Shown here: positions 1 through 42,911 of the stretch, piece by piece
How positions within the stretch are numbered: position 1 is the stretch's first letter
How the letters are laid out: each line of letters begins with the position of its first letter
Source: Candidatus Omnitrophota bacterium
GTDB taxonomy: Bacteria; Omnitrophota; Gorgyraeia; 2-02-FULL-51-18
Length of the DNA stretch: 42,911 nucleotides
Assembly: GCA_023248025.1 (NCBI GenBank)
Contig: JAHFFI010000002.1
Coordinates: 1 to 42,911, forward strand
Reading direction: 5' to 3'
The notes under the pieces: generated by a model
The model's input: the letters and a program-made list of their open reading frames with translations, nothing else
What the model was told of the DNA's origin: nothing
Database searches by the model: none
Program-made: the position numbers and the translations under genes

Positions 1-10
1 ATTCCGAAAG

Positions 11-134
11 AATTTTCGCCGTAGACGTCTCAGATACAAGACGCGAGGAAGTGAGCGCGGAGGCGCTATGGTAATAGCGTCGCACAAGCGAACGACCGAG
101 CAACGAAGTAGATGAGGCGGCTACGGTGAAAATT
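11..134 (+). other. Closed stem-loop domain, possibly a structured RNA of unknown class
   Basis: A 14-bp closing helix pairs AATTTTCGCCGTAG (11-24) with CTACGGTGAAAATT (121-134). It contains one G-T pair that is a wobble only in plus sense. Internal hairpins include AGCGC-GGAG-GCGCT. No long ORF is present. Confidence 0.3.
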
Positions 135-316
135 AGCCCCAAGGGGAGTCGACCGCTTTTGCCTCGTAGCGTTCGGTCCGCTGCGACAGACGTCTTGCGG
201 ACCTCACACTCGGCAAAAGTCGGGCATTCGCTGCCTCAAAGGAAAGCAGTTGCTCCTAATGGTCGCAACTGCTTTTATATGGGCTCGGCGGCTCTCGTTC
301 GACTCCCCTTGGGTCT
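135..316. repeat. 182-nt hairpin whose 18-bp closing stem is made of a direct and an inverted copy of the tRNA-Glu 3' end
   Basis: AGCCCCAAGGGGAGTCGA (135-152) pairs with TCGACTCCCCTTGGGTCT (299-316) at 17 of 18 positions. Internal helices are CCGCTTTTGCC/GGCAAAAGTCGG, GGTCCGC/GCGGACC and AAAGCAGTTGC/GCAACTGCTTT. Both arms match the 3' 25 nt of the adjacent tRNA-Glu plus its flank. Confidence 0.5.
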
Positions 317-346
317 AAATTTTATTGACCCAAAGATAGAAAAATT

Positions 347-419
347 TAGCCCCAAGGGGAGTCGAACCCCTGTCCCTACCGTGAGAGGGTAGTGTCCTAG
401 GCCACTAGACGATGGGGCC
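347..419 (-). tRNA. tRNA-Glu (anticodon CUC)
   Basis: The reverse complement reads GGCCCCATCGTCTAGTGGCCTAGGACACTACCCTCTCACGGTAGGGACAGGGGTTCGACTCCCCTTGGGGCTA. It folds into a cloverleaf with a 7-bp acceptor stem, anticodon stem CTACC/GGTAG, loop CTCTCAC (anticodon CTC) and T-loop GGGGTTCGACTCCCC. It closely resembles canonical bacterial tRNA-Glu. CCA is not encoded. Confidence 0.9.
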
Positions 420-446
420 AAGTTCGCATTAGCCAAGCAGGACACC

Positions 447-474
447 ATTTTCGACTAAAATAGATTTTTGTCAA
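447..474 (-). promoter_or_regulatory. Putative sigma70 promoter for tRNA-Glu
   Basis: The minus strand reads TTGACA (469-474), a 16-nt spacer, then GAAAAT (447-452), about 25 nt upstream of the tRNA 5' end. Confidence 0.4.
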
Positions 475-487
475 TTGTTTCCTTGCC

Positions 488-516
488 TTGACAACCTGGC
501 ACCTGCTAGGTATACT
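488..516 (+). promoter_or_regulatory. Sigma70 promoter for the PG-binding lipoprotein gene
   Basis: TTGACA (488-493), a 17-nt spacer, then TATACT (511-516). This implies that the ORF-track start at 488 is not the real start. Confidence 0.65.
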
Positions 517-586
517 CGCTTGCATTATGGACGCCGAGCAAATTTCAAAAAAAACCTCTGTGGGATCAAAAAAAGGAAATCTTCAA

Positions 587-1078
587 ATGAACCGAAATGT
601 ATTTTGCTCATTCATCGTATTGGGTTTGGCCGTATCTTTGACAAGTTGCGCAAAAAAAGCGGATGATCAGGCGAGCTTGGCGTCGAACAACACGATCAAC
701 GGTTTTGATTCACTGGCTACGACCGAAGAGTTAGCTCAGCTGCCCCAGGCGTCCAACTCGAACCAGCAGCAGGGTGTGGAAGTACTTCCCATTGAAGCTT
801 CACCGGTGTCCCAGATGCCGGCCCAGAGCGTGGCGGCCTCAGCGTTTTCAGCATTAAGCCGTGAACAGCAGATCCAAACGGCGCTTAAGAATGCCGGCTT
901 CTACAATGGTGCCCTTGACGGCAAGATCGGTCCCGCTTCTAAGAGAGCCATCGAAGCTTTCCAGAAAAGCAACGGATTGAAAGTAGACGGCAAAGTCGGG
1001 CCCAAGACTTGGTCAACGCTTGAACCCTACGTGAACGGCACGCCTGAGTCGTCCGCAAGTCAGAGCACGCAGCAGTAA
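587..1078 (+). CDS. Lipoprotein with a C-terminal peptidoglycan-binding (PG_binding_1) domain
   Basis: The internal ATG at 587 follows AAGGAAA and lies downstream of the promoter. The N-terminus MNRNVFCSFIVLGLAVSLTSC carries a lipobox. The C-terminus ...LDGKIGPASKRAIEAFQKSNGLKVDGKVGPKTW is the PG_binding_1 signature. Confidence 0.75.
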   Translation: MNRNVFCSFIVLGLAVSLTSCAKKADDQASLASNNTINGFDSLATTEELAQLPQASNSNQQQGVEVLPIEASPVSQMPAQSVAASAFSALSREQQIQTALKNAGFYNGALDGKIGPASKRAIEAFQKSNGLKVDGKVGPKTWSTLEPYVNGTPESSASQSTQQ

Positions 1079-1102
1079 AATTTTATAAGAAATTTCCATT
1101 AA

Positions 1103-1141
1103 CCACCCGGAGAGAATTTTCTTTCCGGGTGGTTTTTTTTC
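1103..1141 (+). terminator. Rho-independent terminator
   Basis: The stem CCACCCGGA/TCCGGGTGG is followed by a run of 8 T. Confidence 0.8.
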
Positions 1142-1223
1142 TGTCGAGCTGCGATGTACGAAAAGATGGAAGAATTTTGGTTTGGCAACTATAATGAGGA
1201 GTCAAAGATAGACAGGAGAATAC

Positions 1224-1745
1224 ATGAAAAAATGTTTTATGTCTCTGGGTATTTTTATCTTTATTACGCAATATTCTTCATTCGCTGCGGCCGCCCTGGC
1301 CAAAGCCGATATCAGATCCACAGGAACTGAGCTGTCTTTAACCGGAACCATATTTTTTACGGACACATCCGAAGGTCTTCACGTCATGGCGGAATTAAAA
1401 GGTCTGCCTCCGGGCAAACACGGTTTTCATATTCATGAGAATGCCAGCTGTGCGGACGCGGGCAAAGCCGCGGGAGGCCACTACAATCCCGCGGGCGCTC
1501 CTCACGGTCTTCTGACAAAGGACGGTTTACAGCATGCACATGCAGGGGATTTCGGCAATGTTGAATCCGATAAGAATGGCAATGCCAAGCTCGAGTTGAC
1601 ACTGCCGGGCCTGTCAATAGAGGGCGGGCAGTACAACGTCGCGGGTCATGCGGTCATCCTTCATGAAAAGGAAGATGATTTTGGCCAGCCCACCGGTAAT
1701 GCCGGCGGCCGTATCGGCTGCGGTCTTATAGAAATGTCCGAATAA
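1224..1745 (+). CDS. sodC: Periplasmic Cu/Zn superoxide dismutase
   Basis: There is a signal peptide. The motifs GFHIHE, HAGDFGN and GNAGGRIGCG are typical of SodC. Confidence 0.9.
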   Translation: MKKCFMSLGIFIFITQYSSFAAAALAKADIRSTGTELSLTGTIFFTDTSEGLHVMAELKGLPPGKHGFHIHENASCADAGKAAGGHYNPAGAPHGLLTKDGLQHAHAGDFGNVESDKNGNAKLELTLPGLSIEGGQYNVAGHAVILHEKEDDFGQPTGNAGGRIGCGLIEMSE

Positions 1746-1748
1746 CAA

Positions 1749-3245
1749 ATGTCGATGGGCAGTATTTCATCCGATCTTTTAAACCTAATCGCCGTCGCGG
1801 TTCTCATTGGCATTGGGACGGCCTATCTTCTTTATCACGGCGCCCATGTTAAAAAAGAAGTCCAGGTCAACCTCCCCCCGCCTTCACTGAAAAAAGACGC
1901 GAGTTTCGAAACGACGCCTGCAACTTCTTTGGACATTAAGAACAAAATAGAAAAGATTCCGCTGAAATCCGATAATCCCGAACTCGTAAAGAAGCAGATT
2001 GAGAGGCTCGTGCACGAAGAAGCACAGACGCTGCTCAAAGACGTGCGTCAGGAATTTGCCGTCAAAGAACAGTTGATCATCCAGGAAAAGAACAAAGAAG
2101 TCGATTCTATGCGCAAGGAATTTCAGGAAGTCCGGAAGCGCTACGAACAGATCAACAAAAGTTTCAAGCGTGCGGTTACGGAAAAGAAACAGACCGAAGC
2201 CGTGGTGCGCGGGATGGCGGAAGGCCTCGTCGTCGTCAACGGCAAGGGTCAGGTGCTTCTCATGAACGATACCGCTGAAAAAATGCTGGGTGTGGCAAAA
2301 GAAAAGAAAATAGGAAAGAACATCACCGAAGATATTCCAGACGAACTCTTGATCTCGCTGGCAAGAGATTCAGGCGACCAAAGCGAGGAAAAGGTCATCG
2401 AATTCGTCACAAAAAATGACAATGTAAAAAAAGTTCTGCGTTCTTCAAGCGCCGTTATCCAGAACGAGGAAGGCCAGACCGTCGGAATGTTGAACATTTT
2501 GACGGATGTGACGAAACAGCGCGAGCTGGATGAAATGAAAAAGAATTTCGTCGCTAACGTCACACACGAATTGCGCACACCCATTGTTGCCATGCAGAAG
2601 GCCACGGCCATTCTCACGAATAATTCCGCGGGACAGCTCACGGACACACAGACTAATTTCATGAACATCGTTTCGCGCAACCTCTCGCAGTTGTCGCGTC
2701 TGGTGGAGGATCTTCTGGATGTGGCTAAGATTGATTCGGGTAAAATGAAATTGAAACTGATTCCTACACGCATCGACCGGGTGCTGCAGGATGCCTGCGA
2801 CATGCTGGATACCTGGGCCAAATCCAAGAATCTTGAAATCGTGCGAAATATTGATAAGAATTTTCCTGAGATCCTGATCGATGCCGATAAGATCACGCAG
2901 GTCCTTAATAATCTCATCAGCAATGCCATCAAGTTCACGCCTTCGGGCGGTAAACTCACGGTAGCCACGAGCTGGGACCAGGACCCCAATTTCGTCAGGA
3001 TCAGCGTTGTCGATACGGGCGTCGGCATCGCGAAAGATGATCTTCCTAAGCTTTTTAGGCGCTTTGAACAGTTTGGTGACCAACAGGGCATCGTGGGTAC
3101 GGGTCTGGGTCTTTCTATTTCCAAAGAAATCATTGAGCGTCATGGTGGCCGTATCTGGGCCGAAAGTCTTGATAGAAAGGGTTCTACATTCTCATTCACG
3201 CTGTCTTTAAAGCCCCGCGCTGTTTCTGCGGAACTTGGCAGCTAA
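1749..3245 (+). CDS. Membrane-anchored sensor histidine kinase (PAS, HisKA and HATPase_c domains)
   Basis: An N-terminal TM segment and a coiled coil are followed by the H-box HELRTPI, the N-box [10 protein letters not shown] and the G-boxes DTGVGI and GTGLGLS. Confidence 0.9.
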
Positions 3246-3270
3246 CCGGGACCGTTACAGGAGAAATGAT

Positions 3271-3663
3271 ATGTCGTCACCGATTCGCATTCTTTTTATA
3301 GATGATCAACCGGATTTTCTAGAGACCATGGCTTTTTGGATGAGATCCAAGGGCTATCAGGTCGTCACGGCCACTAGCGGCCAGACCGGCGTAGATCTGG
3401 CAAAAAAAGGAGAGATCGATGTCGTGTTTGTTGATTTTAAAATGCCCAACATGAACGGCATCGAAGTGATCGGTAAAATACGGGAGTTCAATCCTCACAT
3501 CCCGATTGTTATGGTGACGGCGCACGCTGACGACGCGATGTTGCATCAGACGAAGCACCTCAAAATTTCAGGATTTTTTTCAAAAATGGGCGCTTTTGAG
3601 GAACTCGATCAGGTCCTGGGCGTGGTGTTGAGAGGAATCGAGCGCGCAAAAGGTAATTCGTGA
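3271..3663 (+). CDS. Single-domain response regulator (receiver only)
   Basis: The ATG at 3271 is preceded by AGGAG. The sequence ILFIDD...[10 protein letters not shown]...VTA is a CheY-like receiver, and there is no output domain. The ORF-track start at 3235 overlaps the kinase gene and lacks an RBS. Confidence 0.85.
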
Positions 3664-4793
3664 GGAGAGGTTTTTATTCCTGTTTTTTGTTGGCGGCTGC
3701 AGTTTTTATTTTATGCGGTGCGGTCAAAGAAGAGACGCTTAATATCGGTTTAGTGGCGCCTCTCACCGGAGACCAGGCTTATATCGGCATGGGCGTGCTG
3801 CAAGGAGCGCAAATGGCCATCGAGGACGCCAATATCAAAGGGCCGGTATTCGGAAATGTTAAGCTTAAACTCATCCCGCTGGATGACCAGCATAATCCCA
3901 CTCAGGCGGTTCTCGCCGCCAATAAATTAGCGGCTGATCCGAATGTCATGGCACTGGTAGGGCATTTTAATTCAAGCTGTACCAAGGCCGCATCGGCCAT
4001 CTACCACGAAGCACGCATGGCTGAGGTGAGTCCTGCTTCTACGAATCCTGAAATTTCAAGACAAGGTTTTGATACTTTTTTCCGTGTCTGCGCGACCGAT
4101 GATGTCCAGGCGCCAACTGCCGCCAATTTTGTATGGAATAAGATCGGCGCAAAAAAGATCGCCATTATCGACGACCAGACGACTTACGGAAAGGGTTTGG
4201 CGGACGAATTCGAAAAAAAATTTAAATTACTCGGCGGCAACGTGGTGACGCGCGGCGGTATCACACAGGGCGAAAAAGATTTTACGCCGCTTCTGACAAA
4301 AGTGCGTTCTCTGAAGCCGGAGATTGTGTTTTACGGCGGTGTTTATCCGGAGCTGGCGCTTTTACTCAAACAGGCGCGCAAAGTGGGTTTAAACGTTCCG
4401 TGGATGGGTGGGGACGGCATTTATGATGTCTCATTAATAAAGCTCGCCACACCCCAGATCGCCGAAGGCACTTACGCCACGATGCTGGGCGTCGATCCTC
4501 ATTCGCTGCCGTCCGCCGGTGATTTTGTGAAGCGCTACGAAGCGCGCTACGGCGAGATTGGTTCATTCTCTGCGTATGCCTATGACGCAGCCAATGTCAT
4601 CATCGCAGCCATCCGCCGCGCGGGCACGAAAGACCGCGAAAAGATCCTCAAAGAGCTTCACGCCACAAAAGATTTCCCCGGAGTGCTCGGTCTCGTTAAT
4701 TTCGATGAAAAAGGGGATGCCGTCGGGAAAAGCGTCGGCGTCTTCAAGATAGAAGGCGGTAAATTTAAATTTATCGAAGAAGCCAAACCGTAA
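3660..4793 (+). CDS. livK: Branched-chain amino-acid ABC transporter substrate-binding protein (LivK/LivJ-like, Peripla_BP_6)
   Basis: It has a signal peptide, and its length and composition are typical of type-I periplasmic binding proteins. It is followed by livHMGF. The GTG start overlaps the regulator stop (GTGA). Confidence 0.8.
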
Positions 4794-5711
4794 GTGAGTG
4801 CCGTGCTTGAGCTTTTTCTCCAACAACTCCTCAATGGTCTTACCATCGGTATGGTCTACGCGCTGATAGCGCTTGGGTACACGATGGTTTACGGCGTGAT
4901 CCAGCTTATCAATTTTGCTCATGGAGAAGTATTCATGGTGGGCGCTTACTTGGCGCTCGGCATGATCATGATCTTGGCATCCGTGGCTCCCGGCCTCACG
5001 TTTTGGTTGGCGCTTCCGTGCATTTTCCTATTTTCCATGTCGGGCTCAGCACTTTTGGGTGCGGGCATCGAGCGCATCGCATACCGGCCTTTGAGAGGCT
5101 CACCAAAACTTACGGCGCTCATCACTTCTATCGGTGTGTCTTTTTTTCTACAGAACGCGGTCATGCTTATTTGCGGTTCGCGGGAGCAAAGCGTCCCCGA
5201 GATTGTTCCATATAAGCGATTTGAATGGGGGCCGCTTTCTTTTTCTTTGATGCAGGTACTGATTTTTGCAGTGTCCATCGGTCTCATGTTCTTTCTTTGG
5301 TGGTTCATCCAGCATACGAAGTCGGGCAAGGCGATGCGCGCTTGTTCCGGGGACGCGGAAGCGGCACAACTCGTGGGCATTGACATCAATCCCATGATTC
5401 GGAAAACTTTTATGCTGGGTTCGGTATTGGCATCCATCGGAGGGGCGCTCTTTGCCATGTATTATGGTTCCATCAATTTTCATGACGGATATCTCGCCGG
5501 TCTTAAAGCCTTCACAGCCGCAGTGTTAGGCGGTATTGGCAGCGTACCGGGCGCCATGCTGGGTGGAATTCTTCTCGGCGTGCTGGAAGGGTTGGCCGCG
5601 GGCTACATTTCTTCCGAGTGGAAAGATGTCGTGGCGTTTCTTTTACTGGGGGTTGTTCTTATATTCAAGCCATCTGGCATCATGGGTGAAAATCTTCCGG
5701 ATAAAGTCTGA
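4794..5711 (+). CDS. livH: Branched-chain amino-acid ABC transporter permease
   Basis: It is a polytopic membrane protein with LivH-like motifs (INFAHGE, GGIGS.PGA.LGG). Confidence 0.9.
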   Translation: MSAVLELFLQQLLNGLTIGMVYALIALGYTMVYGVIQLINFAHGEVFMVGAYLALGMIMILASVAPGLTFWLALPCIFLFSMSGSALLGAGIERIAYRPLRGSPKLTALITSIGVSFFLQNAVMLICGSREQSVPEIVPYKRFEWGPLSFSLMQVLIFAVSIGLMFFLWWFIQHTKSGKAMRACSGDAEAAQLVGIDINPMIRKTFMLGSVLASIGGALFAMYYGSINFHDGYLAGLKAFTAAVLGGIGSVPGAMLGGILLGVLEGLAAGYISSEWKDVVAFLLLGVVLIFKPSGIMGENLPDKV

Positions 5712-6688
5712 TGCTTCGTAAACGCGCCCCGCTTCTCTCGCAGGTCATTGTTTTTGTCGGACCTTTAGCGCTTCTGCCATTATTCGATAAGAACGCCTAC
5801 CATCTGGATGTGATGACAAACGTCGGTATTTATGCGCTTTTGGCCATGGGCCTCAATGTCGTTGTGGGGCAAGCGGGACTTTTGAACCTGGGCTACGCCG
5901 CTTTTTTTGCCCTGGGTGCTTATACCTATGCGCTCTTGAATATTCATTGGGGCGTTCCATTTTGGATCGGTCTTTGGGCGGCCGGTTTCGTATCGATGTT
6001 TTTTGGTTTTTTGATTGCAGTCCCGTCCATTCGCGTGCGAGGGGACTACTTAGCTATTACGACGCTGGGTTTCGGCGAGATCGTCCGCATCGCCTTCAAT
6101 AATCTCGACGCGTGGACCGGTGGACCCAACGGACTTCTCGGTATTAAACGGCCCGTTTTCTTTATGTTGAAATTTTCCGTTGATCCTACGCCTTATTTTT
6201 ATCTTATTCTGGTGTTTGTGGGTATTACGGCCTATTTTCTGTTGCGAATGAGTGATTCGAGACTCGGCCGCGCGCTTGTCGCCATACGCGAAGATGAACT
6301 TGCCGCGTCCTGTATGGGGATACACACGCTTAAGATCAAACTTTATGCATTTGGATTGAGCTCATTCATTGCCGGTGTGGCTGGGTGTTTTTTTGCCGCT
6401 AAACAGACCATTGTGACGCCCGATAGTTTTGATTTCGTTCTGTCCGTATTTCTTCTCGCTATGGTGGTGCTGGGTGGACTCGGGAACATCTGGGGAGCGG
6501 TTTTAGGCGCGCTTGTACTGGGTATTTTACCCGAACTTTTGCGGGAATTTTCATCGTACCGAATGTTGATATTTGGCACCCTCATGATACTCATGATGAT
6601 ATTTCGTCCCCAGGGAATACTTGGCAATCCCATTATTCGTAAAGAACTGGGCGCCCGCGACAAGGAAGAAAGCCATGCCGCTTCTTGA
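5711..6688 (+). CDS. livM: Branched-chain amino-acid ABC transporter permease
   Basis: It is a polytopic membrane protein with the LivM-like motifs GQAGLLNLG and YLAITTLGFGEI. Its start overlaps the livH stop. Confidence 0.9.
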   Translation: MLRKRAPLLSQVIVFVGPLALLPLFDKNAYHLDVMTNVGIYALLAMGLNVVVGQAGLLNLGYAAFFALGAYTYALLNIHWGVPFWIGLWAAGFVSMFFGFLIAVPSIRVRGDYLAITTLGFGEIVRIAFNNLDAWTGGPNGLLGIKRPVFFMLKFSVDPTPYFYLILVFVGITAYFLLRMSDSRLGRALVAIREDELAASCMGIHTLKIKLYAFGLSSFIAGVAGCFFAAKQTIVTPDSFDFVLSVFLLAMVVLGGLGNIWGAVLGALVLGILPELLREFSSYRMLIFGTLMILMMIFRPQGILGNPIIRKELGARDKEESHAAS

Positions 6689-7439
6689 CGTCAGACAAGT
6701 CTCTAAACGTTTCGGAGGTGTCGCAGCCCTGAACCATATCGACATGAATGTTCTTGAAGGCGAGATCGTGGGGCTCATCGGACCCAATGGCGCCGGCAAG
6801 ACATCTTTTTTTAATTGTGTCACCGGCCTCACGCGTATCGACGAGGGCGAGATATTCTTTAAAGAAGGCGCCGTGCGCCTCGATAAGCTCGCCAGCCACT
6901 CGATCGTCAAGTGCGGTATCGCGAGGACCTTCCAGAACCTGCGAATTTTTAAGAACATGACGCTTCTGGATAACGTAGCCGTTGGATTCCACACGCGGGC
7001 GAAGGCGGGGTTGTTGGACGCATTTTTTAGCACGCGCAGGAGACAGGTCGAGGAAAAAAGGATTTTCTCACAAAGTCTTTCGTTGTTGGAATTTGCCGGT
7101 CTTTCCGGAAAAGGCAACGAAATATCTGCTAATTTATGCTACGGCGATCAGAAAAGGCTCGAGATAGCGCGTGCTCTGGCGTGTTCTCCGAAGCTCTTAC
7201 TTTTAGATGAGCCTGTTGCCGGGATGAATCCTACAGAAAAAGAAGAGATCTCAAGGCTTATCGAAAAAATACGCCGGCAGGGCATCTCCATTCTCTTGAT
7301 TGAGCATGACATGAAAGTCGTCATGCCTCTTTCAGACCGTATCATAGTGATGGACGAAGGAAAAAAGATCGCAGAAGGAAAACCCAACGAGATCCAAAAG
7401 AACGAAAACGTCATCAAAGCATATTTAGGTGAAGTTTAA
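6675..7439 (+). CDS. livG: Branched-chain amino-acid ABC transporter ATP-binding protein
   Basis: The start is taken at the internal ATG (MPLLDVRQVSKRFGG). It has Walker A GPNGAGKTS, the signature YGDQKRLE and Walker B LLLLDEP. Confidence 0.9.
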   Translation: MPLLDVRQVSKRFGGVAALNHIDMNVLEGEIVGLIGPNGAGKTSFFNCVTGLTRIDEGEIFFKEGAVRLDKLASHSIVKCGIARTFQNLRIFKNMTLLDNVAVGFHTRAKAGLLDAFFSTRRRQVEEKRIFSQSLSLLEFAGLSGKGNEISANLCYGDQKRLEIARALACSPKLLLLDEPVAGMNPTEKEEISRLIEKIRRQGISILLIEHDMKVVMPLSDRIIVMDEGKKIAEGKPNEIQKNENVIKAYLGEV

Positions 7440-8140
7440 TGTTGTCCCTTGAGCATATCCATACGCGCTATGGCAAGGTTGAATGTCTGAAGGGTGTAAG
7501 CTTCAACGTACAAGCCGGCGAGATCGTAGCTCTTTTGGGGGCCAATGGCGCCGGAAAGACAACGGTGCTGAAAACCATCTCAGGTCTCATTCATCCTGTG
7601 GCCGGCGAAATACTTTTTCAGGGAAAGATCATTTCACAGAATTCAGCGTCCGAAATCGTAAAGCGCGGTATAGCGCATGTGCCTGAAGGCCGGAAAGTTT
7701 TTCAAAAATTGACGGTGTTGGAGAATCTTGAGTTGGGAGCGTTTTTACGGACAAAAAAGGAAGCACTGCAGGGCATGGAAACAGTTTTCGAAATTTTCCC
7801 TCTTCTCAAAAAAAGGCTAAGTCAGAAAGCGGGAACGCTTTCAGGGGGAGAACAGCAGATGCTGGCCATCGGGAGGGGTCTTATGTCGCGGCCGTCGCTG
7901 CTTATTCTTGATGAGCCCTCTTTAGGTTTAGCTCCCTTATTGGTGGCGACTATTTTTAGGATGATAGAAACTATTCATAAACAGGGTAAGACCATTCTCT
8001 TAGTGGAGCAAAACGCCCGCATGGCTCTAAAGATCGCAGATAGAGCCTATGTGATGGAAACAGGCTGTATCGTGTTGGAGGGTGATGCGAAAAAACTTCT
8101 GGAAGATCCGGCCGTACGCAGCGCTTATCTCGGCGGGTAG
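7439..8140 (+). CDS. livF: Branched-chain amino-acid ABC transporter ATP-binding protein
   Basis: It has Walker A GANGAGKTT, the signature LSGGEQQM and Walker B LLILDEP. The start overlaps the livG stop. Confidence 0.9.
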   Translation: MLSLEHIHTRYGKVECLKGVSFNVQAGEIVALLGANGAGKTTVLKTISGLIHPVAGEILFQGKIISQNSASEIVKRGIAHVPEGRKVFQKLTVLENLELGAFLRTKKEALQGMETVFEIFPLLKKRLSQKAGTLSGGEQQMLAIGRGLMSRPSLLILDEPSLGLAPLLVATIFRMIETIHKQGKTILLVEQNARMALKIADRAYVMETGCIVLEGDAKKLLEDPAVRSAYLGG

Positions 8141-8143
8141 TTT

Positions 8144-8350
8144 TTAAGCTGTTTTTTTCTTTAGAATGAAATTCAGTTTACCGGTTTTGTCCAGAACGAT
8201 GTCGAGCGTCTTATCCTGAAGCGCTTTTTTATGTTTGCCGCACAAGAGAACAGGGAACATTTCTTCAGTTTGAGGCATCACATTCGTGACCGTCTCAACT
8301 TCAACGAATTCACTCGTACCGCACACCGAACATATTTTTTCGAGGGCCAT
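8144..8350 (-). CDS. Small hypothetical protein, possibly with a CCCH zinc-binding site
   Basis: This 68-aa ORF contains CSVC...CGKH. On the minus strand an AAGGAT RBS and the extended -10 element TGATAAAAT lie upstream. Confidence 0.5.
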   Translation of the reverse strand: MALEKICSVCGTSEFVEVETVTNVMPQTEEMFPVLLCGKHKKALQDKTLDIVLDKTGKLNFILKKKTA

Positions 8351-8368
8351 TAAATTATCCTTACTTAT

Positions 8369-8377
8369 ATTTTATCA
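8369..8377 (-). promoter_or_regulatory. Extended -10 element (TGATAAAAT) for the 68-aa gene
   Basis: The plus strand ATTTTATCA is the reverse complement of TGATAAAAT, about 20 nt upstream of the ATG at 8350. Confidence 0.35.
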
Positions 8378-8384
8378 TAAAAAA

Positions 8385-8393
8385 TGCTAAAAT
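8385..8393 (+). promoter_or_regulatory. Extended -10 element (TGCTAAAAT) driving a ~160-nt leader upstream of the 77-aa secreted protein gene
   Basis: TGCTAAAAT lies at 8385-8393, with a weak -35 (TTATAT) 17 nt upstream. Confidence 0.35.
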
Positions 8394-8569
8394 ACTCGAA
8401 TGACGACACACAGAGGTCTTACAAAGCTGGAAAGACGGGCGCACATGAACATCCACAATACAAAAGAGGTGCGAGAACCCAATAAGCAAGTCGGCTACAC
8501 GAGGGACCGTTTCGGCAAAAAGCACCGTGTCGAGGGTATTTCGTTGAGAAAGCGAGGAGTTTAAGTTCA

Positions 8570-8803
8570 ATGAAAAAAGGCATCATTTTATCGGCAATAG
8601 CGTTGGTTTCGTGGGCCTGGGCGCACGCGGGATGCGCGTATGCGCACTCCACCGATGGGGTTGTGGATACAAAAGATTTGGGCCCCATCTCTCTTAATGA
8701 GAAGACCCGCACCGGTAACGAAAAGACCGTGTTCTATCAAGAAGGAAATACAGCCGTCAGCATCAATGAGGACGGGGACCCCAACGTGGGCATGAAGTTC
8801 TAA
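8570..8803 (+). CDS. Small secreted hypothetical protein
   Basis: This 77-aa ORF has a GAGGAG RBS and the signal peptide MKKGIILSAIALVSWAWA. Confidence 0.55.
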   Translation: MKKGIILSAIALVSWAWAHAGCAYAHSTDGVVDTKDLGPISLNEKTRTGNEKTVFYQEGNTAVSINEDGDPNVGMKF

Positions 8804-8805
8804 TT

Positions 8806-9627
8806 TTGCTCCGCTGGGCACTGATAGGGGCGCTTTTTTTTACGCAAACGGCCTTTGCAAGCCCTGCCAAAACTCTGCTCGGGAACTCTTTGACCGTAAG
8901 CGCCCGCTCCGCTGTTATTGTCGACGCCAAAAGCGGAAAAGTGCTTTATGAAAAAAATCCTGGTCTTAAGCTGCCGCCTGCTTCCACTGCTAAACTCATG
9001 ACCGTGCTTGTCGTACTCGAAAAAAAGTCTCCCAGAGAAGAAGTGTTGATAGAAAATTCGGATACGGAAGTCGCCACCTCCAAGGCCGGCCTTACGGCTG
9101 GCGTGAAATACAATGTGGGTGATCTCATTATGGCTACGCTCATCGCTTCTTCCAATGATGCGGCAACCGCGCTGGCAAGACATGTTGCGGGCACGGAAGA
9201 TACGTTTGCCCGACTCATGAATGAAAAAGCGGCTAAGCTTGGTATGCACGACACGCATTTCGTCAATGCTACGGGTCTGCCCGACAAACAAAAAAATCAG
9301 TACTCTACGGCCGGCGATCTGACAAAACTTTTGCGCTATGCTTACCGCGATAAACGCATTGACCGTGTGTTGGAACTCATGACCATTGTGATCCGGGGCA
9401 GCGACGGCAAGGATATTATCCTCAAAAACCATAATAAAATGCTGTGGAAAGAACCGAAATTCGTGAAAGGAAAAACGGGTTGGACGTTCGCCTCGCGCCA
9501 TACGTTTGTTGGGACAAATTTTGGAATAGACAAGAAAATAGCTTTTGCACTGTTGGGTTCAAAAGAGCCTTGGACAGACATCCGGCGCCTGGCCAGCTTC
9601 GGCCTTCTATTGACGAACAAGCGCTAA
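8806..9627 (+). CDS. D-alanyl-D-alanine carboxypeptidase (peptidase S11, low-molecular-weight PBP)
   Basis: It has a signal peptide and the three motifs SxxK (STAK), SxN (SSND) and KTG (KGKTGWT). The start is TTG, so its exact position is uncertain. Confidence 0.85.
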   Translation: MLRWALIGALFFTQTAFASPAKTLLGNSLTVSARSAVIVDAKSGKVLYEKNPGLKLPPASTAKLMTVLVVLEKKSPREEVLIENSDTEVATSKAGLTAGVKYNVGDLIMATLIASSNDAATALARHVAGTEDTFARLMNEKAAKLGMHDTHFVNATGLPDKQKNQYSTAGDLTKLLRYAYRDKRIDRVLELMTIVIRGSDGKDIILKNHNKMLWKEPKFVKGKTGWTFASRHTFVGTNFGIDKKIAFALLGSKEPWTDIRRLASFGLLLTNKR

Positions 9628-10875
9628 ATGCCTCTTTTTGATGTCGTCGTCGTAGGTGCCGGCGCGGCTGGCCTAATGTCTGCCATACAGGCTAAAGTTG
9701 CCGGAGCGAGCGAAGTCCTACTGCTGGATACCCGCATCAAAATTGGCGCCAAGATACTTATTTCGGGCGGCACTCGCTGCAACGTGACCAATAAAAAAGT
9801 AGTTCCTTCCGATTATGAAGGCGGTACGCCTTATTTTATAAAGCACGTGTTATCGGCTTTTTCTGCCGATGAGACCCGGGATTTTTTTGCATCCTTAGGA
9901 GTAGAACTTGTTCTGGAACCCACCGGAAAATACTTTCCGTCCACCCATTCAGGAAAGACCATCCTTCAAGCGCTCATCCGGAGGGGCGAACAGTTGGGGA
10001 TACGCTTGAAAACGGGTGTTCGCATCATCCGAGTGAGGAAAGAAGGAGAGTTCTTTGCTCTTTTTGATGAAGGGCAAAAAAAATATGAAGCAAAAAAGGT
10101 AATTCTGGCAACGGGCGGACTGTCACTGCCGGAAACAGGCAGTGATGGCATGGGATACAACATTGCCAAAGAATTCGGACACACGCTTGTCGAGACAAGT
10201 CCGTCGCTCACGCCTCTTTTGACGGATGACGCCGCATGGCAGAGTTTAAGCGGTGTCAGCCTCGAGACTGAGCTGTCATTTTTCGCCGACGGAAAAAAAT
10301 GCGCCTCAGCCAAAGGGCCGTTCTTATTTACGCATTTTGGCTACAGCGGGCCGGTGGTGCTCGATATCAGCCGTTACTGGATACGCGCCAAAAGATCAGA
10401 CGAGCCCCGGATATTCGCGAATTTTATTCCTCAGGAAAAACAGGAAGTTTGGCAGAAACGCATAATGGAATTTTCCCTGGAGCGTCCGCACAGCCGTATC
10501 AAGAATTTTCTGACGGACGAGGCGGCGCTTCCTGAGCGCTTCGCGGATGTATTCCTTGAAAAATTGAACGCGAACGGGTCTTTGGCCGTGCGAAAAGTAA
10601 AAAAAAGCGACTTAAATCGTTTGATACGCGAATTGATGCACACGCTACTCGCTGTTACGGGCGATATGGGATATAAAAAAGCGGAAGTGACGGCGGGCGG
10701 CATCGATCTTTCGGAAGTGGAACATTCTACCATGCAGTCGAAGCGTGTCAGGGGACTTTACTTTGCGGGCGAAATACTCGATGTCGACGGCCGCATCGGC
10801 GGTTTTAATTTTCAATGGGCCTGGTCCAGTGGTACGATCGCCGGAAAAAGCGCCGCAAAAGCTCCTCTATCATGA
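9628..10875 (+). CDS. NAD(P)/FAD-dependent oxidoreductase of the HI0933/YhiN (BaiN-like) family
   Basis: It has the N-terminal dinucleotide fold DVVVVGAGAAG, plus GGTRCNVTN and a C-terminal GEILDVDGRIGGFNFQWAWSSG. Confidence 0.8.
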   Translation: MPLFDVVVVGAGAAGLMSAIQAKVAGASEVLLLDTRIKIGAKILISGGTRCNVTNKKVVPSDYEGGTPYFIKHVLSAFSADETRDFFASLGVELVLEPTGKYFPSTHSGKTILQALIRRGEQLGIRLKTGVRIIRVRKEGEFFALFDEGQKKYEAKKVILATGGLSLPETGSDGMGYNIAKEFGHTLVETSPSLTPLLTDDAAWQSLSGVSLETELSFFADGKKCASAKGPFLFTHFGYSGPVVLDISRYWIRAKRSDEPRIFANFIPQEKQEVWQKRIMEFSLERPHSRIKNFLTDEAALPERFADVFLEKLNANGSLAVRKVKKSDLNRLIRELMHTLLAVTGDMGYKKAEVTAGGIDLSEVEHSTMQSKRVRGLYFAGEILDVDGRIGGFNFQWAWSSGTIAGKSAAKAPLS

Positions 10876-11438
10876 TCTATCTCTGTTCGACCTCACCGCG
10901 GCGGCGGGCCTTATTAAAAGAAAAAGGTATCGCGTACCGTCTTTTGAAACCCCGATACCATGAAACACCCATCCGCTCTCGGTCGATCACAAAGGGCGTC
11001 AAGCACCACGCGCTCGGAAAAGCCTTGTCCGTGACAGGACTTGTGCCGAACGGCCTCATTCTTGGAGCCGATACGGTCGTGGTCTTTCAAAATAAAGCGG
11101 TCGGAAAGCCGAGAAATATGAAACACGCGCACGAGATCCTGACAAAACTACAGGGGTGTACACACAGTGTTGTCACTGCCGTTGCGCTTCTCAAAATGAA
11201 AGATTCAAAAATAGTCAAACGTGCTATTTTTTCCGTCCGTTCGCACGTGCGCTTGCGGAAAATGGGGCCGAGTGCCATCAAGGATTATTTTAAGAGAATT
11301 TCACCGCTGGACAAGGCGGGTGCTTATGCCGCGCAGGCCGTGAACGCTTTTCCTATCGTCGAGAGAATAACCGGTTCCCATTCGAATGTGGTCGGATTGC
11401 CGATGGAAAAACTCTGTGATACAATGAAACAGTTATGA
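10872..11438 (+). CDS. maf: Maf-like nucleoside triphosphate pyrophosphatase
   Basis: The internal ATG at 10872 overlaps the upstream stop (ATGA). The N-terminus is MIYLCSTSPRRRALL, with ...GADTVV... and ...DKAGAYAAQ... further on. Confidence 0.85.
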   Translation: MIYLCSTSPRRRALLKEKGIAYRLLKPRYHETPIRSRSITKGVKHHALGKALSVTGLVPNGLILGADTVVVFQNKAVGKPRNMKHAHEILTKLQGCTHSVVTAVALLKMKDSKIVKRAIFSVRSHVRLRKMGPSAIKDYFKRISPLDKAGAYAAQAVNAFPIVERITGSHSNVVGLPMEKLCDTMKQL

Positions 11439-11908
11439 GCGAAAAAACCCCACTTACGCGCGACGGTTACGACAAAATAGTCAAAGAGATCGAGTATCTC
11501 AAGAGCATCAAAAGACGCGAGATTGCCGAAGATATCTCACGCGCCCGCGCGTTTGGTGACCTGAAAGAGAATGCCGAGTATGACGCCGCCAAGAATAGTC
11601 AGGCGCACAACGAAAGAAAGATAGCTGATCTCCAGGACCGCTTGGCCAATTCCCAGATCATTGATGAGTCCAAGATCGCGAAAGATCAGATCCTCATCGG
11701 GGCTATAGCGCTGCTGAAGGATTTAGATACTAAAGAAGAAATAACCTACACGATGGTCACTCAGGACGAGGTTAATTTTGATGAAGGAAAGATTTCCGTG
11801 ACATCGCCAATTGCAAAGGGCTTATTGGGAAAGAAAGTTGGCGATACCGCCGAGATTAAAATTCCTGCCGGGGTTCTTCACTACAAAGTTCTAAAGATCT
11901 CCCGCTAA
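11435..11908 (+). CDS. greA: Transcription elongation factor GreA
   Basis: The 157-aa product contains LKENAEYDAAK and a C-terminal S...SPIAKGLLGKKVGD. Confidence 0.9.
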   Translation: MSEKTPLTRDGYDKIVKEIEYLKSIKRREIAEDISRARAFGDLKENAEYDAAKNSQAHNERKIADLQDRLANSQIIDESKIAKDQILIGAIALLKDLDTKEEITYTMVTQDEVNFDEGKISVTSPIAKGLLGKKVGDTAEIKIPAGVLHYKVLKISR

Positions 11909-12863
11909 AATCTTCTATAATTTTTCGCAATTCCTTGGTATCGGTGCAAGTGTTTATCTTCCCACGAAATTCCGCGGATCCCGGCAGACCCTTGATGTAC
12001 CAGCAGGCGATTTTGCGCATGAGGAGGACTGCCGTGCGTTCGTCGCGGTGTTCGAGTTCAAGGTCGAAATGTTTCAAAAGTGTTTTTTTCTTTTCTTCGA
12101 ATGAAGGCTCAAGTAACGCTGTTTTTCCTTCAAGTGCGTTTTGAACATTTTTAAATATCCACGGATTTCCCAGACCCCCTCGCCCGATCATCACTGCGTC
12201 ACAGCCCGTTTCGTTTTTCATTCGCAGAGCGTCGTCACCCGAATTAATATCGCCGTTCCCGATGACGGGGATCTTCACAGCTTCTTTCACGCGCCGGATG
12301 GCACTGTAATCCGCAAAACCTGAATAGCCCTGTTTTCTGGTGCGGCCGTGGAGTGCCACGGCAGATAGTCCGCAGTCTTCGGCGATTTTAGCAATAGTGA
12401 CGGCTTCACAGCCTGTTTCATCCTCGCAGCCTTTTCGCATTTTTACGGTTACGGGAATGCGCTTGATAGCTTTTACGACAGCGGTAAAAATATTCCTGGC
12501 TTCTTCCGGCTTTGAAAGCAAAGCGGAGCCGGCGCCTTTGCCCGCGACTTTGGGAACGGGACAGCCCATATTGATATCTAAAAGGTCATAGCCCATGTCT
12601 TCTATCATGCGTGCGGCATCAGCCATGGCTTCGGGGCGCCAACCCACAATCTGCGCTCCGAGAGGCTTGTCTTTTTCCACAGTTTTCATGATTTCCCCGG
12701 TGGCTTCGTGCCCACGCACCATGGATTCGGCAGCGACCATCTCTAAAAAGCAGAATTCCATGCCATGTTCGCGAGCCAGAAGGCGATAGGCGAGGTCTGT
12801 GCATCCCGCCATAGGGGATTGGATGATATCCGTTTTAAGCGTGAGAGATTTAAGTCGAAGCAT
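11856..12863 (-). CDS. dusB: tRNA-dihydrouridine synthase
   Basis: It has SPMAGCTDLAYR, a TIM-barrel Dus signature, and a catalytic Cys in NMGCP. Its 3' end overlaps the greA 3' end by 53 nt. Confidence 0.9.
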   Translation of the reverse strand: MLRLKSLTLKTDIIQSPMAGCTDLAYRLLAREHGMEFCFLEMVAAESMVRGHEATGEIMKTVEKDKPLGAQIVGWRPEAMADAARMIEDMGYDLLDINMGCPVPKVAGKGAGSALLSKPEEARNIFTAVVKAIKRIPVTVKMRKGCEDETGCEAVTIAKIAEDCGLSAVALHGRTRKQGYSGFADYSAIRRVKEAVKIPVIGNGDINSGDDALRMKNETGCDAVMIGRGGLGNPWIFKNVQNALEGKTALLEPSFEEKKKTLLKHFDLELEHRDERTAVLLMRKIACWYIKGLPGSAEFRGKINTCTDTKELRKIIEDFSGRSLELCSEEPRQEF

Positions 12864-12911
12864 GGAAGCAATTTTAGCACAAACAGGCTAACCTGTCCCT
12901 TTTTCGCCATT

Positions 12912-13330
12912 CCGGACCGGGTCCGGGGGGTGCTTCCGACAGAGCCTGACTCGTAGGCGCCCTTGCCAGCTCCCGGACCCCGGAAGTGGTCCTTTGGGTC
13001 GACGTCTCAATTTCCCCTCCGAGGAAATTGAGACTCCGTTAAAGTTTGCGCGTGTGTAAGAGTAGGCTTCCATGGCGCGCAAACTTCAAAGGCGCCCCCA
13101 AGGACCACTTCCGGGGCCCTGTACCATTCGCTAATGTGTGTTCTATTTAAGACCTAAGAGAACCCGACGGGTGGCGAAGGGAATGCTCTATTTGCCCGGA
13201 GCCGCTAATAGACGGCGAGTCCGCCAGAGGACGGATCCGTCCACAAATCGCTCGTGCGATTTGATGGCGGAGACAAATAGACCTCGTCCTTTGACAGGCC
13301 CCGTCGGTTACTTGGATTAATGGGTCCGAA
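12912..13330 (-). repeat. Structured repeat element, copy A (sense is the minus strand)
   Basis: Its reverse complement is collinear with copies B, C and D and contains all conserved blocks plus the 52-nt Y-shaped insertion. It lies between the divergent dusB and typA genes, in the same sense as dusB. Confidence 0.8.
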
Positions 13331-13445
13331 AGAACCTCCTCCGGAAGCTAGCGACACTATCCGGTGGTTGAGTATTTGGGAAATATTGATTAATATGACA
13401 ATTAATTTGCTTATAGGTTGAAAATTATGGTACCTTGTACGACTT

Positions 13446-15269
13446 ATGAGTTCAGAGATTAAGATTAGAAATATAGCCATTGTAGCCCATGTCGACCACG
13501 GAAAGACCACGCTTGTTGATGCTATCCTGCGCCAGACCCACGTTCACCGCAACATTGAAGAGATGGGCGAGCGCATCATGGACTCGATGGATCTGGAGCG
13601 TGAGCGCGGCATCACCATCAAGGCTAAGAATGCCAGCGTCATTTATAAAGACGTGAAGGTTAATATAGTGGACACCCCCGGGCACGCGGATTTTGGTGGC
13701 GAAGTCGAGCGCACACTTCGCATGGTGGATGGAGTGCTTCTCGTTATCGACGCCAAAGACGGTCCGATGCCGCAAACTCGCTTTGTATTAAGGAAGGCGC
13801 TTGAGCTTGGCCTTCGCGCCATCGTCGTAATCAATAAAGTCGACAGACCAGATTCGCAAACGGACGACGTCGTAAACCGAACCTTTGATCTTTTCTGTGA
13901 GCTGGGCGCCAGCGAAGACCAGCTTGATTTTCCTATCGTGTATGCCTCGGCTTTAAAAGGCACGGCGTCGCTAGACAGTCACAAGCAGACCGACAATATC
14001 AATCCACTCATGGACACCATCCTTGCGCATGTTCCTGCGCCCCGAGCAAGCCAGGCCGACCCTTTGCAAATTTTAGTTTTAGCTCTGGCCCAGGACTCTT
14101 ATAAAGGAATGATGGGTATCGGAAAGATCACCGGCGGTGTTTTAAAGAAAGGCACCAACGTACTTCTCATTCGCCGCGATGGCACAAAAATAGTTTCCAA
14201 AGTGACAAACATATTGGCGTACCAAGGACTTGAGCGTGTGGAAATTGAAGAAGCAGGCGCGGGCGACATTGTAGCCGTGGCTGGTTTTGAAAAAATCAGC
14301 ATCGGTGAAACGATGACGGATCCTGAAAATCCCAGGCCACTTCAGCCGCCAGCCATTGACGAACCGACTGTGCAGATGACATTCGCTGTGAACACCAGTC
14401 CTTTTTCAGGTCGTGAGGGCAAATACGTGACTTCACGTGTGATTCGTGACCGCTTGTGGAAAGAATTAGAGACAAACGTTTCCTTGCGTGTCACGGAAAC
14501 GGACAGCCCCGATACTTTTCTCGTATCCGGTCGAGGAGAACTTCACCTGGCTATTTTAATTGAAACGATGCGCCGCGAAGGCTACGAGATGCAGGTTTCT
14601 CAGCCGGTGGTTATTTTGCGCGAAAAAAACGGTGTCAAACAGGAACCCTTTGAACTTCTTATGATTGATGCTCCGTCGCAATATCAGGGCACCGTTATGG
14701 AAGAGATCGGCCGCCGCAAGGGCATTATCAAAAATATGACGCAAGCGCCTACGGGTGAAATGCATTTCGAGTACCAGATCCCGACACGCGGTGTCATCGG
14801 CCTAAAAGGCGCGCTTATGACAAAAACACGCGGCACAGCCATTATGAACCACGTGTTTGACGAATATAAACCGCTGGCCGAGGCGATAAACCAACTTTCC
14901 CATGGTTCGTTGATCGCCAGCGAAACAGGCGAAACGAGCGCCTACGGTCTCTGCAACGCCCAGGAACGCGGTGAGCTTTTTATTGGCCCGGGCGTGAACG
15001 TTTATATGGGAATGATCATCGGCGAAAATTCGCGGGATGAAGATCTCGATATCAGTCCCTGTAAAACCAAAAAATTAACAAACATGCGTTCGGTCGGCAC
15101 CGACGACGCGCTGACACTGACTCCTCCGCGCGAACTGCCGCTGGAACTTGCCATTGAATACATCGGTCCCGATGAGCTCGTTGAGGTCACTCCGAAAAAT
15201 ATCCGCCTGCGCAAGAAGTCACTAGACCCCACGCTCAGAAAGCGCGTTCGCCGCCAACAGGAGGTTTAA
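13446..15269 (+). CDS. typA: Translational GTPase TypA/BipA
   Basis: It has [17 protein letters not shown] and NKVD, and its 607-aa length is typical. Confidence 0.95.
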
Positions 15270-16015
15270 TGCCTGCTGAATCCAAAAAAGAACGTCTGCA
15301 AGTGGTGCTGGCCCATTTTGGCATCGCCAGCCGCCGTGGCGTTGTTGAGATGATTGAGGCCGGTCAAGTCTCTGTGAACGGTGAAGCGGTGAAAGAAAAA
15401 GGTTTCCGTGTCGATCCCTTGCACGACAAGATCACCGTGGACGGCAAACTGCTTGAAACCGCCGCTCCGCAAAAAAAACGCTATTTTATTTTTAATAAAC
15501 CCAAAGGCGTCATGACGACGCTGCAAGACCCCAACGCCGAATCCACGGTCGCAGATTTTTTTAAAGACATTCCCGAGCGGATCTTTCCGGTCGGGCGTCT
15601 TGACCGAGACACCACGGGACTTTTAATTCTTACCAATGACGGTGAGCTTTCATTTCGTTTGACGCATCCCAAATTTGGCGTCGCCAAACATTACCGCGCG
15701 GTCGTTCGCGGCATCGTAACTGACGAGAAGATCAAATACCTAGAAAAAGGCGTAGAGCTGGAAGAGGGGATGACTTCACCCTGTAAAATTAAAATTGAAG
15801 AAAAAAGTCCCCGACAGACCGTGCTTCTCGTGACTCTGCACGAAGGCAAAAAACGGCAGATACGCAGGATCTTTCAGAAAGTCGGACATTTCGTGAAAGA
15901 TTTAAACCGTATCAGTTACGGGCCGTTAGCGCTCGGTTCATTAGAAGAAGGCCGACGCCGCGAACTCACCGCAAGAGAAGTAAAAACACTCTACGAAGCA
16001 ACGGGAAAGAAATAA
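15269..16015 (+). CDS. rluB: Pseudouridine synthase (RsuA/RluB family) with an N-terminal S4 domain
   Basis: It has an S4 domain and the catalytic motif GRLDRDTTGLLILTNDG. Confidence 0.85.
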   Translation: MPAESKKERLQVVLAHFGIASRRGVVEMIEAGQVSVNGEAVKEKGFRVDPLHDKITVDGKLLETAAPQKKRYFIFNKPKGVMTTLQDPNAESTVADFFKDIPERIFPVGRLDRDTTGLLILTNDGELSFRLTHPKFGVAKHYRAVVRGIVTDEKIKYLEKGVELEEGMTSPCKIKIEEKSPRQTVLLVTLHEGKKRQIRRIFQKVGHFVKDLNRISYGPLALGSLEEGRRRELTAREVKTLYEATGKK

Positions 16016-16036
16016 CCAATCCGATAAAGCTCTCCC

Positions 16037-16457
16037 AGGCTCTATTCAATAACCTAACCGCCGGGTCCTGTCAAAGGACAAGGTCTATTTGTCTCCGCCA
16101 TCAAATCGCACGAGCGATTTGTGGACGGATCCGTCCTCTGGCGGACTCGCCGTCTATTAGCGGCTCCGGGCAAATAGAGCATTCCCTTCGCCACCCTCGG
16201 GTTGCCTTGGTCTTAGATAGAGCACACATTAGCGAATGGTCTAGGACCCCGGAAGTGGTCCTTGGGGGCGCGTTTGTCGTTTGCGAGCCATGGAGACCCA
16301 CTTTCACACACGCGCAAACTTTAACGGAGTCTCAATTTCCTCGGAGGGGAAATTGAGACGTCGACCCAAAGGACTACTTCCGGGGTCCGGGACCTGGCAA
16401 TGGGTGTTCTTCGGGAGCGGGCAGGCCCCGTCGGTTACTTGGATTGATGGACCCGAT
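16037..16457 (+). repeat. Structured repeat element, copy B (full length, plus sense)
   Basis: Both terminal inverted repeats are present (16054-16070 and 16422-16438, with their extensions). It also carries the 24-bp internal helix and the 52-nt insertion. Confidence 0.8.
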
Positions 16458-16461
16458 AATA

Positions 16462-16490
16462 GTGCCAGAGGGGTCTGACCCCTCTGGCAC
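16462..16490. terminator. Perfect 12-bp GC-rich hairpin, possibly a bidirectional terminator
   Basis: The stem GTGCCAGAGGGG/CCCCTCTGGCAC has the loop TCTGA. It sits between the end of repeat B and the 3' end of the convergent 74-aa gene. The flanking U-tracts are weak. Confidence 0.45.
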
Positions 16491-16531
16491 CTGATGAAAA
16501 CTGCGTTTTCCTTTATTTATGGGCGATGCAC

Positions 16532-16756
16532 TTACCCAGGTGAGCGTCTGGGATCCTCGAGCAGGTCCTGGATCTCGAATTCGGCCGCTCCAAATTCACG
16601 GGCGACTCCGATAAGCTCGGGGCAGTTCTCGTACTGCTGCCGCTCAAGAGCTTCTTTGAGATAGAGCAGGGCCGTCAGCTTTATTGGGTGTTTTTCCACA
16701 AGGGTTCTCCTGTTGTTATTTGAGTTAAAACTCGCATAGGGCATTGTTTTGATCAT
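16532..16756 (-). CDS. Hypothetical 74-aa protein
   Basis: An AGGAGG RBS lies 5 nt upstream of the ATG. I do not recognise the family. Confidence 0.55.
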   Translation of the reverse strand: MIKTMPYASFNSNNNRRTLVEKHPIKLTALLYLKEALERQQYENCPELIGVAREFGAAEFEIQDLLEDPRRSPG

Positions 16757-16793
16757 CTCTTCCTCCTGTTGTGAAACGTTCTTAAAATGAAAA

Positions 16794-16818
16794 AACCCAC
16801 TACTTTTTGTAGTGGGTT
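16794..16818 (-). terminator. Intrinsic terminator (attenuator) between the leader ORF and the 74-aa gene
   Basis: On the minus strand the stem AACCCACTAC/GTAGTGGGTT has an AAAAA loop and is followed by TTTT. Its 5' arm can alternatively pair with AGTGGGTTGGG (16867-16877) over 11 bp. Confidence 0.6.
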
Positions 16819-16853
16819 GGGGAAATGCTATCGAGCCGAACTAGATGCTTACT

Positions 16854-16985
16854 TTAGAGATCTCCTCCCAACCCACTGTCTGTGCGCTTGTGCATGCAAT
16901 AATGACAAAGCACCGGCGTCGCAGGGCGTACAATAGCCGCGCGCCAGAAAGACAATACGTTGAGTTTTTGAGAGTTAAGTGACAT
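16854..16985 (-). CDS. Candidate 43-aa leader peptide (MSLNSQKLNVLSFWRAAIVRPATPVLCHYCMHKRTDSGLGGDL)
   Basis: It is too short to appear in the ORF track. The ATG follows AAGGAA and lies about 15 nt after the predicted TSS. Its last codons overlap the antiterminator arm. Confidence 0.3.
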   Translation of the reverse strand: MSLNSQKLNVLSFWRAAIVRPATPVLCHYCMHKRTDSGLGGDL

Positions 16986-17007
16986 CTAATTTCCTTTAAT
17001 AGTCAGT

Positions 17008-17035
17008 ATTATACCCCAATTTTTTTATTTGTCAA
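17008..17035 (-). promoter_or_regulatory. Near-consensus sigma70 promoter
   Basis: The minus strand reads TTGACA (17030-17035), a 16-nt spacer, then TATAAT (17008-17013). It overlaps the stop codon of the ABC-2 permease gene. Confidence 0.7.
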
Positions 17036-17838
17036 TCGGTACCCAAACGGCCCAGTCGTCCCGACCGACGAGCTTGGCCATACATCCACTGGAAGAAAAG
17101 CGATGCCAAGATGAAATAAACGAGATTGAGACCGAACGCCATCAGTATAAAATGGGGATGGATCTGGTGGGTCAAAAGGATGCTCCGCATGCCTTCAAAC
17201 ACATAAGTGCTGGGAAGCGTTTTGGAAATGAGCTGAAGCCACGGCGGCAGTACCGACAAAGGGTAGAAAATCGCCGAAAGCGGCTGAATGAGGAATGGGA
17301 CTCCCCAGATAAGCGCTTCGGCCGCATGTCCCCATCGGATCACGAGAGACGAGGTAAAAATACCGAGTGACCATCCGAACAAAAATAAATTTATCATAAG
17401 CGGAATGAGATAAAAATGAAGAGAACCGATAAGGCTGAACTTATAAAAGAAATAGGCCAGCACCGCCAGGATCACCGTGATCAGCGTCGTTTTCATCATG
17501 CTGTATAAAAATGTTGAGACCACCCATTCCCATATCTTGAGCGGGGACACAAGAAGATTCACTATATTCTGAGTCCAGATATCTTCGATGAACGAAATGC
17601 TGACGCCTTGCTGGCTGCGGTAGAGAATATCCCAGAAGATCATGGCGTTGATGAGGGCGGTCGCGGCTTGTGTAAACTTGTCCGGCGATAAATGTGTCAG
17701 ATACACGGACACGAATCCCCAAACGAGCAGTTCCATCACGGGCCAGAAAATAATCTCGAACGTACGAGGGAGACTTCTTTTGTGAAGATACGAGTATCTT
17801 AAGACCATGCCTAGAATGCGCTCCAAGGACCGGGTCAT
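17032..17838 (-). CDS. ABC-2 type transporter permease
   Basis: It is a six-TM membrane protein downstream of, and overlapping, an ABC ATPase gene. Confidence 0.8.
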   Translation of the reverse strand: MTRSLERILGMVLRYSYLHKRSLPRTFEIIFWPVMELLVWGFVSVYLTHLSPDKFTQAATALINAMIFWDILYRSQQGVSISFIEDIWTQNIVNLLVSPLKIWEWVVSTFLYSMMKTTLITVILAVLAYFFYKFSLIGSLHFYLIPLMINLFLFGWSLGIFTSSLVIRWGHAAEALIWGVPFLIQPLSAIFYPLSVLPPWLQLISKTLPSTYVFEGMRSILLTHQIHPHFILMAFGLNLVYFILASLFFQWMYGQARRSGRLGRLGTD

Positions 17839-18581
17839 GGGCTTTTTCCGCAGATGACATCGCCGCGAACGATCTTGATGAAGGCCTGCTCTAGTGTACG
17901 GGTCTCGAAAAGACGTGTGATGTCGGCAGGTGTGCCCTGCGCGATGGTCTTGCCTTGATTGATAAAGACTACGTGATCGCAGATTTCTTCCACCTCGGGC
18001 ATGTTGTGAGACGTGTAAAGAATGCCAAGATTTTTTTCACGCTGTATTTTTTTTAGCGTTTTTCTCACGGTGTCGGCCATTTCAGGATCGAGCGATGCCG
18101 TGGGCTCATCCAATAAAAGCAGTTCCGGGTCGTTCAGAAGACCTTTCGCGAGATTGAGCCGGGTCTTTTCTCCGGCGGAGAGCGCTCCGGTGACGCGTTT
18201 TGCCAAGTGTTCGATTTCGAAAAGCCCAAGCAGCTGGCTTATTTTTTTCTTGGCGTTTGGAACATTATAAATTTTTGAAAATATCGTCAGGTTCTCAATG
18301 ACCTTGAGATTGGAAGGCAGCTGAACATAGGCGGATGAAAAATTAAGGTGTTTGGCTATTGAATGGCGTTCTTTGAGCGGTGAAAGCCCGAAAACCTGTA
18401 CTTCGCCGGAAGTGGCTTCAAGTAGACCCAATAAAATATGAATGGCGGTCGTCTTTCCTGCGCCATTGGGCCCCAGGAGGCCTATAATTTTTCCGCGTTC
18501 AAGGCGCATTGACAAACTATCGAGTGCCAGAACGCCGGGATACTCCTTGCAGAGTTTGTGGGTTTCGATCAGGTATTCCAT
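17835..18581 (-). CDS. ABC transporter ATP-binding protein (exporter type)
   Basis: It has Walker A GPNGAGKTT, the signature LSAGEKTR and Walker B LLLLDEP. Confidence 0.9.
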   Translation of the reverse strand: MEYLIETHKLCKEYPGVLALDSLSMRLERGKIIGLLGPNGAGKTTAIHILLGLLEATSGEVQVFGLSPLKERHSIAKHLNFSSAYVQLPSNLKVIENLTIFSKIYNVPNAKKKISQLLGLFEIEHLAKRVTGALSAGEKTRLNLAKGLLNDPELLLLDEPTASLDPEMADTVRKTLKKIQREKNLGILYTSHNMPEVEEICDHVVFINQGKTIAQGTPADITRLFETRTLEQAFIKIVRGDVICGKSP

Positions 18582-18616
18582 TTGTTCATTTTATCATGAA
18601 ATTGAGAGATTTTTTC

Positions 18617-18644
18617 TTGCATGGTATCCCTCAGAGGGTATAAT
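18617..18644 (+). promoter_or_regulatory. Sigma70 promoter for the second PG-binding lipoprotein gene
   Basis: TTGCAT (18617-18622), a 16-nt spacer, then TATAAT (18639-18644). The spacer contains the palindrome CCCTCAGAGGG. Confidence 0.6.
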
Positions 18645-18670
18645 CGTTTAAATACAAGAGGGGAGAACTC

Positions 18671-19099
18671 ATGAAATACCCGTATTTTAAAATCATTTCA
18701 ATGGCAGTGGTCACTGCAATTTTTGTATCCGGCTGTGCCACCGCAAGACCGCGCAAGGCTCAAATGGATGAGAACTCTCAGGTCGTTGAGCTTCAGGGCC
18801 AGCTGCAGCAAAAAAACCTGGAGATCCAGGACCTTCAGTCGCAATTATCGAGCCGTGACCGAGCCCTTCCCGAGACGCAAGATTATGCTTCTAGCTCGAA
18901 AACGAGCAATATTATTCACGTCGCCGGAGTCAGTATTTCGGATGTTCAGCAGTCGCTCGTAAGGGCAGGTTTAAATCCGGGCCCTGTCGATGGCCGCGCA
19001 GGTTCCAAGACGAAAAAAGCCATTAAGGCATTCCAGCGCCGCAACAATTTACATGCCGATGGCATCGTCGGGGAAAAAACCTGGGCGCTGTTGCGCTAG
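18671..19099 (+). CDS. Lipoprotein with a C-terminal peptidoglycan-binding (PG_binding_1) domain
   Basis: It has the lipobox FVSGC, a coiled-coil segment, and C-terminal GPVDGRAGSKTKKAIKAFQRRNNLHADGIVGEKTW. Confidence 0.75.
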   Translation: MKYPYFKIISMAVVTAIFVSGCATARPRKAQMDENSQVVELQGQLQQKNLEIQDLQSQLSSRDRALPETQDYASSSKTSNIIHVAGVSISDVQQSLVRAGLNPGPVDGRAGSKTKKAIKAFQRRNNLHADGIVGEKTWALLR

Positions 19100-19110
19100 A
19101 ATAGGAACTC

Positions 19111-19389
19111 ATGTTCATTCATATGGTGCTTTTTCGCATCAAGAAAAAACATGTTCCTGTCTATCAGAAGGATTGTCGTCTCTGGGAAAAAGAGGCGGCC
19201 AAACATAAAGGCTACCTCGGTTATCACACGCTCTCGAGAACCAATGAAAAGGGCCATTATGCTTCCTTTTATATGTGGCAGAATGAAAAATTCCACCGCC
19301 GGTTCATGGACAAACACCATGATCGGCTGGTCTCGCTTTCCAAATGCCCGGTCGAAGTGCTGGGATATTATAATTTTAAAACGCGATGA
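19111..19389 (+). CDS. Small ABM-like (antibiotic biosynthesis monooxygenase / Dabb fold) protein
   Basis: The 92-aa product shows a ferredoxin-like beta-alpha-beta pattern (MVLFRIK...GYLGYH...YASFYMWQNE). The assignment is tentative. Confidence 0.45.
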   Translation: MFIHMVLFRIKKKHVPVYQKDCRLWEKEAAKHKGYLGYHTLSRTNEKGHYASFYMWQNEKFHRRFMDKHHDRLVSLSKCPVEVLGYYNFKTR

Positions 19390-19405
19390 AACTTAGATAA
19401 ATAAT

Positions 19406-20797
19406 ATGCAGCAGCCTCAATCCGTAGCCCTGCTTTTTCCGGAATTAAAAGAACTTCTGAAAGATAAGAATTACACGCTTCTTAAGCAGGTTCTGCGCGA
19501 ATGCAACCCACTCGACTTCGCAGATCTGTGGCCTCGTTTCGACGAGGAAGAGCGACTCCAGGTTTTTAAGCTTCTGCCTGCCAAAGCGGCGCTCAAGCTT
19601 TTTGAGATCCTTGACGTGGAAGACCAACGGAAGCTTTTGTCGATGCTCAGCGAAGACAACGCCTCTGAAAATGTAGCCCCGCTTTTAGAAAACATGCATT
19701 CGCCGGATCTGGCCAAGATCTTCAATAAAATGTCACCCCGCCTCGTGAAAAAAATGACAGGCCTCATCAAGCGCCAGGAGCATTTGGCCCACATTGACCT
19801 TATTATGCAATACTCGCAAAACACGATTGGCAATAAAATGCATCCCGAATTCGTAAAGCTGGGTCCCAAGGTTACTGCCAAACAGGCGCTGCTTCGATTG
19901 CAGGCCATATTGCGTCCGGGACAGAAGGAGCATCTTTATTCGCTTTTCGTGACGAACGAAGAAGGAAAAGTGATCGGCGCTTTGTCTTTCCAGGATCTTG
20001 TTGCGGCTCCTCCCGATGAAGTGCTTTCAGAGCTCATGTCATCGGTCGAAGGCATCAAGCTCGGGCCGGAAATGGACCAGGAAGAAGCGGCTAAGTTTTT
20101 CACGAAATACGGTTTAAATTCAGCGCCCGTTGTGGATGAAATGGGTCGCCTGCTCGGTATCCTTACGCTTAAAGATGTATTGTCGGTGATGCGTGAAGAA
20201 GCCACCGAGGATATCGCCAAGATGGCCGGTACGCGCGCAAAGGATTTGCGCGAAGAATCCGCGTTCAAGATTGTATTTTTTCGTATGCCGTGGCTTCTGG
20301 TGACGTTATGCGGCGGATTTCTTATTTCGCTTATTATTCATCATTTTGAACCGGTGCTGGCGAAGGTGGTTGCGCTCGCTTCATTTTCTCCGCTGATCGC
20401 AGGTATGGGAGGCAACGTTGGCTCGCAATCGGCGACCATCATGGTGAGAAGCTTGGCCCTTGGGCATTTGGAGAGCAAAATTGACCAGGTCAGAGCCATT
20501 CTTCGTGAATTCCGCGTAGGCGTCATGCTGGGTGTTATTTATGGTTTGGCACTTTCTTTGTTTGCTTACACCGTTTATGGCCATCAATACGGCGTCGAGT
20601 TTGGCTTGATTGTCGCGATCGGAATGGGCACGTCCATGACGGTGGCCGCTACCATGGGCGCCATCGAGCCCATTGTTTTTCATCGCCTGGGCATCGATCC
20701 CGCGACGGCTACAGGACCCCTGATTACCACCATCACCGACATTATCAGCAATTTCACTTATTTCGCCCTGGCTACGCTGCTTCTTCTCCGTCACTAA
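19406..20797 (+). CDS. mgtE: Magnesium transporter MgtE
   Basis: It has the MgtE N-domain, a CBS pair and a C-terminal five-TM domain containing GMGGNVGSQS. Confidence 0.9.
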   Translation: MQQPQSVALLFPELKELLKDKNYTLLKQVLRECNPLDFADLWPRFDEEERLQVFKLLPAKAALKLFEILDVEDQRKLLSMLSEDNASENVAPLLENMHSPDLAKIFNKMSPRLVKKMTGLIKRQEHLAHIDLIMQYSQNTIGNKMHPEFVKLGPKVTAKQALLRLQAILRPGQKEHLYSLFVTNEEGKVIGALSFQDLVAAPPDEVLSELMSSVEGIKLGPEMDQEEAAKFFTKYGLNSAPVVDEMGRLLGILTLKDVLSVMREEATEDIAKMAGTRAKDLREESAFKIVFFRMPWLLVTLCGGFLISLIIHHFEPVLAKVVALASFSPLIAGMGGNVGSQSATIMVRSLALGHLESKIDQVRAILREFRVGVMLGVIYGLALSLFAYTVYGHQYGVEFGLIVAIGMGTSMTVAATMGAIEPIVFHRLGIDPATATGPLITTITDIISNFTYFALATLLLLRH

Positions 20798-21258
20798 TGT
20801 CCCACATCCACGAGTGTTACGATTATGTGGTTTCGGTATTCATTGTCCACCGAAAAAAAGTACTTTTGGTGTATCATAAAAAATACAAGGAATGGCTTCC
20901 GATAGGAGGGCATGTTGAGCTCGATGAGGATCCGGAAGAAGCGCTTTACCGCGAGATCAAAGAAGAATGCGGTCTCGAAGTTAAAATCCTTGCTTCCAGG
21001 CCCAACATTGTCCATCCGGGCGTGAAGCCGCTATTAACACCGGAATACCTAGACGCTCACCGTATCACGGACGTCCATAAACACACCGCTTTTGTTTATT
21101 TTGGAACCGCTTTGTCTGATCGAGTGCGCCTGCATGAAAGAGAGCATCGCGAATACGGCTGGTTTTCGGCCAAGGAGCTGACGAGCTCAAAGCTTAAACT
21201 CACGCGTTCCATTCATTTTTATTGCCGCAAAGCGCTGGAAAAAGCCAAGAAAAAATGA
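20797..21258 (+). CDS. Nudix hydrolase
   Basis: The Nudix box is GGHVELDEDPEEALYREIKEECGL. Confidence 0.85.
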   Translation: MSHIHECYDYVVSVFIVHRKKVLLVYHKKYKEWLPIGGHVELDEDPEEALYREIKEECGLEVKILASRPNIVHPGVKPLLTPEYLDAHRITDVHKHTAFVYFGTALSDRVRLHEREHREYGWFSAKELTSSKLKLTRSIHFYCRKALEKAKKK

Positions 21259-21935
21259 CGACTAAAATAATGTTTGCGTATTTTATTCTGTGCCTTCTCT
21301 GTTCTCCGGTTATTGCGGAAGGGCTCCCATGGCAGCGCGTGATGGCTGTGTCTGGAAAAGCGGAGCACCGTCGCCCCGGAGCCGCCGCCTGGAGACCGCT
21401 TACAAAAGGGTTACTGCTCAAAAAAGGAACAAAACTCCGCACTTCGGAAAAGAGCACCGTTCAGATCGGCCTGGATTCCAGCTTTCACGCGGGTGCACAG
21501 CTTACACCGAAATCGCTTCTGATTGTTTTGTCAGAAAACCCGCTAAAGGTCTATCTCGAAAAGGGGTCCGTATTTTTTTTGTGCGAGAATGAGGTGCAGC
21601 CGCCCATAGAAAATTCAGTCAAGCGCGCCGCTGCGGGTGACGTCATATTTATTTCAACACCGCATCTGACGATACAACTTCATTCCGGCGGATTCGGCGT
21701 GACGACGTCCGAGAAAGGAACGCTTTTAAGCGTTTACAGCGAAAGTGTCCGATGGGCGCCGCGTCCCACCAAAGGCAGAGACGCGTTTCAGCGCGGAGAA
21801 GAAGGTTTTGGGTATTGGATCAAAGCGCATGAGACGGCCGCGGCCGCAAGGCGCATGCATTATGACGATTATCTGTCCTGGCAGGAATGGATGAAGAATT
21901 TCATGGAGCTGCGCGATGACGCGCTGATGCCTTAG
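21255..21935 (+). CDS. Secreted FecR-domain-like protein
   Basis: The internal ATG at 21255 overlaps the Nudix stop (ATGA). It has the signal peptide MTTKIMFAYFILCLLCSPVIA and a FecR-like pattern (VSGKAEHRRPGAAAWRPL.KG..L.KGT.LRT...S.V.I). Confidence 0.5.
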   Translation: MTTKIMFAYFILCLLCSPVIAEGLPWQRVMAVSGKAEHRRPGAAAWRPLTKGLLLKKGTKLRTSEKSTVQIGLDSSFHAGAQLTPKSLLIVLSENPLKVYLEKGSVFFLCENEVQPPIENSVKRAAAGDVIFISTPHLTIQLHSGGFGVTTSEKGTLLSVYSESVRWAPRPTKGRDAFQRGEEGFGYWIKAHETAAAARRMHYDDYLSWQEWMKNFMELRDDALMP

Positions 21936-23602
21936 TGAAAAATAAAACGATTTTTTTTCTCGTATTGTCATTGGCCGCTTTCTTTTTCTTTTTTCATCTG
22001 GGAGACCGTTCATTCCGGAATCCGGATGAAGGCCGATACGCCGAGATCGCCAGAAATATGGTGACAAGCGGCGACTGGATCAAACCTCAGCTGTATGGCG
22101 TGGACTATTTACGCAAGCCCATTCTTTTTTACTGGCTTGTCGCGCTTTCTTTTAAACTTTTTGGTTTTAATGAAACCGCAGCGCGTCTGGTGCCGGCGTT
22201 TTTCGGGTTTTTAAGCGTTGGCATCACATTTCTTTTTGCAAAAAGGACAATGGGACAACGCACGGCGGTTTTCACGGCGCTATTACTGATGACGAATTTT
22301 TGGTTCCTGCAGGTGGGTCGGTATCTTTTGATTGACATGGTCTTCACTTTTTTTATTACAGCGGCGCTTTTTTCATTTTTTTTGGCTACTTTGGAGGAGT
22401 CTGAAAGGAATCTGTATTATGTGTTTTTTTATATATCCGCCGGTCTTGCATTTCTGACCAAAGGTATGGCGGGATTGGTTATACCGGCTCTCGCTATTCT
22501 TTTATATATGGCCGCGGTCCGGAGGACGTGGGGATTTTTTAGACCGATCCGTCTTTTCGCGGGTTTTGCCATCTTTTTGGCGATCGTAGGACCCTGGTTT
22601 GTTCTCATTGCTATCAGGGAACCGAAATTTTTAGAGTTTTTCTTCATCCATGAGCACTTCAAGCGGTTTGCCTCGAGCCAATTTGAACACCAGGAGAGCT
22701 GGTATTTTTACCTGTGGGTTATACCGGCTATTTTTATGCCATGGACTGTGATCTGGCATCCCTTAAAGCGCGCAACGGGACTCATTCGCCAAAAAATGCG
22801 CGAAAATGCGTTTTTTTTCTCAGTTCTTTCTAGCGCGGGGATACTGGTATTCTACTCGCTCTCAAAAACAAAGCTGCCGACTTATATCTTGCCCGCGATC
22901 CCACTGCTTTGTTTGGTGCTTGGCCGGGTCTGGCGTGATTGGTCCGACGAAAGCGTATCTAAAAATACCGTCTGGCCGGTCATCGGGCCTGTTACGATTC
23001 TTATTTTTCTCGCGGTGGGGTTTCTCGTGGCATCGACTCAGATCTTTGCGTTAGCCGAGGGGCGTTTTAATCCCGATACGGCTGTTTATTTTCGCATCAT
23101 GGCGGGTGTAGCGGTGGCGGGAAGTGTTGCGGCGATTCGTGCTCTTCGTCGCGGGCGGCGCGACCTTTTCTTTTACATGTTAACGCTTACGACAGGCAGT
23201 CTGTCACTGGTTTTTTCGTATGTGATGGACGTAGTCAATCAAGACTACACAACCCGCTATTTTGCCGAGACGCTGTCACCTAGGCTAAAAAGCAGCGACC
23301 AGGTTTTTATTTACGACCATCCGGGGCCATTTTATGATTTTCGGTTCTATCTGAAAAAACCGGTGAAACTGGTGGGTCTGGCCGGTGAGCTTGAGCTGGC
23401 GGATAAAAGCGATCCGGACGGAAAGAAGGCTTGGGTGACACGGGATGAATTTTGGAAAAGTGTGGAGCAGCACAAATCCTTGTATTGCCTTATGCGAAGG
23501 TCGGATTATGAGGGGCTTTCTCGAGAGCAGAGGAATAAAACAAGCGTCGTCTTTCAAGACAAAAGAAAAGTCCTGTTTGGGGCCGGCATCGGGACCCAGT
23601 AG
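21935..23602 (+). CDS. Glycosyltransferase family 39 (ArnT/PMT-like lipid-linked sugar transferase)
   Basis: It is a polytopic membrane protein with N-terminal RNPDEGRYAEIARNM...WI.P and a C-terminal soluble domain. Confidence 0.8.
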   Translation: MKNKTIFFLVLSLAAFFFFFHLGDRSFRNPDEGRYAEIARNMVTSGDWIKPQLYGVDYLRKPILFYWLVALSFKLFGFNETAARLVPAFFGFLSVGITFLFAKRTMGQRTAVFTALLLMTNFWFLQVGRYLLIDMVFTFFITAALFSFFLATLEESERNLYYVFFYISAGLAFLTKGMAGLVIPALAILLYMAAVRRTWGFFRPIRLFAGFAIFLAIVGPWFVLIAIREPKFLEFFFIHEHFKRFASSQFEHQESWYFYLWVIPAIFMPWTVIWHPLKRATGLIRQKMRENAFFFSVLSSAGILVFYSLSKTKLPTYILPAIPLLCLVLGRVWRDWSDESVSKNTVWPVIGPVTILIFLAVGFLVASTQIFALAEGRFNPDTAVYFRIMAGVAVAGSVAAIRALRRGRRDLFFYMLTLTTGSLSLVFSYVMDVVNQDYTTRYFAETLSPRLKSSDQVFIYDHPGPFYDFRFYLKKPVKLVGLAGELELADKSDPDGKKAWVTRDEFWKSVEQHKSLYCLMRRSDYEGLSREQRNKTSVVFQDKRKVLFGAGIGTQ

Positions 23603-23608
23603 TTTATT

Positions 23609-24541
23609 ATGATCGCAACCATTACACTCAATTCTTCCATTGATCAGAATATTATCGTATCGGGACTTGTAAAAGACGACACCAACCGCGCGCTGGATGT
23701 TATCAGGTACCCGGGCGGAAAAGGGGTGAATGTTTCCAAGGTTGTCAGAGAGCTCGGCGGCCCCACGTTCGCGTATTCGTTGACGGGTGGACTGATGGGT
23801 AAAATATGGAAGCAGGGTCTCGAAAGACTCGATATTCCTTTTTACGCTATGCCCGTTGAAGGAGAGACGCGTATGAACATCGTTCTGACGGACCGCCGTG
23901 ACAATACGCAGACGCGCATCAGTTCGCCGGGTCCCCACGTCGGGGGAGCGGCTATCCGCAAATTCGTAAAGCATCTTTTGTCGGTACGTCCCAGACCCTT
24001 TCTTTGGGCGCTGGGCGGAAGCTTATCCCTCGGCATGAGGCCTTCACTTTATGCTGAGATTATTCATAAATTACAAAAAGAAGGTGCGCGTTGCATTCTG
24101 GATACGGACAATGAAGCCCTTCGATTGGGTGTTGAAGCCAAACCTTTTATGATCAAACCCAATGAATACGAAATAGAGCGTCTTGTGGGTAAGCGATTGC
24201 GTTCCTTGAGAGATTTTGAGGCGGCGGGTCGGAGTCTTATAAAAAAAGGCATTTCTATAGTCGTGGTGTCCTTGGGCAGCAAAGGCGCATTGTTTGTCAC
24301 TCATGATGAAACATTTCGTGTGACCACCCCGCGGGTCAAAGTAAGAAGCAAAGTGGGTGCCGGAGATTCTTTGATAGGAGGTTTTGCGTTAGGGCTATAT
24401 CAAAAAAAGAGTATCAAAGACTCTGCCAGACTTGGCGTCGCGGCCAGTACGTCCGCGGTGATGCGTGAAGCACCGCGCCTATGCCTTAAAAAAGACATCC
24501 CACCCCTGCTAAAACTTATTCACATCCGTAAACATATTTAA
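23609..24541 (+). CDS. pfkB: PfkB-family sugar kinase (1-phosphofructokinase/tagatose-6-P kinase type)
   Basis: It has the N-terminal TLNSSIDQ, then GGKGVNVS and a C-terminal GAGDSLIGGF. Confidence 0.85.
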   Translation: MIATITLNSSIDQNIIVSGLVKDDTNRALDVIRYPGGKGVNVSKVVRELGGPTFAYSLTGGLMGKIWKQGLERLDIPFYAMPVEGETRMNIVLTDRRDNTQTRISSPGPHVGGAAIRKFVKHLLSVRPRPFLWALGGSLSLGMRPSLYAEIIHKLQKEGARCILDTDNEALRLGVEAKPFMIKPNEYEIERLVGKRLRSLRDFEAAGRSLIKKGISIVVVSLGSKGALFVTHDETFRVTTPRVKVRSKVGAGDSLIGGFALGLYQKKSIKDSARLGVAASTSAVMREAPRLCLKKDIPPLLKLIHIRKHI

Positions 24542-24579
24542 ACCGCCACTCGTCGGAAGTGTTAGGCGACATCGTTGCA

Positions 24580-24937
24580 ATAGTACAGCCATTGCTGTAA
24601 CCGCCGGGTCCTGTCAAAGGACAAGGTCTATTTGTCCTCGCCGTCTATTAGCGGCTCCGGGCAAATAGAGCATTCCCTTCGCCACCCGTCGGGTTCTCTT
24701 TGTTTTAATAGAACTCTCATTAGCGAATGGTCTAGGACCCCGGAAGTGGTCCTTGGGGGCGCGTTTGAGATTGGCGAGCCATGGAAACCTACTCTTACAC
24801 ACGAGCCAATCTCAACCGAGCGAGAGATTTCCTCGGAGGGGAAATCCGAGCGTCGACCCAAAGGACTACTTCCGGGGTCCGGGACCTGGAAATTCCCCCT
24901 CTGGACAGGGTATTGGTTAGTGGGTATAATCACTTGT
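24580..24937 (+). repeat. Structured repeat element, copy C (plus sense, lacks the 52-nt insertion, diverged termini)
   Basis: It is collinear with copy B. Hairpin 1 is completely re-paired (TTGAGATTGGC/GCCAATCTCAA). Confidence 0.8.
24902..24930 (+). promoter_or_regulatory. Putative sigma70 promoter for the peroxiredoxin gene, embedded in the 3' end of repeat C
   Basis: TGGACA (24902-24907), a 17-nt spacer, then TATAAT (24925-24930). A GGAGG RBS lies at 24947-24951 and the ATG at 24960. Confidence 0.5.
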
Positions 24938-24959
24938 TATTAATGGGGAGGTAAAATTC

Positions 24960-25499
24960 ATGTCAGCTGGTATTCAAGAAAAGTTACAAATCGGCCAGAA
25001 AACCCCGGATTTTGCGGGTCAGGCGCTCATGCCGGACGGCAGCTTTAAAGATGTAAAGTTGTCGGATTATAAAGGCAAGTGGCTTGTGGTGTTTTTCTAT
25101 CCTTTGGATTTTACTTTTGTCTGTCCGACCGAGATCCAGGGCTTCAACCAGCATTATAGTGAAATCAAGAAATTGAATGCCGATGTCATCTCAGTCAGCA
25201 CCGACAGTGTTTATTCCCATAAAGCCTGGGTGGATAACGGGCTGGGCAAGGTGCAGTTTCCGATGCTGGGCGATACCAACCATCTAGTCTCCCGGAATTT
25301 CAACGTGCTGATTGAAGATAAGGGGATAGCGCTTCGCGGCACGTTCATTATCGATCAGAACGGCATTTTAAAATCCGCGACGGTGAATGATCTGCCAGTC
25401 GGCCGCAGCGTTCCCGAAACACTCAGGACGCTACAGGCGCTTCAGACCGGTAAACTGACCGGCTGCGATTGGAAGCCCGGCGAGAAAACTTTAAATTAA
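24960..25499 (+). CDS. 2-Cys peroxiredoxin (AhpC/Tsa family)
   Basis: The peroxidatic Cys motif is FYPLDFTFVCPTE, and the resolving Cys lies in GCDWKPG. Confidence 0.9.
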   Translation: MSAGIQEKLQIGQKTPDFAGQALMPDGSFKDVKLSDYKGKWLVVFFYPLDFTFVCPTEIQGFNQHYSEIKKLNADVISVSTDSVYSHKAWVDNGLGKVQFPMLGDTNHLVSRNFNVLIEDKGIALRGTFIIDQNGILKSATVNDLPVGRSVPETLRTLQALQTGKLTGCDWKPGEKTLN

Positions 25500-25516
25500 T
25501 ATAAAAAGTAATCGAT

Positions 25517-25574
25517 GAGAACTCTTACGGCGGCCTAGAAAGCGTAAGGTCGCAGTAAGAGTTTCTCCTTTTTT
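25517..25574 (+). terminator. Rho-independent terminator (long compound hairpin)
   Basis: The outer stem GAGAACTCTTAC/GTAAGAGTTTCTC encloses an inner CTTACG/CGTAAG stem and is followed by CTTTTTT. Confidence 0.7.
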
Positions 25575-25579
25575 GGGAG

Positions 25580-26902
25580 ATGCAGGTGACTGAAAAAAAA
25601 CAGGTAGCGATAGAAATCGTGAAGACGCTCAGAGCCAAAGGCTATGAGGCCTATTTTGTCGGGGGCTGCGTGCGCGACCTGCTTTTGGGAAAAAAGCCCA
25701 AAGATTTCGATATTGCGACGAATGCCGTTCCCGAGGATATCGCGAAACTTTTTTCTAGAACCGTCCCTGTGGGCGCCAAATTTGGTGTCATGATTGTCCT
25801 CCTCAAAGAGCATTCTTTTGAAGTGGCCACTTTCCGCGCCGATAAGGGCTATCAGGATGGCCGCCATCCGACCGGTGTGCGATTTACCAATGCCAAAGAA
25901 GACGCACTGCGTCGTGATTTCACAGTCAACGGGCTTTTTTACGACCCCTTGAAGCGTGAAGTGATGGACTGGGTAGAAGGCAAGAAAGACCTGAAAAAAA
26001 AGATCATCCGTGCCATCGGAGACCCAAAGAAGCGTTTTACCGAAGACGCGCTGCGCATGCTGAGGGCCGTCCGTTTCGCGAGTGTGTTGGGATTTAAGAT
26101 TGAATCCAAAACGCTGGCCGCCATCCAAAAATTATCCAAGACCATCCATAAAGTCAGCAACGAGCGTGTGCGTGATGAACTCGTAAAGATGTTCACGGGG
26201 TCCGACCCCGCGTTGTCGCTCACCTTGCTCGATAAGTCGAAATTATTAAAAGAAGTGCTCCCCGAAGTCGAATGCATGAAAGGCGTGCAGCAGCCGCGTA
26301 AATTTCACCCGGAAGGGGATGTCTATGTGCATACCAAGCTTCTATTGAAACATTTAAAGAACCCATCGGTTATCCTGGCCTTCGGGTGTCTTCTGCATGA
26401 CGTGGGGAAACCCCCGACATTCAAACGCGCCGATCGTATCCGTTTCAATGGCCACGACCGGGTCGGCGCCAAGATGACTGAGAAGATCTTGGAGCGTTTG
26501 CGTTTTCCCAATGACTGGAAAGACAAGGTGGTGGCCTGTGTGGACGCGCATATGCGCTTCAAGGACGTAAAGCAGATGAGAGAAAGCACGCTCAAAAAAT
26601 TTATGCAGCGCGAGACCTTCGAAACAGAGCTCGAACAGCACCGCGTAGACTGCTTGGCAAGTCACGGAGATATTTCGAACTGGCGTTTTTTGAAAAAAAA
26701 GCTAAAAACCTTCTCCCAGGAAGAGATCAAGCCAAAACCGCTTTTGAACGGGCATGATATCATGGCTTTGGGACATGCCTCAGGCCCCGTGATAGGACAA
26801 GCTCTTAAACTCCTCGAAGAAGAGCAGTTGGAAGGCCGTATTCGCACCCGCGAAGAGGCCCTGGCATGGGCTCAAAAGCTCCCATTACCCACCAAGTCAT
26901 GA
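25580..26902 (+). CDS. cca: CCA-adding tRNA nucleotidyltransferase with an HD domain
   Basis: It has GGCVRDLLLGKKPKDFDIAT, RADKGY and an HD motif (LLHDVGK). The start could instead be the GTG at 25586. Confidence 0.9.
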   Translation: MQVTEKKQVAIEIVKTLRAKGYEAYFVGGCVRDLLLGKKPKDFDIATNAVPEDIAKLFSRTVPVGAKFGVMIVLLKEHSFEVATFRADKGYQDGRHPTGVRFTNAKEDALRRDFTVNGLFYDPLKREVMDWVEGKKDLKKKIIRAIGDPKKRFTEDALRMLRAVRFASVLGFKIESKTLAAIQKLSKTIHKVSNERVRDELVKMFTGSDPALSLTLLDKSKLLKEVLPEVECMKGVQQPRKFHPEGDVYVHTKLLLKHLKNPSVILAFGCLLHDVGKPPTFKRADRIRFNGHDRVGAKMTEKILERLRFPNDWKDKVVACVDAHMRFKDVKQMRESTLKKFMQRETFETELEQHRVDCLASHGDISNWRFLKKKLKTFSQEEIKPKPLLNGHDIMALGHASGPVIGQALKLLEEEQLEGRIRTREEALAWAQKLPLPTKS

Positions 26903-26926
26903 ATAGTCATTTTTGATTAAAATTAG

Positions 26927-26954
26927 TTGAAATATAAAAAGAAAGTGGTAGAAT
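26927..26954 (+). promoter_or_regulatory. Sigma70 promoter with an extended -10
   Basis: TTGAAA (26927-26932), a 16-nt spacer, then TGgTAGAAT (-10 at 26949-26954). Confidence 0.6.
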
Positions 26955-27005
26955 GTTGTTAATCCCATTCGATCGTGTGAAGGGATACTAAAAAGAGGTT
27001 TACTC

Positions 27006-27230
27006 ATGTTAGAAGATAATAGAGACAAAAGACCGCAGCGCACTCAGATCATGACGCTGCGCGAGGTTGCAAAGTACTTGGGTGTTCACACCATGACCGT
27101 GTACCGGCTTTTAAAAGAAAAGAAGTTGCCGGGTTTCAAGGTCGGCGGACAGTGGCGCACCAAGAAAGATGTGCTGGATACCTATCTTTTGAAAGAAATA
27201 GATAAAAGCCCCCAAGAAAAAAAGAAGTAG
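27006..27230 (+). CDS. Small HTH_17 (excisionase/MerR-like) DNA-binding protein, paralog 1
   Basis: The 74-aa product contains MTLREVAKYLGVHTMTVYRLLKEKKLPGFKVGGQWR, the excisionase-family HTH pattern. Confidence 0.8.
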   Translation: MLEDNRDKRPQRTQIMTLREVAKYLGVHTMTVYRLLKEKKLPGFKVGGQWRTKKDVLDTYLLKEIDKSPQEKKK

Positions 27231-27244
27231 TTCGCTAAGGGCCC

Positions 27245-28165
27245 ATGGGCGCGAATCACGGCATTTCTCTTCCTGAACGGAGTCAGCGTGCGCGTCAAAT
27301 CGAGTATGTTCTATGGCTGACGCTTTTCTTGAATTGGGGAATTGCTCTTTTTAAGCTGGTGTTTGGTTATCTGACCCACTGCATAGTTATCGTGGCTGAC
27401 GGGTTTCATTCGTTGTCTGACGGCAGCTCAAATATAGTCGGTATTGCCGGTATTCGGGCGGCTGCCAGGCCGGATGATCCCACCCATCCCTACGGCCACT
27501 GGAAATACGAAACGCTGGCCGCTATCATACTTTCCTTTTTTCTTTTTGCGGCCTCTTTCAGCATTATTAGGGAAGCATGGAATTCTTTCAGGCATCCCAG
27601 ACAGCCCGAAGTCACTTCTTGGAGTTTTGGGGTGATGGCGTTGACCCTGGCCGTGAATATTTTCACGGCCTGGTATGAGCGCAAAAGGGGCAGAGAACTT
27701 CGCAGCGAGCTTTTACTGAGTGATGCGTGGCATACCATCACTGATATTTTTGTGAGCTTAGCGGTTTTTGCGGCATTGGCCGGTATTCTGCTGCATATTC
27801 CTTGGGTGGACAGCGTTTTTTCGGTGCTCATCGCTGCTCTCATAGCGTATGCGGCTTTTGGTATACTTAAACATAATGCCGGCGTTCTTTGTGACCGAGT
27901 CGCGGTTGACAGCAAGGTTATTGAAGCGCTTGTCAGAAAAATAGCCGGCGTAGAAGATTGTCACGAGATCCGGACGCGCGGCCGGACCGGAGATATTTAC
28001 ATCGACCTGCATGTGCTGGTTGACCCGGCGATGTCGGTAGAATTAGCGCACGGGCTTTCGAACGTGATCGAGCGTGATATTCGCGCAGGCATAGAGGGCG
28101 TGACGGACGTTATCGTGCACATTGAGCCGACAACGCATACACACGAGGAATTGAAGGAATCATGA
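27245..28165 (+). CDS. Cation diffusion facilitator (CDF) family metal transporter
   Basis: It has six TM segments, the metal-site motifs DGFHSLSDG and DAWHTITD, and a C-terminal cytoplasmic domain. Confidence 0.9.
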   Translation: MGANHGISLPERSQRARQIEYVLWLTLFLNWGIALFKLVFGYLTHCIVIVADGFHSLSDGSSNIVGIAGIRAAARPDDPTHPYGHWKYETLAAIILSFFLFAASFSIIREAWNSFRHPRQPEVTSWSFGVMALTLAVNIFTAWYERKRGRELRSELLLSDAWHTITDIFVSLAVFAALAGILLHIPWVDSVFSVLIAALIAYAAFGILKHNAGVLCDRVAVDSKVIEALVRKIAGVEDCHEIRTRGRTGDIYIDLHVLVDPAMSVELAHGLSNVIERDIRAGIEGVTDVIVHIEPTTHTHEELKES

Positions 28166-28527
28166 AAGAGCCTATTCTGATCGTAGATGATGAAGTGGAA
28201 TTTGCCAAGACGCTTTCGTCTTATTTCCGCGGCCAAGGCTATCAGGTGTATATGTCCACCAATCTCGAAGACGCCATCAATATCTTTAAAAGAGAGAAGC
28301 CAAAAGTTGTTCTGCTGGATTTCAACATGCCGATCGTGAATGGTGACCAGTTTTTGCCTATCCTGCAGAACATCCTGCCGACGGTGCGCATCATCGTTGT
28401 CACCGGCTGCGTGGCCGAAGAAGTGGAGGAACGTTTTAGAGGGCTTGGTTATTTCGCTTTATTTGAAAAGGGCGGTCTATCGCTTGAAAAACTTAAAGCC
28501 AAGGTGCAAGAAGCGTTGTTGTATTAA
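28162..28527 (+). CDS. Single-domain response regulator (receiver only)
   Basis: ILIVDDE...LLDFNMP...VVTG is a CheY-like receiver. The start overlaps the CDF stop. Confidence 0.85.
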   Translation: MKEPILIVDDEVEFAKTLSSYFRGQGYQVYMSTNLEDAINIFKREKPKVVLLDFNMPIVNGDQFLPILQNILPTVRIIVVTGCVAEEVEERFRGLGYFALFEKGGLSLEKLKAKVQEALLY

Positions 28528-28665
28528 TAATTTCTGTGTTTTTCTGCGCTTCCAAGCCCGCCTCCAGAGAATATATTGACGCGACTGTCATCTTAATATT
28601 TTAGAAATACGTCCGTCACAAACGTAGGTTATCCTATTCGTACGCAAAGGAGCGGACGAAATCCC

Positions 28666-28983
28666 ATGAAAAAAATTGAATGCGTTATTCAGAATAAAAT
28701 GCTAGGCGCGTTGGAAGCAGAACTTCGTCTGCACGGCGTGGGTGGTATGACCGTTTCCGAAGTGAAAGGTTTCGGCAATGAACAAACGAGGCCAGAAGCT
28801 TATCTTTTTCTCCCCAAGACTAAGATTGAGATCTACTGCAAAGACTCAGAAGTGGACGGTTTAGTAGGTATTATCACGAAAGTGTGCCAAACCGGGCAGT
28901 TGGGGGATGGCAAGCTGGTGGTGATCGACCTTGAGCAAGTCATGCGGCTGCGTACGGGACAAACCGGCGCCGATGCGGTATAA
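28666..28983 (+). CDS. PII-family signal-transduction protein with a shortened T-loop
   Basis: MKKIECVI...GVGGMTVSEVKGFGNEQ...LPKTKIEIY...GDGKLVV is the PII fold. Compared with GlnB/GlnK as I recall them, the T-loop is about 7 residues shorter and lacks the Tyr51 region. Confidence 0.8.
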   Translation: MKKIECVIQNKMLGALEAELRLHGVGGMTVSEVKGFGNEQTRPEAYLFLPKTKIEIYCKDSEVDGLVGIITKVCQTGQLGDGKLVVIDLEQVMRLRTGQTGADAV

Positions 28984-28990
28984 TACATTC

Positions 28991-29734
28991 ATGAAAAAAT
29001 TTGCGAAACTGGTCGTCCTATTAGTTGTCATTATTTTTGTCTTAAGTTTTGCAAAAAATAGCCTCGTTCAAGCGGTATTATCCGGTGCGATCGCGAATAC
29101 AGCTCATGTTCCAGTTCGAATCGGCAGCACCCATTTAAGCCTCTTCAAAGCGTCAATAGACATCCGTGATTTTCGCCTGGGCAACCCCTCGCATTTTCGT
29201 GAGAAGAATCTGGCCGATATTTCTCGCATCTATGCTGATCTGGAGCCGGGCGATCTCACAAAGAGCCGCCTTCATTTTAAGGACATTGATTTGAATGTGA
29301 AAGAGATCGTTGTTATTAAGAATCGCGAGGGGAAATTAAATGTCGACGCCTTAAAACCTACTCAAAAAGAGAAGGCCGGATCCCAGAAGGCATCCGCAGG
29401 CAAAGCGCCCATGCTTCAGATTGACCGTTTGAAGATGTCCATAGGCCGCGTGGTATACAGAGATTATTCACAGGGTGAAAAGCCCGTCGAACAGGTTTTT
29501 GATATTAATATTAAGGACCGTATGTACACCAATATCCAAAATCCATCCGCAGTTATAAGCCTCATTATGGTCGAGGCTTTGACACGCACTTCAATCGCAC
29601 GTTTGGCCAATCTGGATATGGGCCTGTTTCAGGATGGTGCGGCAGGCGCTTTGTCTAAGGGCCTTGGTCTAGTAGGGGATGGGGTCGACCAAGCCGAAAA
29701 GACCACTAAGGGCCTTTTAAGTCTCTTCAAATAA
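28991..29734 (+). CDS. Membrane-anchored hypothetical protein
   Basis: The start is taken at the internal ATG (MKKFAKLVVLLVVIIFVLSFA), which gives an N-terminal TM segment. I do not recognise the family. Confidence 0.55.
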   Translation: MKKFAKLVVLLVVIIFVLSFAKNSLVQAVLSGAIANTAHVPVRIGSTHLSLFKASIDIRDFRLGNPSHFREKNLADISRIYADLEPGDLTKSRLHFKDIDLNVKEIVVIKNREGKLNVDALKPTQKEKAGSQKASAGKAPMLQIDRLKMSIGRVVYRDYSQGEKPVEQVFDINIKDRMYTNIQNPSAVISLIMVEALTRTSIARLANLDMGLFQDGAAGALSKGLGLVGDGVDQAEKTTKGLLSLFK

Positions 29735-29841
29735 ATAAATATATTCTCGCCTTTTAACGCCATAACCAATTAAGAACACACGGGTTGTGTATTAATAGTT
29801 ACAGTATTTTAAATAAAATTGATTAATTTTACTTAAAAATA

Positions 29842-29870
29842 TTGACAATTAATGATTATTATATTACACT
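29842..29870 (+). promoter_or_regulatory. Sigma70 promoter in an AT-rich spacer
   Basis: TTGACA (29842-29847), a 17-nt spacer, then TACACT (29865-29870). Confidence 0.5.
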
Positions 29871-29941
29871 TTCACTAGTTAAGGTTGAAATGTGCTAAAG
29901 AAAGGACCCAAGCTATGATAGGGTTCAAGGGAGATAGACCC

Positions 29942-30166
29942 ATGAATACGAATGGTGCCGAACCGAAGATGAGGGAAGGCCAAAGACCGGAACGCACGCA
30001 GATAATGACTACGAAAGAAGTAGCTAAATATCTGGGTGTGCATGAAATGACCGTTTACCGGTGGCTTAAAAAAGGCGTGCTTCCCGGCTTCAAGATTGGC
30101 GGCAGGTGGAGAAGCAAGAAAGATTTGCTGGACGCTTACCTCGTAAAACGTATGGAACACAGATAG
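29942..30166 (+). CDS. Small HTH_17 (excisionase/MerR-like) DNA-binding protein, paralog 2
   Basis: The start is chosen at the ATG after GGGAGA, which gives 74 aa, the same length as paralog 1. By my manual alignment, 41 of 57 residues are identical to paralog 1. Confidence 0.75.
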   Translation: MNTNGAEPKMREGQRPERTQIMTTKEVAKYLGVHEMTVYRWLKKGVLPGFKIGGRWRSKKDLLDAYLVKRMEHR

Positions 30167-30199
30167 TCTTACGGGCATTTCTCGTTTATAATATGGCTC

Positions 30200-30670
30200 A
30201 TGAGAGACGAATGGGTCATAGACGGATACAACCTCCTCCATTGGCTAGAGAATAGTCATCCCAAGAAGTCCCCGGTTAGTCGTGAAAAACTCCTACAGAT
30301 GTTGGCAGATTTCGCGTCGCTTTCAGCTTCCCAGGTCACCGTAGTTTTGGATGGCGTGGGAAGTGAGGCTGAATTTGGTGCTTTCGAAAGCGCGCAAATG
30401 AAGGTATTCTATTCCAAGTCTGCGACTGCCGATACGTTCATCGAAAAATATGTTTACGACAATTACCTCAAATCCAAACTGGTTGTTGTGACGCAGGATA
30501 CGGCACTTACGCGCATGGTGCGCGGCAAAGGTGTGAGTGTGATGAAACCCGAGAGTTTCGTGAGTGAAATGAAAGAATACCGGGGTGATGCGGAAAATAT
30601 ACTTTGGGAAAAGAAAGCAGACCAGCACGGTTTTAACAGACCTTTTGATAAAAAATTAAAGAAATCGTAA
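30200..30670 (+). CDS. NYN-domain (YacP/Rae1-like, DUF901) predicted ribonuclease
   Basis: The pattern VIDGYNLLH...VVLDG...FYSK.ATADTFIE...VVTQD matches the YacP-like NYN family. Confidence 0.7.
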   Translation: MRDEWVIDGYNLLHWLENSHPKKSPVSREKLLQMLADFASLSASQVTVVLDGVGSEAEFGAFESAQMKVFYSKSATADTFIEKYVYDNYLKSKLVVVTQDTALTRMVRGKGVSVMKPESFVSEMKEYRGDAENILWEKKADQHGFNRPFDKKLKKS

Positions 30671-31861
30671 ATGACGCCACTTTCTATCGCATTAAAAAAA
30701 ACACCTCCTGGACGTTCACGCATCGGTCATCCCTGGATATTCCGTAGTCAAATCCAATCTATTCCGACTGAACTGACGCCGGGCACGATTGTAGATGTGT
30801 ATTCGCACGGCAAGCGTTTTCTGGGGCGAGGCTACCTCAATCCGAGATCGGAGATTACCGTGCGGCTCCTGACGAAGCAGCCGCAGGCTATTGACGCATC
30901 CTTTTTTAGAGAAAAAATATCGAAAGCGGTGGCGTTCAGAAAAAAATTCGTGAAAGACACCAATGCGATGCGCCTCGTATCCAGCGAATCGGACGATCTG
31001 CCGGGCCTCATCGTTGATCAGTACGGCGAGGTGTTGATCGTTCAGTTCCTGACCCTTGGCATGGAGGTCTTAAGGGATGTCATTCTTAGCGTGTTGAAGG
31101 AACTTTTACCGGTTAAGGGTATTTATGAAAAAAGTGATTCCGGTTCCAGGAAGCTCGAGGGGCTATCCGAACGAACGGGATGGATCGAGCAGAGCTGCGG
31201 CGCCGAGCAGATTGTGCAGGAAGCCGATGTGCGTTTTTCAGTGCCTTTGGGTGCCGGGCACAAAACGGGACTTTATCTCGACCAGCGGGAGAACCGGATC
31301 GCTTTAAAGGAATGGGCAAAGCCCGGGATGAGGGTTTTGGACGGCTTCTGTTATACCGGCGGATTCGGACTGCATCTGGCAAAAATGGGTTGTGAGGTGC
31401 TGGGCGTTGATGCTCAGGAAGAAGCCATCCGCCTTGCTGAATCCAACCGCATGCTCAACGGCCTGACCGAAAAAGAACTTTCATTCAAAACGGCCAATTG
31501 CTTCGATGAACTTAAGGCGCTTGAGCAGGGAAAACAAAAATTTAACCTGGTGATTTTAGACCCGCCTTCATTTGTTAAAAGAAAGGACGCGGTCGAGTCT
31601 GCGCTGTCGGGCTTTAAGGAGATTATTCTGAGAAGCATGCGAATTTTAGCACCCGACGGGCTTTTGGCCGTGTTCTCATGCTCCTACCACATCGACGATA
31701 ATCTTTTGATGCGCACCGCAATGTCTGCTGCCTTTGATACGAAACGAGAGATCAAGCTCATCCGCTTTATGAAACAGTCCGTGGATCATCCTATCAATCC
31801 GTTCATACCGGAAACCTATTATCTCAAAGGTTTTCTCTTCTGCGTGAATGCCAGTATCTGA
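30671..31861 (+). CDS. rlmI: Class I SAM-dependent rRNA methyltransferase (RlmI-like, PUA plus MTase domains)
   Basis: It has an N-terminal PUA-like region, GLYLDQRENR, the SAM motif VLDGFCYTGGFG, and DPPSF. Confidence 0.8.
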   Translation: MTPLSIALKKTPPGRSRIGHPWIFRSQIQSIPTELTPGTIVDVYSHGKRFLGRGYLNPRSEITVRLLTKQPQAIDASFFREKISKAVAFRKKFVKDTNAMRLVSSESDDLPGLIVDQYGEVLIVQFLTLGMEVLRDVILSVLKELLPVKGIYEKSDSGSRKLEGLSERTGWIEQSCGAEQIVQEADVRFSVPLGAGHKTGLYLDQRENRIALKEWAKPGMRVLDGFCYTGGFGLHLAKMGCEVLGVDAQEEAIRLAESNRMLNGLTEKELSFKTANCFDELKALEQGKQKFNLVILDPPSFVKRKDAVESALSGFKEIILRSMRILAPDGLLAVFSCSYHIDDNLLMRTAMSAAFDTKREIKLIRFMKQSVDHPINPFIPETYYLKGFLFCVNASI

Positions 31862-31874
31862 TATAATCCTGACT

Positions 31875-32735
31875 ATGAAACGGTCGATATTTTTATATCT
31901 TATTTTTTTATTTGTGTTGTCCGCGACGCCTGTTTTCGCTTTCACACTTTCTAATTTTGAGACGCCCGAAAGTGCCGTTGTTGACGCTGACGATGGTTCG
32001 TATTATGTTTCCAACATCAACGGTGAATTTGCAGAAAAGGACAGTAATGGATACATCTCAAAGATCAGCCCGGACGGCAATACCGTCATCCAAAAATTTG
32101 CAGGTTCCCGTAAAGAAGAGATGATACTTCATGCGCCCAAGGGCCTTGCGCTCATCGGCAATAATATTTTTACGGCCGACATCGATAGCGTAAAAGCATT
32201 CAATAAAGAGACCGGAAAGCCTTCAGTGTTGCTCGACCTATCTAGCTTTCATGTGAAATTTTTAAATGACTTGGCCGCAGATAGCCAGGGCATTTTATAC
32301 GTGAGCGATACCATGACGAACCAGATCTTCCGCATCGATACGAATAAAGATTACGAAACGACGCTATTCAAGGAAAGTCCGCTTCTGGCCGGCCCCAACG
32401 GATTAGTGGTTAATCCTAAAACGCGTAATCTCATGGTCGTGACCTGGGTTTCGGGCCAGATTCTTGAGATCGACCGTATGGGTGGTATTCACGTGTTGAA
32501 ACGTGGTTTTGATAAGCTCGACGGCCTTGATTATGACAACGCGGGCAATCTTTACATTTCGAGTTTTGAAAAGGGTGAGATTTTTAAGATCACTCGCATG
32601 GGTCGCGGGGCGATCACCATGACCCGGTCGGGACTGGTCACGCCCGCAGATATTTCTTATGACAGAAAGAAGGACGAGATTCTCATCCCTTCCATGAAAG
32701 GCAATACCGTTTCGACGGTTTCCGCCCGTTCCTAG
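31875..32735 (+). CDS. Secreted beta-propeller protein (SMP-30/NHL-like repeats)
   Basis: The internal ATG gives the signal peptide MKRSIFLYLIFLFVLSATPVFA. The product contains repeated ...G.LYVSD... and ...GNLYISS... blades. Confidence 0.55.
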   Translation: MKRSIFLYLIFLFVLSATPVFAFTLSNFETPESAVVDADDGSYYVSNINGEFAEKDSNGYISKISPDGNTVIQKFAGSRKEEMILHAPKGLALIGNNIFTADIDSVKAFNKETGKPSVLLDLSSFHVKFLNDLAADSQGILYVSDTMTNQIFRIDTNKDYETTLFKESPLLAGPNGLVVNPKTRNLMVVTWVSGQILEIDRMGGIHVLKRGFDKLDGLDYDNAGNLYISSFEKGEIFKITRMGRGAITMTRSGLVTPADISYDRKKDEILIPSMKGNTVSTVSARS

Positions 32736-34156
32736 AAAAGAAAACTTAAGCGAATGGCGTCGCGCGTCCAGCCGATGAGAGCATCGGGATAAAAGCCCAC
32801 ACCCACCAGTCCTATCAAGAAGAAAAATCCTACGAGCTTCATGTGAAGCGGAAGGACAATAAGGTTCGAGTCCTTTGGTTTTTCAAGATACGCGTGCTTA
32901 ACCAGTGTCAAATAGTAAAAGAGGGACACGACGCTGTTGAGTACACCCCAGAGGACTAGAAACCAGTGGCCTTGGTTCATGGCAGCTGAGAAAAGTATCC
33001 ATTTTCCGGTGAATCCGATCAAAGGTGGAATACCGGCTAACGACAAAAGACTTAAAAGCAGTATCAGCGCTAAGAAGGGTGAACGTTCAGCGAGTCCGTC
33101 AAAATGCGAAACTTGAGGATTGTCGTGATGAATAACTTTAGCCACATAGATAACGACCATAAAAGCGGCTGCGTTCATGAGACCGTAAGCTAAGCCATAA
33201 AAAAGTGCCGAAGAATAACCTTCGAAGGTCCCCGAAAGAAGTCCTACGAGAATATAACCTGCTTGAGCAATGCTGGAATAAGCCAAAAGCCTTTTTACGT
33301 CTTTTTGAACAAGCGCCACGCAATTACCCAGCGTCATGGAAATAAAGGCGAGTGCCCCCAGTATCGATACGAACGCCGGCGGAATGCCTATCCATTGGAA
33401 AATGCGGATGAGAATCGCTACGGCCGCAACTTTTGAAGCAGTTGCGATGAATCCGGTGACCGGCGTAGAGGCGCTTTCATAAGTATCAGGCGCCCAGAAA
33501 TGCATCGGAAAGCCAGAGAGTTTGAATAAGAAAGAAAACGAGACAAACAAAAGCGCCAACACAAACGCGGGTTCGGCCATTAAGAGAGGCATTTTTTGGG
33601 CAACGATGGTCAAAGAGGTGCTGCCCGCAAGACCCGTCATAAGGCTAAAGCCCCATAAGAGAAAACCGCTGGTTGCCGCGCCAAACAGAAGATATTTTGT
33701 CCCGGCTTCCGCAGACCGTTTGTTGCGGCCGAATCCCGTCAGCGTATAAAGAGAATAAGAAGAAAGCTCCATCGCAATATAAAGCGTCAGAATGTCCGCG
33801 GCGCTGGCCATCATCATGAGACCAAACGTGGATGCGCACAGGAAAAAGAAATGTTCGGGCCGCTTATCTTCCTCTATGAAAGAGGATTCATTCGAGAAGA
33901 ACGCTGAAGCCAAAAGGCACAGAGAGAGCGCTATTTTTACAATCTGCGAGAAAAAGTCGACTCGATAAGTTCCGTGGAACAGCGTACCCGAATTGGGAGT
34001 CGAATAAATGCACACACCTACGAGAATGAGCGAAGACGCAATGGCAAAAAAACGGAAGACGATGGATTCCAGAGGTTTTCCAAAAATGCTCCACACCAGC
34101 GCTGCTGCGATAACAAGCGATAAGACCGTTTCAGGAATGAAAAGCACCCAGTTCAT
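32732..34156 (-). CDS. nuoN: NADH-quinone oxidoreductase subunit N
   Basis: It is a 14-TM antiporter-like subunit and the last gene of the nuo cluster. Confidence 0.85.
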   Translation of the reverse strand: MNWVLFIPETVLSLVIAAALVWSIFGKPLESIVFRFFAIASSLILVGVCIYSTPNSGTLFHGTYRVDFFSQIVKIALSLCLLASAFFSNESSFIEEDKRPEHFFFLCASTFGLMMMASAADILTLYIAMELSSYSLYTLTGFGRNKRSAEAGTKYLLFGAATSGFLLWGFSLMTGLAGSTSLTIVAQKMPLLMAEPAFVLALLFVSFSFLFKLSGFPMHFWAPDTYESASTPVTGFIATASKVAAVAILIRIFQWIGIPPAFVSILGALAFISMTLGNCVALVQKDVKRLLAYSSIAQAGYILVGLLSGTFEGYSSALFYGLAYGLMNAAAFMVVIYVAKVIHHDNPQVSHFDGLAERSPFLALILLLSLLSLAGIPPLIGFTGKWILFSAAMNQGHWFLVLWGVLNSVVSLFYYLTLVKHAYLEKPKDSNLIVLPLHMKLVGFFFLIGLVGVGFYPDALIGWTRDAIRLSFLF

Positions 34157-35620
34157 TTACGCACCGCCCAGTAGTACTTTGGTTGAAATAGATATCCAGT
34201 GAATGAAGATCTGCGGGAAAATACCAAAGAAAAAAAGCACTCCGACTAAAATGGCGCGCGGAATGAATTGGAAAAAATTAATGTCCTTGAAGTCCGAGTG
34301 ATGATGGTTGACGGGTCCGTAAAAGGTTTTTTGTACGGCCGTCAACACATAATACGCCGTGATGAGAAGCGCCACGATAGACGAGATCCCGATCCATGGG
34401 AAAGTGCTTATGGCCGCGATGGTGACCAAAAGCTCAGCCACGAAACTGCCCATACCCGGAAGTCCCAGACCGCAAAGTCCGGCCAGGATAAAAAATGCGG
34501 ATATTTTTGGAGCCTGTTTTGAAAGGCCGCCTAGTTCATCCAACATGCGTGTGTGGCACCCATCGTAGATAAACCCGACGCAAGCGAAAAAGAGCGCCGT
34601 CATGATGCCGTGGCTGAACATTTGAAAAATGGCGCCGTTGAAGCCTATGGGATTCATCGTAGCGATACCCAAAAGCACGATGCCCATGTGGCTGACACTT
34701 GAGAAACCGATCATGTATTTGAGATCTTTCTGCTGAGTCGCCACCATGGCTCCGTATACGATGTTGCAAAGTGCCAGCACCGCAATCGTGTGCGACCAAT
34801 ATTGCGCGCCATCGGGCAAAAGGTATACGCCGATACGCAGGATGCCAAAAGCACCCAGTTTCATGAGGACACCGGCATGCAGCATGCTTGCGGCGGTCGG
34901 AGCGGCTACGTGGCCGTCCGGAGACCATACATGGAAAGGAAAGCAGGCCGCCAACACACCAAAGCCCAGGAAAAGCGCCGCGAAAAGAATGTTCTGGATG
35001 TGAGGTGAAAATTGCACCTGTTCTTTGATCTGGAGCAGGTCAAATGTGCCCGCTCCGGGCATGCTGTAGATATAAAGGAATCCCGCGAACATGAGGGCGC
35101 TCCCGAGGAGCAGGTAGAGCGTCAGTTTCATGGCGGCGTATTGCTTATTGGTGGAGCCCCACACCACGATCAATAAATACATCGGGATTACCGCTACTTC
35201 ATAGAACAGAAAGAAAAAGAAAAGATTGGTTGTCATGAAAACACCGAATACGCCGACGACGAGGAAGAGCAGGTTCGCGTAAAAGTCCTTCACGCGGTAC
35301 GTTACCGTCCACGAAACCAGCGTTCCGCAGAAGATCACGATCGCGGTGAGCAGCAGCATCGAGACGTTGAGACCATCCACGGCATTGGAGTAATGGATAC
35401 CGTAGGCTTTGACCCATTCGATGTGTTCGACGTACTGAAATTTCGGATTGGTCGGATCAAAAAGGAAGCATAGCCACACAGACAGCGCGAGACTTGCCAG
35501 CGCCGAAACGGCCGAAACGACGCGGATCACATTCTCGTATTTGCGCGGTGTGAGAAGCACAAGAAATAGTCCGATGACCGGGCAAAGCAGTATGGAGCTA
35601 AGAATAGGGAAGTGTATCAT
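34157..35620 (-). CDS. nuoM: NADH-quinone oxidoreductase subunit M
   Basis: It is an antiporter-like subunit. The start is taken at MIHFPILS, which overlaps the nuoL stop (ATGA). Confidence 0.85.
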   Translation of the reverse strand: MIHFPILSSILLCPVIGLFLVLLTPRKYENVIRVVSAVSALASLALSVWLCFLFDPTNPKFQYVEHIEWVKAYGIHYSNAVDGLNVSMLLLTAIVIFCGTLVSWTVTYRVKDFYANLLFLVVGVFGVFMTTNLFFFFLFYEVAVIPMYLLIVVWGSTNKQYAAMKLTLYLLLGSALMFAGFLYIYSMPGAGTFDLLQIKEQVQFSPHIQNILFAALFLGFGVLAACFPFHVWSPDGHVAAPTAASMLHAGVLMKLGAFGILRIGVYLLPDGAQYWSHTIAVLALCNIVYGAMVATQQKDLKYMIGFSSVSHMGIVLLGIATMNPIGFNGAIFQMFSHGIMTALFFACVGFIYDGCHTRMLDELGGLSKQAPKISAFFILAGLCGLGLPGMGSFVAELLVTIAAISTFPWIGISSIVALLITAYYVLTAVQKTFYGPVNHHHSDFKDINFFQFIPRAILVGVLFFFGIFPQIFIHWISISTKVLLGGA

Positions 35621-37518
35621 CGCAGTGTGTAGAAAATTATGAGTACGCCCGCGCCAACTGCCCACAAAAGGTAGTTCTGCAGCAAGCCGTTTTGCAGTTT
35701 GGACGCGACGCGGCCGAGCCGCATCACGCTGAACGAACTTTGATTGACCATCATTTCATTGATAATCGTGCGGTCGAACCAGTTGAGCATCTTCGCGAAA
35801 ACGAGCCCGACCCGTTTTACAATAAATCCCAGGATATCGTCCATGAAAAAATTTCTTTCAAGCACAAATTTGACGAGGTTTTTACTGGTTTGGAGTTTTT
35901 CTTCAGCGGTCGCAGGATTACGGAACTGGAAGAAAGCGATAAGTAGAGCGGCGGTGATGAGGCCCGTTGTTGTCATGAAGATCTGTTTATCAAAATGTGT
36001 TTCATGTCCGCCCAGCCAATGCAAAATCTTGAAATGGCCCACGGGTGTACCGAGCGAACCGACCCAAAGCGAAATGCCCGCCAGTGAAATGAGAGGAAGC
36101 ACACGGCAAAGCGACATAACGAAAGTTTCCTTACGCTCGTTATGGAGATCATGGCCGCCAGGCGCTTCGGACCGTGAAAATAAGATCACAAAAAGAAGGC
36201 GGAAGGAATAATAGGCCGTGAGAAAACTTACGAAAAGCGCCGTACAATAAAATACAGCGCCTCTCTCCTTAAGGGTTTCCAGTATCATGTCTTTACTAAA
36301 AAACCCGGCGAAGGGGAAGATGCCTGAAAGTGAAAGTAGTCCAATACAGAGTACGCCCATCGTAAGAATGTCTTTTTTTCCGCCTTTTTTACCAATCTCC
36401 CAGATATCATTGGAATGGAAATGATGTATGAAAGCACCGGCACTCAAGAAAAGAAGAGATTTAAAAAAAGCATGGGTTGAGAGATGAAACATGCCGGCCA
36501 CCGACGAACCGGCACCCATACTCATGACCATGAGTCCGAGCTGGCTGATCGTGGAATACGCCAGAATTTTTTTGATATCTCTCTGAATCGTAGCAAGACA
36601 GGCACCCGTAATAGCCGTGAGCGAGCCTATGACTAAAATGAAATTCATGGTGACATGAGAAGCGGAAAAAAGCGGAAAAGCACGAGCCAAAAGAAAGACG
36701 CCCGCGGCCACCATGGTAGCCGAATGGATCAATGCGCTCACCGGCGTGGGACCTTCCATGGCATCCGGCAGCCAGACATGCAGAGGAAACTGAGCTGATT
36801 TTCCCATGATACCGGTGAATACCAGTATGCCCAGCAGAGCCAGGACTCCTGGAGTCAAAGCTGTTTGTAGTTTTTGAATTTCAAAGCTCTGAAAATTAAC
36901 GGTGCCAAAAATCATAAAGAGCCAGATAACGCCAAGATAAAATCCGAGGTCTCCCAGGCGGTTCAATACAAACGCTTTTCTCGCGGCGTCTCCGGCAGAT
37001 TTTTTTTCGTACCAGAAACCAATCAGAAGATAGGAGGAAAGGCCCACGAGCTCCCAGAAAATGAACGTCTGCATAAGATTGTTTGAAAGAACCAGGCCGG
37101 TCATTGAGAATGAGAAAAGGCTTAAAAAAGCAAAATACCGCGGCCGTGAAGGGTCACTTTCCATGTAGTATGCCGAGAAGACCTGAACAAAAAAGCTGAT
37201 CACCGTGACGATGACGATCATAAGCAGGTTCAATTTATCGACGAGGAAGCCGAAGCGCATGACGTACTGCTCGATGGGGACGCCGTAATAGATACGAAAA
37301 TCCGCAACCTCGAGCCATTTGTATAAATACTGGATGGGAAGAAGGCCTTTATCATCCGCATGCACCCATAAAAGAAAGAGTGCCACCGCTGCGGCCAATG
37401 CGGATCCGAGAATACCGATGATGGGTGCAATTTTCTTGAAAGACTTTGGGCATAGCTGAATTTTTATGAACGCAAGAAGCGGCGCCAGCTGTATGACCCA
37501 AAGAAGCCAAAGTTCCAT
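35617..37518 (-). CDS. nuoL: NADH-quinone oxidoreductase subunit L
   Basis: It is a 633-aa antiporter-like subunit with a C-terminal lateral-helix extension. Confidence 0.9.
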   Translation of the reverse strand: MELWLLWVIQLAPLLAFIKIQLCPKSFKKIAPIIGILGSALAAAVALFLLWVHADDKGLLPIQYLYKWLEVADFRIYYGVPIEQYVMRFGFLVDKLNLLMIVIVTVISFFVQVFSAYYMESDPSRPRYFAFLSLFSFSMTGLVLSNNLMQTFIFWELVGLSSYLLIGFWYEKKSAGDAARKAFVLNRLGDLGFYLGVIWLFMIFGTVNFQSFEIQKLQTALTPGVLALLGILVFTGIMGKSAQFPLHVWLPDAMEGPTPVSALIHSATMVAAGVFLLARAFPLFSASHVTMNFILVIGSLTAITGACLATIQRDIKKILAYSTISQLGLMVMSMGAGSSVAGMFHLSTHAFFKSLLFLSAGAFIHHFHSNDIWEIGKKGGKKDILTMGVLCIGLLSLSGIFPFAGFFSKDMILETLKERGAVFYCTALFVSFLTAYYSFRLLFVILFSRSEAPGGHDLHNERKETFVMSLCRVLPLISLAGISLWVGSLGTPVGHFKILHWLGGHETHFDKQIFMTTTGLITAALLIAFFQFRNPATAEEKLQTSKNLVKFVLERNFFMDDILGFIVKRVGLVFAKMLNWFDRTIINEMMVNQSSFSVMRLGRVASKLQNGLLQNYLLWAVGAGVLIIFYTLR

Positions 37519-37520
37519 GA

Positions 37521-37844
37521 TTATCCTTTTAACTCGTTTACTTTATCAATATCGATCGTCTGCGACCGGCGGTGAAGCAAAAGAATAAGCGCCAGCGCCA
37601 CACAGACTTCGGCCGCGGCCAGGGCTATGATAAACAAGACGAATGTCTGGCCCGCGGCTTTGTCGGTCATCGAAAAGCGGTTGAACGCGAGAAAATTGAT
37701 GCTCGCCGAATTCAAAATAAGCTCAAGTGAGATGAGCACTCCGATGAGGTTGCGGCGCGACAGGAGACCAAAGATTCCCATTGAAAAAAGCGCCGTCGAC
37801 AGAATCAGGTAGGTCTCTAAATGATGACTGAGTGTAGAAGTCAT
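37521..37844 (-). CDS. nuoK: NADH-quinone oxidoreductase subunit K
   Basis: It is a 107-aa three-TM protein with the NuoK-like motif LISLELILNS. Confidence 0.9.
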   Translation of the reverse strand: MTSTLSHHLETYLILSTALFSMGIFGLLSRRNLIGVLISLELILNSASINFLAFNRFSMTDKAAGQTFVLFIIALAAAEVCVALALILLLHRRSQTIDIDKVNELKG

Positions 37845-37990
37845 CCCAAAACCCTCCTCGGACTGCGACGTCTTCTGACGGCCTGCGACTTTGCCGTATT
37901 CGTCGTCCCTATCGCAGAGGATAGGGCCTCCTCATCCGGCTTCGTCTCGGCTCGCCATAAGCCGTCTCGTTTACTGAGGAGAGTTTCGGG
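37845..37990 (-). promoter_or_regulatory. Structured 146-nt intergenic RNA element between nuoJ and nuoK that sequesters the nuoK SD
   Basis: In mRNA sense, CCCGAAACUCUCCUC (37990-37976) pairs with GAGGAGGGUUUUGGG (37859-37845) over 15 bp, including 2 G-U pairs. The 3' arm contains GGAGG and abuts the nuoK AUG. Internal hairpins are CGGCUU/AAGCCG, CCCUAUC/GAUAGGG and CGUC-AGAA-GACG. Confidence 0.5.
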
Positions 37991-38001
37991 ATGACTTCTG
38001 A

Positions 38002-38514
38002 TCATTTGGAAGCACCGCCCTTTTTGTCAGATAAAATGAAGGCGCCGATGATGGCGACCAAAAGTATGAGCGAGATCGCTTCGAATGGAAGCACCGCTTG
38101 GGATAAGAGTGTTCGGCCGATAGCGTCGATGGAATAGTCTCCTTCCTGAGGGACCAGATTCCAATGCGTCCGGCGGAGGATGCGCACAACGCCCAAAAAA
38201 AGGAGGCCCGATACGCCGAGTGCCGCGAAGATGCGCCTGCCGCCGATATCGATATGTTTCTGGAACATGGGACGGGAAAGCATGATGGCAAAGATAATGG
38301 CGATTGAAATAGCGCCGATGTAGACAATGACCTCCATGACGGCGAGGAATTCTCCCTGAAGATAGATAAAGATACCGGCCACGCCGAATAGACATAAGAT
38401 CAGCGCCAGCGCGTTGTAAAAAACATTTTTTAGCGCCACGGCGAGCAACCCGCCAAAAAGCGTCAAGGCCGCAAGAACCATGAAGACGATCTCTGAAATT
38501 TGAGAGGATGTCAT
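38002..38514 (-). CDS. nuoJ: NADH-quinone oxidoreductase subunit J
   Basis: It is a 170-aa five-TM protein located between nuoI and nuoK. Confidence 0.85.
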   Translation of the reverse strand: MTSSQISEIVFMVLAALTLFGGLLAVALKNVFYNALALILCLFGVAGIFIYLQGEFLAVMEVIVYIGAISIAIIFAIMLSRPMFQKHIDIGGRRIFAALGVSGLLFLGVVRILRRTHWNLVPQEGDYSIDAIGRTLLSQAVLPFEAISLILLVAIIGAFILSDKKGGASK

Positions 38515-38981
38515 GAGACGGTGGGAATCTGTGTCAAAGGTGTTTTCCTGTCTATGAATGGTTTTAAAAGATCCATGTTCATGCCGGCCTGCGTTGCCGA
38601 GACCATGTCATAATTGGGATCGTCATGTTTTAGGGCGTCGGTCGGACAGACGTCGATGCAAAGCGAGCAGAGAGAGCAAAGCATGTAATTCACATGAAAA
38701 TCGGTCAGCACACGTTTGCCGTCGACGGCGCTTTTCTGGGCGACGAGCGACATGCAGCGCGACGGGCAGGTCTTGATGCAGGCATTGCATGCGATGCATT
38801 TGTGATCGCCGTTCTTCTCATCTACGACAAACGCGATGGGACCTTTGAAACGCTTCATCGGGATGCGCTCTTTGGGATAAATGACCGTAACCGGTTTTTT
38901 AAAAAGATAACGCAGCGTGATGCCAAGGCCCACGACCAGGCTCCAGGCGCCTTCAAGGATGTCTTTAAAGTAGCGTATCAT
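38511..38981 (-). CDS. nuoI: NADH-quinone oxidoreductase subunit I (2x[4Fe-4S] ferredoxin)
   Basis: It has two CxxCxxCxxxCP motifs (CIACNACIKTCP and CSLCSLCIDVCP). Confidence 0.9.
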   Translation of the reverse strand: MIRYFKDILEGAWSLVVGLGITLRYLFKKPVTVIYPKERIPMKRFKGPIAFVVDEKNGDHKCIACNACIKTCPSRCMSLVAQKSAVDGKRVLTDFHVNYMLCSLCSLCIDVCPTDALKHDDPNYDMVSATQAGMNMDLLKPFIDRKTPLTQIPTVS

Positions 38982-39949
38982 TATGCCAGCATCTTTTGTA
39001 TCGTTAGCATGAGCGCCGTGACGAGCACATTGGCCAGTGCGAACGGGATTAATATTTTCCAGCAGAAACTCATCAACTGGTCGCTTCTAAGGCGCGGGAA
39101 ACTCCATCGCACCCACATGATAGTAAAAACGAGAAAATATATTTTGAGAACAAGCCATACGGGGCCCAACGCTTCAGGTCCTGGCCCCTGCCAGCCGCCG
39201 AGGAACAGTGTAGCCGCGATGGCCGAAGAAATAAAGATCGCCGTGTATTCCCCCAGAAAAAAAAGCGCAAAACGCATGCCGGAATATTCGGTGTGAAACC
39301 CGGCCACAAGCTCGGACTCGGCCTCTGGTATATCGAACGGCGCCCGGTTGGCTTCGGCCAGCGACGCGCAGAAGAAAATAATAAAAGCAATAGGCTGGGT
39401 GAGAACAAACCAGATCTTGTCCTGGGCCTCCACGATTCGCGTCATCTGAAGGGTCCCCGTACCCATCACGATGCCCATTGTAGAGAGAATAAGCGGAATT
39501 TCATAAGAAATATTCTGCGCAACCGCGCGCATGGAGCCAAGCAGCGCGTATTTATTGTTCGAAGACCAGCCTGCGATGAAGATGCCGATGAAGCTGATAT
39601 TCGTCAGAGAGAATACGAGCAGATACCCGACATTCAAATCTTGAATAATGAAATTCTTTGAAAGCGGAATGATGATAAACGCCGACAGGATGGGAGCAAA
39701 AGCCAGCATCGGCGCCAGCGCGTAGCCGAACTTATCCGACTGGCTGGGATGAACGAGTTCTTTGCTCAGGAGTTTAAGCGCGTCAGCGACGGTTTGTAAA
39801 AGTCCCATGGGACCCACATGCAGGGGACCGCGGCGCAGCTGAATACGGGCTGAGACCTTTCTTTCCATCCAGACGAGAAAGAGCGCATTCACGGAAACGA
39901 AAAGAATAGCGATGGTGCCGAGCAGAACGATCCTTAAGATCTCCGTCAT
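38981..39949 (-). CDS. nuoH: NADH-quinone oxidoreductase subunit H
   Basis: It is an eight-TM protein with the NuoH motifs ERKVSARIQLRRGP and PFDIPEAESELVAGFHTEYSG. Confidence 0.9.
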   Translation of the reverse strand: MTEILRIVLLGTIAILFVSVNALFLVWMERKVSARIQLRRGPLHVGPMGLLQTVADALKLLSKELVHPSQSDKFGYALAPMLAFAPILSAFIIIPLSKNFIIQDLNVGYLLVFSLTNISFIGIFIAGWSSNNKYALLGSMRAVAQNISYEIPLILSTMGIVMGTGTLQMTRIVEAQDKIWFVLTQPIAFIIFFCASLAEANRAPFDIPEAESELVAGFHTEYSGMRFALFFLGEYTAIFISSAIAATLFLGGWQGPGPEALGPVWLVLKIYFLVFTIMWVRWSFPRLRSDQLMSFCWKILIPFALANVLVTALMLTIQKMLA

Positions 39950-41574
39950 CGGTCGATCTCCGGCAGAACGATATCGATGCTTCCGAGAATAGCGATGATG
40001 TCCGACATGAGATTACCGGGAACGACGTCGATAAGAGAATTTAAATTTGAAAAAGAAGGCGTTCTGAGTTTGATACGGTATGGGTTGAGCGTGCCGTCGC
40101 TCACAAGATAAATGCCAAAACTGCCCCGCGCGGATTCCACAGCGGAATAATATTCACCCTTGGGAACGTTTTTCGGGAGTTTCCCCAAAGTGGTCTCGCC
40201 GGCCGGAAGTTTTTCCATCACCTGCGTTATGATCTTGAGACATTCCTGCATCTCGCGGAAACGCACGCGATAACGCGCATAAACGTCGCCGTCGGTTTCG
40301 GTCGGGATGTCAAAATCCAACTGCGGATAAATAGAATAGGGTTCCCCGCGGCGAAGATCGAGCGGCACTCCGCACGCGCGCAGAGACGGGCCCGTTACGC
40401 CGTAAGCGACGGCATTTTCTTTACTCATGACGCCGACGCCCCTCGTGCGGTGTTTGAAAATGACGTTTTTTGTGACTAGCGCGTCGTAATCGCGCAGGCG
40501 TTTTTTAAAATGAGGGATAAATTCTTTGATGGCAGGTATCATTTCGGCCGGAATATCCTTGTCAAGACCTCCAAAACGGAAATAATCGTAGGTCAGGCGC
40601 TCGCCGGTGGCCATTTCCAGTATATCGAGAATCTTTTCACGGTCGTCGAAGCAATAAAAGAAAGGCGTGAAGCCTCCGAGGTCCAAAAGAAAAGTGCCCA
40701 TCCACAAAAGGTGACTCGCGATGCGGTTGAGCTCGGTTGTCAGTACGCGTATGTATTCCACGCGCGGCGGGGGAGTCAGACCCATGGCTTTTTCAATAAG
40801 AAGCGCATAGCCAAAATTGTAGCTCATAGCGCCCACGTAATCGAGACGTCCCATATTGGGCCAGCAGGCCGTATAATTTTGAATCTCCATCATTTTTTCG
40901 TGATGGCGGTGCGAATAGCCAATGATAGGCTCGGCGTCCAGCAGGCGCTCGCCGTTCATGTGCAAGAGCACGCGCAAGACCCCGTGCGTGGAAGGATGCT
41001 GTGGACCGAGATTAAGATAATAGTCCTTATTATTGTGCTCAGTGACGCTCTTAGGATAGGCCACCTCGAAGCCTTCCTTGTCTTCGGCGATAAGTTTAAG
41101 CGACTGCTTTACGTCTGAACCCGCCGGCTCGCCCTTGAAGCTTTTTAAAAGAGGGTGAATGTCCGAGCTGTCGGGTAAAAGCAGGCGCTTGAGATTGGGG
41201 TGACCGACGAAATGAATACCGAACATGTCGAAAAGCTCGCGTTCGAACCAATTGGCGGATTTATAGACAGAGGAAATGCTGGGCGCCTTGTTCAGTTCTT
41301 TGGGGACGAGGATTTTCACGCAAGAGCGTTTGGCATCGTCCCAGCGGTTGAAATGATACACCAGCTCAAAGCACTCCGAAAAATCAACCGCAGTCAGAGA
41401 CTCAAGAAAATAGTTTTGAGATAAAAATTCGGCCGCGACGTCGAATATTTTATCTGCGGATACGACGGCTTCAAAAATTATGCCGGACGTTTTGAAATCC
41501 TTCGTATTAAATTCCTCAAGGCTAATAATGTCCTTGAGCCAGACTTGAATATCGTTTGCAGTTGTGGCCGGCAT
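39946..41574 (-). CDS. nuoCD: Fused NADH-quinone oxidoreductase subunits C and D
   Basis: The 542-aa product has an N-terminal NuoC-like part (ANWFERE.FDMFGI.F.GHP) and a C-terminal NuoD part (LNLGPQHPSTHGVLR ... DIVLPEIDR). Confidence 0.9.
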   Translation of the reverse strand: MPATTANDIQVWLKDIISLEEFNTKDFKTSGIIFEAVVSADKIFDVAAEFLSQNYFLESLTAVDFSECFELVYHFNRWDDAKRSCVKILVPKELNKAPSISSVYKSANWFERELFDMFGIHFVGHPNLKRLLLPDSSDIHPLLKSFKGEPAGSDVKQSLKLIAEDKEGFEVAYPKSVTEHNNKDYYLNLGPQHPSTHGVLRVLLHMNGERLLDAEPIIGYSHRHHEKMMEIQNYTACWPNMGRLDYVGAMSYNFGYALLIEKAMGLTPPPRVEYIRVLTTELNRIASHLLWMGTFLLDLGGFTPFFYCFDDREKILDILEMATGERLTYDYFRFGGLDKDIPAEMIPAIKEFIPHFKKRLRDYDALVTKNVIFKHRTRGVGVMSKENAVAYGVTGPSLRACGVPLDLRRGEPYSIYPQLDFDIPTETDGDVYARYRVRFREMQECLKIITQVMEKLPAGETTLGKLPKNVPKGEYYSAVESARGSFGIYLVSDGTLNPYRIKLRTPSFSNLNSLIDVVPGNLMSDIIAILGSIDIVLPEIDR

Positions 41575-41577
41575 TGG

Positions 41578-42237
41578 TTAACTCTGAGGCGCTGCCGGGG
41601 GAGGCACCGCCGGAGCGGCGACGACTGCGGGTTTTCTGAATTCGACGCGTGAAATGGCATTTTTGTATTCGGCGGGACGGCTATCCTGTGAATCATGAAC
41701 GACAGCCGGCATCATGACGCCTTGGGCTTTTCCGGATTTAATTTGTTTTTCGAGTTCGAGAATACCGGCAATGAGCGCCTCCGGGCGCGGCGGACAGCCG
41801 GGCACGTAAACATTAACCGGGATAATTTTGTCTATGCCTTCTAAAATCCCGTATTGGCCGGGATATTTGAACGGTCCTCCCGCTGTAGCGCAACCACCCA
41901 TCGCGATCACATATTTGGGAGAGGGCATCTGGTCGTATAAAGTTTTGATGCAAGGCACCATTTTTCTCGAGATGGTGCCGGCGACTATCATAAGATCCGC
42001 CTGGCGAGGCGAGGGACGGAATACGCCGAAACCGAAGCGGTCCATGTCGAAACGGGCGGCGCCTCCCGCCATGAGCTCAATCGCGCAGCAGGCCAGTCCA
42101 AACGTGAGCGGCCAAAGCGAATTGGCGCGAGCCAGATTCAGCACGTCTTCAACACGGAAAAGGTTTAAAACTCCCGGAGCGGGCGAGTAAGTTTCGGCGT
42201 TTACAGGCATGGTTTCGTGCATCGGCGTCATTTCCAT
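41578..42237 (-). CDS. nuoB: NADH-quinone oxidoreductase subunit B (with a Pro/Ala-rich C-terminal tail)
   Basis: It has the N2-cluster motifs [12 protein letters not shown] and YVPGCPP. The exact start is uncertain. Confidence 0.9.
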
Positions 42238-42593
42238 TCAAATAGTCCTTTTTTCCAACCGTAAAGAATGGCGACGGAGAGGATGGCCAGGAACATGGTG
42301 ATCTCAAAAAGCGCTACGGGACTGGCAAGGGTGCCGTAAATTTTTAAAACAGGAAAAAGAAATACGGTTTCTACGTCGAAGGCGATGAAAATCAGAGCGA
42401 AAAGATAGTAATTGATGTCAAACTGCACCCATGCGCTGCCTATGGGGACTTCGCCGCTTTCGTAGGGGTCGTTTGCACGACTGCCGAGACTGCGATGACT
42501 AATGAGAAGCGGAAGGATCGTGTTTACAACGACGAAACCAGCGCCAATTACAAGGAAGCCAAGAACGTAAGCGTAATTATGAAGCAAAGACAT
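42228..42593 (-). CDS. nuoA: NADH-quinone oxidoreductase subunit A
   Basis: The start is taken at MSLLHNYAY, giving 121 aa. The longer ORF-track start at 42644 would lie inside the promoter. It is a three-TM protein with the motif YESGE. Confidence 0.85.
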
Positions 42594-42620
42594 ACCATCG
42601 CACCAAGTTTTATGGGTGTC

Positions 42621-42649
42621 AGTATATAAAAAATGCACACGCAAGTCAA
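42621..42649 (-). promoter_or_regulatory. Sigma70 promoter of the nuo operon
   Basis: The minus strand reads TTGACT (42644-42649), a 17-nt spacer, then TATACT (42621-42626). Confidence 0.65.
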
Positions 42650-42669
42650 ACGAAGACAGTTAAATACAA

Positions 42670-42911
42670 ATAGTCTATCAATCCGCGTAACCGACGGGGC
42701 CTGGCTCGGGCGCGCCCTATTTGTCCTCGCCCTTACGGGCTCCGGGCAAATAGGGACCGCACCACTCGCCACCCGTCGGGTTGTCTGGGTCTTAAGATAG
42801 AACACTCTATTAGCGAATGGTCTAGGACCCCGGAAGTAGTCCTTGGGGGCGCGTTTGTCGTTTGCGAGCCACGGAAACCTACTTTTACACACGAGCAAAC
42901 GACAATCGAGC
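42670..42911 (+). repeat. Structured repeat element, copy D (plus sense, truncated by the window end)
   Basis: It is collinear with the first ~240 nt of copies B and C. It begins about 20 nt beyond the nuo -35 and runs in the divergent orientation. Confidence 0.8.

Follow-up and report, generated by a model that had tools for sequence, protein, structure and literature searches.

The genes dusB and typA of this Candidatus Omnitrophota bacterium are transcribed away from each other, and the 582 nt that separate them (12864-13445, from the dusB ATG at 12863 to the typA ATG at 13446) are largely taken up by a structured element that recurs elsewhere in the 42,911 nt considered here (the window). 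Is this element, which I will call copy A, a 5' leader of dusB, as its position and orientation had suggested in the initial annotation, or is it an insertion into a region that related genomes possess without it? I will argue that copy A is probably the latter, an insertion of a lineage-specific, non-coding, non-autonomous mobile repeat resembling a MITE, and that it has since partly decayed.

Position and Parts of Copy A

The dusB gene (11856..12863, minus strand) encodes a tRNA-dihydrouridine synthase (Pfam Dus, E 2.5e-83), and its divergent neighbour typA/bipA (13446..15269, plus strand) is matched by Pfam GTP_EFTU and BipA_C. Copy A, as delimited by its resemblance to copies B, C, and D (in BLAST and in repeat searches) and by alignments, extends over 12912..13335 at full length, both terminal repeats included. 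It thus fills the region much as had been described, taking up about 420 of the 582 nt, and the spacer in the window without it comes to about 160 nt. The sense strand of copy A is the minus strand, and it is the sole minus-sense copy in the window, copies B, C, and D being in plus sense. Its 3' end (12912) lies 48 nt from the dusB ATG (12863). The orientation and the short distance to the gene both agree with what the initial annotation had noticed. The fold of copy A has a z-score of -7.9.

Taken in the sense direction, all on the minus strand, copy A begins with a 5' terminal repeat (TCGGACCCATTAATCCAAGTAACCGACGGGGCCTG; 13295..13335) that also matches the 5' ends of copies D, E, and F. Domain 1 follows (13160..13312; covariance model R1 match of 110.5 bits, with further evidence from RNAalifold and pair counts) and carries at its tip an insert of 52 nt (13220..13271, placed by alignments). 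The insert had been noted as shared with copy B, and it is indeed identical in the two and present in no other copy. Domain 2 (12965..13135) was recognized by covariance model R2 (184.7 bits) and as an inverted repeat, the arms of its helix of about 24 bp lying at 13093-13119 and 12975-13001. The G-C pair reported in copy A where B and C have G-U is found at columns 235/354, where E and F also have G-C. The remainder (12912..12964) is a decayed 3' tail and 3' terminal repeat, within which the long-range helix P3 is broken. The 3' repeat (CAGGCTCTGTCGGAAGC), described as diverged yet able to pair with the 5' end, does so through 12 Watson-Crick pairs and three G-U pairs, with two mismatches, and the pairing is present in the MFE fold.

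The Start of dusB Relative to Copy A

If copy A were a cis-regulatory leader of dusB, it would act as an attenuator, a riboswitch-like element, or a processing signal. It resembles such cis-acting mRNA leaders (riboswitches, attenuators) in presenting a large and very stable fold upstream of a gene and co-oriented with it, and there is no strong terminator between copy A and dusB. A promoter scan, however, predicted a sigma-70-type promoter with an extended -10 box between the 3' end of copy A and the dusB ATG (12899..12871, minus strand), composed of GGGACA, a spacer of 17 nt, and a TG-extended TAAAAT (TGCTAAAAT). The predicted -10 box ends 7 nt before the ATG, and copy A ends 12 nt upstream of the predicted -35 box, so that the element lies outside the interval between the predicted transcription start and the start codon. 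The same scan gave no promoter-like site upstream of copy A on its sense strand.

The predicted promoter finds a counterpart in other genomes. In each of the three relatives that share the local gene order (L001, L002, and L004), a TGnTAnAnT box precedes the ATG of dusB by 6-7 nt, and a Shine-Dalgarno sequence is absent before dusB in all four genomes (in the window, within 12858-12915, minus strand). The conserved box, together with the absence of a Shine-Dalgarno sequence, points to leaderless or nearly leaderless dusB mRNAs in the lineage, and the closeness of the box to the ATG makes it most likely that transcription of dusB begins on or beside the start codon, beyond the 3' end of copy A. 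This placement of the start comes from prediction and conservation rather than from mapping. As far as these predictions go, copy A is most likely not part of the dusB mRNA, and the earlier suggestion that copy A is the 5' leader of dusB, with any transcript of the element running into the gene, is not supported: the promoter predicted for dusB, conserved in relatives, lies between the element and the ATG, and none is seen upstream of the element.

Other features of copy A also set it apart from cis-acting leaders. It is not conserved at the orthologous locus in relatives with the same gene order, it is degraded structurally at the end proximal to dusB, the other copies of the repeat are not found upstream of comparable genes, and the family has neither a downstream gene nor an orientation in common. 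A role as leader is consequently very improbable. For genome annotation, this removes a false lead, in that dusB here and in three relatives is apparently transcribed from a promoter abutting the start codon, and from that arrangement the 420-nt structure upstream would be an insertion rather than a regulator.

The dusB-typA Region in Related Genomes

The initial annotation had proposed a comparison with related genomes as a means to distinguish an insertion from an ancient fixed leader. Three MAGs keep the gene order greA-dusB/typA-pseudouridine synthase (rluB-like), with proteins 68-70% (DusB) and 75-78% (TypA) identical to those in the window. The element is absent from the dusB-typA spacer in each, a spacer of about 88 nt in L004, 167 nt in L002, and about 520 nt in L001. 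All three relatives are distant, as the DusB identities indicate, and absence at the orthologous site should be read with that in mind. The long spacer in L001 holds a gene for a cold-shock protein (csp; 2720-2930, MTKGTVKWFSDQKGYGF...), from which it appears that the spacer has accepted different insertions in different lineages.

Covariance models built for domain 1 (R1) and domain 2 (R2) found only the six known copies in the 208 kb searched, of which about 165 kb, belonging to 14 related MAGs, gave no match. The element-free spacers and the outcome of these searches together argue that copy A was inserted in this lineage only and is not an ancient fixed leader.

Copies of the Repeat

There are four copies in the 43-kb window. 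By BLAST, copy A (12905-13335, minus strand) is 93% identical to copy B over 351 nt (E 1e-149), 87% to copy C over 259 nt, and 84% to copy D over 164 nt, far more than chance would give. The copies occur in a short form of about 340 nt and a long form of about 420 nt, the latter with the structured insert of 52 nt. Copy B (~16040-16456, plus strand) is of the long form, has the best-kept 3' terminal repeat, and lies between the stop codon of the pseudouridine synthase gene and a 12-bp hairpin. Copy C (~24597-24930, plus strand), of the short form and with a decayed 3' end, lies between the co-directional genes pfkB and ahpC. Copy D (42673..42911, plus strand) is cut by the end of the window and is divergent from the nuo operon promoter.

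Copies outside the window were reached by a protein query, the query being a spurious ORF that runs across copy C. It led to three pseudo-proteins from ENA assemblies and to two DNA copies of the short form, copy E (1295-~1637 of contig L015), situated between divergent and convergent genes, and copy F (1-~330 of contig L016), which precedes a c-di-GMP-I riboswitch. One cluster at 90% held three further pseudo-ORFs from NCBI contigs (P0005-P0007), and these, with P0001, represent further copies on other contigs. The copies in the window, copies E and F, and the copies marked by pseudo-ORFs make at least nine that are distinct. A full HMMER scan of 1.84 billion protein representatives returned the three pseudo-proteins of the first query and no others in that frame, and an antisense ORF used as a protein query gave no further copies. 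Exact patterns from the core of the element had zero matches in collections of genomes, metagenomes, and viral contigs, a negative result weakened by the fact that the genome scan and one metagenome scan required TTGGGGG; copies E and F have TTTGGGG, so that these scans were narrower and would miss their subtype. The element had no match among PLSDB plasmids. The further copies found in public data amount to a handful.

All of the copies are intergenic, and those in the window have housekeeping genes as neighbours. Their contexts are otherwise mixed: B comes after a gene, C lies between co-directional genes, and D and E are divergent from a neighbouring operon. Position relative to a downstream gene is thus not a property of the family, and no gene or orientation is common to the neighbours of all copies. 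Nor do the copies have promoter-like or terminator-like sites that are shared or that lie upstream on the sense strand, barring one weak site internal to copies E and F (TTGCCA-18-AATACT), which is absent from the copies in the window. The window contains no gene for a transposase, a nuclease, or a reverse transcriptase, TnpB, IscB, and TnpA included. The possibility that the repeat itself encodes a protein was rejected, since reading frames differ between the A/B and C/E/F types and none is conserved across the subfamilies.

Two observations concern the surroundings of the copies outside the window. Copy E has immediately upstream of it (1262-1290 of L015) an isolated antisense piece of the long helix of domain 2, from the 3' arm (AACCCCGGAAGTGGTCCTTGGGTCAACG), which suggests a truncated second copy or a nested insertion. 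On L016, the c-di-GMP-I riboswitch (453-542, plus strand; 65.5 bits, against a gathering score of 35) comes about 120 nt after copy F and immediately precedes an ORF whose start is at 548.

A Fold Conserved on One Strand

The consensus structure given by RNAalifold for the six copies has two domains. Domain 1 consists of the helix that closes it (CCGACGGG/CCCGUCGG), another, long helix around CUAUUUGUC/GGCAAAUAG, and a hairpin at the apex. In domain 2, the helix of about 24 bp closes a three-way junction with two hairpins, and around the domain there is a long-range helix of 10 bp (AGAAUACUCU/AGAGUAUUCU in E and F, AGAGCACAC/GGGUGUUCU in B). The 52-nt insert folds on its own in MFE structures, as two hairpins closed by UCCGCCA/UGGCGGA.

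The structure comprises 96 pairs, and 95.8% of 520 cells are paired over the six copies; when partners were slid by 1-3 columns as a control, the proportion fell to 38-53%. Helix 5 is the least regular, with 74% paired and failures in copies A and C. Seven unpaired cells belong to copy A, and A, B, and C have 5-7 each. Both sides have changed at eight of the 96 pairs, with compensatory changes at five pairs in hairpin 1 of domain 2, counts that were taken from the six DNA copies and do not represent independent events, since the copies are related. The covariation score is 0.092, as compared to 0.058 in shuffled alignments, none of 500 of which reached the observed value. Hairpin 1 exists in three mutually compensated variants (AAGTTTGC/GCAAACTT, GTCGTTTGC/GCAAACGAC, and GAGATTGGC/GCCAATCTC), and that of copy B is a hybrid, its 5' arm like that of D and its 3' arm like that of A.

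The fold is also strand-specific. G-U combinations account for 37 cells, at 12 pairs, and A-C combinations for 3 cells, at 2 pairs, and in all five full copies the sense strand folds better than the antisense strand, by 8-12 kcal/mol. The fold, then, is kept by compensatory changes and on one strand.

At the gathering threshold of Rfam 15, tRNA-Glu alone reached threshold within the window, and permissive scans of copies A, B, and E (E up to 10) returned only hairpin-like families at chance level. An identity as a riboswitch, a ribozyme, or a known ncRNA was accordingly rejected for want of an Rfam match, and the matches to CRISPR repeats and microRNA precursors were taken as chance matches to hairpins.

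A functional RNA role for the family is also possible, and the copies might be a dispersed gene family for a trans-acting structured RNA, the fold being kept by RNA function and not by mobility alone. Such an RNA could be, for example, a guide or scaffold for a transposon-encoded nuclease or recombinase elsewhere, as in PATEs, the gene-less derivatives of IS200/IS605 that keep an omega-RNA; gene-less elements of this sort have been described as often encoding omega-RNAs that are used in trans (PMC10055086). The strand specificity and compensatory changes are what one would expect of it, and the same can be said of the core, far better conserved than the termini (see below), of the insert, which is modular and self-folding and sits at a helix tip with the rest of the structure intact, of the presence of TCGG before or at the beginning of the three best-kept 5' ends, and of the outcome at the decayed ends, where no target duplication was found. 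Against this, the scans just described found no match to HEARO, IS605-orfB, or any other Rfam family (E up to 10), the copies are not consistently flanked by a promoter or a terminator on the sense strand, genes for TnpB, IscB, and TnpA are absent from the window, and the mismatches in copies A, B, and C have gone unrepaired. The element moreover has terminal inverted repeats of 35 nt, which IS200/IS605 elements lack. I consider this explanation unlikely on balance.

The likeness to PATEs with omega-RNAs for TnpB or IscB nevertheless goes some way. Both are non-autonomous, protein-free, and multi-copy, both have a strand-specific structured RNA kept by covariation, PATEs make no target duplication and none was found at the decayed ends here, and the present family, like PATEs, would depend on proteins acting in trans (PMC10055086). 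The differences lie in the 35-nt terminal inverted repeats, in folds that lack the matching paired subterminal LE/RE hairpins, in the absence of any Rfam omega-RNA or HEARO match and of a TnpA, TnpB, or IscB gene in the 43 kb, and in the flanks, which have no conserved motif beyond a possible TCGG. The features that define PATEs, no terminal inverted repeats and a match to known omega-RNA models, are not those of this family.

It is likewise doubtful that the repeat encodes, as the functional unit of a mobile element, a structured RNA not described before, some 340 nt in length and folded into two domains that hold about 96 base pairs. Were that the case, the RNA might serve as guide or scaffold for a nuclease or recombinase encoded in trans, or the fold might itself drive mobility, and the terminal repeats would be only the outer helix of the RNA. 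With a transcript and a partner protein in hand, the family would become a new class among transposon-associated RNAs; without them, it counts as a further family of structured MITEs, from a lineage not yet cultivated.

Termini and the Gradient of Conservation

The initial annotation took the termini to be true inverted repeats of about 35 nt, pointing to the recurrence of the right edge of copy A at the right edge of copy B. The recurrence is there, on the same strand and at 91% over 35 nt (13295-13329 versus 16422-16456), and the last 35 nt of copy B are the inverse of the 5' ends of both A (91%) and D (90%). The general statement holds for this comparison of B with A and D, but a well-kept 3' repeat is found in copy B alone, those of A and C being degenerate and those of E and F barely recognizable. 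TCGGRYCCATYAATCCAAGTAACCGACGGGGCCTG represents the ends of the element, and the tail of P0005 back-translates to a repeat resembling GGTTAC.TTGGAT. Since weaker remnants are seen behind the tail of A, C, E, F, and P0005, terminal inverted repeats seem to be ancestral. For the same reason, remnants in the same place, a reading of the 3' repeat of B as a separate inverted partial copy was rejected.

No direct repeat shared by the two ends of copy A was seen, the ends of the element being much decayed. The sole candidate, the 7-mer CCGATAA, occurs near both ends of B, where about 0.3 chance matches would be expected and where it lies partly within the repeat itself, and it is not significant. TCGG is found at the 5' boundary of A and of E and at the inverted end of B; in its place there is ATAG in D, ACAG in C, and CAGG at the 5' end of B.

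Mean pairwise identity declines from the core outward, from 96% in domain 1, 88% in domain 2, and 86% in the linker to 74% in the 5' repeat, 58% in the tail, and 37% in the zone of the 3' repeat. A core better kept than the termini is the reverse of what is normal for an element recognized by a transposase through its terminal inverted repeats.

This gradient bears on whether the repeat is simply an ordinary MITE with terminal inverted repeats, moved as double-stranded DNA by a DDE transposase. Its internal helices would then be incidental nested palindromes, the symmetry of which arises from processes at the level of DNA (gene conversion, hairpin-templated repair) and not from any function of a single strand. 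The terminal repeats of about 35 nt are suitable for such an element, and in size and intergenic location the repeat resembles typical bacterial MITEs, tabulated at lengths of about 100 to 435 bp (PMC3184786). The hybrid hairpin 1 of copy B suggests exchange between copies, conversion would homogenize cores more than edges, and the solo arm fragment beside copy E can be counted on the same side. Gene conversion between copies could in fact explain part of the gradient, as the hybrid hairpin hints. The excess of G-U over A-C cells and the advantage of one strand in folding, however, are unexpected under duplex symmetry alone, no target duplication was found at the decayed ends, and the terminal inverted repeats, needed for recognition by transposase, are the least conserved part of the element. 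Neither the gradient nor the G-U asymmetry sits well with a plain DDE-type MITE, and I regard this account as improbable, a little more so than a trans-acting RNA.

A Probable MITE-Like Structured Repeat

What was observed at dusB and elsewhere, a repeated sequence spread through intergenic regions, absent from syntenic sites, devoid of coding capacity, and conserved in a fold specific to one strand, agrees best with the insertion of a MITE-like repeat put forward at the beginning. The ancestral unit would have consisted of a 5' terminal repeat, domain 1, a linker, domain 2, a tail, and a 3' terminal repeat, and in the single-stranded sense form the two terminal repeats could pair as an outer helix. 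Copies presumably spread with the help of an enzyme encoded at another place in the genome and acting in trans, and what selection for propagation preserved may have been the single strand in its folded state, either as a DNA intermediate or as a transcript. Copy A would have landed in the divergent control region of dusB and typA, 12 nt upstream of the dusB -35 box, leaving the promoters on both the dusB and the typA sides outside of it. Its 3' side would since have decayed, with loss of the long-range helix and divergence of the 3' repeat, and copy A would most likely now be neutral baggage, the two promoters having been pushed about 420 bp apart.

The family has much in common with bacterial MITEs and other structured intergenic repeats (Correia/NEMIS, ERIC/IRU, RUP, BOX, MaeMITE, Nezha), which are likewise short, non-coding, multi-copy, and intergenic, with terminal inverted repeats and a stable predicted fold as RNA or DNA. 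Bacterial MITEs, tabulated at about 100 to 435 bp, fold stably, are often near promoters, and sometimes supply them (PMC3184786), a point of comparison for the 3' end of copy C near ahpC. In contrast to the named MITEs, with none of which it shares sequence similarity, the family is among the larger ones (340-420 nt), has a two-domain, multi-helix structure in place of one imperfect palindrome, and is far better conserved in its core than at its termini. Furthermore, neither a duplication of TA nor any other target duplication is seen at the decayed ends, and the family has no known cognate IS. It is thus new in sequence and unusually ornate, yet of a known kind, and it illustrates cleanly how a mobile-type repeat can conserve its internal fold, and not its termini, with strand-specific G-U pairs and with compensatory changes that proceed stepwise from copy to copy.

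Other Sites in the Window

The decayed 3' repeat of copy C contains a near-consensus promoter sequence (24902-24930, plus strand; TGGACA-17-TATAAT, 11 of 12 positions), situated 30 nt before the start of ahpC (24960). Its TATAAT aligns with ATTGAT in the terminal repeat of copy B, and, judging from the sequence, copy C may have donated the promoter of ahpC.

The 12-bp hairpin that adjoins copy B (16463-16491) ends a small convergent gene. On the minus strand, a perfect TTGACA-16-TATAAT (17035..17008) is followed by an ORF of 43 amino acids (16854-16985) and an intrinsic terminator (16818..16794), after which come an ORF of 74 amino acids (16532-16756) with no Pfam match and then the hairpin. 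From this succession of signals, the region 16463-17035 (minus strand) looks like a small unannotated transcription unit. The core of the hairpin (GGGGTCTGACCCC) recurs as GGGGTCAGACCCC in the dusB-typA spacer of L002 (9855-9872) and may be a terminator-like or small palindromic motif shared within the lineage.

Near the beginning of the window, 36 nt of the 3' part of tRNA-Glu(CUC) (346-420, minus strand) are repeated at 83% identity 213 nt away (129-164 versus 342-377). The repeat could be the remnant of a duplicated tRNA end, for example an old integration scar. Near the other end, the TTG annotated as the start of the nuoA ORF (42644) is overlapped by a promoter-like sequence (42621-42649, minus strand; TTGACT-17-TATACT). 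The Pfam match does not begin before residue 40, and nuoA probably starts further downstream than annotated.

Follow-up and report, generated by a model that had tools for sequence, protein, structure and literature searches.

Four intergenic segments of a 42.9-kb stretch of Omnitrophota DNA (the whole of a MAG contig, hereafter the window) raise the question of what is being repeated there, and whether it acts as DNA or as RNA. A first-pass annotation had proposed that the segments form a family of structured non-coding elements, either a mobile non-coding RNA with its protein partner encoded elsewhere or a new class of large non-coding RNA. We conclude that they probably represent a new, lineage-restricted family of MITE-like, non-autonomous elements, non-coding and with an unusually elaborate foldback interior.

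Repeat finding, alignment and nhmmer all identified four homologous segments in the window, each intergenic (E-values 1e-50 to 1e-154), and the nhmmer envelopes placed them essentially where the first-pass annotation had; the sequence blocks that it listed as conserved are present in the aligned copies. Neither nhmmer nor repeat finding detected a copy in the window beyond these four, which we call A to D (Table 1). The repeat is 375-430 bp long. Copy A lies between the divergent dus and typA genes. Copy B starts 13-22 nt past the stop codon of rluB and ends directly before a 14-bp hairpin. Copy D, the most divergent of the copies and itself divergent from nuoA, is truncated by the end of the contig, with which the window coincides; a 29-kb ENA contig covers the same locus and contains a spacer of 608 bp there. 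Assembly breaks within the repeat recur, with the MAG contig stopping within D and a Logan contig starting within C, in keeping with the tendency of repeats to break assemblies.

Table 1. Copies of the repeat and features within copies B and C (window coordinates unless a contig is named; helices and promoter-like site are predictions).
Feature	Position	Strand	Remarks
Copy A	12906-13336	-	431 bp, full length with 52-nt insertion; nhmmer E=4e-149
Copy B	16028-16464	+	Full length with 52-nt insertion; nhmmer E=3e-154
5' terminal inverted repeat of B	16036-16070	+	Outer half degenerate; core TAACCGCCGGGTCCTG
Module 1 in B	16058-16201	+	RNAalifold helices
52-nt three-way insertion in B	16094-16145	+	At the tip of module 1; A and B only
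Linker ATTAGCGAATGG	16228-16239	+	Invariant in 6/6 copies; predicted unpaired except last two bases
Module 2	16238-16394	+	33-nt arms, 28 pairs; inverted-repeat search, RNAalifold helices, covariance model
Hairpin 1	16274-16324	+	Inside module 2
Hairpin 2	16329-16359	+	Inside module 2
3' terminal inverted repeat of B	16422-16455	+	CAGGCCCCGTCGGTTACTTGGATTGATGGACCCG
Copy C	24571-24945/24950	+	Full length without 52-nt insertion; nhmmer E=2e-121
Outward-facing promoter-like site in C	24902-24930	+	TGGACA-17-TATAAT; 11/12 consensus matches
Copy D	42663/42670 to 42910/42911	+	Truncated within module 2; nhmmer E=4e-50
Copy E	1289-1625 of L003		ENA metagenome assembly
Copy F	1 to about 345 of L004		ENA metagenome assembly

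Copies outside the window were found by using the open plus-strand frame of copy C as a protein-level proxy for the element DNA. This frame matched only three clusters (P0121-P0123) among 5.8 billion protein clusters, and an exhaustive search of 1.84 billion representatives returned the same three, together with two unrelated repeat proteins (P0124, P0125) that we rejected. The three clusters yielded copies E and F; E adjoins an inverted fragment of another copy and is thus a case of nesting. Three or four further copies are known only as translations of spurious ORFs (P0121; P0126-P0128), the last three of these being protein-cluster members on NCBI contigs of 6-19 kb. As a protein query, the minus frame of copy C had no match. 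At the nucleotide level, the exact motif ATTAGCGAATGGT...CCCCGG was absent from GTDB species genomes and viral contigs, and two JGI metagenome matches to a shorter form of it (L001, L002) were read and judged to be chance. A terminus motif and a helix-arm motif had no match in viral contigs (IMG/VR), and blastn of copy B against plasmid and phage collections was likewise negative. The family is real and recurs in independent assemblies, and its distribution is very narrow.

Covariance models placed the repeat in no described RNA family. Rfam 15 at the gathering threshold matched only tRNA-Glu in the window, and copies B, C, E and F, scanned permissively, had only generic hairpin matches far below threshold; a check that the first-pass annotation had itself named thus agrees that the family is undescribed in Rfam. 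Group II introns, ribozymes and retron non-coding RNAs were rejected as identities, with no model match and no reverse transcriptase gene. Searches of 178 kb of DNA with nhmmer and of 208 kb with a covariance model of module 2, each including about 165 kb of loci from relatives, found nothing beyond the known copies. The lack of a homologue at relatives' loci makes a broadly conserved new class of large non-coding RNA a poor fit. Of the original proposal, then, part stands, in that the family is undescribed, non-coding, multi-copy and inserted and has no partner gene nearby, but a new RNA class does not suit so narrow a range.

The copies encode no protein that we could recognise. ORFs within the element are broken differently from copy to copy and none is conserved; a small protein gene was rejected, as its reading frame is interrupted in A and B, each of the four amino-acid changes that separate C from E is non-synonymous and Pfam has no match. 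Among about 40 window ORFs scanned with Pfam there is no transposase, reverse transcriptase, TnpB, IscB or recombinase, in agreement with the earlier observation that no mobility gene flanks any copy, and every ORF with a match is a housekeeping gene (the nuo operon, partly scanned, ABC transporters, TypA, RluB, Dus, GreA, AhpC, CCA enzyme and two-component genes). The 29-kb ENA contig has no recognisable mobility gene beside D, and inspection of 6-10 copies revealed no effector gene of the IscB, TnpB or IS110 type in the window or beside E, F or D. The genes around the copies (dus/typA, rluB, pfkB/ahpC, nuoA) share no common function. B and C run in the direction of the gene before them, A and D occupy divergent sites, and E is antisense to both of its neighbours; given such differing neighbours and orientations, we rejected the idea that the element regulates one class of genes in cis. 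The copies lack an associated consensus promoter or terminator, and an independent transcription unit with recognisable signals was rejected on that ground.

Comparison with related genomes indicates that the repeat was inserted. The closest TypA relatives of the window are Omnitrophota MAGs at most 80% identical, and three related MAGs (L005, L006, L008) retain the gene order GreA-Dus-TypA-RluB...PMT-PfkB-AhpC-CCA. The dus-typA spacer is 91-167 bp in L006 and L008 and 582 bp in the window, where it holds the 431 bp of copy A; the pfkB-ahpC spacer is about 50-80 bp in the same two relatives and 418 bp in the window, where it holds the roughly 375 bp of copy C. The element is absent from both syntenic spacers of these relatives. 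Spacers of 50-170 bp in relatives against 418-582 bp in the window identify copies A and C as insertions. At ahpC, the relatives have a promoter 22-37 nt ahead of the start codon; in the window, copy C separates a -10-like TGCAAT on its left from the conserved GGAGG ribosome-binding site of ahpC on its right, and has therefore split the promoter from the gene. The 3' end of C, which has diverged, contains the near-consensus, promoter-like TGGACA-17-TATAAT 30 nt ahead of that start codon. A long dus-typA spacer in L005 was rejected as a further copy, since it holds a cold-shock gene. The relatives are too distant (75-78% TypA identity) for exact empty sites to be read. A weak candidate for a target-site duplication occurs at B only (ATAAAG on the left, ATAATAG on the right), as does an alternative pair, CCGATAAAG at 16021-16029 and CCGATAATAG at 16451-16460, the second of which runs partly into the conserved terminus. 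Copies A and C showed no such candidate, by eye or against the relatives' spacers. AATAGT lies directly 5' of C and D and directly 3' of B, a flanking hairpin stands 5-20 nt from the ends of B and A, and no flanking motif is common to all copies.

The ends of the repeat are inverted with respect to each other. The consensus 5' end is CGGRYCCATYAATCCAAGTAACCGACGGGGCCTG, the terminal inverted repeats are about 35 bp long, and at its 3' end copy B carries the reverse complement of that consensus, apart from 1-2 mismatches. An imperfect terminal inverted repeat had been described for the family; it is near-perfect in B, but the 3' termini of the copies are only 30-57% identical and B is the only one of the five full-length copies with a near-perfect 3' repeat. 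In copy A the 5' repeat is intact and the 3' repeat is reduced to CAGGCTCTGTCGG and GGACCCG; recognisable fragments of the 3' repeat also remain in C, in E and in the copies behind P0126 and P0127.

The termini enclose two foldback modules, one of about 95 nt and the other of about 160 nt. Module 1 is closed by the 5' core CCGACGGG, whose partner in each of the six copies is an internal CCCGTCGG; the core can therefore pair either there or with the 3' terminus. In B the closing helix, CCGCCGGG/CCC-TCGG, is interrupted by a mismatch and a deleted base; in A, D, E and F it has eight clean pairs. Within this helix are a TCTATTTGTC/GGCAAATAGA stem and an apical GCCG/CGGC hairpin, and the module 1 stem of E and F is a perfect 22 bp. 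Alignment and folding both bear out the Y-shaped 52-nt insertion that had been reported in A and B, with its closing stem CCGCCA/TGGCGG carrying two hairpins. The 24-bp helix said to enclose two hairpins is likewise present, as the module 2 helix, and an extension brings it to 28 pairs. Taken as a whole, the element consists of palindromes nested within one another and flanked by the inverted termini.

Different parts of the copies have different nearest relatives. In module 1, A, B and C are 99-100% identical, and in module 2 the same three are 83-91% identical; C, E and F share 96-97% identity in module 2. The 5' terminus is 97% identical between A and E and 56-76% identical between B or C and the others, and the 3' tail falls to 30-57% among all copies, including E versus F. 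Outside the 3' tail E and F are 96-100% identical, and they are unrelated over most of it. To judge from these identities, the copies are mosaics whose termini decay faster than their cores. The pattern points to recombination or gene conversion among copies, from which the ends escape, and purifying selection alone would be insufficient to produce it; for the identical cores and unrelated tails of E and F, either gene conversion or an unusual mechanism at the 3' end would be needed.

The predicted structure is very stable. Copy B folds at -205 kcal/mol, compared with -150 +/- 7 for shuffled sequences (z = -7.7) and -185 kcal/mol for its reverse complement, and in all five full copies the sense fold is better than the antisense fold by 6.6-13.5 kcal/mol, almost all of which comes from module 2. 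We aligned the six closely related copies (A-F) on a structure of 87 pairs, in which 97.7% of cells pair. Sixty-seven of the 87 pairs are invariant, although copies that are 77-100% identical in the modules give this invariance little weight. Double changes affect seven pairs, five of them in hairpin 1; none of 500 shuffles reached the observed count of double compensatory changes, and sliding the partners removed the signal. Variation is lower in paired columns (31/172, 18%) than in unpaired ones (41/119, 34%; p = 0.002), a comparison biased by the choice of structure. The compensatory variants previously described for hairpin 1 do exist, as three perfect yet different versions in C/E/F, in D and in A, but copy B is a mismatched recombinant, a chimera whose 5' arm is of the D type and whose 3' arm is of the A type, with three mismatches. 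The alignment also reproduces two other reported changes, that of TCTATTTG/CAAATAGA to CCTATTTG/CAAATAGG in D and the series G-C / G-T / A-? at one pair of the long helix (columns 250-369).

Whether these patterns require selection on an RNA is less clear. The first-pass annotation had stated that the non-Watson-Crick pairs are G-T only, which is overstated: in module 1, a stretch of 12 bp that pairs perfectly in E and F shows five uncompensated changes in A, B and C, two of them A-C. Counted without regard to strand, polymorphic mismatch columns are G-T in about 5-7 cases versus A-C in 2-3 overall. Among the polymorphic non-Watson-Crick pairs in shared helices of module 2, five columns are G-T and none is A-C. 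This excess of G-T over A-C is suggestive of selection on structure and not decisive. Perfect multi-base differences between versions of a palindrome can also come from DNA-level template switching. Selection on RNA, as first proposed, keeps the support of helices with compensatory change, but is weakened by the closeness of the six copies, by the concentration of five of the changed pairs in one hairpin and by the confinement of the asymmetry to module 2.

The reading that we favour, a MITE-like family, draws on several of these observations. The copies are dispersed and intergenic, of suitable size, free of transposase, bounded by inverted termini, and present or absent at orthologous sites. 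Terminal inverted repeats, nested and fragmentary copies, mosaic recombination and decaying ends together fit an ordinary miniature non-autonomous element with a very stable transcript. In the ancestral element, two foldback modules would have been bounded by inverted repeats of about 35 bp, CGGRYCCATYAATCCAAGTAACCGACGGGGCCTG at one end and the complement of this sequence at the other, and its copies would have been inserted into intergenic DNA of one Omnitrophota lineage by a transposase presumably encoded elsewhere in the genome and acting in trans. After insertion, exchange of segments by recombination or gene conversion may have kept the cores alike, and termini that were no longer needed could decay or be co-opted, as the 3' end of C may have been. 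The upkeep of the helices might reflect constraint on a single-stranded form, most simply a transcript, or correction of the palindromes at the DNA level; in a transcript, such stable helices could affect mRNA processing or stability.

The motif scans recovered no autonomous element with matching termini. We also observe that the interior is more elaborate than that of a typical MITE; the low variation of paired columns and the double changes hint at constraint beyond transposition.

The alternative that survives best would, by analogy with ORF-less copies of HEARO/IscB omega-RNA or with systems of the bridge-RNA type, make the element a mobile functional RNA (a guide, a scaffold or a ribozyme-like molecule) with its protein partner elsewhere, and the apparent terminal inverted repeat mainly the closing helix of that RNA. 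Such an RNA could account for the better folding of the sense strand, the seven pairs with double changes and the G-T bias of module 2, but the copies are 77-100% identical in the modules, uncompensated mismatches, A-C ones among them, occur in module 1 of A, B and C, and hairpin 1 of B is a mismatched recombinant. ATTAGCGAATGG and ACACACG, both invariant and predicted to be mostly unpaired, the conservation of the core while the termini decay, and a 5' core with alternative partners inside the element and at its 3' end are all features that a functional RNA might show. However, the copies have neither promoter nor terminator, their orientation to neighbouring genes is inconsistent, Rfam gives no match even at permissive thresholds, the examined loci of relatives lack the element, and the inspected loci contain no candidate partner gene. 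On balance we think this reading unlikely. A more specific version, in which the two-module fold is an ORF-less copy of an undescribed RNA-dependent system with its partner elsewhere in an Omnitrophota genome and the alternative pairing of the 5' core takes part in the mechanism, seems to us slightly less likely still. An RNA with a trans-encoded partner would, if true, be of high interest, and the present evidence falls short of it.

A more improbable alternative is that the host keeps the repeat as a cis-acting RNA or DNA module: an mRNA stabiliser, a processing site, an insulator or a promoter donor, as proposed for Correia, ERIC, BOX and REP sequences. Copies B and C lie in sense directly past a stop codon and before any terminator, and would therefore be co-transcribed with the upstream gene, and the 28-pair helix would be a plausible substrate for a double-strand-specific RNase. 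The promoter-like TGGACA-17-TATAAT that copy C places before ahpC would also suit such a role. Co-option of a single copy is, however, a common by-product of MITE insertion, and a module kept by the host sits poorly with flanking genes that share no function, with variable orientation and position relative to genes, and with relatives that do without the element at the same loci.

Least probable of all, transposition through single-stranded DNA (a PATE-like derivative of IS200/IS605 or of another HUH element, or a hairpin-targeting element, with the fold read on one DNA strand) could account for the strand asymmetry with its tolerance of G-T, the lack of a clear target-site duplication, the hairpins near the ends of B and A and the AATAGT beside B, C and D, but the family has long terminal inverted repeats, which IS200/IS605 elements do not, and no flanking tetra- or pentanucleotide is common to all copies, and an IS200/IS605-derived PATE was rejected for these two reasons.

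If the MITE-like reading is right, the repeat is one more lineage-specific family of this kind, in a poorly studied candidate phylum, and accounts for contig breaks in the Omnitrophota MAG. It also provides, in copy C, a clear case of an insertion that parted the ahpC promoter from the ribosome-binding site and whose own end reads as a substitute promoter. Several known systems bear comparison with it. HEARO, reportedly described by Weinberg et al. in 2009 and in later work on IscB, is said to be a large structured mobile RNA with many copies per genome, some of them ORF-less. Until their role as IscB guide RNAs was recognised, HEARO repeats looked similar to the present family. The family resembles HEARO, or IscB omega-RNA (RF02033), in being a large structured element, mobile and multi-copy, whose copies lack an ORF as some HEARO copies do; unlike HEARO, it has no RF02033 covariance match at E<=10, and Pfam finds no IscB, HNH or RuvC in the window. 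OLE, GOLLD, ROOL and raiA are likewise several hundred nucleotides long and predicted to fold in a complex way, but a genome or phage usually has one or a few copies of them, and they occur in many taxa and with extensive covariation, whereas the Omnitrophota family occurs in one organism or population, in an insertion-like manner and with no Rfam match.

The closest likeness is to bacterial MITEs, which reach about 400 bp, have terminal inverted repeats and no transposase, and fold into long stem-loops (Delihas 2011, PMC3184786). Like the Correia/NEMIS elements of Neisseria, for example, the Omnitrophota repeats are non-coding, intergenic and multi-copy, have inverted termini and are absent from orthologous sites in relatives; very stable stem-loops in transcripts, single copies that may donate promoters and a size in the reported range complete the resemblance (PMC3184786). 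They differ from typical MITEs in having two multi-branch foldback modules instead of one long hairpin, no reproducible target-site duplication and no known cognate IS, and they have no sequence similarity to anything in the searched collections. In bcr1, a MITE-like repeat of the Bacillus cereus group, a cruciform-like RNA structure is kept by compensatory changes (PMC3184786), and bcr1 and the other bcr repeats resemble the present family in being lineage-restricted and in having a stability that varies between copies (PMC3184786). bcr1 is about 155 bp long, has 5-bp direct repeats and is demonstrably transcribed; the Omnitrophota element is 2.5 times larger, belongs to another phylum and has a putative transcript. 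The MITE category itself is thus already known, including RNA structure kept by compensatory changes, as in bcr1; what is new is the family.

Copy C lies between pfkB and ahpC, and within its decayed 3' end is a near-consensus predicted promoter of the sigma-70 type (TGGACA-17-TATAAT). As read from the sequence, this predicted promoter would take over from the ahpC promoter displaced by the insertion. At copy E, on an ENA metagenome contig, an inverted piece of a second element copy directly abuts the 5' end and comprises the 3' arm of module 2 (the element's second foldback) together with what comes after that arm, an arrangement that suggests either that one copy inserted into another or that copies were rearranged with each other.

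Just beyond copy B, a GC-rich, perfect hairpin of 14 bp (arms GTGCCAGAGGGGTC/GACCCCTCTGGCAC) sits between rluB and a convergent 74-aa ORF; the dus-typA spacer of a related Omnitrophota MAG (L006) holds a hairpin whose GGGGTC-GACCCC core is similar. Near the tRNA-Glu(CTC) gene are two additional partial copies of its 3' half (83-96% identical), one direct and the other inverted. An integrated element may have left them behind as att-like remnants, or they may be pseudo-tRNA fragments where the contig begins.

Repeats of other kinds occur in related MAGs. Common to two of them (L010 and L012) is a motif that starts with TGCTATAAT and includes GCTTCCCC...GGGGAGCC; it had no Rfam match at the gathering threshold and may represent a family of small RNAs or leaders. 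A 'CCAAAT'-type repeat, found at three intergenic sites in one related MAG (L006), has no relation to the MITE-like element. Riboswitch aptamers were also recorded, one of them on the contig of copy F.

Coordinates of the features described (L003 and L004, ENA metagenome contigs; L006, L010 and L012, loci of related Omnitrophota MAGs)
Feature	Location	Strand	Remarks
tRNA-Glu(CTC) gene	window 346-420	-	
tRNA-Glu(CTC) partial copies	window 129-164, 296-323		
GC-rich hairpin	window 16461-16492		
74-aa ORF	window 16532-16756	-	
Predicted promoter	window 24902-24930		
Inverted element piece	L003 1232-1288		
c-di-GMP-I riboswitch aptamer	L004 453-542	+	65.5 bits; ~110 nt downstream of copy F
c-di-GMP-I riboswitch aptamer, GGC variant	L010 5101-5185	+	62.4 bits
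~70-nt repeated motif	L010 4953-5026, 5750-5823, 6488-6561		three occurrences
~70-nt repeated motif	L012 640-704, 6159-6223		two occurrences
A/C-rich interspersed repeat, 'CCAAAT'-type	L006 1-103, 13626-13759, 20233-20296		~60-100 nt

Upstream of nuoA on an ENA contig (ERZ27296333; 29,284 bp), two ORFs flank the copy D locus, one longer than 3,489 aa and the other 504 aa long. Neither ORF had a match in Pfam; giant ORFs are typical of Omnitrophota.

Follow-up and report, generated by a model that had tools for sequence, protein, structure and literature searches.

The closest described systems are the Correia/NEMIS repeats of Neisseria and the Stowaway-type MITEs of the Tc1/mariner-IS630 kind. 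These are repeats of 100-200 bp without a transposase, with terminal inverted repeats and with a TA at both ends. Their sites are dispersed and are found both filled and empty, often in transcribed regions next to genes, and their transcripts form a long RNA hairpin. The properties of TA-flanked MITEs in bacteria have been described in PMC3184786 and PMC10969869. The repeat analysed here, at the nuoJ/nuoK junction of the window (the whole stretch of 42,911 nt), resembles these elements in all of these respects. The likeness is one of properties and not of a demonstrated sequence relationship, and the hosts here are Omnitrophota. Four further points set it apart: a genome holds very few copies (1-4), compensatory changes maintain the pairing over the full length and not just at the termini, an outward Shine-Dalgarno sequence (SD) with an ATG stands at both termini and is repeatedly used as a gene start, and no partner transposase was found.

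Several other repeats share single traits with it. [quoted passage not shown] REP2, however, has no terminal inverted repeats, carries a promoter and is a 5'-UTR-like upstream module rather than a transposon inserted into existing start regions, whereas the element in the window is a symmetrical palindrome working from either end, and a promoter scan of this copy gave nothing convincing on the sense strand. The RPE of Rickettsia are palindromes of about 150 bp that survive in protein-coding genes by respecting the reading frame (PMC10969869). An RPE is an in-frame peptide insert within one continuous protein, whereas the insertion here comprises 164 nt, which is not a multiple of three; the upstream ORF ends in the element and the downstream one restarts at the element's ATG. 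[quoted passage not shown] The ERIC/IRU repeats of enterobacteria are likewise imperfect palindromes (about 127 bp) that are co-transcribed within operons; their hosts are unrelated, and this likeness too is one of description, not of sequence. To our knowledge, ERIC does not donate start codons. Compared with the Correia/NEMIS-Stowaway group, REP2 and RPE, the element is distinct in its combination of features: it is a symmetrical palindrome with a bridging frame free of stops, and either end reads SD-ATGA outward and TAG inward. Literature searches returned nothing on MITEs of Omnitrophota, nor on MITE termini that donate an SD and ATG.

The features of the locus are listed in Table 1. A preliminary description of this DNA had noted that nuoJ and nuoK are 157 nt apart while at the remaining junctions of the nuo operon the genes overlap or lie no more than 3 nt apart, and both statements are correct. 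It had placed a structured insert at 37845-37990, closed by a 15-bp helix with three or more hairpins inside. The insert is indeed structured, the actual unit being slightly larger at 165 nt. The closing helix is real and buries the nuoK SD, and it extends over 24 bp rather than 15. Both of the proposed 15-nt arms were found within it, including two G-U wobbles that become mismatches on the opposite strand. Inside the helix, the direct repeat GUCGCAG is present twice, but the interior folds as a single interrupted rod with one apical loop instead of several hairpins.

Table 1. Positions of the features at and around the nuoJ/nuoK junction, in the numbering of the window.
Feature	Position	Strand	Details
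nuo operon, nuoA-B-CD-H-I-J-K-L-M-N	32732-42644	-	11 subunits; nuoCD fused; without nuoE/F/G
nuoJ	38002-38514	-	170 aa; stop UGA 38002-38004 overlaps the ancestral nuoK AUG 38003-38005
Bridging ORF	37841-38005	-	54 codons + stop; opens at the ancestral nuoK AUG, closes at a UGA that overlaps the new one; AUGA at either end
Palindromic MITE copy	37835-37999	-	165 bp; core 37837-37998; right flank TA 37835-37836; left flank CA 37999-38000
5' terminal inverted repeat ('anti-SD' arm)	37976-37999	-	AGAAGUCAUCCCGAAACUCUCCUC; found by inverted repeat search
Apical hairpin of the rod	37907-37926	-	CCCUAUC-CUCUGC-GAUAGGG; from the MFE fold; compensatory changes across copies
3' terminal inverted repeat	37836-37859	-	SD GAGGAGGG at 37852-37859; 7-nt spacer; new nuoK AUG 37842-37844; then ACU UC
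nuoK	37521-37844	-	107 aa; begins MTS-TLSHH...; first 2.7 codons from the element

For positions 37835-38010, the folding energy is -89.9 kcal/mol on the sense strand (z = -9.2 relative to dinucleotide shuffles) and -77.4 kcal/mol on the antisense strand (z = -5.6). The arms of the window copy are 92% complementary over the 24 bp, and the helix contributes about -42 kcal/mol (-42.3 as a duplex). Besides the SD, it takes in the start codon of nuoK and the 8 nt that follow. In the transcript of the operon, the computed probability that the segment from SD to AUG is unpaired is about 0.001 and the cost of opening it about 39 kcal/mol; therefore, free 30S subunits cannot be expected to use this site. 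When the 5' arm is blocked in silico, the unpaired probability rises only to about 0.22. According to these calculations the SD occlusion is physically real and must shape the translation of nuoK. It is nevertheless a by-product of the inverted termini of the element and not a device specific to nuo. No intrinsic terminator or attenuator was found within the element on the minus (sense) strand, where the 3' arm is followed by ACACUCAGUC, and an Rfam 15 scan of positions 37400-38400 at E <= 10 gave only chance-level matches (E > 2).

That the spacer is an inserted mobile repeat is nearly certain. Of the readings offered in the preliminary description, the one of a small inserted structured repeat is borne out by the multiple copies, by their sharp borders with TA flanks and by the orthologous junction, from which the element is missing in all relatives examined. 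The borders were set by aligning the window copy with the three other copies of the same genome and with copies from other genera. All four copies of this MAG (1.46 Mb, 84% complete) are 73-98% identical: besides the one in the window, they lie on contigs C67 (98% identical), C52 (84%) and C34 (with a 42-nt internal deletion). The aligned copies read TA-GAAGTCATCCC...GGGATGACTTC-TA. Most copies are flanked by TA on either side; that of the window has CA on the left and TA on the right. In a sister subfamily, the termini read GGGATAGGCTC, with ATA in place of ATG.

The element is palindromic over its whole length. Among 13 full-length copies, the rod fold is kept and the 24-bp terminal inverted repeats are conserved with compensatory changes; 97% of the alignment cells are paired, and 26 of the 60 pairs have changed on both sides, a result approached by none of 500 shuffles and by no slid control. 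In element orientation, G-U pairs outnumber A-C pairs by 26 to 8 cells, which is at most a hint of strand asymmetry, given that many cells are shared by descent and that copies lie in both orientations relative to the transcription of the host. Insertions are found at unrelated loci and in both orientations relative to host transcription. With its length of 165 bp, no transposase (the sole ORF is the 54-codon read-through frame), its terminal inverted repeats, and dispersed copies with filled and empty orthologous sites, the element has the make-up of a MITE. The full explanation, i.e. a MITE of the TA-flanked, hairpin-forming kind that landed at the nuoJ/nuoK junction and donated a start to nuoK, with translational coupling proposed across it, is one in which we place good confidence. 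As TA is self-complementary, a duplication of these two bases is indistinguishable by sequence from an extension of the terminal repeats; the 2-nt duplication is the sole model that restores frame and ATGA overlap at nuoK, ruvB, recG, the pstA-like gene, yraN and the NUDIX-like gene.

Copies occur in 10 of the 32 genomes of the family, covering 8 of 24 genera, and on three metagenome contigs, with 81-95% identity. The NuoK proteins of element-bearing genera are only 60-72% identical to that of the window, which argues that the element spreads faster than the genomes diverge. The copies in G043, G023 and L063/L064 are 93-95% identical to the window copy, and the NuoK proteins of those genera only 60-70%. 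This suggests a recent horizontal spread among co-resident Omnitrophota. In view of the TA flanks, an autonomous partner would presumably belong to the IS630 family. DDE_3 (IS630-type) transposases occur in 3 of the 32 genomes (G042, G047 and G017), none of them between matching termini, in a set of MAGs that are fragmentary and may miss a partner.

Some matches were set aside. The 13-mer terminus matches on contigs G000:C60, G013:C8 and G047:C226 are put down to chance, without SD-bearing element sequence upstream, and so is a 20-nt fragment on G000:C79, which lies within a coding region and reads ATC rather than ATG. The contig L098 (ENA k141_1382187, 863 nt, from another sample) has the end of nuoJ and the element joined to a different right flank with the terminus GGGATGGCTTC. 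It was taken for a join made in assembly because of the repeat, or for the product of recombination between two copies, and was left out of the evidence. The copy at L100:938-1105 lies 17 nt upstream of a gene for an Rrf2 regulator, to which it is not fused, and its left flank ATGACTCT-TA resembles the element's own terminus ATGACTTC-TA.

The site before the insertion can be reconstructed. At least 14 genomes of the family have an ATGA overlap of nuoJ and nuoK without a spacer. The closest NuoK homologues were sought among 5.8 billion proteins, and the contigs of the best three (84, 81 and 79% identical, all 106 aa) have the same overlap. Excising 164 nt from the window (the 162-nt core plus one 2-nt flank) leaves AAATGAT-TA-CACTCAG, in which the nuoJ UGA again overlaps an ATG; from there, the frame of nuoK reads MITLSHHLETYL.... 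The NuoK protein obtained in this way, MITLSHH..., has 106 aa, matching the length in the three homologues. Since the excision restores both overlap and frame, the element entered nuoK at the boundary of codons 2 and 3, and its target was the TA that spans them. A comparable pair of sites is found at ruvA/ruvB, where G043 carries the element and its congeners have an empty ATGA junction.

The comparison of spacers across related genomes that had been proposed as a check thus found none in relatives, except in G021, and both outcomes are among those that the preliminary description had named as speaking against its regulatory reading. Its nuoJ/nuoK junction (L020:1345-1500, contig C14) holds an unrelated palindromic repeat of about 100 nt, which duplicates the ATGA and is present in at least 25 copies in that genome (87-100% identity). 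Two different repeats therefore occupy one junction in two genera, which argues for tolerated selfish DNA and against an RNA specific to nuo.

The element end very probably supplies the present start of nuoK. Read outward, each end of the element has the form GAGGAG(G/A)G-N7-ATG-ACT-TC, followed by the TA flank. In the window, the 3' end provides GAGGAGGG, seven bases and ATG ACT TC, which together with the TA flank are in frame with nuoK. The insertion thus swapped Met-Ile for Met-Thr-Ser behind a new strong SD and left the frame intact. The next in-frame methionine of nuoK is residue 22, within the first transmembrane helix, so there is no other plausible start. In an independent ENA assembly, the bridging ORF is called with 4-nt overlaps on both sides (nuoJ, a 54-aa ORF and a 107-aa nuoK), and the insertion is therefore not an assembly artefact. 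The 54-codon ORF has homologues in other element copies and nowhere else. In annotation, the 'structured intergenic RNA' of the nuo operon is best labelled as a mobile repeat and NuoK given an element-derived start.

The main interest of the element lies in the donation of start codons across the family. Nine of 29 termini with an ATG or GTG run outward straight into a real gene, and two further cases were found later, giving 11 in total. The genes concerned are nuoK, ruvB, recG, a BPD_transp_1 permease (pstA-like, downstream of a pstC-like gene), yraN/UPF0102, a PMT_2 glycosyltransferase, a HAD hydrolase, orf124, coaC (Flavoprotein), an AMP-binding enzyme and a NUDIX-like gene. Pfam domains of the fused genes begin 4-14 residues past the element ATG. 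At least ten genes other than nuoK in related Omnitrophota MAGs need the same relabelling, as otherwise odd small ORFs or wrong starts are called. Ends of the ATA type are never fused to a gene start (0/5), compared to 10/14 of the ATG type (Fisher p = 0.011); the ATA-type copies lie 16-133 nt from gene starts. A transposon can thus enter the first codons of housekeeping genes and the coupled junctions of a 1.5-Mb genome without killing them.

A bridging ORF is present in six of the insertions, i.e. in nuoK, ruvB, recG, the permease, yraN and the NUDIX-like gene. In these six cases the old ATG lies 5-11 nt upstream of the element core, often overlapping the stop of the upstream gene, and all six bridging frames are open up to a terminal TGA that overlaps the new ATG. 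Genes that run into a terminus with their 3' end stop at a TAG formed jointly by the flank and the first element base. The coaC and AMP-binding cases are remnants in which only the 41-42-nt end with SD and ATG has been kept and the anti-SD arm is lost. Such remnants would be predicted for a start that the gene depends on and a hairpin that burdens it.

Based on this arrangement, a route by which nuoK could be translated is proposed. The 24-bp helix in the operon mRNA (-42 kcal/mol) would shut free 30S subunits out of the new SD and AUG. Ribosomes that have finished nuoJ would re-initiate at the retained old AUG (38003-38005). By translating the 54-codon ORF through the element, they would melt the 5' arm out of the helix and free the 3' arm. 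Termination at the UGA overlapping the new AUG would then lead to a restart on nuoK, so that the translational coupling that existed before the insertion would be rebuilt across 164 extra nt. The chances that this mechanism, which is reasoned from the layout of the frames, is the correct one are about even. If so, the locus provides a natural setting in which re-initiation across a -42 kcal/mol helix can be tested. The insert itself is selfish DNA tolerated at a gene boundary and not a regulator evolved for complex I. It is tolerated there because it brings its own translational punctuation, namely a TAG inward and an SD with ATGA outward.

Alternatively, nuoK might be initiated directly at the element SD and AUG without use of the bridging ORF, helped by ribosomes terminating on nuoJ or by co-transcriptional folding. 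A ribosome halted at the nuoJ stop has an established footprint, and this stop is only 3 nt from the base of the helix; on termination, the ribosome should thus melt several of the pairs there, opposite the AUG. The SD GAGGAGGG is also a strong one. However, this SD pairs 17-24 nt into the helix, out of reach from the nuoJ stop. Nor would this model explain why, in six independent insertions, the old AUG has been retained and the frame is open. We therefore regard direct initiation as unlikely, and re-initiation through the bridging ORF as the preferred route.

The insertion could also be a recent polar loss of function, in which nuoK-N are poorly translated and the cell relies on a second complex-I-like operon. 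Such an operon exists: a second nuoK paralogue, 42% identical, lies on contig C75 of the same genome (G000 C75:270-572), as it does in most relatives, and could mask a loss of function. An opening cost of about 39 kcal/mol for the SD and AUG would fit poor translation. Furthermore, a copy that is 98% identical to another one is young, possibly too young for selection to have acted. Yet the downstream nuo ORFs are all intact and the arrangement recurs in the independent assembly. Older copies (81-85%) likewise precede intact single-copy housekeeping genes (ruvB, recG, coaC and the pst permease), and the remnants keep exactly the end with SD and ATG. For these reasons, we consider a loss of function improbable, even for this young copy.

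Correia/NEMIS and ERIC repeats have been reported as processing or stability sites on mRNA, and a double-strand RNase could in the same way cut nuoA-J from nuoK-N within the hairpin, the cleavage freeing the SD. A near-perfect duplex of 24 bp is a textbook substrate of RNase III, which the closing helix resembles. A review puts forward the hypothesis that RNase III processes a MITE-borne stem in Coxiella (PMC5896051). The lineage of the window, however, has no detectable RNase III. Neither PF14622 nor PF00636 was found in its genome, and PF00636 was detected in only one of the 32 family genomes (16 exceed 90% completeness), while control genomes did score. Either the enzyme has truly been lost or it has diverged very far; its apparent lack may partly explain why such long mRNA duplexes are tolerated. 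In addition, a cut within the closing helix would free the SD arm only once the two strands had come apart. The processing role raised in the preliminary description is thus very unlikely. A dedicated cis-regulatory RNA of nuo, such as an SD-sequestering switch or thermometer that sets the translation of nuoK-N apart from that of nuoA-J, has next to no chance of being right. In its favour are the full sequestration of SD and AUG in a very stable helix and the many compensatory changes that keep the fold across copies. Against it are a junction free of the element in every relative examined, the closest included (one has an unrelated repeat instead), the same element at unrelated loci in both orientations, the absence of an Rfam match and a 24-bp helix that, at -42 kcal/mol, is far beyond opening by a reversible switch.

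At the level of the element, the ATG-type subfamily could have been shaped to be harmless at the gene boundaries of very compact genomes, which we put forward only tentatively and with more doubt than belief. Three features would contribute to this: an inward stop formed by TA and G in one phase, a second phase that is stop-free over the full length of the element in both orientations, and an outward strong SD-N7-ATGA. Wherever the element entered a gene within its first codons, or an ATGA-coupled junction, a stop, a bridging ORF and a restart would then result, with coupling preserved. In the 165-nt type, 17 of 20 combinations of copy and orientation have an open bridging frame, while the other frames have 1-3 stops each. 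A rough count places this at about p = 0.05, with copies that are related and a palindrome whose openness is correlated between orientations, and the stop-free bridging frame is suggestive only. If the idea is true, the element would be a portable translational-coupling cassette on a transposon, and would explain the replaced start codons of essential genes.

The gene-side flank of fused copies was compared as well. In G043, G023, G004_C14 and L099, the T of this TA has often changed, giving TCA, TCC and (twice) TCG, all of which encode serine. In G003, the A has changed instead, and intergenic copies retain TA on both sides. Although the numbers are small, this fits a gene-side flank that would be evolving as the wobble position of a translated codon. 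Apart from this element, the window contains four copies of a larger repeat family (about 360-430 nt) in both orientations, at positions 12960-13400, 16055-16456, 24597-24893 and 42673-42911.
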